Origin: Bacteriovoracaceae bacterium
Lineage (GTDB): Bacteria > Bdellovibrionota > Bacteriovoracia > Bacteriovoracales > Bacteriovoracaceae
NCBI GenBank assembly: GCA_043721975.1
Contig: JAYSPR010000124.1
Coordinates: forward strand, 1 to 61,570
Direction of reading: 5' to 3'
Length of the DNA: 61,570 nt
Below, piece by piece: positions 1 to 61,570 of the stretch (positions within the stretch are counted from its first letter, which is position 1; every line of letters begins with the position of its first letter). The notes beneath the pieces were generated by a model. The model saw only the letters and a program-made list of their open reading frames with translations. It did not search any database and was not told the origin of the DNA. The position numbers and the translations under genes were made by a program.

Positions 1-1051
1 TGAGAAACTAGAAGCTTCCAATAAAGAAACTTCAATGACTTTAAGTGATAAGGAAGATGTTCTTAACCTACTTAAAGATAGCTTAGGCCAGCTTCTCCTT
101 TCAATGAAAGACAGAGAAGATGAAGTTAAAGATATCACTGCAAAAATGAATAAAAACCAGAGAGAAATCTCTGAGTATGAAGTTAAGCTATCTCAATATG
201 TTATTGAAGAAGAGCAGAACGTAAGAAATATTTTTGAAAAATATCAAATCGATTTGCGTTTAGTTCTTGGAAAATTCCTGTCATACGAAGAAAGTGACTA
301 TCAAGAGCTTAAAGACTTAAGTTCAATGTTCTGGATGGAAACGGAAGAAGGTTTAAAGGAAATTGACCGTGTTGATTTTGAGTTTGTTCGTCGCTATGGA
401 CAGGATTTAAAAGAATGCGCAGACAAACTTAAAAACTATAAGCTTGAATTCGGTCGCCTTGGAGACATTAACTGGCAAGCGATTGAAGACTACGACAGAC
501 AAAAACTTCGTGCAGATTTCCTCAAAATTCAAGAGACAGAACTTAGGTCTTCACTTGAAGATCTTCAAAAAGCAATTGCCCATATTGATGAAAAATCGAA
601 AATACGTTTTCAAGCAGCTTACGATGAAGTTAATTCGCGCTTCCAGAAAGTTTTTCCAATCATCTTCGGTGGTGGTTCGGCAGACCTCAAGGTCGTTGGC
701 GATATTAACGATGCTGAATGCGGTATTGAAATTGTTGCTCAGCCTCCTGGAAAGAAAATGCAAAACATTAACCTCATGTCTGGTGGTGAAAAGGCCATGA
801 CTGCCGTGAGTTTAATTTTCTCTATTTTCCTTGTGAAGCCTTCTCCATTTTGTCTTCTTGATGAGGTTGATGCTCCCCTTGATGATGCTAATGTCGGACG
901 TTTTAATGAGCTTTTAAGAGAAATGAGTAGTGATTCTCAGTTCATTTTGATTACTCACAATAAGAAGACCATGGAGCTCAACGACACTCTTTACGGGGTA
1001 ACGATGCAAGAGCCAGGTGTTTCGAAAGCCGTTTCAGTTCAATTACATTAA
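1..1051 (+). CDS. smc: Chromosome segregation protein SMC, C-terminal part (5' truncated by the window)
   Basis: Coiled coil, then PPGKK, signature MSGGEK, Walker B LLDEVDAPLD and ITHNKKTME, all typical of the SMC C-terminal head. Confidence 0.95.
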   Translation, partial: EKLEASNKETSMTLSDKEDVLNLLKDSLGQLLLSMKDREDEVKDITAKMNKNQREISEYEVKLSQYVIEEEQNVRNIFEKYQIDLRLVLGKFLSYEESDYQELKDLSSMFWMETEEGLKEIDRVDFEFVRRYGQDLKECADKLKNYKLEFGRLGDINWQAIEDYDRQKLRADFLKIQETELRSSLEDLQKAIAHIDEKSKIRFQAAYDEVNSRFQKVFPIIFGGGSADLKVVGDINDAECGIEIVAQPPGKKMQNINLMSGGEKAMTAVSLIFSIFLVKPSPFCLLDEVDAPLDDANVGRFNELLREMSSDSQFILITHNKKTMELNDTLYGVTMQEPGVSKAVSVQLH

Positions 1052-1057
1052 AAAATG

Positions 1058-1089
1058 AAAAGGGCTTCTTATTAAAAGCCCTTTTTTTT
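1058..1089 (+). terminator. Intrinsic terminator after smc
   Basis: AAAAGGGCT...AGCCCTTTTTTTT hairpin followed by a T-tract. Confidence 0.8.
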
Positions 1090-1131
1090 ATTTTAATTCC
1101 AAAAAATGTAATATCATAAACCAATCAGAGA

Positions 1132-1632
1132 TTGTTTATATTAACTCACAAAAAGACTCGGGTGTTCGTGAAAAAACTACTTTTAATGATTCCTGCTTTA
1201 TTGTCCTTAAATGCTTTCTCTCAAACGGATTTTTCCGCAGAAGTCATAAAAGGATCAAATATACTTTCGATCTCTATTGCTGATGATGGATTAATTCCAC
1301 CTTTTGAAGGTGGGGAATTTTGGATGGCAATGAAAGGCATGGAACAACATAAGTATATTGAAGCAGAGAATTTTAGTTTGGAGTGTGATGCTTTAAGAAA
1401 TAATCAAAGAGAAGTATTTGCATCATGCCTGATTAATTTACCAATGAGCTCAATGCAAAAAATAGGTGATATTCTTGTTTTTAAATTAAAAGGCTCCAAA
1501 GCCAGAAAACTCAATCAATACTTTAACGATAGTGCTTATGTTTCAATTCAAAGGGCGGGGGTTTATTTATCGTCTTATAATACACGCAGTGAGTTTTATT
1601 TTGGTATCAATGAAGGACTAATTAAGAAGTAA
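1132..1632 (+). CDS. Hypothetical secreted protein (start probably downstream, at GTG 1168)
   Basis: Signal peptide-like KKLLLMIPALLSLNAFS; no recognisable domain. Confidence 0.7.
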   Translation: MFILTHKKTRVFVKKLLLMIPALLSLNAFSQTDFSAEVIKGSNILSISIADDGLIPPFEGGEFWMAMKGMEQHKYIEAENFSLECDALRNNQREVFASCLINLPMSSMQKIGDILVFKLKGSKARKLNQYFNDSAYVSIQRAGVYLSSYNTRSEFYFGINEGLIKK

Positions 1633-1634
1633 CT

Positions 1635-2342
1635 ATGAAAAAAAATAAACTATGGTTTAGAAGAAAAACATACGGCTGGGGTTGGACACCGATTACTTGG
1701 GAAGGCTGGGCCGTCACACTAATGGTCGTGGTCGTTCCACTTTGTATTAGACTAATAATGAAGAGTTTAGATTTTTCTAAACCAACTCAATATTTTTATA
1801 CCTATGCTTCAATTCCAATTTTAATCATGATCTTAGTTTTGGTCTGTTTTCGTTATGGTGAAAAACCTAAGTGGCAATGGGGAATTAAGCGAACAAAACT
1901 CTCTCATGTAGAACTCAATGTCTCTAACTATGCTCAAAGTATAAAATTTTATGATTTAATACTGCTTAGCTTAGGTTGGGAAAAATTAGTGAGTAGATTG
2001 GATCATACTACATATACCGATGGTACATTGAAACTGGTTGTTTGCCCGACAGATGAAGCCTACAAGCAATTTGGCTTTCATCGAAAAAGAATGGGACTAA
2101 ACCACTTGGCTTTTTATGCTGAAACGAAAGAAGTAGTGGATGATTTTTACCGAGAAGTATTACTTAAAAATAATTTTAAGAGCCTGTATCAAGATGGAGC
2201 TTCAGGAGATAATAATTATTATTCAGTGCTTTTTGAAGACCCAGACAGGATTAAATTGGAAGTCGTCTATTCACCATTTTATTGTGATAAAGAATATATG
2301 ATGAATAATATTGAAAGTAATTTTGATCCCTATAGTGCTTAA
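1635..2342 (+). CDS. Two-TM domain fused to a VOC/glyoxalase-family domain
   Basis: N-terminal WGWTPITWEGW and two hydrophobic helices; then HVELNV..SIKFY, GLNHLAF and FEDPDRIKLEVV VOC motifs. Confidence 0.8.
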   Translation: MKKNKLWFRRKTYGWGWTPITWEGWAVTLMVVVVPLCIRLIMKSLDFSKPTQYFYTYASIPILIMILVLVCFRYGEKPKWQWGIKRTKLSHVELNVSNYAQSIKFYDLILLSLGWEKLVSRLDHTTYTDGTLKLVVCPTDEAYKQFGFHRKRMGLNHLAFYAETKEVVDDFYREVLLKNNFKSLYQDGASGDNNYYSVLFEDPDRIKLEVVYSPFYCDKEYMMNNIESNFDPYSA

Positions 2343-2360
2343 TTAGTAATTAAAGGAGTT

Positions 2361-3665
2361 TTGAAATTGAATATTTTAAGATTTCTTTTCCTAGGTCTAA
2401 TCTTTAATTTTAATACCACTCAGATATTCGCGATTGAACCTGTTTTGAGTATTTTAAAGCCAAATTATGATCAAGATAAAAACACAGCTTCACTAGACCT
2501 CGAAAAAAGAAAAAAATGGGCCCTCTTTAAAGAAATAAATTGTACAAACAAGTCAGACAAAGCAAATAAATTGATTAATAAAATTAGCTTAGAGTCTGAA
2601 ATTATCAAACAGGCCCGTGGGGCAATCACTAAAACCAATCCAAACACTATTGTTTTAAAATTTAAAGGAGGAAGTTCTTTAGAATTTAAAAGTTCAAATG
2701 AAAATAAAAAGAGCACAGATGCCAAGCAAGAGCTTTCTAAGATTTTTATTTCTAGTTATTGGAATCAACTTAACTATATAGAAATTGTTCACTTGGATAA
2801 TGAAGTAAGTTTTTTAGAACTCATTGATATGAATACAGGTATTGGATCAGTACTAGATTTAGGACAATTATTTTGGTCTCCGAATGGTGAGTTTATGGTG
2901 AATCTGTCATCTCGAAATGAGCTTAAGGCTCCAAACGATCCAGATAAGATGACGATTTATTCTTGTAAAGATCGTTCAAAATCTTGTCAAAAATTAACCA
3001 CGGAATTAATGGAAGATATTCCCAATAATATTATTTGGAGTTGCGATAATAAATTTAAAACATCTCTCAATGAGTGTAAGTGTCAGCTAGATGAATGTAC
3101 TTGTAGGAATTATCAAAAAAAAGAAATAAAAATAAAAACGGGTTGGCCAGTTTGGGCCCAGGGAATGGAAAGCGAACAAAAACCGAGCTCAGTGACAAAA
3201 ATTATTTCATCAGAAAATCCTTTCATTGTGCTTCCCAATTTAGCCAAGGTTGATTTTTCGAAATTGCCTATTTTATTTGGAAAATCAGTTTCAATCGCCT
3301 TAATTTTTGATTCTGAAATTAACAAAAAAGCAAATGATGCTAGTATGATTCTCAGGGCAGATTTAAGTGATCCTAGAATTATTCAAATCATTTTACCCTT
3401 AGTTGTAGAGCCTGATACTTTAATACCTATTACCATTTACTCACCAGAGATATCAAGAAAGCACACTGAAGACAGGCAGCCGATGCTATATACATTTAAT
3501 TCGGGAGAGTTTAAACCCAATTTTGTTGAATTTGATGAAGAGAAAAATACTTACTATGCTTTAATAAAAAATTGTTCAGATCAAGCTGATACAAAAAAAT
3601 TTGGACAATCAATTTGCTCAATGAAATTAGGTTTAATGAAAGTTATGCAGATACAAAATGACTAA
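2361..3665 (+). CDS. Hypothetical secreted protein with central Cys-rich segment
   Basis: GGAG SD plus TTG start, signal peptide, CKCQLDECTC segment. Confidence 0.65.
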   Translation: MKLNILRFLFLGLIFNFNTTQIFAIEPVLSILKPNYDQDKNTASLDLEKRKKWALFKEINCTNKSDKANKLINKISLESEIIKQARGAITKTNPNTIVLKFKGGSSLEFKSSNENKKSTDAKQELSKIFISSYWNQLNYIEIVHLDNEVSFLELIDMNTGIGSVLDLGQLFWSPNGEFMVNLSSRNELKAPNDPDKMTIYSCKDRSKSCQKLTTELMEDIPNNIIWSCDNKFKTSLNECKCQLDECTCRNYQKKEIKIKTGWPVWAQGMESEQKPSSVTKIISSENPFIVLPNLAKVDFSKLPILFGKSVSIALIFDSEINKKANDASMILRADLSDPRIIQIILPLVVEPDTLIPITIYSPEISRKHTEDRQPMLYTFNSGEFKPNFVEFDEEKNTYYALIKNCSDQADTKKFGQSICSMKLGLMKVMQIQND

Positions 3666-3967
3666 TTGAGCGTGTTACAATTAGCGTAAGCTTGTAAATA
3701 AACGATAGGGTCATTGATTGGATCAAATGAGTTCACTCGAACCCAAGCTGACATATATTGATAAAGAACTCTATATTCAGAAGTACTAATGTATCCACCT
3801 TTTTTAGTTTGCCCACTAATTTGTATTGAGCAGCTTATGTCTTTTCCAGATGTATTATTGAGAGTGCACTCACCACTAAAGGCACTGCACGTTGGGTATA
3901 AAAAAACCGGTGTTGAATAAGCATTGAAGCTGGCCATTAAGCTAAGTGCAAAAAGTATTTTTTTCAT
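3662..3967 (-). CDS. Small secreted Cys-containing hypothetical protein
   Basis: AAGGA SD, signal peptide MKKILFALSLMASFNAYS, 4 Cys. Confidence 0.75.
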   Translation of the reverse strand: MKKILFALSLMASFNAYSTPVFLYPTCSAFSGECTLNNTSGKDISCSIQISGQTKKGGYISTSEYRVLYQYMSAWVRVNSFDPINDPIVYLQAYANCNTLN

Positions 3968-4132
3968 TATTTATTCCTTTAGAATCCTAAATTGATCCAC
4001 TAATCATCTAATTATTTTTCATCAATGGCAACGTGATAGTCAAATGTAATGAATAATCTCAAAATCTTTTTCAATTTTATGAGAAAATATATAAGAAGTA
4101 TTATTCATGACATGGTTAGGGTAGAGGTTTGT

Positions 4133-5569
4133 ATGAAATTTATAGTAGTCTTTTTTCTCATGAGCTTTAGTTTTGCTACAAGTGCAAATTCATGGATTCG
4201 AGGAGAAACCTCAGTTTCAAGAATTTATAAGGCCTCTGGTAATAATCTTTTTGGTAATAAGCTGGTCACTCCAGAAGGAACTTTAAAATATTCAGCCAAT
4301 TTACAAAGTAAAGATAAGTGGGATTGGCGTGATGTCGACGGACAAAATTGGTTAACGCCAGTAGGTGATCAGGGAAATTGTGGATCTTGTGTCGCGTTTG
4401 CTTCTATTGCAGTTCTTGAAGCACAACTCGTGATTGAAAGTAAGTTGCCATGGTTAAAAAATCAATTATCGCAGCAAGCACTGTTTGATTGTGGACAAGG
4501 AAGTTGTAATGTCGGATGGCTTCCAGAGTGGGCAACTTATCAATTAAAATCAGTCGGAACTGTTGATTTGTCCTGTGCACCTTACCGCTCTGGCGGCACT
4601 GGAGAAAATGGCCGGTGTGAAGAAAATTTTTGTTCTAACCAACTCGATCGAACGATAAAAATTCTCTCAAGCTCAACTCCCAGCACAAGATATAATGGAA
4701 ACGATAAAAAAGTTAAAGAAGCCCTTAAGCACGGGCCACTCTTAACAACAATGAATGCACGAGAAGATTTCCTTTACTATAAAGGGGGAATTTACAAAAC
4801 GGCCAATAGTAAAAAAGCAGGAGGCCATGCCGTTGCAATTGTCGGATTTGATGACGAGAAAAAAGCTTGGCTCATTAAAAATTCCTGGGGCTTAGACTGG
4901 GGAGAAAATGGTTATGCTTGGATCTCATATAGTGATCCTTCGGGCATTGGTAACTTAACCTGGAAATATGAAGTGGGAGCACCCAAGAATCAACTGGTCT
5001 TTAGTGAGCTTACTAATGGTTCTTATTTAAGTGGTAGTGAAATGATAAAATTTGAGAGTCAAATTAGTTCAAATATAAATTTAGAACTTAAATCTAAAAC
5101 TGCCAATTCTCTTTTAATTCCTTGTCTCCTTGGCGCTAAGACCTGTGCATTAGATACAAGTGCATTTCCAGATGGCGAGTATGAACTCTCATTAGTTACA
5201 GATACAATGAAAAGCACACCTCTAACTATTTATATTGTAAATTCATTACCAGATATTTCAATTGAATGGGGAAATTTAGGGATTGATACAAGCCAGGCGA
5301 TTAGCGGCAGAATTGTTATGCCTATCATTGTAAAAAAAGATTTAAGTCATATTCCACCACGGAGTCTAACTTTTTATGTTGAAAACGATAGTGGAGATAT
5401 TTTATATCGCACAAAAATGAAAGTGACTGCAGATACAATGAAGGTTGGTTTTAGAACCAGTCATGTGAAGAATGGTCAATACTCATTTTATTTCAATGCA
5501 GAAGTGCCAGATGGTAAAGGAATAAAAGTTATTTCAACCGAAGCAAAAAAATTTATTATAAAAAATTAA
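4133..5569 (+). CDS. Secreted papain-family (C1A) cysteine peptidase with C-terminal beta-rich extension
   Basis: [20 protein letters not shown] and [14 protein letters not shown] motifs; signal peptide begins at ATG 4133 after a GAGG SD. Confidence 0.9.
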
Positions 5570-5570
5570 A

Positions 5571-6581
5571 TTAATTCGTTTTTGTTACTTTTGATAGATG
5601 TTTGGGCTCATCAGGATTTAGTCCTCGAGCAATAGAGAGAGCTTCAATCATTAAATAGAAAGATTGAGCGGCACTAATAATGTCGAGTTCTAAAGCGTGA
5701 GTTGTATGAATCGTAAGATTTCTTTCAGTGACAAAATTAGGTGCTGCTAAAATAACATTGGCACCACGATTTTTCATATCTAAGGCAAGTTCAAGCATAC
5801 TTGTAAGCGTCGGACCCTGTGTTGCAAATATAAGTAGAGGATAGCCTGCTTCAATGAGGGCCTGAGGGCCGTGCTTTATTTCAGCTGCACTAAAAGCTTC
5901 AGCTTGAATTGCACATGTTTCTTTAAATTTTAAAGCAACTTCTAAGGCCAAAGGCAGGCCGTAACCACGGCCTACAACCATAATTCTTTTTGCGTCGACT
6001 AGTTTAGGGATGGCATTTGTCCAATCACATGATTGTGCTATTTTTAAATCATCGCTTAAATAATCGAGAGCATTAATTAAATTTTTATCTTTACTCCATG
6101 TTGCAATCAGATGAGCAGAGGCACTTAATGAGGCAATGAAACTTTTTGTTGCTGCAACAGATTTTTCGGATCCAGCTAAAAGTGGAATTGTCCATTGGCT
6201 TGTTTTGGCAAGCGGTGATTGGGTATCATTGACCAAGGCAATGCTTCCCAAACTATTTTTAGCAAAATAACTTAAAGGATTAACAACGTCAGGACTCTGA
6301 CCTGATTGAGAAATCGCAATCCCCAATGAACGAGAGACTTTAAGTTCAGTTTTATAAAGAGTCAAAATTGACATTGATAAGGAAGTTGGTAATAGGCCAA
6401 GTTTCGCCATAGTCAAATAATTTAAGTATTGAGCAGCATGGTCAGAACTCCCACGGGCGATACTCACAATAGAATAAGGATCTAGTTTAATAATTTGCTC
6501 AGAAAGATCGCTAACGAGCTTTTTATTTGATGTTAGTTGGTGAGCAACAACTTCACTGGCCTCGAGGGCCTCGCTTCTCAT
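5571..6581 (-). CDS. SIS-domain glucosamine-6-phosphate deaminase (NagB-II / GlmS C-terminal-like)
   Basis: ARGSSDHAA, ISQSGQSPD, EKSVAATKSF, LKFKET, EIKHGP and HLSKVTKT. Start placed at ATG 6581, just after the nagA stop. Confidence 0.88.
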   Translation of the reverse strand: MRSEALEASEVVAHQLTSNKKLVSDLSEQIIKLDPYSIVSIARGSSDHAAQYLNYLTMAKLGLLPTSLSMSILTLYKTELKVSRSLGIAISQSGQSPDVVNPLSYFAKNSLGSIALVNDTQSPLAKTSQWTIPLLAGSEKSVAATKSFIASLSASAHLIATWSKDKNLINALDYLSDDLKIAQSCDWTNAIPKLVDAKRIMVVGRGYGLPLALEVALKFKETCAIQAEAFSAAEIKHGPQALIEAGYPLLIFATQGPTLTSMLELALDMKNRGANVILAAPNFVTERNLTIHTTHALELDIISAAQSFYLMIEALSIARGLNPDEPKHLSKVTKTN

Positions 6582-6582
6582 T

Positions 6583-7677
6583 TTAGTGCTCACAGAGATC
6601 TCCTTCAATCGTGACGGAAAGTATTTCGTCTTGGTCATCAAGTAAAATAAAGTCAGCAAAGTAATTTTCCTTTATCTGACCTCGATCACTTAAAGATAAA
6701 AGAGATGCTTGAATTTCAGAAAATTTTAAATGCAGTTGGTATGGATCTAATCCCATTTGTTTCATGTTTTTGTAAGCTTGAATCATGGTAAGAGCACTAC
6801 CAGCTAATGTTCCATCGGGAAGACGAACACCACCGAGACATTTATGAACAATATTTGATCCTAGTTTGTAATCACCGTCTGGCATACCAGTCGCTGCAGT
6901 TGAATCTGTCACGAAATAAATGTGGGGTATACAACGTAATGCTGTTTTAATTGCACCAGGGTGAACATGTTCTAAATCTGGAATGAGCTCAGCAAAATGT
7001 CCGTGAGCTAACGCAGCTCCTACCATTCCTGGTGCTCGGTGGTGAAAACCAGACATGGCATTAAAGAGATGAGTGAAACTTTTTGCACCTTGACTGAGAG
7101 CTTGTACACCTTCTTCATATGTTCCATTAGTGTGACCAATTTGAACAATGATTCCCATTTTTGTAATGGCAGCAATGAGGCCTTGATGATTAAAAACTTC
7201 TGGAGCAAGAGTGATAATTTTAATGGGAACAATTTTATTTAATTCTTCAATTTCTTTTAATGTCGCTTCCCGTGCAAAATTTGGTTGCGCCCCTAATTTT
7301 TTATCACTGATAAAAGGTCCTTCTAGGTGGACACCAAGAATACGTGAAGAATTTTTAGATCGCTTTTCAAATTGATCTTTCATATGCAAAAAAGAATTTT
7401 TAAGTTCAGGATAGGGAGCGGTCATTGTTGTGGCTAAAAATGAAGTTGTCCCAAATTTCGCATGAGTTGTAGCGACAACTTCAGAGGATTTTCCTCCTTC
7501 CATAATATCAGATCCACCACCGCCATGGACGTGCAAATCAATAAATCCAGGAATCAAATATGGTAGAGCTTTATTAGCCTCGCCGTGAATTTGGATTGAT
7601 TGAAATTTGTCTGAGTAAGTAAGAGTGGCCTCTACCAATTTTTCATTTTTTAAAATATTAGCTTTGATCGTTCTCAT
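6583..7677 (-). CDS. nagA: N-acetylglucosamine-6-phosphate deacetylase
   Basis: PGFIDLHVHG, HLEGPF, GHT, THLFNAM and GTLAGS motifs. Confidence 0.95.
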   Translation of the reverse strand: MRTIKANILKNEKLVEATLTYSDKFQSIQIHGEANKALPYLIPGFIDLHVHGGGGSDIMEGGKSSEVVATTHAKFGTTSFLATTMTAPYPELKNSFLHMKDQFEKRSKNSSRILGVHLEGPFISDKKLGAQPNFAREATLKEIEELNKIVPIKIITLAPEVFNHQGLIAAITKMGIIVQIGHTNGTYEEGVQALSQGAKSFTHLFNAMSGFHHRAPGMVGAALAHGHFAELIPDLEHVHPGAIKTALRCIPHIYFVTDSTAATGMPDGDYKLGSNIVHKCLGGVRLPDGTLAGSALTMIQAYKNMKQMGLDPYQLHLKFSEIQASLLSLSDRGQIKENYFADFILLDDQDEILSVTIEGDLCEH

Positions 7678-7678
7678 T

Positions 7679-8584
7679 TTAAGGCGCTCTGGTTAGGAGC
7701 AGTAATGCACCAATGGTTGAATCTCCATCGGGAGTGCGATGTCTTTTTTGTAGAGTCTCAGGCATAAAAGAAATTAAAGCCTCTCCTAGTCTGCCGCAAA
7801 TAGAAAATGGATATTCAGCATTAGGATCAAGGGCCGATGTCATTAATTCAATTTCAATTCCCGCGTTGAGCAGTAATGCCCGTGCTTCGGAATCAGTGCT
7901 TTCAGATTGAAAAACGAGAGGAGCCAATTGAGCAAAACTATTTTGCCCAGCATTTCCTAACCAGTTTAAAAATTGAGCAGGATCTTTTCCACAATAATTT
8001 AATACGGCTTCACTAAGTGTTGAAGAAGGTCTTCTGCCATCAAGAGTTTTTTGTGCAAGGGCAGCAGCTTTGAGTCCAAGCCACGCACCACTCGCTTCAT
8101 CACCAGCAGGAAATCCCCACCCAGAAACATCTTTTCTATTTAATTTTAAATCCAGAAGCATTCCAACACTTCCAGTTCCAACAGCAACGATGACACCAGG
8201 TTTTCCTCCATGGGCACCAAGTAAAGTTGTAAAGCCATCAGTGTCGAGAATAATATTTTTAAATCCAGGGTTTCGCAGATAAAATTCATTTTTCCAAATG
8301 ATATTGTTGGCACCAGAAAGTCCGAGTCCAATAGCGCATTCTGAAAGCATGGGCACAGGGAGGTTTCCGTAGTGAAAAGCTCGAGCCAATGTATCCAAAA
8401 TAGATCTCCACGCTTTTTCTATTCCTTGCCCGAGAGCAGATGGATCACCAGTGGCACTGGCTAAAATTTTTAATTTTTTATCAGTGACAATAATGCGAGT
8501 TCCGCTTCCGCCACCATCGACTCCAACGAGATATTTAATAGTATAGTCTTCAAGGATTTCATTTTGTTTGGATTTGATTGTCAT
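7679..8584 (-). CDS. BadF/BadG/BcrA/BcrD-family kinase, probable GlcNAc kinase
   Basis: GVDGGGSGT, AVGTGSVG and GWGFPAGDEASGAWLG; first gene of the nag operon. Confidence 0.85.
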   Translation of the reverse strand: MTIKSKQNEILEDYTIKYLVGVDGGGSGTRIIVTDKKLKILASATGDPSALGQGIEKAWRSILDTLARAFHYGNLPVPMLSECAIGLGLSGANNIIWKNEFYLRNPGFKNIILDTDGFTTLLGAHGGKPGVIVAVGTGSVGMLLDLKLNRKDVSGWGFPAGDEASGAWLGLKAAALAQKTLDGRRPSSTLSEAVLNYCGKDPAQFLNWLGNAGQNSFAQLAPLVFQSESTDSEARALLLNAGIEIELMTSALDPNAEYPFSICGRLGEALISFMPETLQKRHRTPDGDSTIGALLLLTRAP

Positions 8585-8590
8585 CAGACA

Positions 8591-8619
8591 ATTTTATGAG
8601 GAGATCGTATGGGAGTCAA
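8591..8619 (-). promoter_or_regulatory. Sigma-70 promoter of the nag operon (probably leaderless)
   Basis: TTGACT-17 nt-TAAAAT, then 6 nt to the ATG at 8584. Confidence 0.7.
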
Positions 8620-8659
8620 TTAGTTGAGCCTGAGACTCAGATAAAGAAAGCGAAAGAAA

Positions 8660-8687
8660 GGAGATAGAGTTTTTAAACTCTATCTCC
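8660..8687 (-). terminator. Intrinsic terminator of the 8701..9660 gene
   Basis: GGAGATAGAGTTT/AAACTCTATCTCC inverted repeat followed on the minus strand by TTTCTTTC. Confidence 0.75.
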
Positions 8688-8700
8688 GGGAAAAAAATAA

Positions 8701-9660
8701 TTATTGATTAACTGTAATGCTTTCTGAAGCTGATAAAGCAGGAAGATTTCTGTTTAAAGCAGAAGATGTATCTACTAATACCTTTAAATCAGCTTTAATA
8801 ACATGTTTCTTGTTTGATTTAACACCACCGATAAGTTTATTAAGATCAACTTTTACTAAACCATTTTCTTCAGACGTTTTTTCAAAAGAATATTCACTTG
8901 GAGCAAGAGCACGATCAATAAGTGACTCATCTTTCTTTAAAAGATTTCTTCTTTCAATGAATAATTTTAAAGAGAAATTAGAATTTTTTGTTAAGTCACC
9001 AGTTCTAAAAATAAGTGTCTGACCTTCAAGTCTCATTTCCTTAATTCCACTGCTTGTTGGAGCTGAAACAATTTTTGAATCTAAAAGAGTTAATTCAAGA
9101 GAACGGTTTTGAACGACAGTAGCTCCTTCACGGAATTCATCAGCTTTAGTTTTTGATAAGACGATGAATTCAGCACAGTTTGCAGCAGCTCTAAAAGCAT
9201 TTCCTTCAAGAGAGAAATCAAGCAAACATGTGTTGTGTGGTGCTGTTACAGTTCCTGGAACAGAAGCAACAACTACATTAACGTTAGCTTTTGAATTATT
9301 GCTAAAAACTTCGTATGGAACAGAGACTGTTGCATAACAAGTATAGGCTTCTTGTCTGTAACGAATTTCATTTCTACAACGATTGACATATCTCACACCA
9401 CAAATACGTCTTGATTGACTGTCTTCATAGCAGTAATTTTCTGGTTCTTGGCGACAAATTGTTTCATAACCATCAGCAACCGTTCTAAAACAAGTTCTAG
9501 AAACTGTTTCACTTCTGTATTCAGTTCTGGTTTGAACAGCATTCATTGTAAAATTTTGTTCAGTTGTCTCTCCTGTTAGTGGAAGAGTGTAACCATCAAT
9601 TGTAGAAGCATGAACATTAAGTCCCGCAAATAAACTCAAAGCAAGTAATAGTGATTTCAT
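8701..9660 (-). CDS. Hypothetical secreted protein with a Cys-spaced beta-hairpin-like region
   Basis: AGGAG SD, signal peptide, regularly spaced Cys in the N-terminal half. Confidence 0.8.
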   Translation of the reverse strand: MKSLLLALSLFAGLNVHASTIDGYTLPLTGETTEQNFTMNAVQTRTEYRSETVSRTCFRTVADGYETICRQEPENYCYEDSQSRRICGVRYVNRCRNEIRYRQEAYTCYATVSVPYEVFSNNSKANVNVVVASVPGTVTAPHNTCLLDFSLEGNAFRAAANCAEFIVLSKTKADEFREGATVVQNRSLELTLLDSKIVSAPTSSGIKEMRLEGQTLIFRTGDLTKNSNFSLKLFIERRNLLKKDESLIDRALAPSEYSFEKTSEENGLVKVDLNKLIGGVKSNKKHVIKADLKVLVDTSSALNRNLPALSASESITVNQ

Positions 9661-9862
9661 TTTGTCTCCTTTGGCTAATATAGCTGGCTCCTTATATGTA
9701 AAAATGATGAATCAAGTCAATCGTTTGATATTCGCTGTGAGTTTTTTTCATGTTCAGACGATGAGTTTTTATTTTTTAGGGCCATTTTGCTCTCAAACGA
9801 TTTGAGCTTTGATGCGAACTCAGGCATGATACTTCATGAATTCAAATCCTTGGAGAGATTGT

Positions 9863-10477
9863 ATGAAAGTTTCCTTAAGTTTAATTTTGATGAGTACTTT
9901 TCTTGCGACTAAGGCCTATGCTGCTTTTTTGCCTTCTTCATTTACTTCGAAATTTGAACAAGAGTATGTCAGCACTTTGAAAGGTAAAGTCAAAAAAGGT
10001 GAAGGCAGTATTGATTATAAATATCCAGGTCAAATTAGATTAGAGACCAATCTTCCAAGCACAGTGGTCTTCACTAGTAATGGATCACGGGCCTGGTATT
10101 ATCGAGCTCCATTCATAGAGGGTGAGCAAGGGGAAGTCACTGAAACATCGGCACAAGATGGCTCGATGGCCTTCATTAAATTCTTTGATTCATTAAAAGA
10201 AGGTTTGGTCTCTAATGCACTTTATGAAGTTAAGGCTGGAGATCCAACAATTATTAATTTTACTGATAAATCTAAAAAAGCTCTAGGAATTAATCAATCC
10301 ATAATTACTTTTAAGAATAAAGTAAGTAAGTCATTTTCTGATATTGAAACAATTGAATTAGTTTTAGCTGATGGAAAAAAATCTAAATTAAAATTTAAAG
10401 ATTTAAAATCAGAAATTACTTTTTCAAGTAATCATTTTATTTTCACCGCACCAGCAAATACTAAAAAGGTGAACTAA
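9863..10477 (+). CDS. lolA: Outer-membrane lipoprotein carrier LolA family
   Basis: F.Q.Y...G..KGEG....KYPGQIRLE...P.....SNG..AWYY pattern and terminal FIFTAP; GGAG SD before ATG 9863. Confidence 0.8.
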   Translation: MKVSLSLILMSTFLATKAYAAFLPSSFTSKFEQEYVSTLKGKVKKGEGSIDYKYPGQIRLETNLPSTVVFTSNGSRAWYYRAPFIEGEQGEVTETSAQDGSMAFIKFFDSLKEGLVSNALYEVKAGDPTIINFTDKSKKALGINQSIITFKNKVSKSFSDIETIELVLADGKKSKLKFKDLKSEITFSSNHFIFTAPANTKKVN

Positions 10478-12560
10478 AAAAATCTTTTGGAATAACCTCA
10501 TCTTCAGTATTTAAAATTCTTTTATAAGTCATGAAGTTTCTAAAAACTAATTTGATATAATTGCGGGTTTCTTCATAAGGAATCATCTCGACAAACTCAA
10601 CATAATTACCATTGAATCTTTCTTTTTCCCAAGTGGCAATGGCGCTACTACTAGCGTTGTATGAAGCAGTCGTTTGAATAAAGTGGCCGCTATATTTAGA
10701 TCGCAATCGATTAAGTAAAGCGACACCCATTTGAATATTAGTTTCAGGGTCATAAAGATCATTAAAATCTTTATAAGGAATTGAAAATTCTTTGGATAGT
10801 TCGGTTGCTTTTTCTGGAATCATTTGCATAAGCCCAAAGGCATCGGCCCACGAGCGTACAGAAGGATTAAATCCAGACTCTTGTCTTGTGATGGCCAAAG
10901 AGTAGGCCAGAGGAACACTGTATCTTTTTGAATATTTACTAAAAATATTTTCATAAACTTGAGGATAAACGACATCAATATACTTCGTTGTAATTTCATC
11001 ACGCTTAGCAGGAGGAAAATTTAAAACTTGGCTCATTCCTCCCTGAAACCATTGGGTTGCTAAATACAAACTAAAAGCTTTCTCTCTTTCTTTATAGGTT
11101 TTAAATTTTGAATTTAGTGTTTTTAATAATTTCACTCCATACAAACTCTCATTAAATCCCATGAGCCAATCAAGCTCATTAAATCCAGAACTCTCATAGG
11201 ACATTTCTGATTTTTTAATTGGAGTTAGAGGCGTCTGAGTTTCCATGCTCGCCAGAAGACCATAGTAGCCGTACTGATCTTTTTCAGTGAGTTCAATAAA
11301 AGCTGAGGAAGCTTCAGATTTTTTCTTTAGAGCTTGAAGTGACTTTGCTCTCCAGAATTGCAACTTAGCAATAAAATTGGGGTTAACTGATTTTTTAATA
11401 AAATCTTCAGAGACAGAGATCATTTTTTTATGAGCTTTAGATAAATAATAATTCCAAACAAGTGACCATTCGATAGTTTCTTGAAGATCTAAATTGGTAA
11501 TTTTTAATTTGGAAGCTTTCTCGTATTGCTTAATGGCTTCTTTATTTTCTTTGCTTTCTAAATGAAGCCCTCCATAGATAGATAAAGCCAGGGCCTTTTG
11601 ATTATCTGTCCCCAGATTTTTCAATAAAAGCTCTTCTATTATTTTTCTAGCATCTGCATTTAAATGCTCAGTCCAAATAGCTCTTGCATAATTAATTTTA
11701 GTGTCAACCCAGGCCTCTGCAATTTCTTGATCTTCAGGTAATTTTTCTTGAAGTTCTTTTAAGAAAACTTCCATTTCATTTGTTTTTTCTAAAAAGGTTT
11801 TTAAATCCCGAGCGACTTTAAAGGATATTCGATAAGCATTAAAAGCTTTTACTTTTTCATTAATTTTAAAGTCTCCATTAATAATTTGAAGATAAAGGGT
11901 GCGCGCATTTTCAAACTGTCTGTTTTGCTCAAAATCCTTAGCGATACTATAAATATTTTGTGAATTAATTTGGGTATTATGTCTGGGAGAAATCTCGATG
12001 AGTTTAAGATTGAGAGAACTTTGATAATTGTCATTTTTTAGGCGTTTTGCGGATTCAGTTGCCAAATTTAAAAGCTTAATTTTTTCGTTCTGCGATGATT
12101 TTGTATCGATTGATGAAAAAGCAATTTGATAAATTAAATCATCATTTTGGTATTTAATAGCAAGGTTTAAAAGTGATTCCAAAAAAGATTCTTTTAAATA
12201 AGGTTTAATGACAGTCTCTTTCCAAATATTTTTAAGCTCTCTTTCTGACATTGAGCAGAGGGAAAGCGTTTTTAAAAGTGCAACTTGAAAAAGGGGAAAT
12301 TCGTCTTTTGAAGACAGATCTTTGTAGAGTTGGCAGGCTTTACTTTGGTTTTGTCCTTCTTCACTCGATTTTGCCTGAATGTATTTGATGGCAAATTCCT
12401 CTCCGGGACTTAAAGATTCGAGCTTCGAATTTGTCTCTAATTGACCTTTTAGTTGCCTTAAACGCTTAAAACTTGGTGCGTTCATCTCTTTAATCTGTTT
12501 AGTGCTACAGCCGTACAGACTGAGAACTAGCAGTGAAAAGGTGAGGAGTATTTTTTTCAT
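10461..12560 (-). CDS. slt: Soluble lytic murein transglycosylase (Slt70-like lipoprotein)
   Basis: Lipobox LYGC, helical-repeat body, ITRQESGF, AFGLMQMIP, SYNA and IPYEETRNY. Confidence 0.9.
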   Translation of the reverse strand: MKKILLTFSLLVLSLYGCSTKQIKEMNAPSFKRLRQLKGQLETNSKLESLSPGEEFAIKYIQAKSSEEGQNQSKACQLYKDLSSKDEFPLFQVALLKTLSLCSMSERELKNIWKETVIKPYLKESFLESLLNLAIKYQNDDLIYQIAFSSIDTKSSQNEKIKLLNLATESAKRLKNDNYQSSLNLKLIEISPRHNTQINSQNIYSIAKDFEQNRQFENARTLYLQIINGDFKINEKVKAFNAYRISFKVARDLKTFLEKTNEMEVFLKELQEKLPEDQEIAEAWVDTKINYARAIWTEHLNADARKIIEELLLKNLGTDNQKALALSIYGGLHLESKENKEAIKQYEKASKLKITNLDLQETIEWSLVWNYYLSKAHKKMISVSEDFIKKSVNPNFIAKLQFWRAKSLQALKKKSEASSAFIELTEKDQYGYYGLLASMETQTPLTPIKKSEMSYESSGFNELDWLMGFNESLYGVKLLKTLNSKFKTYKEREKAFSLYLATQWFQGGMSQVLNFPPAKRDEITTKYIDVVYPQVYENIFSKYSKRYSVPLAYSLAITRQESGFNPSVRSWADAFGLMQMIPEKATELSKEFSIPYKDFNDLYDPETNIQMGVALLNRLRSKYSGHFIQTTASYNASSSAIATWEKERFNGNYVEFVEMIPYEETRNYIKLVFRNFMTYKRILNTEDEVIPKDFFSSPF

Positions 12561-12642
12561 ATGGCCCTTTAAGCTTTGATTATTTAATCAATTTGTACTA
12601 TCAAGTCCTAACTTTTATTAAATTAAAAATTTTAGGACTACA

Positions 12643-14025
12643 GTGGAACTTTCAACAAGACTTTTTAGCAGCAAAACAGTTTTCTTTACATCTCTTGGTT
12701 GCTCAAAAAATCTAGTGGATTCACAAGTTATGTTAGGATACTTGGGGCTAGATGGATATTCAATTGCAGAAACACCAGATAGTGCAGAAGTTATTATTGT
12801 TAATACTTGTTCTTTTATTGAAGCTTCAAAAAAAGAGTCTGTTGACACGATTTTAGAAATGGCCGATTTCAAAAATCCAGAACTAGGTCAATGTAAGGCG
12901 CTTGTTATCTCTGGTTGCATGGCCCAAAGGTACGCAGAACAACTGGAAACAGAAATTCCAGAAGCCGATTTGATTATCGGAACAGGCGAGTACAATAAAA
13001 TCACTCTTCTCCTGCGTGCAATGGAAGAAGGAAAATTAGAAAAGAAATCTTTTGTTGAAATTCCAAAATTTATTCATACTGAATACGATCCACGTTTAAA
13101 CACATCACCATTTTATACTGCTTGGTTAAAAATTTCTGAAGGGTGTAACCGCAATTGCACTTTTTGTATTATTCCAAAACTTAGAGGAAAACTGAGATCA
13201 AGATCTGTTGAGTCTCTTGTAAATGAAGCTAAGAATTTAGCTTCATCAGGGGTACGAGAGCTCAACCTTATCTCTCAGGATTTATCAGACTACGGTGTTG
13301 ATTTGGATGAAAATAACAAACTTGCCAACCTTCTGTCTGGTTTAGAAACCGTAGAGGGAATTGATTGGGTAAGACTTTTTTATTTTTATCCAGATGAACT
13401 CACCGATGAAGTTATTGAGAAGATGGCGACATCAGAAAAAATTTGTAAATATCTCGACATGCCAGTACAGCATTTTTCGACCAATGTTTTAAAACGTATG
13501 AATCGTAAAATAACTGGTGAAAAGATTCATGAAAGAATTGAAAAAATTCGTTCAAGGATTCCGGGGGTTGTTTTAAGAACGTCGATTATTGTTGGTTTTC
13601 CAGGTGAAACGGAAGAAGATTTTGAATTACTTTTAGAAGGAATTAAAAAAGCTCGCTTTAACCATTTAGGGATTTTCAGATACTCTGACGAAGAAGGAAC
13701 ATCTGCTTTTAAATTGCAACCAAAAATCCCACAAGATGTTATCGATGAGCGCTTTGATAGACTCTATGAAGCTCAAAGAGAAATTGTTAGAGAGCTAAAT
13801 AGTGAGTTTTTAGGACGAGTTATTCCAGTTCTTATCGAAGGTGAACACGAAGAAACAGAACTCCTTATTGAAGGAAGACATTTTGGTCAAGCTCCAGACA
13901 TTGATGGAAAAGTTATAATTAACGATTTAAATGATATGAATGTAGAAATCGGTGACCTGGTTATGGTCGAGATCACCGATGTTCTAGATTATGACTTAGT
14001 CGGAAGAGTTCAAAAAATTCAGTAA
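12643..14025 (+). CDS. rimO: Ribosomal protein S12 methylthiotransferase RimO
   Basis: SLGCSKNLVDS, VNTCSFI, KISEGCNRNCTFCIIP and TRAM-region QAPDIDG. Confidence 0.95.
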   Translation: MELSTRLFSSKTVFFTSLGCSKNLVDSQVMLGYLGLDGYSIAETPDSAEVIIVNTCSFIEASKKESVDTILEMADFKNPELGQCKALVISGCMAQRYAEQLETEIPEADLIIGTGEYNKITLLLRAMEEGKLEKKSFVEIPKFIHTEYDPRLNTSPFYTAWLKISEGCNRNCTFCIIPKLRGKLRSRSVESLVNEAKNLASSGVRELNLISQDLSDYGVDLDENNKLANLLSGLETVEGIDWVRLFYFYPDELTDEVIEKMATSEKICKYLDMPVQHFSTNVLKRMNRKITGEKIHERIEKIRSRIPGVVLRTSIIVGFPGETEEDFELLLEGIKKARFNHLGIFRYSDEEGTSAFKLQPKIPQDVIDERFDRLYEAQREIVRELNSEFLGRVIPVLIEGEHEETELLIEGRHFGQAPDIDGKVIINDLNDMNVEIGDLVMVEITDVLDYDLVGRVQKIQ

Positions 14026-14027
14026 GC

Positions 14028-17000
14028 TTATTTCCCTAACAAACTTTCAGGAAATTTATAATACTCTGGACCTGTCCAAGTACCACCGTAGTGAGTACAT
14101 TGGTTTTGATTTGTGAATAAACAAGTCGGAGGAGTCCAAGTTCTAAATGTCCATGTGGCTGGGACTTTTGCACATGAGCCGGGATCTGTTTTAGTTACAT
14201 CCGAACAAGTTCCGCTAGATTCACACGAATATTCATCAGTAAAACCACCAGCCGAGCAAGAGCCAGCAACACCAACACTTCCACCTGCGCCAGCACATTG
14301 AGCATTCGATCTAAATAATCCCGCAATAGGTGTACATGATCCAGCAGCTTGCGTTCCACATGAACTATAAACTGGAGGGCTTCCAGCGTATGAATCATCC
14401 CAATCGTCAACGTCGTTATATGGCTTGTTAAAAATTGGATCAGGATTATTATTGTTCATGTTAGTGGCAGGAACTGTGACACTTTGATTAAAAATGTCTG
14501 AATCTATTCTAAATGTTTTATCCCAATCTCTTACAATAATACGAATTCTTGCCTTGATATCATAAGCAGCATCAAGACAAGTGACTGTGTAGTATGGGTT
14601 TGAATCATAACTTAACGGCGAAGCAAGTAAGCTTGTGGCCGTAGTTGCGTTTTTCCAATTCAATGTATTGGCCGCAGATGAATTACATTGATTAGCAATT
14701 GATCCATTGGCAGTTCTTACGTTGATATAATTATCACCAAATCTAATCGGAGCCTTGTGCTCATTTTCTTTATTTATCCCAGCAGCAGATGGATATATAA
14801 TAACACGCTTTCCGAGTGCTAAATTTGTTTTGTCGATAACATCTGTAACGGGACCAGCAATACAATTTGCTCTTGCGCCACCACAATTTAATCGTTTTTG
14901 AATTGTAGAAGTTCTAGTGCAAGTTCCGGTTGTAGTATCTTGAGTATAAGTTTCATCATAATAAGTGAGGTATCCTTCATCGCAATTTGGATACGCAGTA
15001 TTGTAATAACTATAATTACTTTCGCAAAGATCAACGGTTGGAGCTGGACCTGTAGAATCTAAAGCTGTACATCCACTTCTGAGTGTAATTGGATTAGTGT
15101 ATCTAGATGAAGAACCTGCTGATGAATGAGGACTCCAAGAGTTAAAATAATAAGGTGAATATTCAATATATTGACAGATACTAGGTCCAGTAAAAAGATT
15201 TAACTTAATATTTGTCTCAAAAATATCTTGCTCTTCCATATCAAGAAAACATCTTATGTCGAGTGATTTACCATTGGTAAGTAACGCAATATCTGTAGCA
15301 TCAATTCGACATTTTCTATTATTTTGATAATCACCAACTTTATGTAGTAAAGCTGACGAGGCACCAGTTTTTTCTATAACTTCAAAAAAGTCTTTTACTT
15401 CAAGAGAGAAGGCAAATGAAGTCGTCCCGATAAAGTTAGTGGCGTATAAAACATAATCTTTTTTAATAGAAGATGATGTGGCAGTACCCGAAATTGATCC
15501 ATTTGTAGTATTTAAAACTAATCCACTAGGTAAAGGTGGAGAAATTGAATATAAAATTCCATTACCATTAGAAAGTAATGTATTGATAAACATCTTTTTT
15601 CCACGTTCAAAAATAAGATAGTTTTCAAATGTAACAGCGGCAGCAACCGCAGTATTTGTTTGAAGGGCCTGAGTTTCATGGTTGTAAAAAGTTTGGCCTT
15701 TTTTGAAAAAGATACCACCACTTGCTCTAGAAATGTCACTAATTGAAAGGTAAGCACCGCTAACTTCTGAAGTATAACCAGAACTAAGGGCACTTGTGAC
15801 TACGTCTGACCCTTTAGTAAAACCTGTCACACTAGAAAGTAAAACTTTCATTGCACTATTTTCAATTTGATAAACACTCACTCCAGTATTCAGGATGTCA
15901 TCTTCATTGAATGTTTTCGCCGAAAGAGTTGTAAGCGCAGTACCTGTCAAGTATTGAACATAGAGAGTGTCTCTTCCCCCACTAACGGAAATATAAGCAA
16001 CTCGCCCAAGGGCACCGACACCAACTCCAGCTGTTGAAGAAATACTATCACCTTCTGCATACCCACTCGGAGTTGAGGCAGTTGTAACCATAACATTAAA
16101 GTGAACGGCATCACTTGGAGACCATACTTCCCCACCAGCAATACATGTTGCCTTGGTAGTGTAGATTGTATTAGTACAAGTAGAGTAAGGAATAATAAAT
16201 GCTTTTTCTGACTGATAAGCACTATTGTTATTATCTAAACTGACACCGGGATTAAAAATACCATTAAATGTCTCTATTGCTAATTGCTTTGAATTTATAA
16301 CTTTAATAATTCTAGCTCTGAGTGCATCAGCAGCAGTTCCTGGAGCTTGAATTGGTTGAAAGAGTGTTTCTCCTTCTTTAAATGCAGCCGTACTTGAAAC
16401 AGTGATGATTTGTTTTGTAGTCATGGACAAATTGCTAGGGCCATAAATAGCACTTAAATTAATGACAGAACTAATACTGCTGATAGGGTTTGAAGCAGTA
16501 AGTGTAAATTCAGTATTATTTAAAGAAGCACTGAATGTTCCAGAAATAGATCCAGTATTTGTATCTAGGTATAAACACTTTGTAATATCTGTCGGGTCTT
16601 CGCAAGGTAGTGCTGGAGAAATTGAAAATGTAATTCCGTTATTTGCACTAATTGAACTAGATGCAACTGGAAGAAGAGGATTAATTTGTGCCCCAACTTC
16701 AAAAACATTTATAGGTGTTTGAAGTGTGAATCTACCAGTAAAAAATTGCTTGTCGTTATCTATGAGATCAGATTTTTTAAATAAATAAGAGTCGTCAATC
16801 GATGCAATTGTGTAAGTTGTTCCACATGTGCCTGTACATATAGATTCATTTTTTAAAAAATATCTATTGGCCGTAGAAATATTTTCTACATAGAGAGTTC
16901 TTGTCGTTGTATCTATTTTATAAATTTTAGCAATTTTAGAAGGAGTCCATGTCCCACCACCTGTTATACAGCTTGGTTTTGATGTGAAAGCCCCTGCGGT

Positions 17001-17969
17001 ACAAATTCCAGTAATAGATTCAATAAAAGTATTAATGGTAAAAGGAGTGACAGAGTTTAATTTTATTGGAACAAGACGTGCAACTCCAACGTATTTTACA
17101 GTTTCATCAACAAATTTTGCAATACCAGCTACGTCACCTCGATTGTTAATCATAACGTTGGCTCTTGCATAAGCTCCGGCCGAAGCAGACGTTGTGATAA
17201 CAGGTACTATGTCCTTCAAATAAGTTCCAGATGCTGTCACACTCAAGAGAATTCTCTCTGACTGAGTATAGCCAAGTGATGTTAATTTTGTGTACACACC
17301 AACAGTAAGAGTTGTGTAATAATATTTTTGAAGTCCAGTAGAATCATGATATGTCATTCGAATGCGGTAAGGAATTGGTTGGCCAACGGCATACCACTTA
17401 TGAGCACCAGCTAGACAAGCAGACTGAGTTGCATACTGTACATCTGGCAAGCTACAAGTTCCGGTCGAGGCATTCCAAGATAAAGGAGTAGACTCACAAG
17501 TTACTTTGTCAGTTGAAAATGCATCACTGCAAAAAGGAGATGTAATAGATTTTGCGGAAGTTGCTGCTCCAACCATTTTACAATCAGCAGAATTAAAACT
17601 AATTCCGGCAGGAAGTGAAGAAGCCTGAGAGTTCACACCTGTTGTCATTAAATCACAACGTTCAAAAAACTTTGGAGCCTTAATACTATCTCCCAAAGAT
17701 CCATCGATATATTTTTTTGGATTAAAAGATTGCCCTACTTCAGCATATTGGCTTTCGTTATCAGGACTTCCGTAACCCCAATAAGTCGCTTGATCAAAAG
17801 GAACAGGTGCTCCTGTTTCATCAACGACAGGTCCACTACCAACGGGAGTGGTCACTACCGGTTTTTTGGGAGGATCCTTTTTGAACTTGGTTAAGCTATC
17901 GGGCATACAACCAGTCAAAACTAAGGTGATAAATAAGGGAACAATGAGTGTTGTATTAAACGTTTTCAT
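14028..17969 (-). CDS. Large surface lipoprotein with putative Ig (He_PIG-like) domains and Cys-rich mini-repeats
   Basis: Lipobox LTGC after ATG 17969; SISPxLP..L..NTxxGSISGT repeats; repeated Cx(5-8)TxxxCxxxGGxW motifs. Confidence 0.8.
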   Translation of the reverse strand: MKTFNTTLIVPLFITLVLTGCMPDSLTKFKKDPPKKPVVTTPVGSGPVVDETGAPVPFDQATYWGYGSPDNESQYAEVGQSFNPKKYIDGSLGDSIKAPKFFERCDLMTTGVNSQASSLPAGISFNSADCKMVGAATSAKSITSPFCSDAFSTDKVTCESTPLSWNASTGTCSLPDVQYATQSACLAGAHKWYAVGQPIPYRIRMTYHDSTGLQKYYYTTLTVGVYTKLTSLGYTQSERILLSVTASGTYLKDIVPVITTSASAGAYARANVMINNRGDVAGIAKFVDETVKYVGVARLVPIKLNSVTPFTINTFIESITGICTAGAFTSKPSCITGGGTWTPSKIAKIYKIDTTTRTLYVENISTANRYFLKNESICTGTCGTTYTIASIDDSYLFKKSDLIDNDKQFFTGRFTLQTPINVFEVGAQINPLLPVASSSISANNGITFSISPALPCEDPTDITKCLYLDTNTGSISGTFSASLNNTEFTLTASNPISSISSVINLSAIYGPSNLSMTTKQIITVSSTAAFKEGETLFQPIQAPGTAADALRARIIKVINSKQLAIETFNGIFNPGVSLDNNNSAYQSEKAFIIPYSTCTNTIYTTKATCIAGGEVWSPSDAVHFNVMVTTASTPSGYAEGDSISSTAGVGVGALGRVAYISVSGGRDTLYVQYLTGTALTTLSAKTFNEDDILNTGVSVYQIENSAMKVLLSSVTGFTKGSDVVTSALSSGYTSEVSGAYLSISDISRASGGIFFKKGQTFYNHETQALQTNTAVAAAVTFENYLIFERGKKMFINTLLSNGNGILYSISPPLPSGLVLNTTNGSISGTATSSSIKKDYVLYATNFIGTTSFAFSLEVKDFFEVIEKTGASSALLHKVGDYQNNRKCRIDATDIALLTNGKSLDIRCFLDMEEQDIFETNIKLNLFTGPSICQYIEYSPYYFNSWSPHSSAGSSSRYTNPITLRSGCTALDSTGPAPTVDLCESNYSYYNTAYPNCDEGYLTYYDETYTQDTTTGTCTRTSTIQKRLNCGGARANCIAGPVTDVIDKTNLALGKRVIIYPSAAGINKENEHKAPIRFGDNYINVRTANGSIANQCNSSAANTLNWKNATTATSLLASPLSYDSNPYYTVTCLDAAYDIKARIRIIVRDWDKTFRIDSDIFNQSVTVPATNMNNNNPDPIFNKPYNDVDDWDDSYAGSPPVYSSCGTQAAGSCTPIAGLFRSNAQCAGAGGSVGVAGSCSAGGFTDEYSCESSGTCSDVTKTDPGSCAKVPATWTFRTWTPPTCLFTNQNQCTHYGGTWTGPEYYKFPESLLGK

Positions 17970-18159
17970 ATCTCTATTATCGTTAAAATCTGACAAATAT
18001 TTAGGAATGATCTCATTTAGTGTGATTTCAATTGCTTAAATAAAAATGACTAAAAAGTTCTGGTAAAGGGTTGGCAAAAAAGTGTGGCAGTTGGGGAAAA
18101 TTTATAGGGGTGCCTAAGATTTATTGAGATCAATCCATTTTATCTCTATGATTTTGAAT

Positions 18160-19497
18160 ATGAAAACGAAGCTAAATATTTTATTAGTCGAAGACGATTT
18201 GCTTTCAAGATTGACCTTAAAATCTAGACTTGAATCATACGGCCATGTTTTTGAGGCAGAAAATTCAAATGCAGCTTTTACACATATTCATTCACAGTCA
18301 ATTGACATTGCTTTTGTTGATCTTGATTTAGAAAAAAAGTTAGTTGGGTTGGAAATATTAAAAGAGCTAGTGGCAAAAGATATTCATTCCATTGTTTTAA
18401 GTGGAAGAGAAGATAATACGGTTATCGAAAATGCCTATTCAATTGGGTGTACTGATTTTCTTTCAAAGCCCTTTACGATTGATTCAATTCAAGAAGTACT
18501 CATAAAATACAAAAATAAAAAAGAAGATATCTTGAGTCGACTACAAGATGTTTTGATGACTAAAGACGAAAGCCTCATTCAAGAAATTAAGATTCTTAAA
18601 ATGGCTTTAGGGGGCCACCAGCCTCTCCTTTTAACTGGAGAAAGCGGAACTGGGAAAACATTTATTGCAAAATTTTTTCATGAATTAGTTGGATCTGAAA
18701 AGCCGTTTATTCATGTTAACTGTTCTGAAATTGCAGAAAGTCTTATTGAGTCTGAATTATTTGGTCATGAAAAAGGCTCTTTTACTGGAGCACATAAAAG
18801 TAAAAAGGGCCTACTAGAGCTTGCCCATGAAGGCGTTTTGTTTTTGGATGAAATAGCAACATTACCTTTAGGGTCTCAGTCTAAGCTACTTAAAGCGATT
18901 GAAGAAAAATCTTTTTACCCAATAGGTTCAGAAAAACCAGTAAGTTCAAACTTCAGACTAGTAAGTGCAACTTGTGAAGATTTGAAAACTAAAATTGCAT
19001 TGGGAGAGTTCAGAGAAGATCTTTATTTTCGTTTGGAAGGGTATAACATTCGCTTGAAGCCTTTAAGAGAACGAAAACTAGATTTGACTAAGATAATTAC
19101 GTTTTTTCTTAAGCAGCATAAAAGAAGAATAATTCTCTCTGAAGAAGCACAGCTTTCCTTGATGAATTATTCGTGGCCGGGTAATATTCGAGAGCTTCAA
19201 AAAATTATTGCCCTTTTAAATACCAATGAAAAAGGTGTCATTTTAAAAAGTGATGTTGAAAACTTACTTTTAAATAAAAGCGAGAAAAATTCGGCAATAA
19301 ATTTTGACATGGAGACCATAAAAGCCATTGGTCTACCGCTTTACTTGGAAAAATTAGAATCACAAATATTGCAGCAAGCTCTCGCAACCAACAATGATAA
19401 AGTCAGAAAAACAATGAATGATTTAAAACTCTCAAATAATTCATTCTATCGAATCATGACGAATGTAAAGTCATCAGAGATTTCAGATGTTAAATAA
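18160..19497 (+). CDS. NtrC-type sigma-54-dependent response regulator
   Basis: Receiver ILLVEDD..FVDL..SKP; AAA+ GESGTGKT, ESELFGHEKGSFTGA, LFLDEI, FREDLYFRL and WPGNIREL. The ORF track starts at 18124; ATG 18160 is preferred. Confidence 0.92.
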   Translation: MKTKLNILLVEDDLLSRLTLKSRLESYGHVFEAENSNAAFTHIHSQSIDIAFVDLDLEKKLVGLEILKELVAKDIHSIVLSGREDNTVIENAYSIGCTDFLSKPFTIDSIQEVLIKYKNKKEDILSRLQDVLMTKDESLIQEIKILKMALGGHQPLLLTGESGTGKTFIAKFFHELVGSEKPFIHVNCSEIAESLIESELFGHEKGSFTGAHKSKKGLLELAHEGVLFLDEIATLPLGSQSKLLKAIEEKSFYPIGSEKPVSSNFRLVSATCEDLKTKIALGEFREDLYFRLEGYNIRLKPLRERKLDLTKIITFFLKQHKRRIILSEEAQLSLMNYSWPGNIRELQKIIALLNTNEKGVILKSDVENLLLNKSEKNSAINFDMETIKAIGLPLYLEKLESQILQQALATNNDKVRKTMNDLKLSNNSFYRIMTNVKSSEISDVK

Positions 19498-19681
19498 CGA
19501 TAAAGAAAAAGATTTACATCACGACATCAATGCAACTTTGTCGTCACTTCTAACTGCACTGGAGTTGATTAATGACGAATGGAAAAGTAGCCCCGAATTA
19601 GTTGATAGAATTATTCCACTAACTGTCGACAAAATTGAGCTACTTTCTTTGCAGGTCAAAGAATATCGCAAAATCCGTTAA
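19487..19681 (+). CDS. Small stand-alone HisKA/DHp-like protein
   Basis: 64 aa, H-box-like LHHDINATLSSLLTALELI plus a second helix; overlaps the regulator's 3' end. Confidence 0.55.
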   Translation: MLNNDKEKDLHHDINATLSSLLTALELINDEWKSSPELVDRIIPLTVDKIELLSLQVKEYRKIR

Positions 19682-19776
19682 ACTTATTTGAGTAATCAAG
19701 ACCAGAAATTTCCATCTATGATTTCAAAAAATCCTCGTTAAAATAAAAATATCTAATATAACGACTGGAGGATTCT

Positions 19777-20586
19777 TTGAGATTAGTTATTATTTTTACC
19801 TTGGCATTAACTATTCATATGCTTCAGGCCCAAGATAAAAATCCGCCCCAAGAAAAATCCTTCATCGAAAAAATGCGTCCAGCTTTTGCCAATATATTAG
19901 GTGCCGAATTAACCAATAAACTTATTGGAAATGAAGTTATTGCTGTTCCAAATGAAATTGCTATGCCAGCTTTACCTAAAATTATTGATGATGCTAAATC
20001 AACTGCTGTTTATAACAAAAAAGCAGATAAAGTTATTCTCGATTTAAAACTCGAAGAGAAATTTCACTATGCATACATTCGAGAAGTTTACGAAGTTACC
20101 AGACAAGCAAAGCCCACTGATGAAGAAGTTGCGAAGTACATGAACATTCTCGCGCAGGGTGGAACACGTGAAGGGATCTATAGATCACTGGTGCTTGACT
20201 CTGTTTATGGTGGAATGGAAAATTGGGATAAACCAGTGAAGAGTACAACGGCAGATTTTGCAGTTTATTTTTATCAAAAATATCTTGGACGAAAAGTTGC
20301 TAAGAAAAATTTTGAGGGGATGAGTATTTATACTCTCAAAAGATTAGTTGCCGATAAAACCCTCGATATGCTTGATGCCTTTGGGGACGATAGAGAGAAT
20401 TTAGAAAATTGGTACGCTCTCATGTCTGCTGAACTGGCTAATAAGTTTCCCATGATCTGGCAAAATCCAATGCGAAAGAAAACCTCAGCACTGGAACATA
20501 AAGCTTGGGCCGGCAAGGTCCCACTTCAGCATATGAAGAGTGAAGTTGTTATTAAACTACATTCGGCTTTTAATTCGATGATTTAA
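19777..20586 (+). CDS. Hypothetical secreted helical protein
   Basis: GGAGG SD plus TTG start, signal peptide. Confidence 0.8.
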   Translation: MRLVIIFTLALTIHMLQAQDKNPPQEKSFIEKMRPAFANILGAELTNKLIGNEVIAVPNEIAMPALPKIIDDAKSTAVYNKKADKVILDLKLEEKFHYAYIREVYEVTRQAKPTDEEVAKYMNILAQGGTREGIYRSLVLDSVYGGMENWDKPVKSTTADFAVYFYQKYLGRKVAKKNFEGMSIYTLKRLVADKTLDMLDAFGDDRENLENWYALMSAELANKFPMIWQNPMRKKTSALEHKAWAGKVPLQHMKSEVVIKLHSAFNSMI

Positions 20587-20587
20587 T

Positions 20588-21595
20588 TTAATTCCAAAAT
20601 GGATTTTGTGTTCCCGTTAAAACTTTAAGTAGTCTCTCCACTCCCATGGCAATACCACTAGACATTGGAAGTCCTCTTTCTAAAGCTTCATACAAAACAT
20701 TCGGTGTTGGCAAAGTGTAGCCATAAAGTTGTTCTTTTTCTCGGGCCTGTTCTAAAAACCGCTTTTTTTGAATAGTAAGATCGCGAAGTTCGTTAAAACA
20801 ATTACAGAGTTCAATTCCATGAGAGTAAATTTCAAAACGCTCACATACTCGAGGGTCTTCAAGCTTTAAAGTTGAAAGCGCTGCCAGGTGGCGAGGAAAT
20901 TCATCGACCAATAAAAAAGGGTAATGAGCAATGTGAGGCTCGATTTTATTAAGAAACAAGAGAAAATAGTAATCATCCCATGAGAGAATCTCACCTTTTA
21001 CAGGAAGTGGAACATCTTTAAAGTTTTTTTCAATGAGCTCTTTAAGATCTTTTGTTTCAAGGAAATTGAGAATGTCTATATTGAGAAATTCTAAAAATAA
21101 ATCTTGGACCGTTACTCGAACCATTGGAGCTTTAAGGAGTGAAGACTCAATCGCTATATTCTTACATTGCAAGGATTCAAGAGAATATTGAAAGAGAGCT
21201 TCGCAGTCTTTCATAATTTTTGTGTAATGTGATTTAGTTCTATACCACTCAAGCATTAAAAATTGTGGGCGGTGATTAGGAGCCTCTGGCTCATCTCGAA
21301 AAGAATATCCAATGGTGAAAATATTTTCAAAACCTAAAGAGAGCAATTCTTTCATGTGAAATTCTGGAGAAGTATGTAGATACCAAGGAGAAAAGGTCGA
21401 TGTGCGTGTATGTCCCACACTGAAAGGATGGATATGGGTTTCCATTCCCGGATTTGTCACCATCGGAGGTGTCATAACATCAGTGAATCCTTCCTTGATA
21501 AAAAATTCACGTATCGCCGAGATCAATTGAAATTGTGCAGCCAGGTTTAATTTTCGCATAACTCGTTTATATCTGAAAAATCCCTTGCTCTGCAA
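20588..21595 (-). CDS. epmA: EF-P lysine aminoacylase EpmA/GenX
   Basis: YLHTSPEFHMKELL, FRDE, HRPQFLMLEWYR, ERFEIY..GIELCN and GIAMGVERL; no anticodon-binding domain. Confidence 0.9.
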   Translation of the reverse strand: MQSKGFFRYKRVMRKLNLAAQFQLISAIREFFIKEGFTDVMTPPMVTNPGMETHIHPFSVGHTRTSTFSPWYLHTSPEFHMKELLSLGFENIFTIGYSFRDEPEAPNHRPQFLMLEWYRTKSHYTKIMKDCEALFQYSLESLQCKNIAIESSLLKAPMVRVTVQDLFLEFLNIDILNFLETKDLKELIEKNFKDVPLPVKGEILSWDDYYFLLFLNKIEPHIAHYPFLLVDEFPRHLAALSTLKLEDPRVCERFEIYSHGIELCNCFNELRDLTIQKKRFLEQAREKEQLYGYTLPTPNVLYEALERGLPMSSGIAMGVERLLKVLTGTQNPFWN

Positions 21596-21677
21596 GTTGA
21601 ATTAGATAAGAAATTCATTTATCTTCTCATGACTCATGTTCAGACCATGAAAGTTAATCTTAAAGACTAAGGACCCT

Positions 21678-22793
21678 ATGGAAACAACCTATATAATTAT
21701 TCTAGCCGTACTTGTTGGTAGCGCTGGAGCAGCTTTCTTTTTATTGAATAAAAAAAAGAAACTAGAAAATAAACCAGAAAAGAAGCTAGAAGATAAAATT
21801 TCTCCTCAAAATTTAGCTCCAGAAACTAAGCCGGAAATAATTACTGCACCCAAAAAAGAAATCGCCTTTAGTGAACGATTGAAACTTGGACTTTCGAGAT
21901 CAAGACAAGAAGTGTGGGGAAAACTTGGAGCCCTTTTTAGTGGAAATTCCCTCGATGAAGGAACTCTCGATTCTATCGAAGAACTTCTTTATAGTGCCGA
22001 TATCGGAACTGCGACCGTGGGAGAACTAATAGAAGAAGTAAAAAGAAAATCAAAAGATGGAAGCTTAAATGCTAATGAGTTTAAAACTTTTCTTTTTGAT
22101 TTTTTAAAAAATAAAATGGCCCCAATTCAAAATCATGTGGATCAAAGTCTTTATCAATTTGATTTAAAAAATAAAGGACAGACTAAAGTTATCATGGTGG
22201 TCGGAGTCAACGGTGCCGGCAAAACAACGACGATTGGAAAACTGGCCACGAAGCTTCGTGCTCAAGGGGCCAATGTTGTAGTTGGTGCTTGTGATACTTT
22301 TAGAGCAGCAGCAGTTGATCAACTTCAAGTTTGGTGCGACAGGTCAGGTGCAACAATGATTAGAGCGAAAGAAGGGGCTAATCCTTCTGGAGTCGGTTAT
22401 GACGCTCTTCAAGCAGCAATTAACCTGAAAGCTGATTACTGTATTTTGGATACAGCAGGTCGGCTTCACACGAAAGAAAACCTCATGGACGAACTTCAAA
22501 AGAGTAAAAATGTTCTCGCTAAACTTGACCCCACTGCTCCTCATCAAATTCTTTTAGTCATCGATGCTATCACTGGGCAAAATGCTCTACGCCAGGCCGA
22601 AGAATTTCATAAAACCTTAGGTCTTACTGGGCTTATATTTACCAAGTGCGATGGCTCATCAAAAGCCGGAAGCGCTGTCACGATTGTCGAGCAATTGAAA
22701 TTGCCTATTGCATACATCGGCGTTGGCGAAACGGCCGAAGATTTGGACATCTTTCACGTCGATGATTATCTTAACGCTCTTTTAGGTAATTAG
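21678..22793 (+). CDS. ftsY: Signal recognition particle receptor FtsY
   Basis: GVNGAGKTTTIGKLA, DTFRAAA, DTAGR, TKCDG and IGVGE. Confidence 0.95.
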   Translation: METTYIIILAVLVGSAGAAFFLLNKKKKLENKPEKKLEDKISPQNLAPETKPEIITAPKKEIAFSERLKLGLSRSRQEVWGKLGALFSGNSLDEGTLDSIEELLYSADIGTATVGELIEEVKRKSKDGSLNANEFKTFLFDFLKNKMAPIQNHVDQSLYQFDLKNKGQTKVIMVVGVNGAGKTTTIGKLATKLRAQGANVVVGACDTFRAAAVDQLQVWCDRSGATMIRAKEGANPSGVGYDALQAAINLKADYCILDTAGRLHTKENLMDELQKSKNVLAKLDPTAPHQILLVIDAITGQNALRQAEEFHKTLGLTGLIFTKCDGSSKAGSAVTIVEQLKLPIAYIGVGETAEDLDIFHVDDYLNALLGN

Positions 22794-22827
22794 TCTGAGG
22801 AGGCTCTCATCATGCGGGGCATTTTCA

Positions 22828-22856
22828 TTGACGAAAATTCGGCCATAGATTAGTCT
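22828..22856 (+). promoter_or_regulatory. Sigma-70 promoter of the zapA operon (probably leaderless)
   Basis: TTGACG-17 nt-TAGTCT, then 7 nt to ATG 22864. Confidence 0.55.
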
Positions 22857-22863
22857 TATATCA

Positions 22864-23172
22864 ATGAATAACGAGAGAGAAACTCAAGAAAATTTTGAAG
22901 TGTTAGGCTATAAAATCAAGCTCAAGAAAGATGAGACACTTGAAGGTATAAGCCCAACTGATATTGTCGGTTTTGTTCAAGCTGAGGCTCAAAAAATGTT
23001 TAAGCAATCACCACACTTAGCACCTCATCAGGTCGCGGTGTTGTGTGCCCTGAAATTTGCTGGTGAAAAGTTGGCCCTTGAAAAAGAGTATCGCGAAAAT
23101 ATCAATCAGCTGCGTGCAACTGCCGTAGATGCCCTTCAGTATATCGAAGAGGTTTCTCCGACGACTCGTTAA
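22864..23172 (+). CDS. zapA: Cell division protein ZapA-like
   Basis: EVLG.KIKL..., VAVLCALKFA plus coiled coil; conserved position ahead of 5-FCL and rny. Confidence 0.7.
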   Translation: MNNERETQENFEVLGYKIKLKKDETLEGISPTDIVGFVQAEAQKMFKQSPHLAPHQVAVLCALKFAGEKLALEKEYRENINQLRATAVDALQYIEEVSPTTR

Positions 23173-23182
23173 GGGTTGTTTC

Positions 23183-23755
23183 ATGACAAAGAATGAGCTG
23201 AGAAAAAGTCTAAAGCTAAAACTGACTGAACTCACTCAAGACAAGAGATTAGAAAGTAGCCAAAAGCTTTCTTTGAATCTGAGTCAACTTCTTAGTGATC
23301 TAAACGTTATTCAAAAAAAATTATTGTTAGGTGTTTTTTCACCTATTCAAATGGAACCTTTGTGGTCTTTGGAATGTGAAAAAAATCTGGAAGGACTTAC
23401 GTCTTATCCTGGTTTTGAAAAAAAAATTGATGAAGAGAAAATGATTTTTCGAAAGACTAATCACCAAGGACTCATCAAAAGCCTAGACTTTAGCATTGAG
23501 CTTCTAACTCCACCAAGCTCATGTGAGCTAGTGAATCCAGAGATCCTGATTATACCGGGATTGGGTTTTACAAAAGAAGGTGTGAGGTTAGGAAGAGGAA
23601 AAGGGCACTACGATAAATATCTCTCAAAGCATTCTGTTGTAAAAATCGGAGTGGCCTTTGAAGAACAAGTTGTGGAGTTTATACCTAGTGAAGCTCACGA
23701 TGAAAAAATGAACTACTTGGTCACTGACCAAAATATATATGTAATAAGTCTTTAA
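23183..23755 (+). CDS. 5-formyltetrahydrofolate cyclo-ligase
   Basis: MTKNELRK, IIPGLGF..EGVRLGRGKGHYD and EAHDEKMNYLVT. Confidence 0.9.
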   Translation: MTKNELRKSLKLKLTELTQDKRLESSQKLSLNLSQLLSDLNVIQKKLLLGVFSPIQMEPLWSLECEKNLEGLTSYPGFEKKIDEEKMIFRKTNHQGLIKSLDFSIELLTPPSSCELVNPEILIIPGLGFTKEGVRLGRGKGHYDKYLSKHSVVKIGVAFEEQVVEFIPSEAHDEKMNYLVTDQNIYVISL

Positions 23756-23765
23756 GGAGTTAATA

Positions 23766-25334
23766 ATGAATATAGCCATCATATCAGCAGCACTAGCTGC
23801 CGTCGTGTTTGCCATCGTAGGAGCCTTTGTTGGTTTTTCGATGAAAGACAAACAAGTTAAAAAAGAAAATGCCGAAAAAGAAGGCAAGGGTAACGAGATC
23901 ATTGAAAAAGCTAAGAAGCTTGCTGATGAATTAAGATACAAAGCTCGCCAAGAGGCAAAAGAAATTGCCCGCGAAGAAAAAGAAAAATCAGATCGTGAAA
24001 TCGCCAATCGCACTAACGAAATTAAAAACCTTGAAAGAGAGTTAGTTAAAAAAGACGCCACGCTTGATCGCAAACTTGAAGAACACGACAAAGAAGTTAA
24101 GGTTTTAAAAGAAAAAGAAATCCAATTTGAAGTCGCAAGAAAGATTCACGAAGATGAATCTCAACGCATGAAAAATAAGCAAAATGAATTTAATGATAAG
24201 CTGGCTCAAGTCGCTCAATTAACCAAAGAAGAAGCGAAACAAGAACTACTACGTGCTATGGAAGAAGAAGCCCGTGTAGATTTCGGAAAAATATTAAGAA
24301 GAATTGAAGAAGAAACAAAAGAAGAAGCTGAAGCTAAATCAAAACGAATTGTAGGTATTGCGATTCAAAGATTTGCTGGAGAATATGTTGGTGAAAAAAC
24401 CATTGGTTCAGTTGAGCTTCCAAGTGATGATGTTAAAGGTCGCTTAATCGGTCGTGAAGGTCGTAACATTCGTGCCTTCGAACAAATTTGCGGTGTGGAT
24501 TTAATTATTGATGACACTCCTGAGGTTGTTGTTATATCGAGCTTCAATGTTGTAAGAAAAGAAATCGCGAGAATGGTTATTCAAAAGCTTATTGCCGATG
24601 GACGAATTCACCCAGCAAAAATTGAAGAATTTCATGATAAATCAAAAGCCGAAATGGAAAGACAATTAAGAGACCTCGGTGAAAAAGCTCAAATGGAAAT
24701 TGGAGTTCACGGTATTCACCCAGAAGTTTTAAAATTAGTAGGAGCTCTTCAGTGGAGAACTTCTTATACACAAAATCAATACCAACATGCGATTGAAGCC
24801 GCTTTCGTTTGTGGCGCAATGGCCGCAGAGCTTGGTTTAAATGTTAAGCAAGCAAGAAGAGCAGCGCTTCTTCATGATGTAGGTAAAGTTATCGATGCTT
24901 CAGCAGAAGGATCCCACGCTGTGGTTGGTGCAGACTTCTTGAAAAAATATGGAGAGTCTCCTGATATTGTTCATGCTGTCCGTGCTCACCATGATGATGA
25001 AAAACCAGAATCAGTTCTCGCTCACCTTGTAGCGGCATCAGATGCACTTTCAGGTGCTCGTCCAGGTGCTCGTAAGGCCATGATGGAGTCTTATGTTTCA
25101 CGCTTAACAGACATCGAAGATATCGTTAATTCATTTGAAGGTGTTTCTAAATCGTACGCTATTTCTGGTGGACGAGAAGTGAGAGTCTTTGTTGAAAACG
25201 ATAGAGTCACAGATGAAGAAACAGTTATGCTTTCTCGCGATATCGCTAAGAAAATCGAAGAAGAAATGTCTTATCCTGGAACAATTAAAATTACGGTTTT
25301 AAGAGAGACAAAAGCTGTCGGGATAGCAAAGTAA
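23766..25334 (+). CDS. rny: Ribonuclease Y
   Basis: N-terminal TM and coiled coil, KH domain KGRLIGREGRNIR, HD domain LLHDVGK, DALSGARPGAR. Confidence 0.96.
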   Translation: MNIAIISAALAAVVFAIVGAFVGFSMKDKQVKKENAEKEGKGNEIIEKAKKLADELRYKARQEAKEIAREEKEKSDREIANRTNEIKNLERELVKKDATLDRKLEEHDKEVKVLKEKEIQFEVARKIHEDESQRMKNKQNEFNDKLAQVAQLTKEEAKQELLRAMEEEARVDFGKILRRIEEETKEEAEAKSKRIVGIAIQRFAGEYVGEKTIGSVELPSDDVKGRLIGREGRNIRAFEQICGVDLIIDDTPEVVVISSFNVVRKEIARMVIQKLIADGRIHPAKIEEFHDKSKAEMERQLRDLGEKAQMEIGVHGIHPEVLKLVGALQWRTSYTQNQYQHAIEAAFVCGAMAAELGLNVKQARRAALLHDVGKVIDASAEGSHAVVGADFLKKYGESPDIVHAVRAHHDDEKPESVLAHLVAASDALSGARPGARKAMMESYVSRLTDIEDIVNSFEGVSKSYAISGGREVRVFVENDRVTDEETVMLSRDIAKKIEEEMSYPGTIKITVLRETKAVGIAK

Positions 25335-25350
25335 GCTAAAAAAGGTTGTA

Positions 25351-26043
25351 ATGGAAGACAATCAATTTGCACTTATAACCGGGACCTCTCGCGGTCTCGG
25401 TCTTGAAATGGCCCAGTACCTTCTTGATGAAGGATGCAACGTCATTGGCCTTTCAAGAAGTGGCAGTCCTATCGAACACCCTCAATACATCGACATTATT
25501 TGTGACATTAGAGATGAGTCTTCTGTGATGGAAGTTTTTGATCTCGTTAGCGAGAGCACGGGAAGCCTTAACTTAATTATTCTCAATGCCGGCATTTTTG
25601 AAATGTCTCCCTTAGTTGAAACCTCTAGCTTGGAATTCACCAATCATCTAACGAGTAATGTGCTTGGAGCTTTTCATATCTTAAAGCATGGGAGAGATTT
25701 TCTTATCGAAAATGAAACCCACATCATAACTATTTCATCCATTGCTTCAAAAAAAGGACTGGCCAATATCTCAGCTTACAGTGCCTCTAAATTCGCCCTT
25801 AACGGTATGATCGATTCAGTGAAAGAGGAATGGAGCCATTTAGGAGTTCGCTTCTCGACACTCATGCCGGGAGCAATCTCTACTGAAATTTGGGACAATG
25901 AAGCGAATGATTTACCACGCGAACAAATGATGTCGGCTTCAGATTTTATGCATGTTTTTAAAATGATTGTGACAAGCCCGGCTTCCATACAATTTCCAGA
26001 ATTAGTTTTTCTTCACGCGCGGGGACCTAGTCATGAAGTTTAG
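25351..26043 (+). CDS. Short-chain dehydrogenase/reductase
   Basis: TGTSRGLG, LNAG and YSASK. Confidence 0.9.
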   Translation: MEDNQFALITGTSRGLGLEMAQYLLDEGCNVIGLSRSGSPIEHPQYIDIICDIRDESSVMEVFDLVSESTGSLNLIILNAGIFEMSPLVETSSLEFTNHLTSNVLGAFHILKHGRDFLIENETHIITISSIASKKGLANISAYSASKFALNGMIDSVKEEWSHLGVRFSTLMPGAISTEIWDNEANDLPREQMMSASDFMHVFKMIVTSPASIQFPELVFLHARGPSHEV

Positions 26044-26518
26044 CCAATTAACGGAAGTCTCAAAATATTACCTAGTATTTCTTGTGACAGTGATTTTATC
26101 GTGGGGCTTACTTTCCCTTTTTAACATAGAATTTCTCAATCAAATCTTTTTTCTCATGGCCTTTGTTTGGCATTTTGCTTTGATGACACCTAGCCTGAAG
26201 CAAAAAGTACTGACGAGCTATCACCGTTTATCTTTTTTAGCAGTGGTGGTTAGAATTGATCATTATCTTCACCTTTTTATAAAACTTAAAAAAGTTCCTT
26301 TTGAAGCTTCTTTCATTAGAAGCTTTTCACCTTTGTTTTTTACTTTTATTTTGTTTGTACTCGGTGGGAATGGAAATCTTTTATTTACCTTATTAGGTTC
26401 ACTGCTTTTTGAAGTGATTTATCTTTCACTCTATAAAAAATGGACTAGCCCTTTAGTGAGTAAAGATGATTTAGAAATTCCCCCAGCGATTCCGAGCGAA
26501 GAAATAAACCACGAATAG
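26033..26518 (+). CDS. Hypothetical membrane protein
   Basis: Several hydrophobic segments; overlaps the SDR stop, suggesting an operon. Confidence 0.7.
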   Translation: MKFSQLTEVSKYYLVFLVTVILSWGLLSLFNIEFLNQIFFLMAFVWHFALMTPSLKQKVLTSYHRLSFLAVVVRIDHYLHLFIKLKKVPFEASFIRSFSPLFFTFILFVLGGNGNLLFTLLGSLLFEVIYLSLYKKWTSPLVSKDDLEIPPAIPSEEINHE

Positions 26519-27440
26519 CTTCAAAGTCTTCATAGTCATCAAAAAGATTTCTAGAAAATGATTTAAACCGCTTGAGAATTAAATTCTCATGCCAATCGAG
26601 TGCCTTATATTCAAAAAGGAGAGACTCAAAATAAAGCTCGAGATATTTTTTTCTTTCATAAAGAAGAAAAGTTTCGTCGATAAACCCACCATCGTGAAGA
26701 TAGTCTTTATAAATTTTAGCAAGCCAAGGTGTTTTAAGAGCACTTCTTCCAAACATGACGGAGTGGCACTTTGTTTCTTTGAAAACTGATTCAATGTCAT
26801 CGGCAATCCAAATATCACCATTGCCTATAAGTGGAATGCCTACGCTGTTAACAGCCTCCTTAATATAGCTCCAATCAGCCACACCTTTATAAAGTTGATC
26901 TCTAGTGCGAGCGTGAAGTGTAATGGCCTCAACTCCACAGTCTTCAATAAGTTTTAAGGTTTCATGAAAAGTTTTATCATCCCTGTAACCGATGCGCATT
27001 TTCACACTAAAGTGACCAGTAAATCTTGATCTTATTGTCTCTAAAATTTTTTTTAATTCAGCATGGTTGGAAAGTAAGTAGGCACCACCAAAATGTGAAT
27101 TTACTTTTTTTGATGGGCAGCCAAGGTTTAAATCAAGGTGATCAAATTTTAAAGATTCAAGTATGTCAATGACGGCTTCTGTTTGAGCTCTGGCCGTGGT
27201 GAGAATTTGAAAAGTATTTTTTTCTCTCCATAAAGGATTGTTATAAATGCGTTCGCCATAATGCTCAAGAATTAATTTTTCATTAACTTTGCCAACTGTT
27301 GGAACACGTAAAAAATCTGTGAAAAAATGATCCCATTCTGGAAATGTTTTCATCATGGCGATACGGTAAGGCTCGTCAGTGATGCCCTCCATAGGAGCAA
27401 ACAGCAAGGATTTTTTTGGAAACACATCGAAATTGTTCAT
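26445..27440 (-). CDS. dus: tRNA-dihydrouridine synthase family
   Basis: APMEGITD, DLNLGCP, SVKMRIG, LHART and IGNGDI. Confidence 0.9.
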   Translation of the reverse strand: MNNFDVFPKKSLLFAPMEGITDEPYRIAMMKTFPEWDHFFTDFLRVPTVGKVNEKLILEHYGERIYNNPLWREKNTFQILTTARAQTEAVIDILESLKFDHLDLNLGCPSKKVNSHFGGAYLLSNHAELKKILETIRSRFTGHFSVKMRIGYRDDKTFHETLKLIEDCGVEAITLHARTRDQLYKGVADWSYIKEAVNSVGIPLIGNGDIWIADDIESVFKETKCHSVMFGRSALKTPWLAKIYKDYLHDGGFIDETFLLYERKKYLELYFESLLFEYKALDWHENLILKRFKSFSRNLFDDYEDFEAIRGLFLRSESLGEFLNHLYSLKG

Positions 27441-27481
27441 TGAACATGTTAGTATCAAGTTCCATTACAAAGGAAAAGACT

Positions 27482-27943
27482 TTGAAGAAAAATCTTATCG
27501 TTTCAGTCGCTATTTTTATTAAAGATATTGATGATCAAGGCTTTAAGGTCTGGACTCAGGTGCGAGACGAGGAAGGTGCACTTTACGGTAAATGGGAGTT
27601 TCCGGGCGGAAAAATCGAGGCAGGAGAGACACCTGAGGAGGCTTGCATTCGAGAAGTTCATGAAGAAGTTGGCTTTTTGCTTCCAAGTAATGAAAAACTG
27701 GTTTTGTTTAAGTATCAAGATTATTTTGCTCTACATAAGAATATTTGCCTCTATACTTTTATTTTAAATTTCAAAAACTTGCCCATAGATAAAGGTCAAT
27801 GGATTGATATTCGCTTTGATACAAAATCCCTTCCTTACGAGGGAAAAATTCCTCCTATAAATCATGTTATTATCGATGATTTAGCGGTATATCTACAAAA
27901 ACAACAGGAAGCCGGACTTGCGAGTTCCATATGGCAGATATGA
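27482..27943 (+). CDS. Nudix hydrolase (MutT-like)
   Basis: WEFPGGKIEAGETPEEACIREVHEEVG Nudix box; AGGA SD before TTG 27482. Confidence 0.88.
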   Translation: MKKNLIVSVAIFIKDIDDQGFKVWTQVRDEEGALYGKWEFPGGKIEAGETPEEACIREVHEEVGFLLPSNEKLVLFKYQDYFALHKNICLYTFILNFKNLPIDKGQWIDIRFDTKSLPYEGKIPPINHVIIDDLAVYLQKQQEAGLASSIWQI

Positions 27944-28719
27944 CAAATGTAAATTTTGTAAAAACAATTTCTGATTTTTTTCTTTTATCAGTTGCATGGT
28001 CTCTGGTTCTTTTTTCTATTATTGCTAACTCTCAGCTGACTGGTGCAGGCTTCATAAAACTTTTAACTAATACGGCTATTGGTGCGCTTGTTATTTCACT
28101 TGTCGTTACTATTATTTCTGATGGTTTCGAATTTAATACCTTTTTAGGTTTGAAGCTTTTGTCCCTGATTGGACTTATTTTCATTACAGTTTTTCATCAA
28201 GATGAAAAATCTCGTTTAATGTGTGTTCTTTACTCTCTTTTAAGTTCAGTCTTTGCTTATCTCATTTGTGGATTAGTTAATTTTCAATTTCCTCAAAGCC
28301 TATTTTTGCTTTCAGCGGGTCTATTGATAGGAATTATTACTTACTCAATGCTATTGGGTCATTGGTATTTAGTTGTGCCAAAACTTTCAGCACATCCTCT
28401 CAAGATTGCTGCGGTCATTATGTGGATTATCTTAGTCATTAAAATTTCCTGGAGTTCTTTTTCTCTTCATCAAAATTATAGTTTCTTTGAAGTAGAAACA
28501 CAGTTGGGGGCCGGTTATGCTTTTAACTGGCTACTGCTTTTAATGAGAGTCTCTTTTGGATATGTCGTGATCGTAGGGATGAGCTTTTTTAATTGGAAAC
28601 TTTTGAAACTAAGATCGATTCAAAGTTCTACTGGTATACTTTATGCGATGACTTTTTTCGTCTTTATAGGCGAGCTTGTTTCAACATATATGTTTTTTAA
28701 TTATGGATTATACATATGA
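27931..28719 (+). CDS. Polytopic membrane protein
   Basis: About 8 hydrophobic helices; MLLGHWYL and SIQSSTGILY motifs. Confidence 0.8.
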   Translation: MADMTNVNFVKTISDFFLLSVAWSLVLFSIIANSQLTGAGFIKLLTNTAIGALVISLVVTIISDGFEFNTFLGLKLLSLIGLIFITVFHQDEKSRLMCVLYSLLSSVFAYLICGLVNFQFPQSLFLLSAGLLIGIITYSMLLGHWYLVVPKLSAHPLKIAAVIMWIILVIKISWSSFSLHQNYSFFEVETQLGAGYAFNWLLLLMRVSFGYVVIVGMSFFNWKLLKLRSIQSSTGILYAMTFFVFIGELVSTYMFFNYGLYI

Positions 28720-29195
28720 TGACAGTTCAATTTACTTGTAAGAATTGTGGATCGGGAGTTCACGTTTACCCCTCAGTTGAAGCTCACAAGATTGCTTGTG
28801 ATGTGTGTGGGGCTGAACAAAATGTAAAATTTGAGCGCTGCCATGAAGAAAGCCATTTAAAAGATTGTCCAGGTTGCGAGCGCAAAGATTTTTACTCTCA
28901 AAAGGATTTTAATCGCAAATTAGGCGTCCTTCTTTTTGTCTCAGCTGTAGTGATCTCAACGGTACTTTTATATTTTGGAATTAACCCACTATGGTACTTA
29001 AGTACTTTCATTTTTCTCTATCTTTTAGACTTTATCTTATTTAGGCGTTTAAACGTCATTGCTATCTGCTATAAGTGCCAAGCCATTTTTCGCCAAGTAA
29101 AAAACATTGAAGAAATTCAAGGGTTTAATCATGAGATGAATGACCGCATTGTTTACTCGGATCACAACTTTCATGGCAAGCCTCTAGATCATTGA
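28716..29195 (+). CDS. Zn-ribbon membrane protein
   Basis: Four CxxC motifs (CKNC, CDVC, CPGC, CYKC) around two TM helices. Confidence 0.8.
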   Translation: MMTVQFTCKNCGSGVHVYPSVEAHKIACDVCGAEQNVKFERCHEESHLKDCPGCERKDFYSQKDFNRKLGVLLFVSAVVISTVLLYFGINPLWYLSTFIFLYLLDFILFRRLNVIAICYKCQAIFRQVKNIEEIQGFNHEMNDRIVYSDHNFHGKPLDH

Positions 29196-29209
29196 TAGTA
29201 GGGCGCCGT

Positions 29210-29238
29210 TGGACTAAAGTCTTAGATTAAAGTATAAT
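29210..29238 (+). promoter_or_regulatory. Sigma-70 promoter
   Basis: TGGACT-17 nt-TATAAT upstream of the CNNM gene. Confidence 0.6.
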
Positions 29239-29289
29239 AGTTGAATTGCACTAAGCTTGAAATTTTATTAACTTAACCAGGACTTTTCC

Positions 29290-30657
29290 ATCGAACCCCC
29301 GCTTGAATCCTTTCTCTTCTCATTTGATATTTTAGCCTTATTACTCTGCTTTATCTCTTCAGCCTTTTTTTCTGCTGCTGAAGCCGCACTCTTGTCTATT
29401 GGTGTAGATCGAGCTCGCCAATTGATTGAAGAAGGTGGGACCAAGGGAAAGGCCATGGCCTTCATGATCCTGCGTCCTTCTGAACTGCTCACAACTATTC
29501 TTATTGGTAACAACGTCGCAAATATTTTAGCTGGTGCTATTACAACGAATGTCGCTTCTCGTATGACGGGAAGTAGTATCGTCGGGATCGCTCTCGGGAT
29601 GACGACTGTTATTACTATTTTATTTGGTGAATTAATTCCTAAGACCTTTGCACGAAATCATGCTGAAAGGTTTTCCGTTATAGTTATTCGCTCGCTTCAA
29701 GTTCTTTTTTATCTTCTCTACCCAGTTGTTAAATCAGTTGTCTGGTTTATTAATACCATTTTAGGAGATAGTGCTGAAGTCACAGGAAGAATGGTCACGA
29801 AAGATGATATTGAATTTATGATTTCTAAAGCAGAAAAAGAAAGAACAATGGATTCAAAGCAAATTGATTTGCTTTCTTCGATTTTAGAATTTCCCATGAT
29901 TAAAGTGAAAGACATTATGATTTCACGTGTACGAGTCAATTACGGACAGGTTAGTTGGACTTTTGATGAGATGATGAATTATGTTCGAGAAACAGGTAAC
30001 TCTCGCTATCCTGTTTGTGATGGAGAGCTTGAAAGTATTGTTGGATTTCTCCACGTAAAAGACTTGGCCTTTGTGACGGATGAAGAAAAAAAGAAATTTC
30101 AATTATCAAAACTTTTAAAACCACCATTTTTTGTCTATGAGCATATGAAGATCCAGTCAGTCTTTGATCATATGAATCGAAAAAAAGTTCATTTGGCCCT
30201 CGTTAAAGATGAAAATGGAACAGTGGTTGGTATAGTGACATTGGAAGATATTATTGAAGAGATCTTCGGTGAAATTCATGACGAGCATGACGATGTTGAG
30301 GAAATTGAAAAAGGTCTCGAGCAAGCTAATTTAGAAGATGGAATCGTTGTCGATGGTGATATTTCTCTTAGAGAAGTTTATAATGATTATGATATTAAAA
30401 TTCCTTTGAATGACAATTACTCAACTCTGGCAGGTTTCTTATTAGATATGTTAGGAAATACTTTTCCCGAGCAAGATCAAATTATTGTTTGGGAAGGTTT
30501 ATCTTTTGACTTGGAAGTTGTTTCAGATCATGTGATTAAACAAGTACGGATTAAAGATTTAGATGGTGAAAAGCATATTTTTTCTAAAAAAGAACACGCT
30601 GAACGTGTAGAAAAAAATGACATTGAAGCCTCTCTCAACTTACACGAAAAAGAATAG
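29290..30657 (+). CDS. HlyC/CorC (CNNM/DUF21-CBS-CorC) membrane protein
   Basis: SAFFSAAEAALLS (upstream of the ORF-track start at 29392), TILIGNN, FGELIPKT, CBS pair and YSTLAGF. Start inferred at ATC 29290. Confidence 0.88.
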   Translation: MEPPLESFLFSFDILALLLCFISSAFFSAAEAALLSIGVDRARQLIEEGGTKGKAMAFMILRPSELLTTILIGNNVANILAGAITTNVASRMTGSSIVGIALGMTTVITILFGELIPKTFARNHAERFSVIVIRSLQVLFYLLYPVVKSVVWFINTILGDSAEVTGRMVTKDDIEFMISKAEKERTMDSKQIDLLSSILEFPMIKVKDIMISRVRVNYGQVSWTFDEMMNYVRETGNSRYPVCDGELESIVGFLHVKDLAFVTDEEKKKFQLSKLLKPPFFVYEHMKIQSVFDHMNRKKVHLALVKDENGTVVGIVTLEDIIEEIFGEIHDEHDDVEEIEKGLEQANLEDGIVVDGDISLREVYNDYDIKIPLNDNYSTLAGFLLDMLGNTFPEQDQIIVWEGLSFDLEVVSDHVIKQVRIKDLDGEKHIFSKKEHAERVEKNDIEASLNLHEKE

Positions 30658-30667
30658 GCAAAATTCA

Positions 30668-31642
30668 ATGAAAATTTATGATGTGGCAGTAATTGGTGGT
30701 GGTTCCGCTGGAGCAATGGCGGCTATGAGAGTTGTTCTTAACAATGATGAATGCCTTTTCTTTCCAGGATCTCCTAAAGATAAAAAGAAGTCTCGGGCTT
30801 TTTGGGTAACGAAAGTTGAAAATATGCCGGCCCATTTAAATTACAAAAAAGGTATTGAAGAACCCAATAAAGAATCTTTTGAATGGTTATCAAAAGGTCC
30901 ATTTAGTGAAAAATTTATTTGGAAAAAAAATTGTGGGATTACTTCCATTTCAAAAGATAGCGAAGGTCTCTTTCATTTAACAGATAACAAAAATGAAACT
31001 TACCTTGCTCGATATGTCATTCTTTGTACTGGTGTAATGGATGTCCAGCCAGAGATACAAGGTACTATAGAACCTATCTATCCTTACGCTAATATTCAAC
31101 TTGCAGACTATTGTCTTCGTTGTGATGGACATCACGTTTTAAATAAAAAGATTGCTGTCATCGGGCACACAACGAGTGCAGCTTGGGTCGCAGTTATGCT
31201 TTATGAAAGATATCAATGTCCGGAAGTGACTATTGTGACCAATGGGAAAAATCCGGAATTCGATGAAGAAAGTAAGGGACTGATTGCCAAGTATAATTTT
31301 AAAGTTGTGACAGAGGCGATTACAGAAATTAATGGTGATCCCAAAGCACAAAAGCTCTATGGATTTGTTTGTGAAGATAAAACCGTTAATGCAGATTTTA
31401 CTTTTATTGCTCTTGGCATGATTGTTTATAATGAACTGGCAAAAATGCTTAGTGCCAATCTTGACCAAAGAGGTTTTGTCATCGGAGACTCCAAGGGAAA
31501 AACATCAGTCGATGGACTTTACGTGGCCGGAGATCTACGCGCCAACACAAAAAAACAGATATATACAGCTTGGGATACGGCCGTTGATTCAGCAGATGAA
31601 ATTAACGTGCTGATTCGTCGAAAAAAGCGAATCACTACCTAG
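30668..31642 (+). CDS. Thioredoxin reductase-like FAD/NAD(P)H disulfide oxidoreductase
   Basis: VIGGGSAG, YCLRCDG and TSVDGLYVAGD. Confidence 0.88.
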   Translation: MKIYDVAVIGGGSAGAMAAMRVVLNNDECLFFPGSPKDKKKSRAFWVTKVENMPAHLNYKKGIEEPNKESFEWLSKGPFSEKFIWKKNCGITSISKDSEGLFHLTDNKNETYLARYVILCTGVMDVQPEIQGTIEPIYPYANIQLADYCLRCDGHHVLNKKIAVIGHTTSAAWVAVMLYERYQCPEVTIVTNGKNPEFDEESKGLIAKYNFKVVTEAITEINGDPKAQKLYGFVCEDKTVNADFTFIALGMIVYNELAKMLSANLDQRGFVIGDSKGKTSVDGLYVAGDLRANTKKQIYTAWDTAVDSADEINVLIRRKKRITT

Positions 31643-31742
31643 TTATTATCAAAGATCTTTCACAACACTTCAGGCGTAAAATATATTCATAAGGCCAGAG
31701 AGTATCTCTCTTCGGGCCACGTCAAACCACGGAGGATGACAC

Positions 31743-32027
31743 ATGAAAAAATTGAACGCGACAGACATGATTGATGAAGCAACAGTAGAATTAGAGAAAT
31801 TCGCCCCTAGGAATTCTCATGTTGAAATTGATGTTAAAGAAGATCCTATAGGGCACTTTAGCACGAACATCAAGCTGCAGACAAAGTATAGAACTTACTT
31901 TGCTAAGAAAGAGGATATCTTTCTTTATAAAAGTTTTTCTAAAGCGATTAAGGCTATTAAAGCTCAGTTGGAGAAAAAACGGACTCATCATATTCATGGG
32001 CATACGAGTTTAAAAAATTCACACTAA
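31743..32027 (+). CDS. HPF/RaiA-like small protein
   Basis: GGAGG SD; size and the ...FAKKED..LY.SF..AI..I..QL.K.R pattern resemble HPF/S30AE. Confidence 0.55.
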   Translation: MKKLNATDMIDEATVELEKFAPRNSHVEIDVKEDPIGHFSTNIKLQTKYRTYFAKKEDIFLYKSFSKAIKAIKAQLEKKRTHHIHGHTSLKNSH

Positions 32028-32038
32028 TATTTTACGAC

Positions 32039-32078
32039 TGTAAAGTTCGATGATCCATCTTGATCATCGAACTTTACA
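32039..32078. terminator. 17-bp perfect inverted repeat between convergent genes
   Basis: TGTAAAGTTCGATGATC-CATCTT-GATCATCGAACTTTACA, overlapping the stop codon at 32074. Confidence 0.7.
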
Positions 32079-33525
32079 AGGTGAAGTCTGCGCAGGCTTC
32101 TTGCGAATCAGCCTTCTTTTTTTCTTGATATTGCTTATTATACATTTGACTAACAAGCTCCTGGACTTTGGTGGCTTTTTCCCAAATTACGGCGTATTTT
32201 TTGGGTAGGCCTGAATAGAGCTCTTTTACTTTAAGTAAGTTGGGATTTTCGGCGATTACTTTTTTTCTAGCTGCATCGATTTTTTCAAATTTTTCTATAA
32301 CAAATTCTATTCGATCAATTTCGCTTTGATTTATGGGCTTCTTTTTTCTTTCTAATTCCAAATCTGCTTTGTAAAGAGGTATATCTTTGGGGAGATATAG
32401 TCTAAATAGAGCTTCAATTTGTAGTTTCTCAAATTTTTTCAATGGTTTTTTGACACCATTACTGCCACGTGAATATTCTAAATATTCAATACTAATTGTC
32501 TCTTCGAGCTTCATATGATTGAAGTTATGTAAATCAGCTATTAATTTGTCTTGAAATTGCTTGTAATCTTTAAGTGCTTCAACTAAATCACTTAAGCCAG
32601 AAGTTTGGTTGGTCAATTTCCCATTTATATCAACGAATGCTTGGATTTGTTTCATCAAAACATTAAAATCGTTTTCTCTCGTGCACATTCCAACTTGATT
32701 CGCCACAGAGTTTAGGAGTGGGCTTAGCTTATCAGCTTTACTATCTTCAGTGATAATATTTAAATATGGACTAATGAGTGAGTATAAATCTTGATTCAAA
32801 GCTAAACCAGCCTTAGTAGAAATCATGGGAAAAGCGGGCTGTGTGTAATTTTTTTGAGTTTTTAAAAAAACATTCTCTAGCGACATACCAGGTTCCATTT
32901 GTGAATAAAATTTCTTAGCAAAATCGGAATAGGCAAAATGATTTGGCCCAGAAGCAGCAATTACACAGGTATTTTTATTAGCTAATATAAGACTGTTTCC
33001 CGAGTGACAACTAAAATCTAAAATTCCCAGCTTTATTCCTTTTGATAATGCAAGATCTGATAGAACTTTTAACTTATCAATTGAATCTGACTTGGGACCT
33101 TCAATTTTTGTTAGGTCTTCTAAATTTGCTCCTGTCATAGCAATAGAATGAGTTTGATATTTTTCAGTCTTAACACCGCCATGAGTTTCAATTATAATTA
33201 AAAGTGATTCACCGGCTTGGATCTTTCCAGATTTAATTTTGTTAACATAATCTTGAATTACCAAGTCATAGTTTTGCGATGTAAAGCTACTATTTTCAAC
33301 CTTTAATTCATCTTTTAAAATGGTCTCTGTTTCGCTGTGGCCTGAGTTAAATACAGATTTAATATTTAAATTCAGATCACTTTTCTTTTTTGCAAGTTCT
33401 CTAAGATTTGGATCAAAGATAGTATTATTCTTTTTTCCTTCTCCACCTCCTCCGAACAAGATGACTTCCAGAGAGTAACTAGGCAAGGACTTGCACATTA
33501 ATAAAAATAATATAATTTTTTTCAT
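32074..33525 (-). CDS. Secreted clan CD (caspase/legumain-fold) cysteine peptidase-like protein, copy A
   Basis: Signal peptide; LLIIIETHGG and LGILDFSCHSG give the His-Gly...Ser-Cys dyad pattern; helical C-terminal half. Confidence 0.7.
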   Translation of the reverse strand: MKKIILFLLMCKSLPSYSLEVILFGGGGEGKKNNTIFDPNLRELAKKKSDLNLNIKSVFNSGHSETETILKDELKVENSSFTSQNYDLVIQDYVNKIKSGKIQAGESLLIIIETHGGVKTEKYQTHSIAMTGANLEDLTKIEGPKSDSIDKLKVLSDLALSKGIKLGILDFSCHSGNSLILANKNTCVIAASGPNHFAYSDFAKKFYSQMEPGMSLENVFLKTQKNYTQPAFPMISTKAGLALNQDLYSLISPYLNIITEDSKADKLSPLLNSVANQVGMCTRENDFNVLMKQIQAFVDINGKLTNQTSGLSDLVEALKDYKQFQDKLIADLHNFNHMKLEETISIEYLEYSRGSNGVKKPLKKFEKLQIEALFRLYLPKDIPLYKADLELERKKKPINQSEIDRIEFVIEKFEKIDAARKKVIAENPNLLKVKELYSGLPKKYAVIWEKATKVQELVSQMYNKQYQEKKKADSQEACADFTL

Positions 33526-33887
33526 TGGGTACAGCCTATTTTTTTTAGAAATTTAAAATTTTCATTTTTGTTTATTACTAATGGATCTGGCAAAATTAAT
33601 TTAATTTCAGTGACGTTTGAAGCTTCACCTTTATATCCATCAAAATTTTTTGCAGTAATGTTAGCACTTATGTAAAGGTCTCTATATCCTATCAAAGAAG
33701 CTTGGCTTGTTTTTGATATTTCTAATTCAATTTCTGATTGAGTTTTTGCATTTACTATTAGGTTAAGTTTATTACCTATGGCTTTTTTAACATAAGCCTT
33801 TACTTCAAATTGATCGCAATTCAAGACAGTTGAAGCATGGAGGCTAAGGGAGGTAATTGATAAAATAGAGAATATAATTTTTTTCAT
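33522..33887 (-). CDS. Small secreted partner protein, copy A (121 aa)
   Basis: Signal peptide from ATG 33887; N- and C-terminal Cys, SEI.L.IS and PDPL; ATGA overlap with the peptidase. Confidence 0.8.
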   Translation of the reverse strand: MKKIIFSILSITSLSLHASTVLNCDQFEVKAYVKKAIGNKLNLIVNAKTQSEIELEISKTSQASLIGYRDLYISANITAKNFDGYKGEASNVTEIKLILPDPLVINKNENFKFLKKIGCTQ

Positions 33888-34114
33888 ATGTACTTTTAAA
33901 ATATTATCATTCTTCGGTTTTTTATTTAAGTAAGAATTTAATGCCATAGCCTGGTAGTTGAAACATTCAACGTCAATTCAATCAAGATTTATACCCCATC
34001 AAAATAGTAGAGCATTTAGCATGGCTAAAGTCTTAGAATGCTAATCCGAATATAAGTCGATATTAGCTCACTTAAATATAAAAATAATAATGGTATACTC
34101 ACTACTGGGTGCGC

Positions 34115-34480
34115 ATGAAAAATTTAATATATCTTATGATTCTTTTATTTCCACTTTATGCGTATTCTGAACGCGTAAAAAAATGTGATCTTTACCATGT
34201 CGTCGGTTATGTTAAAAAAGACGCTAAGAGTATTCTTAAGCTTGTCATTAATGAAAAATCTAAATCTGAAATTCAGTTATTCATCAGCACCTCAAACATT
34301 TCAAAATTCTCAGCCTATTTAGATACTTTTATTTCAGCTGAGGTTAGCGTTAATCAATTTGATGGTTTTACTGGAGTAGCCTCTGATCCAATCAATATAA
34401 AGCTCTCTGTTCCCGATCCACTTCTAATCAAGAATGACGATTCCTTTAAGCTGGTATCGAAAAAAGGCTGCGCTAAATGA
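34115..34480 (+). CDS. Small secreted partner protein, copy B (121 aa)
   Basis: Paralog of 33522..33887 (CD...YVKK, SEIQLFIS, FDG, PDPL, KKGC); ATGA overlap. Confidence 0.8.
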   Translation: MKNLIYLMILLFPLYAYSERVKKCDLYHVVGYVKKDAKSILKLVINEKSKSEIQLFISTSNISKFSAYLDTFISAEVSVNQFDGFTGVASDPINIKLSVPDPLLIKNDDSFKLVSKKGCAK

Positions 34481-35928
34481 AAATTATAATTTTTGCATTT
34501 ATTATTTTTACTTCTACAAATTCCTATTGCCTCGAAACAATACTCTTGGGTGGTGGAGGAGAACCAAAAAAGCAATCGACAATATTTGATGAATCTTTAA
34601 AGATCCTGGCTTCCAAAAAAGAAGCTTTGGGTTTGAAGGTTCATTCTGTATTTAATTCTGGTCATGCAGATACTGAGCTTATCTTGAGCACTCAATTAAA
34701 AGCAACCAATACCAGTTTTACTTCAGAAAATTTTGACAAAACTATTGAGAATTTTGTGGCAAAGATTGAGTCTGGAGAAATTGCAGAGGGCGAGAAGCTT
34801 TTAATCATCGTCGACAGTCACGGCGGAGCAAAACAGAAAAATCAGCAAACACACTCCATCGCCATGGTTGGATCTAACTTAACAGATCTCTCAAAAGTTG
34901 AAGGTGAGCACACGGAATCTATGGATAAATTGAAAGCACTATCTGACATTGCCCTGGCTAAAGGAATTAAGCTAGGGATACTTGATTTCAGCTGCCACTC
35001 TGGAAACTCGCTTTCACTGGCAAATAAAAATACATGTGTCATCACTGCTTCAGGGCCTAACCATTTTGCTTTTGCTAGTTTTCCATCTCAATTCTACAAT
35101 GAAATGAAGCCCGGATTATCTCTAGAAGATGTTTTCCTCAATACCAGAAAAGTTTTTACATCCCCATCTTTTCCCATGATCTCAACCTCGGCCGGTTTAA
35201 GTTTGAATGATGAGTTGTATTCTTTGTTTTCTGCTTATTTAAATACAACATCAAAAGATGGCATAGCTGATAAGCTTAGTCCCTACATAAGTAAGATCGC
35301 CACTCCAATTGGTATATGCCAAAGAGAGGATGAGTACCAAATTCTCTTGAAAAAAGTTCAAGATTTTGTGGCTATTAATGGAAAGTTAACCAGTCAGTTT
35401 GGTGCAACTGAAGATTTAGTTGAAGCTCTTGCTAATTATAAAAAATACCAGGATGACTTAATTCAAGAGATCAGCCCTATTAATGCTAAATTAAAAGAGT
35501 CTATAGAATTGGAGTATTATGTGTATGTAAATCGCCCAGGGCTGAGGCTCAAAGTTCCGAAAACTGAAAAAATTCAGATTGAAGACCTCTTCAAAATTTA
35601 CAAGAAATCTAATATTCCATCATTAGAAGCACTACTAGAAGAGGAACTAAAAAAGATTCCAACAAATCAGACAGCTATCGATGAATTAGAGGTGAGTGTT
35701 TTTAAATATAAAAAAATTGATGAACTAAGAAAAAAAGTTCTAGAACAAAATACTGGTCTTATTACACGTGTAGAAAATATTTATGATAGTTTACCTGCTA
35801 AATATGATGAACTATGGCAAAGAGCTGTGAAAATTTCTGAGCTTGCTAATCATATGTACATGAAAGGTTATAAAGATAAAAAAATATTAGAATCAGCAAG
35901 TGACGCCTGTTCTGATTTTAAGCTTTAA
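34477..35928 (+). CDS. Secreted clan CD cysteine peptidase-like protein, copy B
   Basis: LLIIVDSHGG and LGILDFSCHSG; collinear with copy A and also 483 aa. Confidence 0.7.
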   Translation: MKIIIFAFIIFTSTNSYCLETILLGGGGEPKKQSTIFDESLKILASKKEALGLKVHSVFNSGHADTELILSTQLKATNTSFTSENFDKTIENFVAKIESGEIAEGEKLLIIVDSHGGAKQKNQQTHSIAMVGSNLTDLSKVEGEHTESMDKLKALSDIALAKGIKLGILDFSCHSGNSLSLANKNTCVITASGPNHFAFASFPSQFYNEMKPGLSLEDVFLNTRKVFTSPSFPMISTSAGLSLNDELYSLFSAYLNTTSKDGIADKLSPYISKIATPIGICQREDEYQILLKKVQDFVAINGKLTSQFGATEDLVEALANYKKYQDDLIQEISPINAKLKESIELEYYVYVNRPGLRLKVPKTEKIQIEDLFKIYKKSNIPSLEALLEEELKKIPTNQTAIDELEVSVFKYKKIDELRKKVLEQNTGLITRVENIYDSLPAKYDELWQRAVKISELANHMYMKGYKDKKILESASDACSDFKL

Positions 35929-35980
35929 TTAGAAAAAATATCCTCATTTTCTAGGCATAGATAGTTCCGATTATTTATAT

Positions 35981-36316
35981 TTACTTAATTGGAATAATTT
36001 CGACATCTCCCAGGACTTTCGCTCGACATGAAAGCCTAACCGTTTTTCCCGGGTAAAGATCCTTTATCGAGTTCACTGTATCCGTTTCCACAGCTCCCAT
36101 GGGAGAGAGATTTTCTATTCCCTTAATCACATGAATGCGACAAGAGCCACATGATCCTGCCAAGCAGCCATGAGGTAATGAGAGCGCTTGCCTTTCGAGC
36201 TCGTCATATAAAACAGCACTTAAATTAACTTTATAGTTACGTGGAGCCTTGGATTCTTTTTCTTCAGCAGGGTCAAGATGTACTAACACGGTGGGCATAT
36301 TTATTTTATCCTTCAA
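35981..36316 (-). CDS. 2Fe-2S ferredoxin
   Basis: GCLAGSCGSC...RLSC. Confidence 0.88.
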   Translation of the reverse strand: MKDKINMPTVLVHLDPAEEKESKAPRNYKVNLSAVLYDELERQALSLPHGCLAGSCGSCRIHVIKGIENLSPMGAVETDTVNSIKDLYPGKTVRLSCRAKVLGDVEIIPIK

Positions 36317-36383
36317 AGAATATTATCTTTCAATTGTAAAACACGATGCAAAATTTATCCAACTTTAAAAGTGAGGACTTGAG

Positions 36384-37493
36384 ATGTTTACCTTTGAAAA
36401 ATTATATTCTATGGGCCACGAAGAAGTCGTTTTTTTCTCCGACTCTTCTTGTAACCTAAAAGCAATCGTTGCTATTCATAACACAACTTTAGGACCTGCT
36501 TTAGGTGGGACAAGAATGTGGAATTATAATTCAATCGATGAAGCTATCGAAGATGCTCTTAGGCTTTCTCGAGGGATGACTTATAAAAATTCAATCTCTG
36601 GATTAAATCTTGGCGGCGGTAAAGCCGTTATCATGGGAGATCCTACAAAAGATAAATCAGAAGCACTTTTTAGATCATATGGACGATTTGTTGAATCTCT
36701 CAATGGTCGTTATATCACTGCTGAAGATGTGAATACGACAGTTGAAGACATGGAATTTATTTTTACTGAAACGAGTAACGTCACAGGTGTTGCTGAAATT
36801 AATGGTGGTTCAGGTAACCCAAGCCCGTGGACGGCTCGCGGTGTCTTTCGTGGAATGGAAGCAAGTTGTTTAAAGGTTTTCGGCGATAAATCACTTAAAG
36901 GAAAAGTCGTAGCACTTCAAGGAGCTGGTTCAGTAGGGACTCATTTAGGAAGACATTTATTTGAAGCCGGCGCAAAAGTTATTTTTACCGATATGAATGA
37001 AACGAACATTGCTCGATTTAAAGAAACTGTACCAAATGCAGAATTCGTTGCTCTCAACGATATCTACGATGTGAAAGCTGATGTCTACGCACCATGTGCT
37101 CTTGGAGCAACTGTTAATGATCAAACTATTGATAGATTAAAAGTAAAAATTATCTGTGGTGCTGCTAATAACCAACTTGCAGAAAATCGTCACGGAGATA
37201 TGTTAAAAGAAAAAGGCATACTTTATGCTCCAGACTACCTCATCAATGCAGGTGGAGTTATGAACGTGTCGATTGAGTTTGAAGGCTGGTCGGCAGAAAA
37301 AGCCACAAAGATGGTTGATAAAATTTATGATACAACTCTTAAAATCTTTAAACTTTCTGATGAGCAAAATATTCCTGTTTATAAAGCCACTGACTTAATG
37401 GCCGAACAAAGAATTGCCTCAATCAAAAATATTAGAGGTAAGTACCTAGGAAACTTAAGCCACCGTTTCCCTGGTCGCAAGTCACGTCAATAA
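36384..37493 (+). CDS. Leu/Phe/Val dehydrogenase
   Basis: LGPALGGTR, GMTYK, LGGGKAVI, YITAEDV, GAANNQL and YAPDYLINAGG. Confidence 0.93.
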   Translation: MFTFEKLYSMGHEEVVFFSDSSCNLKAIVAIHNTTLGPALGGTRMWNYNSIDEAIEDALRLSRGMTYKNSISGLNLGGGKAVIMGDPTKDKSEALFRSYGRFVESLNGRYITAEDVNTTVEDMEFIFTETSNVTGVAEINGGSGNPSPWTARGVFRGMEASCLKVFGDKSLKGKVVALQGAGSVGTHLGRHLFEAGAKVIFTDMNETNIARFKETVPNAEFVALNDIYDVKADVYAPCALGATVNDQTIDRLKVKIICGAANNQLAENRHGDMLKEKGILYAPDYLINAGGVMNVSIEFEGWSAEKATKMVDKIYDTTLKIFKLSDEQNIPVYKATDLMAEQRIASIKNIRGKYLGNLSHRFPGRKSRQ

Positions 37494-37503
37494 AATGCTA
37501 TTC

Positions 37504-37537
37504 GCCAGTACGGCTTTAATGCAGTACTGGTGTTTTC
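37504..37537 (+). terminator. Probable intrinsic terminator
   Basis: GCCAGTAC...GTACTGGT followed by GTTTTCTT. Confidence 0.6.
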
Positions 37538-37606
37538 TTCTCGGTTAATGAGGACTTCTTTACCTTCCTATCTTTAAGTGTCAAAAAAAATTAAAATATA
37601 CCTATT

Positions 37607-38707
37607 ATGATGAAGTGGATTTTTACATTCATATTTTCATTTCTTTTTACTATCAATGCCTGGGCCATTGATTTTGAAGATGCTATTTTTCCAGAGTTAG
37701 CAACAAGCGGCCGAGCGCTTGCTATGGGAAATGCATTCATTTCAAAAGTAGATGATGCTTCAGCTGCTTTTTATAACCCTGCCGGTCTCGGCAGTGTACG
37801 TTTTCCACATCTACATTTATCAAATTTTCATCTGGAAGTGAACAAAGGATTTCTTTCAGCAGGTACAGGTGGAGCTCTGAGCGATGCCATCTCAAATTCG
37901 ACAAAAATGTTTTCTCTCGATGGTACTCGTGGTGTCCTCGTTAATAATGTAGGGGCCATTGCTCACTCACGTTTTCATTTACTTCCCAATTTCACTTCAC
38001 GTTTTTTTAGTGCGGGATATTTACTTGCTAAAAGAACGAGAGCTGTTGTGACGAATGGAACTTCTGCTACCGGTTTTGAATACGCAGATAGACTCGATCA
38101 TGGGCCATATGCTGCTTTAAATATTTCACTTTTTGGAGGTGTTTTTAAAGCTGGTGTCTCTGCCATTTTTCTCAATAGAAAAGAACTTATCGGAACAGCA
38201 GACCCAAGGAATACATTGAATGTTGATAGTTCTTATAAAAAAGGAAATGGATTTATTGTCACGACTGGAGTGAAACTGACTGTACCTATTATTTTCTTAC
38301 CTATTTTTTCCGCAACCATTCATAATTCAACTGCCCAAAAATTTCAAAATCCAAGTGGAGCCGGTGCACCCGATACAATTAAATCAAGTGTGGATGTTGG
38401 CTTTTCTTTAACACCACAAATTTCTAACAATAGTCGAGTTCACCTTGAAGTGAATTATAAAGATTTAGGCTCAGCCTATTCTGGAGTCACCATGGCCAGA
38501 AAAATATTAGTCGGGATGGAGCTAGATTTTTCTCGCGTTTTCTTTTTCAGGCTTGGCTATGGAGATGGTTTTGGATCAGCAGGTCTCGGAGTGAAATCGC
38601 AGCTTGTGGAGTTCGATATCACCACTTATGCCGTCGATACGACAGCAGCAACTTTCAGGGGTCGAGAAGACCGTCGCTTCGCGCTCACACTTTCAAGTGG
38701 TTTCTAG
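37607..38707 (+). CDS. Outer-membrane beta-barrel protein (PorV/TraF/FadL-like)
   Basis: Signal peptide, RALAMGNAF..DDASAAFYNPAGL, amphipathic strands, C-terminal Phe. Confidence 0.75.
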   Translation: MMKWIFTFIFSFLFTINAWAIDFEDAIFPELATSGRALAMGNAFISKVDDASAAFYNPAGLGSVRFPHLHLSNFHLEVNKGFLSAGTGGALSDAISNSTKMFSLDGTRGVLVNNVGAIAHSRFHLLPNFTSRFFSAGYLLAKRTRAVVTNGTSATGFEYADRLDHGPYAALNISLFGGVFKAGVSAIFLNRKELIGTADPRNTLNVDSSYKKGNGFIVTTGVKLTVPIIFLPIFSATIHNSTAQKFQNPSGAGAPDTIKSSVDVGFSLTPQISNNSRVHLEVNYKDLGSAYSGVTMARKILVGMELDFSRVFFFRLGYGDGFGSAGLGVKSQLVEFDITTYAVDTTAATFRGREDRRFALTLSSGF

Positions 38708-38813
38708 AACTTAAGTCACCAATGCCCAGAGTCAAAAACTCAGTAATTTAGACATTTAAAACACTTTTAGGTAAAGTCATTTCAATTAAATTTTAATCAC
38801 TCAAGGTGGAATA

Positions 38814-41027
38814 ATGTTGGAAAAGACATCTAAATCTAAAGTATCGACGATTGTCGCGAACACAAGCAATAAGACAAACACTCTTAGTAAAACTGATAAG
38901 TCTAAAGTCGAGCTCGCTAAAAAATATAATTTAGGCAAAAAAGAATTGCTTCATATGCTCACGAATGTCTACACATCACGAAAAGTAGATGATGCAGAAA
39001 TTTCAATGAAGAAACAATCAAAAGCTTTTTTTCAAATTTCAGGTGCAGGACATGAAGGTATCTTAACTGCCGCCGCGATGGTTTTAAAACCAAAGCATGA
39101 TTGGTTTATTGGTTACTACCGCGACCGTGCTCTATGCTTAGGCTTAGGAGTCACTCCTTACGAAATGCTTTGTCAGGCCAATGGAAACTTAGGAGACACA
39201 GCTTCTTACGGTCGAATGATGCCTGCTCACTGGGGAAATAAAAAACTTAATATTGTTAACAAGTCGTCTTGTACGGGCACGCAATTTCTTCAGGCCTGTG
39301 GCCTTGCTGAAGCAGGTATTTGGTTTAAAACTTTGCGTGATGAACATAAAGTTGATGTTAGTGGAATGGACTTTCACGACGACGAAATTGTTTACGTCTC
39401 AACAGGTGACGGAACCATTGCTCAAGGTGAATTTTGGGAAGGACTCACAACTTCTATCGTCAATAATCTTCCAGTGCTTTTTATGGTGGAAGATAATGGT
39501 TTTGCAATCTCAACACCGACTTACGTGCAGTATCCTGAAGGATCGATTTCAAAAACTCTTGCAAACTTTCCAGGTCTTAAAATTTTTAATTGTGACGGAT
39601 GTTGTCCAATTGATTCTTATGCAACGATGGTAGAAGCAGCAAACTATATTCGTAAAACAAGAAAACCTGCTCTTGTTCATGCGACTGTAACAAGACCATA
39701 CTCTCACTCTTTGTCTGATGATCATGGAATGTATAGAACTAAGGCGGAGCTCGCCGAAGAAGGCCTTCGAGATGTCTTTAATGCTTTTCCAAAGTTTTTA
39801 GTTGAAGCTGGCTTCATTACTGAAACTGAAAGAGAAGATGTTTTGAAAAAAGTTTCAAGTGACGTTAAAGCAGCAATGGATAAAGCGATAAATACTGAAT
39901 GGCCCAAAGTTGAATCTGTTATGGATCACCTTTATTCAGAGACAGTAGACATTACTGGATCGCAATTTGATGTTGCTCCAAATTTCACAGGTAAAGACGA
40001 TGTGCCAATGGCCGCATCGATTAATAAAGTTTTAAGGACTGAATTTGCTAAAAATCCAATGCTCAGAATGTGGGGCGAAGATGTTGCAGACTTTTTTGAA
40101 AAAGAACGTCTTAATAATCCAGAACTCAAAGGTAAAGGCGGAGTTTTTAAACTAACGGCCAATGTTCAACGTGAATCTCGCGATGGGCAAGTTTTCAATT
40201 CACCCCTTGCTGAAGCGAACGTTATTGGTCGGGCAATCGGTATGGCCATGAGAGGGATCAAACCAGTGGTTGAAATCCAGTTTTTCGATTATATCTGGAC
40301 AGCTTATATGCAACTCAAAAATGAAATGGCAACACTCCGTTACCGTTCTGGTGGGGATTTTAAATGCCCAATGGTTGTAAGGGTTCCAATTGGTGGTTAC
40401 CTAAAAGGGGGAGCGATTTATCACTCTCAATCAGGTGAATCACTCTTTACTCACGTTCCTGGCATCAGAGTCGCTTTTCCATCTAACTCAGCGGACGCTG
40501 CAGGATTACTCCGAACAGCAATCCACGGCGATGATCCAGTCATGTTTTTAGAGCATAAACATTTATATTACCAAGGTTATAACCGTGCTGCAGATCCTGG
40601 GGAAGAGTTCATGATTCCTTTTGGGAAAGCTCGCATTGCACGCACTGGCTCTGATGCAACGATTGTTGCTTGGGGAGCACTTGTTCAAAAATCTATTGAA
40701 GCAGCAAAAAAATTAGAAGCATCAACAGGAAAATCGGTTGAAGTCATCGACCTTAGAACTCTTGCCCCTTACGATTTTGAAGCCATTAGAAAATCAATTG
40801 CAAAAACGTCAAGACTCATGATTGCTCATGAAGAACATAAGACTTCTGGATTTGCTGGGGAGATCGCTGCTCGCGTGAATGAAGAGTGTTTTGAGCTTTT
40901 GGATGCGCCGATTTTAAGAGTGGGTGCTCTAGATGTTCATTGTGCTTATAACCCAGGACTTGAAGATGTGATTTTACCTCAGATAAGTCATGTGGAAGAA
41001 GTTTTAGAAAGGCTCTTAAAATATTAA
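38814..41027 (+). CDS. 2-oxoacid (probably branched-chain) dehydrogenase E1, fused alpha/beta
   Basis: GYYRDR, TPP motif GDG..NN, HSLSDD, EIQFFDY, HSQS, DPVMFLEHK and EVIDLRTL; neighbours the Leu dehydrogenase. Confidence 0.92.
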   Translation: MLEKTSKSKVSTIVANTSNKTNTLSKTDKSKVELAKKYNLGKKELLHMLTNVYTSRKVDDAEISMKKQSKAFFQISGAGHEGILTAAAMVLKPKHDWFIGYYRDRALCLGLGVTPYEMLCQANGNLGDTASYGRMMPAHWGNKKLNIVNKSSCTGTQFLQACGLAEAGIWFKTLRDEHKVDVSGMDFHDDEIVYVSTGDGTIAQGEFWEGLTTSIVNNLPVLFMVEDNGFAISTPTYVQYPEGSISKTLANFPGLKIFNCDGCCPIDSYATMVEAANYIRKTRKPALVHATVTRPYSHSLSDDHGMYRTKAELAEEGLRDVFNAFPKFLVEAGFITETEREDVLKKVSSDVKAAMDKAINTEWPKVESVMDHLYSETVDITGSQFDVAPNFTGKDDVPMAASINKVLRTEFAKNPMLRMWGEDVADFFEKERLNNPELKGKGGVFKLTANVQRESRDGQVFNSPLAEANVIGRAIGMAMRGIKPVVEIQFFDYIWTAYMQLKNEMATLRYRSGGDFKCPMVVRVPIGGYLKGGAIYHSQSGESLFTHVPGIRVAFPSNSADAAGLLRTAIHGDDPVMFLEHKHLYYQGYNRAADPGEEFMIPFGKARIARTGSDATIVAWGALVQKSIEAAKKLEASTGKSVEVIDLRTLAPYDFEAIRKSIAKTSRLMIAHEEHKTSGFAGEIAARVNEECFELLDAPILRVGALDVHCAYNPGLEDVILPQISHVEEVLERLLKY

Positions 41028-41030
41028 AAT

Positions 41031-41059
41031 AAAAAAGCCCTCAATTTTGAGGGCTTTTT
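41031..41059. terminator. Bidirectional intrinsic terminator
   Basis: AAAAAAGCCCTCAA-TT-TTGAGGGCTTTTT between convergent genes. Confidence 0.85.
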
Positions 41060-41070
41060 ATATAAACTAA

Positions 41071-41514
41071 TTATTCAGCAATATAATCAAAAGATTCAGC
41101 TAAAGATGTAAGTGATTTTACTTCAAGATCTTTAGTCTGGTGTCTTTGGCAGTTTCTCCAAGCAGCGATTGTGATTTCTTTTCCACCCTTATTAACAATT
41201 AGGCTTGTAGATGGAGCGTCCATACAACCAGGTCTTTGAGCATCAAGGTTGATTAACTTTCCGTTGTCAGCGATAGTTTCGATTTTATCTTTTAAGTTTG
41301 CGACTACGTTAGCAGAAAGTTTTCCGATGTTAATTCTTCGCACTGCTCTCGCTTGAGAAATCATTTTTGTCACTTGACCGTCTTCAGTTATAGTAAGTGA
41401 AGAGCTAGAGACGAAAGGTCCAAATCCAGATCCTTGATTGTATTTCAATAAAACTTCAGCAGACATAACTTGAGCACTTAAAGTGATAGCAGATAAAAGG
41501 ATAAAAAATTTCAT
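41071..41514 (-). CDS. Hypothetical secreted protein
   Basis: GGAGG SD before ATG 41514, signal peptide, CMDAPS motif. Confidence 0.75.
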   Translation of the reverse strand: MKFFILLSAITLSAQVMSAEVLLKYNQGSGFGPFVSSSSLTITEDGQVTKMISQARAVRRINIGKLSANVVANLKDKIETIADNGKLINLDAQRPGCMDAPSTSLIVNKGGKEITIAAWRNCQRHQTKDLEVKSLTSLAESFDYIAE

Positions 41515-41690
41515 AGGGCCTCCGTAGTTGATGAGATCATTAGGTGATGAGGCTGTGTAGCGTAAAGAATTGAAGAAATCTAGTTTTTCTTGGCAGATGG
41601 TGTCTATATAAAAAATGTATAGGGAAAAAGGGTGCAATCACAGTAATAATTACAGGGTACTTAGACGTAAATTGACGAAGAGTGAAATGT

Positions 41691-41990
41691 TTAAAAGCAG
41701 TTAACTGAGTGAGGGCTTAAAGAGTCGTTTTGTAGAGTCACAATGCAGTTTTCTTTATGACCTATTCCAGTTTCTTTGTTTTTTATTATTGTCACTGCTG
41801 TCACTATAATGAATTGATCCATTTCGTTTGAGATAATTTCCAAGTTAGCGATTTGAATTAAATCCCAAGTTCCAGTGCTTTGATAATAGAGTGATATTTC
41901 TTCTTGGGTCGTAGTGTAAATTTCTTTCATGACTCCCGCGTGAATTGGTGAAGCGAGAAATAATAAAAAAGCAGCAAATAAAAACTTCAT
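41691..41990 (-). CDS. Small secreted hypothetical protein
   Basis: Signal peptide MKFLFAAFLLFLASPIHA; two C-terminal Cys. Confidence 0.7.
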   Translation of the reverse strand: MKFLFAAFLLFLASPIHAGVMKEIYTTTQEEISLYYQSTGTWDLIQIANLEIISNEMDQFIIVTAVTIIKNKETGIGHKENCIVTLQNDSLSPHSVNCF

Positions 41991-42063
41991 ATAGTAATCC
42001 CCAAAATGACTTTATGAATTTGTACTTATATTGCCTATATCGGTCAAGGCTTTTTATCCCAAC

Positions 42064-43011
42064 TTAACTATGGAGGATGGTGGGAGGCATAGAGGCGCCT
42101 GAATGAAGTAGCAGGCACAGAGTAAAAAGAGTGCGCTTAAAAGGTATAGAGGACCTGATTAAAAGTAACCAAGAAGCTAGAAGCATAAAGAATGAAGCTG
42201 AAATAAAAGTGCCATTTAAAAATCGAGCAAAAAAATGAACACCTAGTACATAGATTCTAATTAAGGGCTCCCCCCAATTGAGAGGTATGAACCAGTAAGT
42301 AGAAAAAAAGATAATTAAAAGTGGAAAGATGAGACTAAAGATAAAACTTCCCATCAGAGCTAAGCTAATAGCAACAAGCGAGACATCTGCTCCAAAATAG
42401 ATTCCAAGAATAACTTGAGTTGAAAATAAAGCTAAAATTAGTTTCATTTTTGAAGATAGGCTAAAAGAAAGATAAGTGCCTATATAAAAAAAGCTATAGA
42501 TAAAGCTCATGGGAGAAAGTGCGAAATGACCTAAGCCAAATGAGATAATGAAACTAGCATAAAAAATCTTTTCCGATGAGAGTTTGAATCGGTTGAGAAT
42601 TTTCAAAAGCCCAAGTCTTTGTAAGGAATAAAATGGTGAAATAAATAGCAGACAGATATTCATGGTCCAAGTTATTTTTTTTCGAATAGATTTTTTGAAA
42701 TTGAAGAAAAACATAATTAAAAACATAAAGCTTGATAAGTGAAGCCCCGAAGGAGTGAAGAGATAGGACAAGTTCATTTTCTGAAAGGATTTTTTTGTAT
42801 AAGAAGAGATTCCTTCTTTGTGACCCGTAAAAAAGCTAAAAAGAATACTGACATTTTCCGGTTTCTTAAAATCATTTTTCATTTGAATTTGATAATTCTT
42901 CAAGAAAGCAGGCAGTGGTTTTTTGGGAGGAATAACTCCTAAGATGTGCTCGTTAGATGCCCAGATGACTAAAAGTGAGCCGACTAGGCACATTCTAAGA
43001 TAAAACTTCAT
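42064..43011 (-). CDS. ComEC/Rec2 Competence-domain membrane protein (short, divergent)
   Basis: F.KMNLSYLFTPSGLHL matches the ComEC xxSGLH motif; FIYSF; multiple TMs; no metallo-beta-lactamase domain. Confidence 0.7.
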   Translation of the reverse strand: MKFYLRMCLVGSLLVIWASNEHILGVIPPKKPLPAFLKNYQIQMKNDFKKPENVSILFSFFTGHKEGISSYTKKSFQKMNLSYLFTPSGLHLSSFMFLIMFFFNFKKSIRKKITWTMNICLLFISPFYSLQRLGLLKILNRFKLSSEKIFYASFIISFGLGHFALSPMSFIYSFFYIGTYLSFSLSSKMKLILALFSTQVILGIYFGADVSLVAISLALMGSFIFSLIFPLLIIFFSTYWFIPLNWGEPLIRIYVLGVHFFARFLNGTFISASFFMLLASWLLLIRSSIPFKRTLFTLCLLLHSGASMPPTILHS

Positions 43012-43143
43012 GCCTAAGCTATTGAAAAGGAGAAGCTTTGATAAAAGACTTAACTCTTTAAGACTAAAGAGTTAAATAGGAGCTGAGGCTCAATATTTGA
43101 TAGCAAAAAATCAAATACTGAATTTTTTCTATAGGGAAGATTT

Positions 43144-43992
43144 ATGACACTCCAGACTCTCGGATTCAAAGATCAATACGCGCAATTTTTTGCAGAAGAT
43201 GATTTGCAAGGGAATGCTTTCTATTTAAGTCGCCTTCCACATACACCGGTTGAGTGCACGCTTAAAATTAAATCAGATGTACTTTTATCAGGCCTTCCTT
43301 ATTTTGTGGGAGCTTTTGAGTTTCTTGGTGCTCAATTAGATTATAAAGAATTTGAAAAGTTTGAAGGTGCTAGCTTAAAAAAAGGTGAAGCCATTACTTT
43401 TCTTCTGCCATTTGGTTTGGCCCTCACTGGGGAAAGAATTGCTTTAAATCTTTTACAGCAGTCAACTCGCATCTCAACGATGACTCAAAAATTCGTGGAG
43501 AAAGCTTCTAGGTCACATATAAAAATTCTTGATACAAGAAAAACAACACCTGGACTTCGAGCTTTAGAAAAGTATGCAGTTCGCATAGGTGGAGCTTATA
43601 ATCATAGATTTGCACAAGCAGATGCTTGGATGATTAAAGATAATCATAAAAGTTTTTTTGGTGGCCTAAAACCAGCTTGGGATTATTTTCAAGGAATGCA
43701 GACATTTTATCAAAATATTATTGTTGAGATACATTCAATTGATGAATTAAAATTAGCTTTTGAATTGGGTGTAAAACATATCATGCTAGATAATTTTTCT
43801 GTGGAGAAATTACACGAGGCCATAAATATGAAAGTGGCAGGTGTGACATATGAAATTTCTGGTGGTGTGACAATTGATAATGTCGATCAATATTTATTAA
43901 AAGGAATTGATGCTATTAGTATCGGAGCTCTTACTCACAGTGCTCCTCATGTTGATCTTTCAATGAAAATCAAACAAGTGAGTAGTCAGTGA
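43144..43992 (+). CDS. nadC: Quinolinate phosphoribosyltransferase
   Basis: ERIALN, DTRKTTPGLR, KYAV..GG..HR, IKDNH, IMLDN and SIGALTHS. Confidence 0.95.
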   Translation: MTLQTLGFKDQYAQFFAEDDLQGNAFYLSRLPHTPVECTLKIKSDVLLSGLPYFVGAFEFLGAQLDYKEFEKFEGASLKKGEAITFLLPFGLALTGERIALNLLQQSTRISTMTQKFVEKASRSHIKILDTRKTTPGLRALEKYAVRIGGAYNHRFAQADAWMIKDNHKSFFGGLKPAWDYFQGMQTFYQNIIVEIHSIDELKLAFELGVKHIMLDNFSVEKLHEAINMKVAGVTYEISGGVTIDNVDQYLLKGIDAISIGALTHSAPHVDLSMKIKQVSSQ

Positions 43993-45545
43993 AATTTGAA
44001 TTTGATGTTCTCATTATTGGAACTGGAATTGCGGGATTATCGGCAGCCGCGGCTCTCGCAGAAAAAGGTTTGAATGTCGGGATTGTCACCAGAGAAAAAG
44101 ATCCTTCTCAAACTAACACTGTATGGGCCCAGGGTGGAATTATCTACGCCAAGGGTTCTGAAGACTCTTTAGTTCAAGATATTATGAAAGCTAGCGCTGG
44201 CACCTCATCTGAAGAAGTCGCGCGCGTGGTGGCCTATAAATCGAGTTCAATATTAGAGGATCTTTTGATTCATAAGGCTCACTCAAATTTTGAACGAGAT
44301 GAAAGTGGAGAGTTACTTTTTACTAAAGAAGCAGCTCACTCAACCCCGAGAATTCTTTATCGTGGAGACTACACTGGTAAAGATATTCAAATTACTTTAC
44401 TTAATTACTTAAAAAATAATTTTACAAATGTTAAATTTTTGACAAACCACACTGCCATCGATCTTTTAACTGCATTCCATCACGGTGTTAAAATTCAGCA
44501 ACGTTATGAAGAAATTAAAGTGCTGGGTGCATATGTTTTTAATCAAGAAACAAAAGTCGTAGAAAAAATTCGTGCTAAATTCACGATACTTGCCACAGGT
44601 GGAATTGGAGCGATTTATTTGCACCATACAAACTCTGAAGGCGCCCGTGGTGATGGTCATGCGATGGCAAAAAGAGCCGGAGCGGTCTTAACAGATCTAG
44701 AATTTATTCAATTTCATCCCACTAGTTTTTTTGGTGGATCAACTCATCGTCGTTTTTTAATAAGTGAAGCGGTAAGAGGCGAGGGTGGTATATTAGTTAA
44801 TTCCGAAGGCAAACGCTTTATGGAAAAATATCATCCAGACCAGGAGCTAGCTCCTCGTGATATTGTCGCCAGGGCCATTGCTGAAGAGATCATTGAAACT
44901 CAAAGTGACTGTGTCTATTTAGATATTACTCATAAAGATCCTGAATGGATCAAGCATAGATTCCCGACAATCTACAAACACTGCCTAGAACACGGAGTTG
45001 ATATGTGTACGGATTTAATTCCAGTCGTTCCAGCAGCTCACTATACTTGTGGTGGCGTGAAGACAGATATTAATGGGCAAACAACCTTAAAAAATCTTTA
45101 CGCTGTCGGTGAAGTCGCTTGCACGGGTTTACATGGAGCTAACCGTCTTGCTTCAACGTCTCTTCTTGAAGGAATGACCTTTGGGCATTTTGCTGCATTA
45201 GATATTTTAAAAAATGTGGATAAAGAGAAAATATATCCAGACGAATTAATAAAAAATTGGATTGATGGAACTGAAGAAGTTGATACGGCCTTAATTCATC
45301 AGGACTGGTTAACTTTAAAACAAACCATGTGGAATTATGTCGGTTTGACACGTTCAAAAGATCGTCTCTCAAGGGCCGAGGCCATGTTTAATGAACTCAG
45401 TGACGAAATTAACCGCTTCTATAAAGATGCTCGTCTTGTTGATAGCCTTATTGGACTTAGAAATGCAGTTGAAGTGGGGCATCTAGTGCTCGTGGCCTCT
45501 CGAAGAAATACCCAGTCTGTGGGATGCTTTTATAGAAAGAGTTAG
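43989..45545 (+). CDS. nadB: L-aspartate oxidase
   Basis: WAQGGI, EAAHSTPRI, FIQFHPT, LISEAVRGEG, AHYTCGG and HGANRLASTSLLE. Confidence 0.95.
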   Translation: MKFEFDVLIIGTGIAGLSAAAALAEKGLNVGIVTREKDPSQTNTVWAQGGIIYAKGSEDSLVQDIMKASAGTSSEEVARVVAYKSSSILEDLLIHKAHSNFERDESGELLFTKEAAHSTPRILYRGDYTGKDIQITLLNYLKNNFTNVKFLTNHTAIDLLTAFHHGVKIQQRYEEIKVLGAYVFNQETKVVEKIRAKFTILATGGIGAIYLHHTNSEGARGDGHAMAKRAGAVLTDLEFIQFHPTSFFGGSTHRRFLISEAVRGEGGILVNSEGKRFMEKYHPDQELAPRDIVARAIAEEIIETQSDCVYLDITHKDPEWIKHRFPTIYKHCLEHGVDMCTDLIPVVPAAHYTCGGVKTDINGQTTLKNLYAVGEVACTGLHGANRLASTSLLEGMTFGHFAALDILKNVDKEKIYPDELIKNWIDGTEEVDTALIHQDWLTLKQTMWNYVGLTRSKDRLSRAEAMFNELSDEINRFYKDARLVDSLIGLRNAVEVGHLVLVASRRNTQSVGCFYRKS

Positions 45546-46743
45546 TTGTTTTTAATTTTCGATCTTTTGACATGAAACAATAATTTTTTTATTTTCTTAG
45601 GCAAGTTTGGTAATTTATAATTTAAAAAAATATTTAATTTCGTTAAAATGCTTTGTTCTTTGGAATATAAGCTAATGGCTTTTTTATGATAAGGTAAAAG
45701 ATTTCCCATTTCAGCAAATTCAAACAGAGGATCAGCTAATACATTGAGAAAGTGTTGGTGGTCTGGATGCTCTTCTAGGTGAATAGCCTGTTTTAAAAAT
45801 TGTTCTTCTGGCATGGTCTGCCAATCAGCGATTAATGAGAAATAAATTCTATCAACTTTTATGGTCTTAAAGATTTTTACAAACTCCGGCATTTCTCTAT
45901 AGTTTTGTTGTTGAACAACGAAATTAACTAAAAGATAAGAAAATTTTTTTATCTTGAAATCATAACTTTGAAAGATGTTTCATGTTTTCGATGACAATGG
46001 CCCAATCTCCACCTTTTCTTATTTTTAAATAACTTGCTTCAGATGTGGCATCGATAGAGACACTAATATTCCCAATGTTGTTATGAATTTTGTGGAGTCT
46101 TTCCCACGTTCTCGAAGTTAATAAAATTCCATTGGTCTGAAAATCAAATTTCAAATTAGGATAGAGTGATCCATCTATCTCTTTGAGAAATTCTCTGAAA
46201 GCCTGGGCAGCAAAAGGATCTCCTGATCCGGTTACATTAATGTTGATTTTCTCACGAGGATTCATAAAAAGCTCAGCCATGATTTTTTTAATAATTGACT
46301 GTGTTTCTAAATGTTCAGAAGAATTTAAGGTGAAACTTATTTTATGAGGGCGACAGCTAGGGCAAGAGAGATTGCATGAAGGATCAAAGGAAAACATTAC
46401 ATTTTGTGGCATTCGCTCGAGTTTTGTTTGTTTGTTATCAACAATACTTCTTAAATTTTTATCGAGTTCAAAATGTTTTTTTAAAAGCTTGACCTGGATA
46501 TGAGGACATATTTCTTTTTTGTAATAAGTATAACTTCTATCCAGTATTGATTTACGAATATCTTGAACTTTTTTGGAATTCCAAATTGAATTGAGACTTT
46601 CAGCTTAAGTCTCCAACATCTGTTCTCGTCTATGTTGGGCAACAAAGATAGGCTTTAGAATCAAAGTGGAGCTCTATGCTAGTGAAAGGCTGTTCACAGT
46701 AGAGACCTTGAAGTTTGTTTTCTGTTTCTGGGGCATTTTGCAT
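45542..46743 (-). pseudogene. Disrupted radical SAM protein with an N-terminal SPASM-like Cys region
   Basis: Reconstructed across frames: YCEQPF..YLCCPT*..SIWNS..IRKSILD..CP..CNLSCPSC..GSGDPF..FQTNG..SIDA..FVVQ..NYREM. It has two internal stops and two frameshifts. Confidence 0.8.
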
Positions 46744-46919
46744 GAAATAATCATAGCATTGAAGACTTATGAGGGGCAAGTTATTGTTTATTTGAATTTT
46801 TAAAATTGTCTATGTTGACTACAGTAGGCTACAAAAAATTCAGACCTCCCCACCATTTTCAAAGAAAACGCTATTGTATCTATAGATTATAAAATGATAA
46901 CGATAACAAAGAGAAAGCT

Positions 46920-48257
46920 ATGAAAATGCACAAGAAAGCAAATAGTCTGATCAGAGTCATGTCAGCGGCACTGATTGTAATGAGTCTGCCACTTCATGCT
47001 GAAGAAATTATTTTACCTCAAATTTCAGCCCCTTCATACCTTGAAGAAGGAGTGCAAAGAGAGCTATCTATTTCACAAATTGCAGAACTTTTACCCTGGG
47101 CCAATAATTCAAAAATGTTTCTTCAAGATTTACTTGATCAAGTTCAAGGTTTGCCGGTAGATCAAAAAATTGAACAGCTTTCAGAAGGAATTAAGCAGGT
47201 TGTTGTAGAGAGTTCATCAAAGAGCTCTGAACTTATTATGAGATTTGCACTCAACAGATCATTGGTGCTTTTAGAAACTCTGAGTAAGGAATCTAGTGAT
47301 GAGTTTGCTGGTACAGTCGATGCCAAACTTCGAGTGTTAACGACTTCTATTCATTTTGCTTTAAAGTATCACGATGTCGATTTAGCTTATTTAACGAAAA
47401 AAACAGCATTACCTTATACTGCTTTTGGAAAAGATTATTTTTCTTTAGTACACGAATTAAATAAGTCTATTTTCGATGCTTCAGCTCAATTTGCAGTAGA
47501 GAGACTTGCCCTTGAGTTTTTACAGTGGGATTTATATCGCGATATCAATAATACAGTGAATGCACCTCAGATCGTTAAAATCAATAATGCCCTAAAAATG
47601 TATCCTAAGAAGTCTTCATCCGACCGCTCGGCCATTGGGTATATTCAACAGATGAAAAAGCTTATTAGACAACTTAATTTAAATGATAAAACTGCTTTGA
47701 AAATTGAAATAGCTTCAGAAGATCGACCAAGCATTTTGCCAGAGCGTCTTTTAGAAGTGAGACCGACTTCTCCGGATTATTTAAATGATCCAAGTGGTTA
47801 TTGCCGAGCTGTTAATGGCAATGGAAAATTGTCTAATGAAAACTACCACGAATCAAAGATGTGCGCTTATCAATATCTTGTTGATAGATCGGGCTACTGC
47901 CGAGCTGCTGACATGAGAGGCAATTTATCAATGACTGATTATTATGAATCGAGTAAGTGTGCTTCTCAGTATCTAGTGGATAGATCAGGATACTGTCGAG
48001 CTGCTGATACAAAAGGTAATTTGGCCATGACTGATTATTTTGAGTCGACTAAATGTGCTTCTCAATACCTGGTGGATAGATCAGGTTACTGCCGAGCTGC
48101 AGATGCGAAAGAAAATCTGGCCATGACTGATTATCATGAATCGAAGAAATGTGCCTCTAGTTTCAAGACAGATAGATCTGGATATTGTCGAGCTGCAGAT
48201 GCAAAAGGTAATCTGGCCATGACTGATTATTATGATTCAATGAAGTGTTCAAGATAG
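46920..48257 (+). CDS. Secreted protein: helical N-domain plus five Cys-paired 32-aa repeats
   Basis: Signal peptide ending LHA; C-terminal tandem repeats. Confidence 0.85.
   Translation: MKMHKKANSLIRVMSAALIVMSLPLHAEEIILPQISAPSYLEEGVQRELSISQIAELLPWANNSKMFLQDLLDQVQGLPVDQKIEQLSEGIKQVVVESSSKSSELIMRFALNRSLVLLETLSKESSDEFAGTVDAKLRVLTTSIHFALKYHDVDLAYLTKKTALPYTAFGKDYFSLVHELNKSIFDASAQFAVERLALEFLQWDLYRDINNTVNAPQIVKINNALKMYPKKSSSDRSAIGYIQQMKKLIRQLNLNDKTALKIEIASEDRPSILPERLLEVRPTSPDYLNDPSGYCRAVNGNGKLSNENYHESKMCAYQYLVDRSGYCRAADMRGNLSMTDYYESSKCASQYLVDRSGYCRAADTKGNLAMTDYFESTKCASQYLVDRSGYCRAADAKENLAMTDYHESKKCASSFKTDRSGYCRAADAKGNLAMTDYYDSMKCSR
47778..48254 (+). repeat. Coding tandem repeat, 5 x 96 nt
   Basis: YLVDRSGYCRAADxKGNLAMTDYxESxKCASQ units starting at 47778, 47874, 47970, 48066 and 48162. 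Confidence 0.92.
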
Positions 48258-48275
48258 CACTCAAAGTTAAGATGG

Positions 48276-48304
48276 TGAGCTTCACACTTTTGGCGTGAAG
48301 CTCA
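48276..48304. terminator. Hairpin between convergent genes
   Basis: TGAGCTTCAC...GTGAAGCTCA 10-bp stem; no strong T-tract. Confidence 0.55.
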
Positions 48305-48445
48305 GTGGTAGGTAGAAGGCCCTTAGAATTTTCAAATCCCTTTAAAAATTAAAAGTTAAGATATTTCCCTCAGCAAGTGAGTGATCTAGAGATCCATGAG
48401 GGAGGTCTGTGACTGCTCTCAAAATGTTTTAAAAAAAGATAAGGC

Positions 48446-48883
48446 TCAAGCACTCAGGTCAAGAAATTCGGCAAGGCTTGAGATTTTCGTATGAACCCCA
48501 GTCCCCACCGATTCGTAGGCGAAACTTCCCGTGCTATTGCCTTTGTCTATTTCAGAGTCTTTTAGACTGCTAAGTCCCCAGATGCAATTTTCCCAAGTAG
48601 TTGATTCAAAATTGCAATCTGTAAGTCGTGAGAATTTGAACTTGCAATTAATAAACGTGCACTTAAGAAAAAGACAGTTAACTAGTTGAGATCCAAAGAA
48701 GGTGCAATTTTCAAAAATTACTTCTTCAAAAACGACCTCTTGAAATAAGCTTCCAGAAATCGCTAAATCAGAATAAGATATTGATTTAATTGTCATATCT
48801 TCAAAGTTTTGGTGAGCTTCATGGCCTAAAGTAGCTTCGGATTTCAAAAACAAATCTTCGATAAAATAAGTTAATGTCTCCAT
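48446..48883 (-). CDS. Pentapeptide repeat protein
   Basis: SLFQE VVFEE VIFEN CTFFG SQLVN CLFLK CTFIN CKFKF SRLTD CNFES periodicity. Confidence 0.85.
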   Translation of the reverse strand: METLTYFIEDLFLKSEATLGHEAHQNFEDMTIKSISYSDLAISGSLFQEVVFEEVIFENCTFFGSQLVNCLFLKCTFINCKFKFSRLTDCNFESTTWENCIWGLSSLKDSEIDKGNSTGSFAYESVGTGVHTKISSLAEFLDLSA

Positions 48884-48931
48884 GCCGCTACCCCTTCTTT
48901 TTAAGAGCTTAAAAAGCCCTTTCCTGCCCTT

Positions 48932-48960
48932 AGAATATCAAACTAGATCAATTGCGTCAA
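48932..48960 (-). promoter_or_regulatory. Sigma-70 promoter of the pentapeptide gene
   Basis: TTGACG-17 nt-TATTCT with an extended TG. Confidence 0.6.
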
Positions 48961-48974
48961 GTAATAAAATTGCA

Positions 48975-49001
48975 TCAAGAAATTTTTTTGCATTCCGATA
49001 A
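48975..49001 (+). promoter_or_regulatory. Sigma-28 (FliA)-like promoter of the XRE operon
   Basis: TCAA-15 nt-TCCGATAA. Confidence 0.55.
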
Positions 49002-49034
49002 TGCTTTTAGGGATTTAGGACAGGAGAAAATTGC

Positions 49035-49613
49035 ATGGCAGAATTTAAGCGCACTAAACTTGAGGTTTTTCTAGGGGTTACAAGAAAATACATGCAAGTG
49101 CGTGGTGCAATGTCACAAAAAGACCTAGCTGAACAAACCGATGTGGGGATTTCGACCATGAGCCGCTTCCTCTCGCAGAAGTCTACAGAGCTAAACCCGC
49201 AGTTGATTGCGAAGATTACAGCGAAACTCAATATACCTCTTCACGAAATGATTGATTTTGTCGAAGAAGATTTTGCGGATCGTTTTATAAGGCTCGTGAA
49301 GTTCTATAAAGATGAATTAAAAGAAGAAGATCTTGAAGTCAGTGAATTGGTAAATGCAACACCAGATCCTCTTAAAGAAAAAATCGAAGCTGAAGAGAAC
49401 GAACTTAAACTTCGTAGAGAAGAAGATAAAGTGAAAGCAGCCGCTAAAAATAATACTGATAAGAGCATAAGAGAAAAGCTTGAAAGCTTAACCCCAAGAC
49501 AGCGAGCCTTTATGACAGAGTTTCTTAATTTAAAATTAGAAGAGAGAGATTTGATTGTCGATCTAGGAAACAATATGTTTCAGTATTTTAAAATGAAAGG
49601 AATGGATATATGA
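49035..49613 (+). CDS. XRE-family HTH transcriptional regulator
   Basis: MSQKDLAEQTDVGISTMSRF...KITAKLNI; AGGAG SD. Confidence 0.85.
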   Translation: MAEFKRTKLEVFLGVTRKYMQVRGAMSQKDLAEQTDVGISTMSRFLSQKSTELNPQLIAKITAKLNIPLHEMIDFVEEDFADRFIRLVKFYKDELKEEDLEVSELVNATPDPLKEKIEAEENELKLRREEDKVKAAAKNNTDKSIREKLESLTPRQRAFMTEFLNLKLEERDLIVDLGNNMFQYFKMKGMDI

Positions 49614-50401
49614 AAAAAGCCATAGTGATGGGGATGATTATAAGTCTACTCTCAAGTCTGTCTCCTTTAATGGCCAATCCTTTAAAGATGGAAATGATTT
49701 TTTTATCTCCCACTAAAGTCTCAATGCTTTTAGAAATCATAAAAAGATATGATCAAATGAAATCTTCCAAGCATTATGCTCAAGCTGATATGGATAAATG
49801 TATTCCAATGGGCGAGGGGTGCTTCCACCCACAATTGGGGTATATTGAAAATAAAGTAGAAGTTAAAGAGACACCCTCGTTGGAAGAAAGAAAATTAGAA
49901 TTGAAAACGTTCAATGCTTTAGAAACGAGTCTGATTAACTGTGATAAAAATAATTATTTTGATATTTTTTGTGGCAAAGAAAGACCTAACGCTCCTCCTT
50001 CAGAAGTAGAAGTCTGGTTTGATGTTTCATCGTCTTTAAAAACAGTTGATTATAATAAAGATCCAGAAAGATGTGACCGCCGGACCTTTATGGAAAAAAT
50101 CATGCAAGGCTGTAAGAGTAAAGTAAGTGTCTCCATATACAACACTTCGATTAAGCAAATAGCAGATCATGCCAGTTCATGTCTAGCTTATGGAACAAAT
50201 GACCAAGGCAAGCTCTTAAGGTGGATGAAAGATTCAAAGGCCAAGCACTTACTTATCGTCACCGATATAGATGAAATGTCATCTGAGATGCGTGAATTTC
50301 TCGAGAGTTCGGGCGCAAAAATGACTGGAGATGGCACTAAAGCATTTACTTCTAATGATCTCGTTGACTATGCAAAAGAATTTATTAAAATGTGCAGATA
50401 G
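49610..50401 (+). CDS. Secreted protein with a vWA/MIDAS-like C-terminal domain
   Basis: Signal peptide; VEVWFDVSSS (DxSxS) and LLIVTD; several Cys. Confidence 0.6.
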   Translation: MKKAIVMGMIISLLSSLSPLMANPLKMEMIFLSPTKVSMLLEIIKRYDQMKSSKHYAQADMDKCIPMGEGCFHPQLGYIENKVEVKETPSLEERKLELKTFNALETSLINCDKNNYFDIFCGKERPNAPPSEVEVWFDVSSSLKTVDYNKDPERCDRRTFMEKIMQGCKSKVSVSIYNTSIKQIADHASSCLAYGTNDQGKLLRWMKDSKAKHLLIVTDIDEMSSEMREFLESSGAKMTGDGTKAFTSNDLVDYAKEFIKMCR

Positions 50402-51460
50402 ATGTCACAAATACTTTTTAAAAATCTAATTTCTTGGTCAGAAAGTCAGTATTCCGAATTGCCTTGGAGGCGAGAGAGAACTCTATACCGTACACTCGTT
50501 TCCGAAATTATGCTTCAGCAAACAACCGTTGGAACAGTTCTTAATCACTTTGAGAGATTCCTAAAAGTTTATCCAACTATTTTTGATCTCGCTCTGGCGA
50601 CTGAAGAAGATGTTTGTATTGAATGGAAAGGGCTTGGCTATTATAGACGGGCCAGAAGTTTAAGAGCACTCGCTATTCAAATCGTTGAAAAGCACAAAGG
50701 AAAAATTCCAACAACATTCGAAGAACTTTTAGTTCTAAAAGGAATTGGTCCTTATACAGCAAATGCTATTGTTGCCATTGGCGCAGATAAAAAAGCCTTA
50801 GCAGTAGATGCAAATCTGGAAAGAGTGCTTGCACGATTTTATGGTGTAAAAATTGAAAAAGGTCCAAAGCTTCAAAAAAAGTTGTGGGATGATTTCAAAG
50901 AAGAAAAAATTCTTCATGAAATTAACAAGCTCAGTGCGAGAGCTCTGAATGAAGCTTTTATGGATCTTGGTCGTATCGTTTGCCAGGCGAGAAAGGCATC
51001 CTGTGCGATTTGCCCACTTAACGAAAATTGCCAAGCTTTTAAAGCTAAATCTCCCCTAAACTATCCTCAAGTGACTTCAGAAAAAAAGAAAGCAGATTTA
51101 TCAATTAGTCTTTTGAGAGTGATTGTAACTCATAAAAATAAAGTTTTAGTTTATCAAAAATCAGAAAAAGAATGGCTTTCAGGTCAATGGGAACTCCCCA
51201 CATTTGTTCTTGAGACGAATGATGAAAAACTGATTCAATATCCATCAATAAAAAATAAAAAAACCTATCAAAAACTCCCTTCGATAAAATCTGGAATTAC
51301 AAAATACAGCATCGTTAATAGTATTTGCCATATGAGCTTAGAAGATTTTAAGGCATTAACAAAAGCACAAAAAATCGATTATCAGTTTAAAATAAATGAT
51401 AAAAAACTCAATCTCTCTTCTACTTGCATGAAAATTTTAAGTCGAGAGGTGGATTATTGA
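50402..51460 (+). CDS. mutY: A/G-specific adenine glycosylase MutY
   Basis: LPWR, VSEIMLQQT, WKGLGYYRRA, HhH LKGIGPYTA, VDANLERV and C-x6-C-x2-C-x5-C. Confidence 0.93.
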   Translation: MSQILFKNLISWSESQYSELPWRRERTLYRTLVSEIMLQQTTVGTVLNHFERFLKVYPTIFDLALATEEDVCIEWKGLGYYRRARSLRALAIQIVEKHKGKIPTTFEELLVLKGIGPYTANAIVAIGADKKALAVDANLERVLARFYGVKIEKGPKLQKKLWDDFKEEKILHEINKLSARALNEAFMDLGRIVCQARKASCAICPLNENCQAFKAKSPLNYPQVTSEKKKADLSISLLRVIVTHKNKVLVYQKSEKEWLSGQWELPTFVLETNDEKLIQYPSIKNKKTYQKLPSIKSGITKYSIVNSICHMSLEDFKALTKAQKIDYQFKINDKKLNLSSTCMKILSREVDY

Positions 51461-52241
51461 AGTTTTAAAAAAATGTAAACAAGACGGTGAAAAAGGATTT
51501 AAAGACTTTGTTCTCTATCTTGAAACAAAGCCCACTAAACTACGACAAGAAATTATTATCAATACTTATTTAGATGATCCTGTGTATGTAACGTGGGCAC
51601 TTAAAAATGTTGAAAGATTTCAATGGTTTTTTAAGTTAAACAAAGAGGAAGTTCAGAAGGTTTACCAAGCGTTTCCCAATGGGTTGAAGATTTTTTTACA
51701 GGCCCTGAAAAGTCATGAAAAAGAAATGGATTTTATTAATAACCATTTTTCTTCGCTGCTTTCAAAGCAGTATTTTGTCAGCCGAGATGTTGAAAAAATT
51801 AGTCTAGCTCAGCAAGAAGACAGCCGTTTAAAAATTATTCAACTCCTTTATACGTTCAGCGAAGAAGAAACTATCACTCCCAAAAATTGGATTATGCCTT
51901 CTCGAAATGTCTTAGATGGCTCTAGTCAAATGCTCGATAAGGAAGGCTACCTGAGACAGTTTTATGAAACTGGGGCTATTGCAGTTGTTGGTTTGATAAG
52001 TAAAAAGAAGCGAAGTGGAGAATGGAACATTTACTTTGAAAACGGAAAAACGTTCGCCGAAGGGCTTTATGTAGACGGACGGAAAGAAGGGACGTGGAAC
52101 TTCTATGCATCATCGGGAAAATTAAAACTAGTTGGACAATATCAAGATGATATTAGGCTTGGTGAGTGGAAAGAGTTTGATCATGCAGAGGATATTTTTG
52201 ACTCACTTTTGGCATCTCTTTCTTCAATGAAGCCAAAATAG
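51456..52241 (+). CDS. Helical N-domain plus C-terminal MORN/YwqK-like repeats (start uncertain; ORF track starts at 51582)
   Basis: GEWNIYFENG..EGLY.DGRKEGTWNFY..GK..GQY..D...GEW repeats; the frame is open from 51441. Confidence 0.75.
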   Translation: MEVLKKCKQDGEKGFKDFVLYLETKPTKLRQEIIINTYLDDPVYVTWALKNVERFQWFFKLNKEEVQKVYQAFPNGLKIFLQALKSHEKEMDFINNHFSSLLSKQYFVSRDVEKISLAQQEDSRLKIIQLLYTFSEEETITPKNWIMPSRNVLDGSSQMLDKEGYLRQFYETGAIAVVGLISKKKRSGEWNIYFENGKTFAEGLYVDGRKEGTWNFYASSGKLKLVGQYQDDIRLGEWKEFDHAEDIFDSLLASLSSMKPK

Positions 52242-52594
52242 CTACTCGAGCTTCGACACTACTCATAACAACTAGGCAGGATCTGACACCAGAGAAAAAG
52301 TTATCAGAAAATAAATATCTGGAGGACATAAAAATGATCGAGGAGCTGCGGCCGATAATATGTGGATCAGTCCATATTAAATTAAACCGCTCGAAAAAAT
52401 GGATTTAGCTCGAGGCTGTATCTTCACGATCAAATTCAAGGACTCAATTAAATTGCTCAACTTCCAGAAATTATTACATTGAGGAACTAAGCTTAAGATT
52501 ATTGGGTATGCCCTAACATAGTCAAAGATAAAAAAATATTATCAATTTCATATTATCCTTTAAATTGTAAATTCAATAACTACCTCTTTGAGCT

Positions 52595-54112
52595 TTACTC
52601 AGCTGAATTGGCATCTCCAAAATTTGCTGCTGGAAATACAATCCCATTAAGCGAAATCATATTAGTTGAACCAGTACTATAAAAAACGGTTCCCTCAACA
52701 TCGACAAGAATTGATCCAAACGCATATGTGTTGATGTTGTTCCCAGAGGCAACCATAAAAGAATAAGCTTTAGATGGCCTAAATCCTGGAGGCAATTGAC
52801 AAATTATAGTTCCCAGAGATGTAATAGAATTTTTAATTTGTCCGTTAAGGTAAATTAATCCATCCGGAGTCTTTCTAGCTGTAACATTGCCGTGGTTAAG
52901 AGTGTCGTAATTATTCCAAGAATTTAATAATTTTAATTGTTTGGTTGTACCGATTGTACCATTTCCAAAATCTACAATTTTTTCAGAAAAGTTTTCGTTG
53001 TAAGTTTGGCTTCTAATAATTACATCAAAGCAATCGTATTCAACTTTTATTCCAGTAGTTTTTGCTTTGTCGCTGACAAAGACATTGTTTTGAACATTTA
53101 AGCCTCGGCAGTTTGCCACCCTTAATCCCATTGAAGCATCAGATGATCCAAAAAATGAAATTAAATTTTCACCGATCACTCCACCGAACATAACTCCGAT
53201 CATACCAGAAATATTAATAACTGCACCGTCATTGAAATCACGAGCTCCGGGGGCTGCATTGTTTTCAATATTATTTCTTAAGATATTACAACGAGGGCCA
53301 CTTTCAATTTTAATCGCACCTTGAAACGATGTAATGTTGTTATCTATTATTGAAAGCATATTTGCACCTGGTACTAGATTGGCATGAATTCCAACCTGGC
53401 GCCCTGAGATAATGCAATTTCGAATTACATTAGAGTCCCCACTGCTATCAAGTCGAATGCCACCAGCTAAAATACAGTTATCAATGAGGGTACCATAAAG
53501 CCCACCGTTTTCATTTCCTGTGACTTTATCACCATTATTAATATGATAAAATGCATTTCCATTTCCTTGAGTCACTAGCACATTTTTCATAGTAAACTTA
53601 GCTAGATTCTGGTTTTTTCTAAGTGTTTTACATAAAATAGCATTTAAGCCTCTTCTGTAATACTGAGAAGGATCTCCAATCATTAAATTCTCAATTGATG
53701 TACTTAATTGAGCATCCACATGACTTTCTGAAGGACTAAAAACTAAAATTTGAGTTGTAGGTGTTACTAGATTTGAAGGAAGGATCACAGATCGATATGC
53801 ACCATCTCCAATGAGTTGAACAGGATGATAAAAATACAGGCAACTGTTCTCAACACCCTTTGGGCTTACTAGATAAATACCTTTTGGGAAATAGATAGTT
53901 CCCCCAATTTCTCCAAGACTATTAATCAAGTTTTGAATTGCAGTTGTATCATCGGTAATCCCGTCGCCGAATACTCCGTAGTCTTTAACGTTATGATAAG
54001 TACTATTCGTGCCCCTAGCAATAGCGGCTGTGGCATTGCCAGCACCAAGCGACATAGAAGTTATTCCAGAAGCTACTGCCAAGCCCAAAAAATCACGTCG
54101 ATTACTTTCCAT
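52595..54112 (-). CDS. Tat-exported right-handed beta-helix (pectate lyase 3 / tailspike-like) protein
   Basis: NRRDFL Tat signal; NVKDYG..GDG.TDDT.AIQ....GGTIYFPKG.Y; Asn-ladder repeats; C-terminal ICQLPPGFRP domain. Confidence 0.85.
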   Translation of the reverse strand: MESNRRDFLGLAVASGITSMSLGAGNATAAIARGTNSTYHNVKDYGVFGDGITDDTTAIQNLINSLGEIGGTIYFPKGIYLVSPKGVENSCLYFYHPVQLIGDGAYRSVILPSNLVTPTTQILVFSPSESHVDAQLSTSIENLMIGDPSQYYRRGLNAILCKTLRKNQNLAKFTMKNVLVTQGNGNAFYHINNGDKVTGNENGGLYGTLIDNCILAGGIRLDSSGDSNVIRNCIISGRQVGIHANLVPGANMLSIIDNNITSFQGAIKIESGPRCNILRNNIENNAAPGARDFNDGAVINISGMIGVMFGGVIGENLISFFGSSDASMGLRVANCRGLNVQNNVFVSDKAKTTGIKVEYDCFDVIIRSQTYNENFSEKIVDFGNGTIGTTKQLKLLNSWNNYDTLNHGNVTARKTPDGLIYLNGQIKNSITSLGTIICQLPPGFRPSKAYSFMVASGNNINTYAFGSILVDVEGTVFYSTGSTNMISLNGIVFPAANFGDANSAE

Positions 54113-54156
54113 AAAATATCTCCATAAATTATTTTTTACAATGTTTGATGTGAGCT

Positions 54157-54183
54157 TTATCGGCAGTAATGTCTCAATCTAAA
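54157..54183 (-). promoter_or_regulatory. Sigma-28 (FliA)-like promoter
   Basis: TTTA-15 nt-GCCGATAA about 45 nt upstream of the Tat gene. Confidence 0.55.
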
Positions 54184-54727
54184 TAAAATAATTAAACATG
54201 ATAAAGAAAAGTGAATTAGTAAAATGGTATGCTTGGTTTTTATATGTAAATCACGGAGCAAAGAGGATAACTATTAAGTGAAATACTTATATTCTTAAAT
54301 TGAGAGCATTTGATTGAAAAAAATTCTACAACTACTGCTTTAAGTATCCAAAACCGCAAAAGCTTTGTTGCAATGAACTTTATCTAATTGATTAGCCTAT
54401 CTATTTACATCTGCCCTGGATGCAAGACAAATTATTACCTTATTTCAAAAACAAATACGAATTTGTGAATGAAGCGAACTTTCACAATGAGACTAAATAT
54501 TGAAATATTGGGCTTCCTATTTTAGACGAAGCTGATAACATCGATTTATTATCAAACCGCACTAGTCATGGGTGAGAATAACTCTTTATGCCATTAAAAG
54601 GACACAAATTACCAAGCGTTTGTATGTATGGCATTTATTCAAGTATCTAATTTAATGGGCAATAAATTCCCTTCAACTATGAATGGTATGATTGTTTTAA
54701 GAATCTAAACATTTCCATAGGTTGATT

Positions 54728-57700
54728 ATGAATTTTAAGACTACGATCACAATTGTGATGCTAGCAACTGCTTTACTGAGTGGTTGCATTGCTAAAAGCA
54801 AGATCGATATTTCGATGAATAATTCTTCCAAAGAAAAGCGCACTGAAATTTTAAATCTTAGTGTGGCCACAGTTAAAATAGAAAACGATCAATTAATTGT
54901 GAATGGAACAAACCTCTCTGGGATTACTCAAGTGAAGCTCGTTAAAAATGGAGTCTCACAAACTTTTAGTGTTGAGTCTTCATCTTCTAATGAAGTTATT
55001 GCTAATGGTATTTCAGCTGTCACAGTTGGTGTTGGTCAAGTTTTTGATATGATTTTATCTACTGCAAATGCAGCTGCTACAGTGCCTGTTCTTTTTAGTT
55101 TAAATAATAAGAGTGTCACTGCCGCGATGCTGGCTAATATGGGAGCATTATCGGGACAAGTTCTAAAATTTAATGGAACGACTTGGGTACCATCTTCTTT
55201 GATCGATGCACAGTTATATAAAGGAACATGGAGTCCCGCGAGTCTTCTTCCTGATGTTAGTATGTCTTCACCAGGAGATTATTGGGTTGTCTCAGCAGCA
55301 GGAACAAATGCTGGTGATGGAGTCACTTACGCGATTGGTGATTGGATTATTTCTGATGGTTATGCTTGGAGCAAACTTGCTCTATCAAAAACATCAGTGA
55401 CAAGTTTTAACGGACGAAAAGGTTTAGTGAATTTAGTTCCGGGAGATTATCCCAATTTAAAAAGCGGATTAAAAATTCCTGGATCAAATTTAAATGACCT
55501 ATCAAACGTTGATATCATTACTGTCCCTCCAGTCGTGGGAGATGTTTTAAAATTTAATGGAACAAATTGGGTTGCTGGTGCTGGTGGTGCCGGAGGAGCT
55601 GGTTCTGTTGGTTCAACTGAGATCACGGATCTTTCGATTACTGGTGCAGACATTGCAGATAATACAATTAACCTAACGAAGCTTTACAGTTCATCCATTA
55701 ACTCTGCTTTATATTTAAGAGGAGATAAAACCTGGGCGAATTTTGCAGCAGATGTTTTAAATGTTCCTCTATCCACTTATACTTTGGATGCGACAACAAA
55801 ACCAACAGTCGGATTAACCGATAAAATTGGCGTGGCCTTTGGTAAGGTTCAAAAATTTTTAAATGACTTAAACACAGATTACATTTCTAAAACAGCGACA
55901 TCTCAAGTGGTATCGGGTACTTTTAGTTTCACTTCGCCGACATCATTTTTATACACCCAATTGCCAACAGGTGTGAGCCCTACAGAAGTGGCCAACGTTC
56001 AATATGTAAAAAATTATGTGGATGCAGCAGTTGCGACGACAGGTGGTTATGCACCAGGAACTCTGACAACAGTTAATGGAGCTCACACATCGGGAGATAC
56101 AACATTAACAGTTGTTTCAACATCGGGTTATCCAGCTGTGGGGACACTTTTAATTGGTGGCGAGGCGATTTCTTATACTGGCACAACCGCAACGTCGTTC
56201 ACAGGATTATCGAGAGGAGCTTTCGGTACGACTGCTGCTGGTATATCAAGTGGAGTTTCAGTTAATAATTTTATTTTACTTTCGAGATCAACGACTTCAT
56301 CGACCCCCAAGATGGTTGTTATGGGAACTGGCAATGTTGGAATAGGGACTTTATCACCAACAGCAAAATTGTCCATTGTAGGTAGTAACGGAACAACGGG
56401 TGACGCTCCTAGTGTGTTAAGTGTAATCGGTGGAACTGCCGCCAGTGGATATGGTGGAGCAATCACTTTACAAGCAGGAAGCGGAGATGGTGGAGGGAAT
56501 GTAAATATCCTTGCTGGTCGCCGTGATGGCGGTGGAGGAGCTGGGTCAGTTATTCTTAGAGGTGGATACTTTACAGGTACAGGGTCAGATAGTGGTGGTT
56601 ACTTATCTTTAGGTGGAGGTGGTTCAGTTAATTCTGGCCATGTCACTTTGAGTTCTGGGAACACAAGTGCATTAGCTAATTCAGGAAATCTTAATTTTTT
56701 AACTCCGAATAATGGTGGCGATTTTGGGTCTCAATCTGCTGGCGCCATAACACTTTCAACTGGAAACGGCTATACTTCTTCTCCGGGGGGAAATATTTCA
56801 ATCGCAGCTGGTAGTGGTGGCACATCTTCATCTGGTGGAGTCATTTCACTTACTGCAGGTGCAGGTGGATCTACTAATATTAATGGTTCAAATATCCTTC
56901 TTAATGGAGGCGCAAAGGGTGGTGCTGGAAATGATGGAAGCATTATTCTTGCAAATCTTAGAGGAAATGTAGGTATTGGAACTACTACCCCTAGTCAGTT
57001 ACTTTCTGTAGGAAGTGGAAGTCCTTTCACGGTGAGTTCTCTTGGTGACCTAGTGGGAAATAGTGCAGTTTTTGGTTCAGCAACGATCGCTCCAATTGTT
57101 ATTACTTGTAGTGGTTGTACACCAAATCCTGCTGGTCTCTATTCTTATAAAGGAGAGTACGGGGGAAAACATTATTATCAAAGAGGAACAGACAATTTTT
57201 ATATTTGGTGGGCCGGTGGGTTTGCTAATTATTTCTTAAGTGATTCATTAGGGCAGACTGCGACAGCTTGGTACAATCCTTCAGGTCTTAATCCACCAAT
57301 AACAACTTTATGGAATACAAGTAACGTTACTGGTGCAGCTGCTTCAACCGTTGGTACAGCTTCACTCGTTCAAATAGATATTGCTGGAAATATTATTGCC
57401 GGAGGAAAGCTGACGGTGCAAGGAACTTCTAGCAGTTCATTTTTAGGTGATGTAGGAATAGGAACAGCTTCTCCTTCGATGGCCCTTGATGTAGTCGGTA
57501 GTGGGAGATTTACTGGCCAAGTTTCAAATGGTTCACAAACAATTACTGGTGGGACAACTGCTATTAATTGGAATAACGGAAATGCCATTTCCACGGACTA
57601 TAATTGTAGCTCTCCATTTAGCTTTGCCAATTTACGCGATGGAGGATCTTACACTCTGGTAGTAACTGATGCGGGAACGACACAATGTAGTTTTAGCACA

Positions 57701-57841
57701 ACGATTACTGGTACAGGTGCTGGGACTGTCTCTTATCGATTCAAGCCTGCTAACGGTGCACGCACGGCTTCATCATATACAGTCTATACATTGATGAGAG
57801 TGGGAGCAGTCGTTTTAGTTTCTTGGACATCAGGATTTTAA
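54728..57841 (+). CDS. Phage-tail-fibre-like adhesin lipoprotein (resembles Bdellovibrio mosaic adhesive fibres)
   Basis: Lipobox LSGC; GQVLKFNGTTW and GDVLKFNGTNW, VTSFNGRKG, YLRGDKTW, three G(N/D)VGIGTxxP motifs, Gly-rich shaft, C-terminal INWNNGN...GGSYTLVV. Confidence 0.8.
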   Translation: MNFKTTITIVMLATALLSGCIAKSKIDISMNNSSKEKRTEILNLSVATVKIENDQLIVNGTNLSGITQVKLVKNGVSQTFSVESSSSNEVIANGISAVTVGVGQVFDMILSTANAAATVPVLFSLNNKSVTAAMLANMGALSGQVLKFNGTTWVPSSLIDAQLYKGTWSPASLLPDVSMSSPGDYWVVSAAGTNAGDGVTYAIGDWIISDGYAWSKLALSKTSVTSFNGRKGLVNLVPGDYPNLKSGLKIPGSNLNDLSNVDIITVPPVVGDVLKFNGTNWVAGAGGAGGAGSVGSTEITDLSITGADIADNTINLTKLYSSSINSALYLRGDKTWANFAADVLNVPLSTYTLDATTKPTVGLTDKIGVAFGKVQKFLNDLNTDYISKTATSQVVSGTFSFTSPTSFLYTQLPTGVSPTEVANVQYVKNYVDAAVATTGGYAPGTLTTVNGAHTSGDTTLTVVSTSGYPAVGTLLIGGEAISYTGTTATSFTGLSRGAFGTTAAGISSGVSVNNFILLSRSTTSSTPKMVVMGTGNVGIGTLSPTAKLSIVGSNGTTGDAPSVLSVIGGTAASGYGGAITLQAGSGDGGGNVNILAGRRDGGGGAGSVILRGGYFTGTGSDSGGYLSLGGGGSVNSGHVTLSSGNTSALANSGNLNFLTPNNGGDFGSQSAGAITLSTGNGYTSSPGGNISIAAGSGGTSSSGGVISLTAGAGGSTNINGSNILLNGGAKGGAGNDGSIILANLRGNVGIGTTTPSQLLSVGSGSPFTVSSLGDLVGNSAVFGSATIAPIVITCSGCTPNPAGLYSYKGEYGGKHYYQRGTDNFYIWWAGGFANYFLSDSLGQTATAWYNPSGLNPPITTLWNTSNVTGAAASTVGTASLVQIDIAGNIIAGGKLTVQGTSSSSFLGDVGIGTASPSMALDVVGSGRFTGQVSNGSQTITGGTTAINWNNGNAISTDYNCSSPFSFANLRDGGSYTLVVTDAGTTQCSFSTTITGTGAGTVSYRFKPANGARTASSYTVYTLMRVGAVVLVSWTSGF

Positions 57842-59799
57842 TGAACATATTTAAATCTTTAGTTATTTTTGTTATGACGATATTCTCTTTTGCAAGTTTT
57901 GCAGGAGTTGGAAGTAATTTTTTATTTTTTCCCTTACCGGGACTAAAAAAATTAGTTTTCACCACTGCTCCACAAAGCATACTTGCCTCATCTTGCTCGG
58001 CCCTTATCACTGTTAAATCTGTAGATGGCGCTGGAGCTACTTTAAATGTTGGAACGGATTTAACTGTCAGCTTAGCTGCAGCTAGCCCTTCAATGACTTT
58101 TTATTCAGATGACGATTGTTCTTTGCCAATATCGACAACTGTTATTTCAAATGGAACAAGCACATCCAGTTTTTATATGGTGAATTCTGCCGCGGGCGGA
58201 TTAGATATAAGTGCTCTGGCCTCTAGTTACGAAAGTGCAGTTCAATCTCATACTTTTCTAGCAAATAATTTTATATGGACTGGTGGCGGTGGAAATGCCA
58301 ATTGGTCTACAGCGAGTAATTGGTCTGGCGGAATAGTTCCAACTGTCAGTGATAGAGCAACCTTTGATGCCACTTGTGTAACTAATTGTTCACCTACCAT
58401 CACATCAACAACAACTGTGGGTGGAATTCGAATGTCACTAGGTTTTAGTGGAACTATTACCCAAGGAAGTGGTGCTGTATTTAATGTAAGCAATTTAGGT
58501 TGGGTGCAAGTCGCAGGTGCTTTTGTGGGTAGTAGCACTGGCGATGCCATGAATTTGACTGGAACCCGTCTGACACTAAGGGGTGGGAATTTTACAGCAA
58601 CATCTGGGACAATGACCATCAACACTGATTTTAATACCGGATGGGGTGGAACAGTTTACGAAACAATTACAGCAGCGGTTGGCTTTAGTCACAACAGTGG
58701 AAATATCGTGTTCACGACCTGGCTCACAGGAAATATAAATATTGATTTTGCTGATTCTATTAATCTTTGGAATTTAAGTCTAAGGTACACACGTCATGAT
58801 GTGAATACGACTTATAATGTTCCGACAACAACAACACTTTCAGTCTTAAATGATTTCACTATTGGGAACACGGGGCCTGGAGGTAATGTTCGAGTAAAAG
58901 GTGGCGCAATAAATGTTGCTGGAAACCTATATGCAACCGATAATGCAAGTTCGGGATCGACAATTATAAAATTAACATCAACTGGAAACCAAACTTATTC
59001 TTGTATAGCGACAGGAATTTTTCCACAGATAGAAATTAATAAACCTTCTGGAACAGTAACTCCTGCGGCGGGAGTGACGGATTGTGGATTTTCCAATTTC
59101 AAACTTTTACAAGGAAGTTTTACAGCTGTCACAGGTCAAATCGTTATAGACACATCTGAAGTAACTGGTTGGTATGCTTATTCACCTACTTTTGAAATCG
59201 ATGCAGGCACAACTTTTAATCATAATAGTGGAACATTCACTTTAACAAATTATTATGGTGGTACAATCAATGTGAATGTTGATGATTCGATTAATTTATG
59301 GAACTTCGGACTTAGGTATTCAAGACATGATTCCAATGTTACTTATGCTCTTGCAACGGGAAAAATTATCACCGTGGCCAATGATCTCACCATCGGAAAC
59401 ACCGGGACGGGCGGATACGTTGTAACGAATGGTGGGAAATTAAATGTAAAAGGTAATATATCAATTGCCAATAATGGTGGAGCTGGAAGTACACCAATAA
59501 AAATTTCAGGAACTGCAACACAAACCTACACGGTGGCTTCAGGATCGACGCCTCCACAAGGTATTCACACCGTTAATAAATTGACTGGAACTTTAGTTTT
59601 AGGATCAAATCTTAATGTGAGCCTCTCATCAAATGCGTTTACACTTCTTAAGGGTAGTGTAGATTTGGCAGGCTTTGACTTGACCGTATATTCAATATCT
59701 TTAAATGCAAATACATTAACCAAAAATGCAGGAGTCTTGACTGTCGGTGGAAGTGTTGTTGGTACAGGTGCGCTCTACGGTGGGACAGTTGATCCTTAG
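57841..59799 (+). CDS. Secreted beta-rich adhesin-like protein with an internal duplication
   Basis: TAATG coupling to the fibre gene; signal peptide; WTGGGGNANWSTASNWSGG.VP motif; Thr/Gly/Asn-rich. Confidence 0.8.
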   Translation: MNIFKSLVIFVMTIFSFASFAGVGSNFLFFPLPGLKKLVFTTAPQSILASSCSALITVKSVDGAGATLNVGTDLTVSLAAASPSMTFYSDDDCSLPISTTVISNGTSTSSFYMVNSAAGGLDISALASSYESAVQSHTFLANNFIWTGGGGNANWSTASNWSGGIVPTVSDRATFDATCVTNCSPTITSTTTVGGIRMSLGFSGTITQGSGAVFNVSNLGWVQVAGAFVGSSTGDAMNLTGTRLTLRGGNFTATSGTMTINTDFNTGWGGTVYETITAAVGFSHNSGNIVFTTWLTGNINIDFADSINLWNLSLRYTRHDVNTTYNVPTTTTLSVLNDFTIGNTGPGGNVRVKGGAINVAGNLYATDNASSGSTIIKLTSTGNQTYSCIATGIFPQIEINKPSGTVTPAAGVTDCGFSNFKLLQGSFTAVTGQIVIDTSEVTGWYAYSPTFEIDAGTTFNHNSGTFTLTNYYGGTINVNVDDSINLWNFGLRYSRHDSNVTYALATGKIITVANDLTIGNTGTGGYVVTNGGKLNVKGNISIANNGGAGSTPIKISGTATQTYTVASGSTPPQGIHTVNKLTGTLVLGSNLNVSLSSNAFTLLKGSVDLAGFDLTVYSISLNANTLTKNAGVLTVGGSVVGTGALYGGTVDP

Positions 59800-59930
59800 T
59801 TTTGTTTAGTGCCTCAGGAATTTGTCAAAGATAAGTCTAATAATATTCATATTGAATTTTTAAAGCTTTGAATTTTAATAAACTTAAGTTCGCCTTTAGT
59901 ATGAAACATAACAATTTCATGAGAGGTCTA

Positions 59931-60413
59931 GTGAAAGAATTTAATTTAAACGACAAAGATTTAGAAGAACTTATGGCCGTTAAAATAATAGGTCTTGAGG
60001 GTGAGGTCGCCGAGCTTAGGGAGCTTCTCTCAAAAGGCCCAGTCGTTTTTAATTTCGTCGTGGGCACATGGAGCCCCTTGTGTTTAAACCACATTAAAGG
60101 CCTTACTGAGTCAATGAAACAAAGAAACCATACAATGGTCCTCATCTCAAGTGAACCGGCCTCTAAAATCGATTCTGAGTTCGAAAAGTCGGTTCTCTGG
60201 CTAAGCATGAATAATTTAGATTTAAAATATTTGTCTGATTCAAGTCGTAAAATGATTGCACTTTTTAGATTAAAAGTTCCCGCCTTTGGATTTTCAAAAC
60301 CTGCTACTTTTCTCATCAACCAAAGTTCAATTTTTGAAATCTCTGCTGGTGTTCCCAACGATTCAAAGGCCGTGTGTAGTATGAGTTATTATGCAAAAGG
60401 AATTGCAGCATAA
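59931..60413 (+). CDS. Peroxiredoxin/AhpC-TSA-like thioredoxin-fold protein (start uncertain, 59868-59931)
   Basis: KGPVV.NF..GTWSPLC, VLISSE, YLSD and PATFLI; SxxC in place of CxxC. Confidence 0.7.
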   Translation: MKEFNLNDKDLEELMAVKIIGLEGEVAELRELLSKGPVVFNFVVGTWSPLCLNHIKGLTESMKQRNHTMVLISSEPASKIDSEFEKSVLWLSMNNLDLKYLSDSSRKMIALFRLKVPAFGFSKPATFLINQSSIFEISAGVPNDSKAVCSMSYYAKGIAA

Positions 60414-60482
60414 ACGCGTGTAATCTTATTAAATTATAAAGACATACTTATTTTTGATAAAGCAACTCGGGTAAGGTTTTGT

Positions 60483-60510
60483 TCAAGATATGTATTCAAA
60501 AAGCCGATAA
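60483..60510 (+). promoter_or_regulatory. Sigma-28 (FliA)-like promoter
   Basis: TCAAG-15 nt-GCCGATAA. Confidence 0.55.
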
Positions 60511-60560
60511 AGTCAAATATTTAATCTCGTTCAGTTTTAATTGAATTTTTGAGTGTATAT

Positions 60561-61570
60561 ATGAAGTTTTTTATTTTCTTAATCATTTCACTTTTACCAT
60601 TTAAAGTTTTCTCTCAAGACGTTTATGTCAGTACTAATAAAAATAGTTGCATTGGTTTAGCTTTAAGTTTGATTAACTCTGATACGAATTATATTACTGT
60701 TAAAAACTTACCGAATTCTCTTCCACCTTCTCTAGCTCAAAAACCATATGATGATCAATCAAAGTTTGGAAAGCTGGTCCAATATAAAAGGCAATTATTT
60801 AATAACTTAATTTCCAAATAAATTAAAAGCGAAAGTCTAGAGGCTCCTCTAAAGCAATTAAAAGAAACTGAGCTTTATACATTCGTTGTAACTAAAAAAG
60901 AGATACGTTTTGCTGAAACTTCGAGAGGTAGACTTTCATTAAAAAACGCCGCCTCTAAACATGCAATGCTCGCTCGTAAAGAAGAGGTTTTTTATGCGGG
61001 AGAAGCTTGGTTGGAAGATGGTATTTTAGTACTGAATCATAATTCTGGTACATTTAAACCTAATTCGGATTATTTGCCTGATTTAGCTTTATATTTCCAA
61101 AAAACTTTCGGAGTAAAAAAAGTTCATTTTTCTACTCTAATTCCGGCCCCACGACCATTCATAGATTACACACTATGGATTGCTCAATTGAAAACTTTTG
61201 TTCGTGCAAAACGATCTGACTTTTCAGAGGGGGTTGTAAAACTTTTTTCACGTAATGAATATCAAGGTAAAACGATAAACATGAGATTACCTGGCAGTCT
61301 CGAGGATGATATTGTATTTGAAGTTGGTGAAAATGTTGGCTCAGGTTTTTATGGAAGTGTATACAATGTAATTTTTCAAAAAATTTCGTCTGCTGCAAAA
61401 AAACAATACTCACTTTTACTTGATCAGAAATTATTAACTGAAGGAATGGTTGTTAAGTTTCCCAACGATATACTGATCTTTACCTACTTTAACGGAGTCC
61501 CTTTTAAGCAGCATAACGGTTTTGTTCAGCATACTCTTTCGGACTCATATAACCAAGTGAAGAATGCAAT
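60561..61570 (+). pseudogene. Secreted toxin-like/kinase-like protein interrupted by an in-frame TAA (3' truncated by the window)
   Basis: Signal peptide; after TAA 60819-60821 the same frame stays open to the window end with YTFVV..SKHAML..YAGE..NHNSGTFKP and VGSGFYGSVY..MVVKFP. Confidence 0.65.

Follow-up and report, generated by a model that had tools for sequence, protein, structure and literature searches.

A conserved gene pair in Bdellovibrionota that encodes a predicted secreted caspase-fold peptidase and a small predicted OB-fold protein

We analysed a window of 61,570 nucleotides from a Bacteriovoracaceae bacterium (contig JAYSPR010000124.1 of assembly GCA_043721975.1; "the window" means this whole stretch of DNA) and found two copies of a module in which a gene for a small protein adjoins a gene for a large protein with a predicted caspase fold. 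The pair of genes, and not the mirror-image layout of the two copies, is the real finding. As the original prediction had proposed checking, we asked about co-occurrence across Bdellovibrionota, where 65 of 68 matches to the small gene flank a gene for a caspase-fold peptidase, in either order. Predatory bacteria thus have two protein families that lacked annotation, linked in a partnership that is conserved. The explanation that we favor, with modest confidence, is that the large protein is an exported, self-restrained cysteine protease and that the small protein is its cognate OB-fold inhibitor, which would shield the predator's own periplasm.

Layout and history of the two arms

The two divergent units run from 33887 to 32074 and from 34115 to 35928. 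Each is 1814 nt long, the gap between them is 227 nt, and in both arms a 121-amino-acid reading frame is followed by a 483-amino-acid reading frame that overlaps it by ATGA. The geometry and the ATGA coupling are just as originally predicted. The features of the locus are:

32039..32078, no strand: perfect 17-bp hairpin, which covers large gene A's stop codon and lies between convergent genes
32074..33525, minus strand: large gene A (P0001, 483 aa), with the His115 codon at 33181-33183 and the Cys173 codon at 33007-33009; signal peptide, putative caspase/legumain-fold core (about 19-240), linker (Lys266, Cys281), helical insert, and C-terminal tail (Cys478), with the fold assigned by homology to P0002
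33522..33887, minus strand: small gene A (P0003, 121 aa); signal peptide, predicted OB-fold barrel, Cys24/Cys119 pair, NxxTxSE loop, and PDPL motif
33888..34114, no strand: divergent spacer of 227 nt, with consensus motif matches only
34115..34480, plus strand: small gene B (P0004, 121 aa); an OB fold of five strands is predicted, with one further strand at the C-terminus
34477..35928, plus strand: large gene B (P0002, 483 aa); architecture as for large gene A, with the His115 codon at 34819-34821, the Cys173 codon at 34993-34995, and the Cys281 codon at 35317-35319

The signal peptides of both proteins were assigned by eye. The hairpin (z of -6.0 and -7.2, matched by 0 of 200 shuffles) is likely a bidirectional terminator. 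In the loci that we read, the flanking genes are housekeeping genes, and plasmid records gave no match.

The equal length of the arms is a coincidence: the alignment of A and B has two one-residue gaps on each side, and these indels compensate. The mirror-image arrangement is present here but is a one-off. We considered it as a conserved feature and rejected it, as the 8 other clustered cases that we found (G005, G023, G028, G064, G086, G284, L109, and L129) are all same-strand tandems; the layout in the window is a local accident. In two of four sequencing runs, a single contig of flat depth crosses both arms, which argues against a mis-join, but the two runs are not independent evidence because the window itself may derive from them.

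The two large proteins are 54.5% identical overall, with 64.6% identity over residues 19-255 and 45.1% over residues 256-483, so the C-terminal helical halves have diverged, as the original prediction stated. It also described a protein-identical stretch with many synonymous changes, and indeed, within residues 160-200, 20 of the 36 identical residues use different codons. Furthermore, dS is saturated, and the arms share the same base at 20 of 58 four-fold sites, which agrees with an old divergence under purifying selection. The idea of a simple duplication did not hold up. The small proteins are 38% identical, with small A the more divergent copy, and the single-copy relatives are nearest to large A, yet to small B. 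As far as these sequences can tell, the two arms are a mosaic rather than a simple duplication. Trees of the small proteins do not decide between an inversion and rapid change in small A (p-AU of 0.35, 0.41, and 0.40 for three groupings), and an earlier tree leaned towards grouping small A with the relatives (support 79/83). We found no joints that would indicate active inversion of the spacer in the contigs of the four runs, which drop rare variants.

The two proteins and their predicted structures

None of the four proteins had a significant match in single-sequence searches of Pfam, NCBIfam, PADLOC, and PDB, and a profile of the core family did not match any PDB sequence. Pfam's PF01650 (C13) does not match P0001 or P0002, and its gathering cut-off is passed by 5 of the 31 relatives that we scanned (1 of 14 core and 4 of 17 distant members). 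PF00656 gives sub-threshold matches only, the best of them (E = 0.0008) to a distant relative.

Both large proteins contain the hhhhxxHG and hhhDFSCHSG motifs that led to the original proposal of a clan CD dyad (His-Gly...Cys): these are His115-Gly116 and Asp170-Phe-Ser-Cys173-His-Ser-Gly. In the model of P0002 (pLDDT 95.3), His115 follows strand 107-113 and Cys173 follows strand 165-170. The best Foldseek matches for the large protein are MALT1 and legumain (E about 1e-5), and by VIA they include legumain (Z = 16.1, rmsd 3.1, 204 aligned), metacaspase 4 (Z = 15.9), the legumain-type ligase 5h0i (Z = 15.8), MALT1 (Z = 15.5), and a GPI transamidase subunit, 7w72 (Z = 14.8); clan CD folds fill the top rows from Foldseek and the top 19 rows from VIA. 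A profile of the wider family matches GSU0716 (9e-10), metacaspase 4 (6e-7), Yca1, and legumain, with the His and Cys in register, and the only matches in a viral fold library are giant-virus metacaspases. Across the family, His115 and Gly116 are present in 241 of 241 proteins and Cys173 in 240 of 241; Asp170 is invariant, and position 171 is mostly Phe (117), Leu (55), Met (31), or Gly (13). The large protein is predicted to have a caspase/legumain (clan CD) fold, and is very probably an active protease. We also considered whether Bd0084, which PMC11003981 lists as a secreted cysteine protease, is the large protein, and rejected it: it has 373 amino acids, and its gene is on the opposite flank of the deaminase gene.

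The C-terminal helical part had been proposed to be a prodomain or a targeting domain. In the model, and from the coupling of the tail to core strands, the last residues of the protein pack back onto the catalytic core, so that the helical part (240 residues) is instead an insert. The tail is predicted to be held on the core by a Cys187-Cys478 staple. The coupling between His174 and Lys266 ranks 12th in strength (z = 9.8), and the linker around Asp265-Lys266 might cover the active site as a built-in plug. Judging from the patterns of cysteines, the catalytic Cys may also be locked by a disulfide.

The model of the small protein (pLDDT 87.3) has strands at 24-35, 41-45, 53-57, 72-80, and 86-97 and a helix at 59-66. 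OB folds dominate the results of both structure searches, and VIA ranks PotA first (Z = 7.3, rmsd 3.2, 75 aligned, 7% identity) and PotD fourth (Z = 6.0), although for a small barrel a Z of 7.3 is within the range that VIA calls common, and OB folds serve many jobs. Matches in the ESM Atlas were all below 0.9. The small protein is predicted to be an OB-fold barrel. Its beta2-beta3 loop is conserved (N46-E-x-T/S-x-S51-E52), with the loop residue Ser51 invariant in 93 of 93 proteins, and so is the PDP motif. A simple pattern search found no lipobox in P0003 or P0004 and a lipobox-like pattern in 5 of the 93 small proteins, each time at a conserved structural Cys.

The complex predicted for the small and large proteins has an ipSAE of 0.52, versus 0.09 for the best control; at least 94% of contacts recur between runs, and the partner's pLDDT is at least 75. 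In a benchmark, the mark for a complex was reached by 116 of 157 solved pairs and by 2 of 215 mismatched pairs, but the range up to 0.60 holds just 18 of the solved pairs and both of the mismatches, so this is a weak pass, and the model weakly suggests a physical complex. The small and large proteins are also co-inherited (Mantel rho = 0.34 across 100 pairs; the maximum of 999 permutations was 0.19). Covariation between the proteins in 100 pairs gave no signal above shuffles, and invariant columns dominated the statistic. On balance the small protein probably binds the large one.

Linkage, distribution, and regulation

In the genus, 62 of 65 small-gene matches adjoin a large gene, from upstream in 30 cases and from downstream in 32, and a linked small gene is present for 102 of the 117 large genes that are distinct and complete. 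Away from contig ends, 11 of the 117 have none, and on inspection 2 of these 11 have a probable partner; this leaves about 9 large genes with intact dyads and no small neighbor. The order of the two genes switches at least 8 times on the tree, and none of 260 proteins, including four N-terminally extended forms, is a fusion of the small and large domains. In the phylum, 50 of the 68 small-gene matches lie beside a large gene of the core family and 15 of the other 18 lie beside a far more divergent caspase-fold protein, while 50 of 80 large-gene matches (weak ones included) have a detected small neighbor. (The mutual pairing of P0005, P0006, P0123, and P0124 was assumed from similarity.) At three loci (G023, G064, and L129), one small gene lies between two large genes, so the pairing is not strictly one-to-one.

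The small gene is sometimes kept without a detectable peptidase, as in G194 and G214. Around the weak small-gene matches in G082, G265, and G405, a wide profile finds no peptidase; a more distant one is possible there and in G194 and G214. One Bdellovibrio locus occurs in three states: with the pair, with the small gene only (L202 and L203), or with neither (strain HD100). Because a protective gene can outlast its enzyme, the small gene alone at this locus fits a role in protection.

All 29 genomes of the genus carry 1-5 copies, and the family is found in 36 of 121 genomes of the bacterial family and in 49 of 301 genomes of the phylum. Of 76 loci, all named records are from Bdellovibrionota except for one titled Proteobacteria; a metagenome scan with P0002 found no locus. 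This patchy spread, together with the lack of the pair from the corresponding HD100 locus, implies that the family is not core to predation.

Just arm B was originally proposed to have a sigma-28-like site. The site is present at 34026-34052 on the plus strand (TAAA at 34026 and CCGA at 34046), with the same spacing as at this genome's CCGATA sites, but it is weak: it has a degenerate -10 box, CCGAAT in place of CCGATA, and the site is absent from the single-copy relative G021. A search with the exact sigma-28 consensus gave 0 matches. The sections of PMC3627812 that we drew on give CCGATA as the FliA -10 box of attack phase. CCGATA lies upstream of 16 of 92 modules (mean of 1.1 and maximum of 5 in shuffles), so one group within the family is enriched in upstream FliA-type boxes, but most of these boxes belong to a single clade and hence are not independent. 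Both arms here lack a clean FliA box, as do most modules. The spacer also has matches to an extended -10-like consensus, TGnTAnnnT, at 33901-33909 (minus strand) and 34091-34099 (plus strand), both about 25-30 nt downstream of CT(C/T)ACTTA, a motif in common with G021. Across the family, this extended -10 motif is no commoner than expected (8 of 91, versus 9.3 in shuffles).

Function and comparison with known systems

In the explanation that we favor, both proteins would be exported by Sec, and the small protein would bind the protease as its cognate inhibitor, perhaps by blocking the cleft with its beta2-beta3 loop, so that the periplasm is spared until the protease is released on prey, whose proteins it would cleave. 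If the small protein binds, we judge it somewhat probable that binding is inhibitory; a role in predation seems to us an even call. A more elaborate version describes a new family of secreted caspase-fold proteases of predators with three locks (the OB-fold inhibitor, the Lys266 plug, and a Cys173-Cys281 disulfide), which would be off in the oxidising periplasm and opened by the reducing contents of prey; it adds that the small genes changed places when the central cassette was once inverted, with large A and small B, and large B and small A, as the true partners. We consider this whole combination rather unlikely.

Linkage, co-inheritance, and the weak complex score would suit any binding partner, so the small protein could instead be a chaperone, an activator, or a targeting subunit that folds, exports, activates, or aims the peptidase without blocking it. 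The enzyme's own putative plug, as suggested by the His174-Lys266 coupling, would also reduce the need for a separate inhibitor. But a dedicated chaperone is hard to reconcile with the small genes of G194 and G214, about 9 large genes have intact dyads and no small neighbor, and the nearest structural matches of the small protein include known inhibitors; we view such a role as a serious but less probable alternative. We doubt more strongly that the small protein is a dedicated substrate, either cleaved or, by transpeptidation such as legumain-type ligases and GPI transamidase perform, joined to another molecule, with the processed form as the effector. Those enzymes are among the top fold matches, and the invariant Ser51 and the PDP motif could be recognition sites, but each gene is also found alone, the terminal Cys pair would keep a cleaved small protein together, and no conserved basic, Asn, or Asp residue stands out as a scissile position.

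The same biochemistry might also serve to process proteins of the cell's own envelope or to scavenge free proteins, rather than to attack prey. The patchy spread, the absence from the HD100 locus, the lack of a clean FliA box at most modules, and the housekeeping genes on the flanks all suit this idea, which we nevertheless find quite improbable: the named records are nearly all from Bdellovibrionota, and the presence of 1-5 copies in every genome of the genus is a pattern of expanded secreted hydrolases. Finally, a role of the pair in phage defense or cell death, as for other caspase-like proteases of bacteria, has just the shared fold in its favor, besides weak, sub-threshold matches that two relatives have to NF047832 (caspase, EACC1-associated; E = 0.001-0.05). 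The signal peptides and disulfide-type Cys pairs indicate export, PADLOC matches none of the four proteins, and no sensor or effector gene is adjacent in the loci that we read, so this is very improbable.

We did not find a paper that describes the small/large pair; it may have been missed because the laboratory strain HD100 lacks it at the matching locus. The pair is a candidate for how predators use proteases without digesting their own periplasm, and two paralogous pairs at one locus are a ready test of specificity. If the small protein does inhibit, a clan CD peptidase would have an OB-fold protein as its inhibitor; the term "OB-fold" does not occur in a review of cysteine-protease inhibitors (PMC7863939).

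The closest parallel is with the potempins of Tannerella forsythia, which, in the parts of PMC9890683 that we rely on, are OB-fold inhibitors encoded beside their (KLIKK) peptidases (PotA-karilysin, 8b2n/8b2q; PotD, 8ehb). There too, a small exported OB-fold protein of similar size is encoded beside a secreted peptidase; potempins are the top structural match, and the exposed beta2-beta3 loop, which PotA uses, is conserved. In contrast, potempins are described there as outer-membrane lipoproteins that are always encoded upstream, whereas the proteins here have a terminal Cys pair and no lipobox and are encoded in either order. The OB-fold potempins covered by that source inhibit metallo- and serine peptidases, while the partner here is a putative clan CD cysteine peptidase, its inhibition is putative, and the likeness to potempins need not reflect common ancestry.

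The large protein is like legumain (C13; 4aw9, 5h0i; also GPI8, 7w72) in its predicted caspase-haemoglobinase fold, its His-Gly...Cys dyad, its probable secretion, and a helical region after the core. However, the Arg-His pair before helix 1 (the S1 residues Arg44/His45) is absent from the core family, which has T-I-F-D at the matching place (as matched by motif, not by superposition), and so is the acidic residue two before the Cys. According to the portion of PMC4357240 that we used, legumain has a terminal, separable LSAM domain; here the helical part would be clamped by the tail that returns to the core. The type II metacaspases (C14B; AtMC4, 6w8r; PMC7206013) and MALT1 resemble the large protein in fold, in the SCHSG motif, and in having a large helical insert, and the conserved Lys here may sit at the active site, as does Lys225 in AtMC4. 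Unlike them, the proteins here are predicted to be secreted and disulfide-stapled, and the insert follows the last core strand. Also, the S1 residue of AtMC4, Asp137, is two before the catalytic Cys, where the proteins here have Phe, Leu, or Met, with an invariant Asp three before; any Arg/Lys specificity or calcium dependence here would be putative.

Self-protection of a predator against its own enzymes is known from Bd3460 of Bdellovibrio bacteriovorus (PMC4686830, from which we take selected points). Bd3460 has an ankyrin fold and DD-endopeptidase targets, and no relation in sequence or fold to the small protein, but it is likewise a predator's inhibitor of its own secreted enzyme, and it illustrates that one inhibitor can serve two paralogues.

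Linkage of the small and large genes

We found that the 483-aa caspase/legumain-fold putative peptidase (the large protein) and the 121-aa predicted OB-fold protein (the small protein) are encoded by a real and apparently undescribed two-gene module of the Bdellovibrionota. None of the titles and opening lines of abstracts found by searches on Bdellovibrio, Bacteriovorax, and Bdellovibrionota proteases describes the pair; subscription papers, bioRxiv supplements, or MEROPS may name the family. Re-reading the sequence confirmed the coordinates, lengths, and motifs first reported for both arms:

32074..33525, minus strand: large A
33522..33887, minus strand: small A
34115..34480, plus strand: small B
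34477..35928, plus strand: large B (P0002)

The large gene is present in all 29 genomes of the genus (including the source genome) and the small gene in 28 of them. Within the genus, 62 of 65 small matches adjoin a large match and 63 of 75 large matches adjoin a small one, leaving out four large rows (three from outside the genus and one weak fragment). Among 117 distinct complete large genes, the partner is upstream of 51, downstream of 49, and on both sides of 2; another 4 are at a contig end, and no partner was detected for 11, two of which have a probable partner on inspection. Gene order switches at least 8 times across a FastTree tree. The source genome has a third module (contig C264, 3256-5134), in which the small gene (122 aa) follows the large gene (499 aa); from its sequence, we take the gene ahead of it to be fructose-bisphosphate aldolase-like.

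Across 301 genomes of the phylum, whose kin are not independent, the large gene was found in 49, the small gene in 46, and both in 37. A small gene adjoins 43 of the 46 strong large matches, but 50 of all 80. Of the 68 small matches, 50 adjoin a match from the core family; 13 of 16 others that were fetched, plus 2 more, adjoin a distant caspase-fold protein (65 of 68 in total). The partnership therefore spans peptidases that are about 15% identical to large B, and the linkage on which the original prediction turned holds in other genomes. For the proposed binding of the two proteins, a complex prediction with large B and small B gave weak support (0.52, versus 0.00, 0.00, and 0.09 for controls).

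In Bdellovibrio, the pair can lie between a 679-aa gene and queF (L135 and L134), while two genomes (G214 and G194) have the small gene alone at this locus, and a genome-wide search of both with a wide profile found no peptidase. The features at this locus include:

L135 957-2996, L202 3028-5064, and L203 462-2498: conserved 679-aa hypothetical protein, Bd0086-like, with a lipoprotein-like start
L202 2553-3017 and L203 2356-2955: orphan small genes, no peptidase

In the laboratory strain HD100, coordinates in a supplement (PMC3627812) put the end of the 692-aa Bd0086 at 83047 and the start of Bd0087 at 83103, so neither gene of the pair is at this locus. One peptide from a Bd0086-like protein is listed in a prey proteome (PMC11003981). 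Partnerless peptidases also exist, mostly on long branches. Another genome has a broken small-gene fragment (L251 2504-2692) as well as a large gene without a neighbor.

Predicted folds of the two proteins

The predicted fold and the dyad (His115/Cys173) both indicate that the large protein is a clan CD peptidase, as originally proposed. The model (mean pLDDT 95.3, from 119 sequences) had 63 Foldseek matches at E up to 0.001, including MALT1, legumain, and caspases, and structural comparison with VIA gave Z = 16.1 for legumain, 15.9 for metacaspase 4, and 15.8 for OaAEP1. At the sequence level, a profile built from 19 wider relatives matches GSU0716, metacaspase 4, Yca1, and legumain, and the His-Gly and the Cys align in register. 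Phe37, Asp38, His115, Gly116, His126, Asp170, Gly176, Cys187, and Cys478 are invariant in 241 large proteins, and Cys173 is present in 240 of them. The large protein does not agree with C13 or C14B in the residues tested: it has a hydrophobic residue two places before the Cys. In the ESM Atlas, it belongs to an unnamed 117-member cluster, most commonly from Bdellovibrionota, that adjoins C13 clusters. An HMMER search gave 776 representatives with E no higher than 0.001, and 438 when the limit was 1e-30.

Broader and very divergent secreted caspase-fold proteins (L204-L211 and L248-L261; 360-800 aa) each have the same small partner beside them; some pass Pfam C13 and some show legumain-like N-terminal motifs. 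Four family members are extended at the N-terminus. The catalytic Cys is missing from P0246, whose extension looks by eye like TPR-type repeats; P0213 carries some 30 short repeats rich in QK, and P0183 and P0191 have a Cys-containing domain in common.

The C-terminal helical half had been viewed as a prodomain or targeting domain. It is instead likely to be an insert, since the tail couples to the core across 343 sequences (L109-F481, z = 11.6; G167-F481, 9.1; K165-D480, 7.1; I189-L483, 6.1); structural matches extend to residue 483. Cys187 and Cys478, retained in every large sequence checked, likely form a staple around this region. Lys266 is a coupling partner of His174, the neighbor of the catalytic Cys (z = 9.8, rank 12; an H/K pair in 257 of 343), which suggests that the linker crosses the active site. 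For comparison, Lys225 of metacaspase 4 (PMC7206013) and the activation peptide of legumain (PMC4357240) cross the active site.

Cys173 and a Cys near 281 occur together in 337 of 343 sequences, 5 have Cys173 without the other, and the only sequence that lacks Cys173 lacks both. The number of cysteines is even in 294 of 343 sequences. A Cys173-Cys281 disulfide would explain this pattern, but the evidence for it comes from one co-loss event, and the couplings of Cys281 are weak (best partner Arg224, z = 5.8; Asn177, z = 3.9). Procathepsin X is reportedly a precedent for such a disulfide, by the title of a reference in PMC7863939.

The small protein is modeled as an OB fold (pLDDT 87.3, from 93 sequences). 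Foldseek gave no match at E up to 0.001; its sub-threshold list has OB domains of SSB and tRNA synthetases, with the potempin PotA at rank 28. In VIA, the top match was PotA (Z = 7.3), with PotD at rank 4 (Z = 6.0), amid Bacteroidetes lipoproteins and NlpE, but small barrels often reach such values. With E limited to 0.05, any one Pfam family hit at most 2 of the 93 members. The conserved positions are chiefly Ser51 (93 of 93), Cys24 (92), Cys119 (90), the β2-β3 loop (N46-E47-x-T/S49-x-S51-E52), and P100-D-P102. Bdellovibrio-type small proteins have a 25-residue insert ahead of the PDP motif.

History and surroundings of the two arms

Large A and large B are 54.5% identical, and small A and small B are 38% identical. 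Synonymous sites are saturated (20 of 58 four-fold sites are identical), so the duplication is old, as predicted, but it was not simple. A relative (G021) has a single module between the same flanking genes, in the orientation of arm A. The large proteins of G021 and of two further close relatives share 66-67% of their residues with large A and 56-58% with large B, and a tree test rejected a clade of large A with large B (p-AU = 0.0016). Their small proteins show the reverse, with 52-58% identity to small B and 35-37% to small A. The ratio of A-like to B-like informative sites is 10:32 in the small gene and 95:48 in the large gene (Fisher p = 1e-6).

Recombination between the arms that inverted the center and swapped the small genes might account for this reversal, with a chance that we put somewhat below even; the best break falls early in the large gene, at codon 14/15, but the peak is flat. 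Otherwise, small A evolved quickly. Trees of the small protein do not discriminate between a swap and a fast small A, and the G021 promoter has no clear B-like character. The equal length of the arms (1814 nt) reflects compensating indels, and the mirror-image layout is incidental.

The sigma-28-like site reported for arm B alone is present but degenerate, and arm A, arm B, and G021 have an extended -10-like motif in common. In 16 of 92 modules, the first start has a CCGATA within 60 nt (1.1 expected from shuffles; 52 of 1957 in the source-genome background), usually 13-16 nt upstream; most of these modules belong to one clade. In B. bacteriovorus, TTAAG-N16-CCGATA marks 92 of 140 attack-phase promoters (PMC3627812). 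The flanks contain:

31743-32027, plus strand: 94-aa gene, sub-threshold match to Ribosomal_S30AE (E = 0.0004), conserved in place in G021
32039-32078: AT-rich hairpin with a perfect 17-bp stem, covering the large A stop
35981-41027: genes beginning with a 2Fe-2S ferredoxin, in the same order in G021

The equivalent position in G021 holds another hairpin, different from this one, which points to selection for termination. The 94-aa gene could encode a divergent ribosome hibernation factor. The genes after the ferredoxin are presumably a leucine dehydrogenase and a fused alpha-beta 2-oxoacid dehydrogenase E1.

Comparison with potempins

By the features tested, the module is not a member of the potempins, C13, or C14B. 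Potempins are OB-fold inhibitors encoded beside peptidases of Tannerella forsythia (PMC9890683). By analogy, the module most likely works as those pairs do, with a clan CD enzyme, unlike the targets of potempins, in the place of the peptidase.
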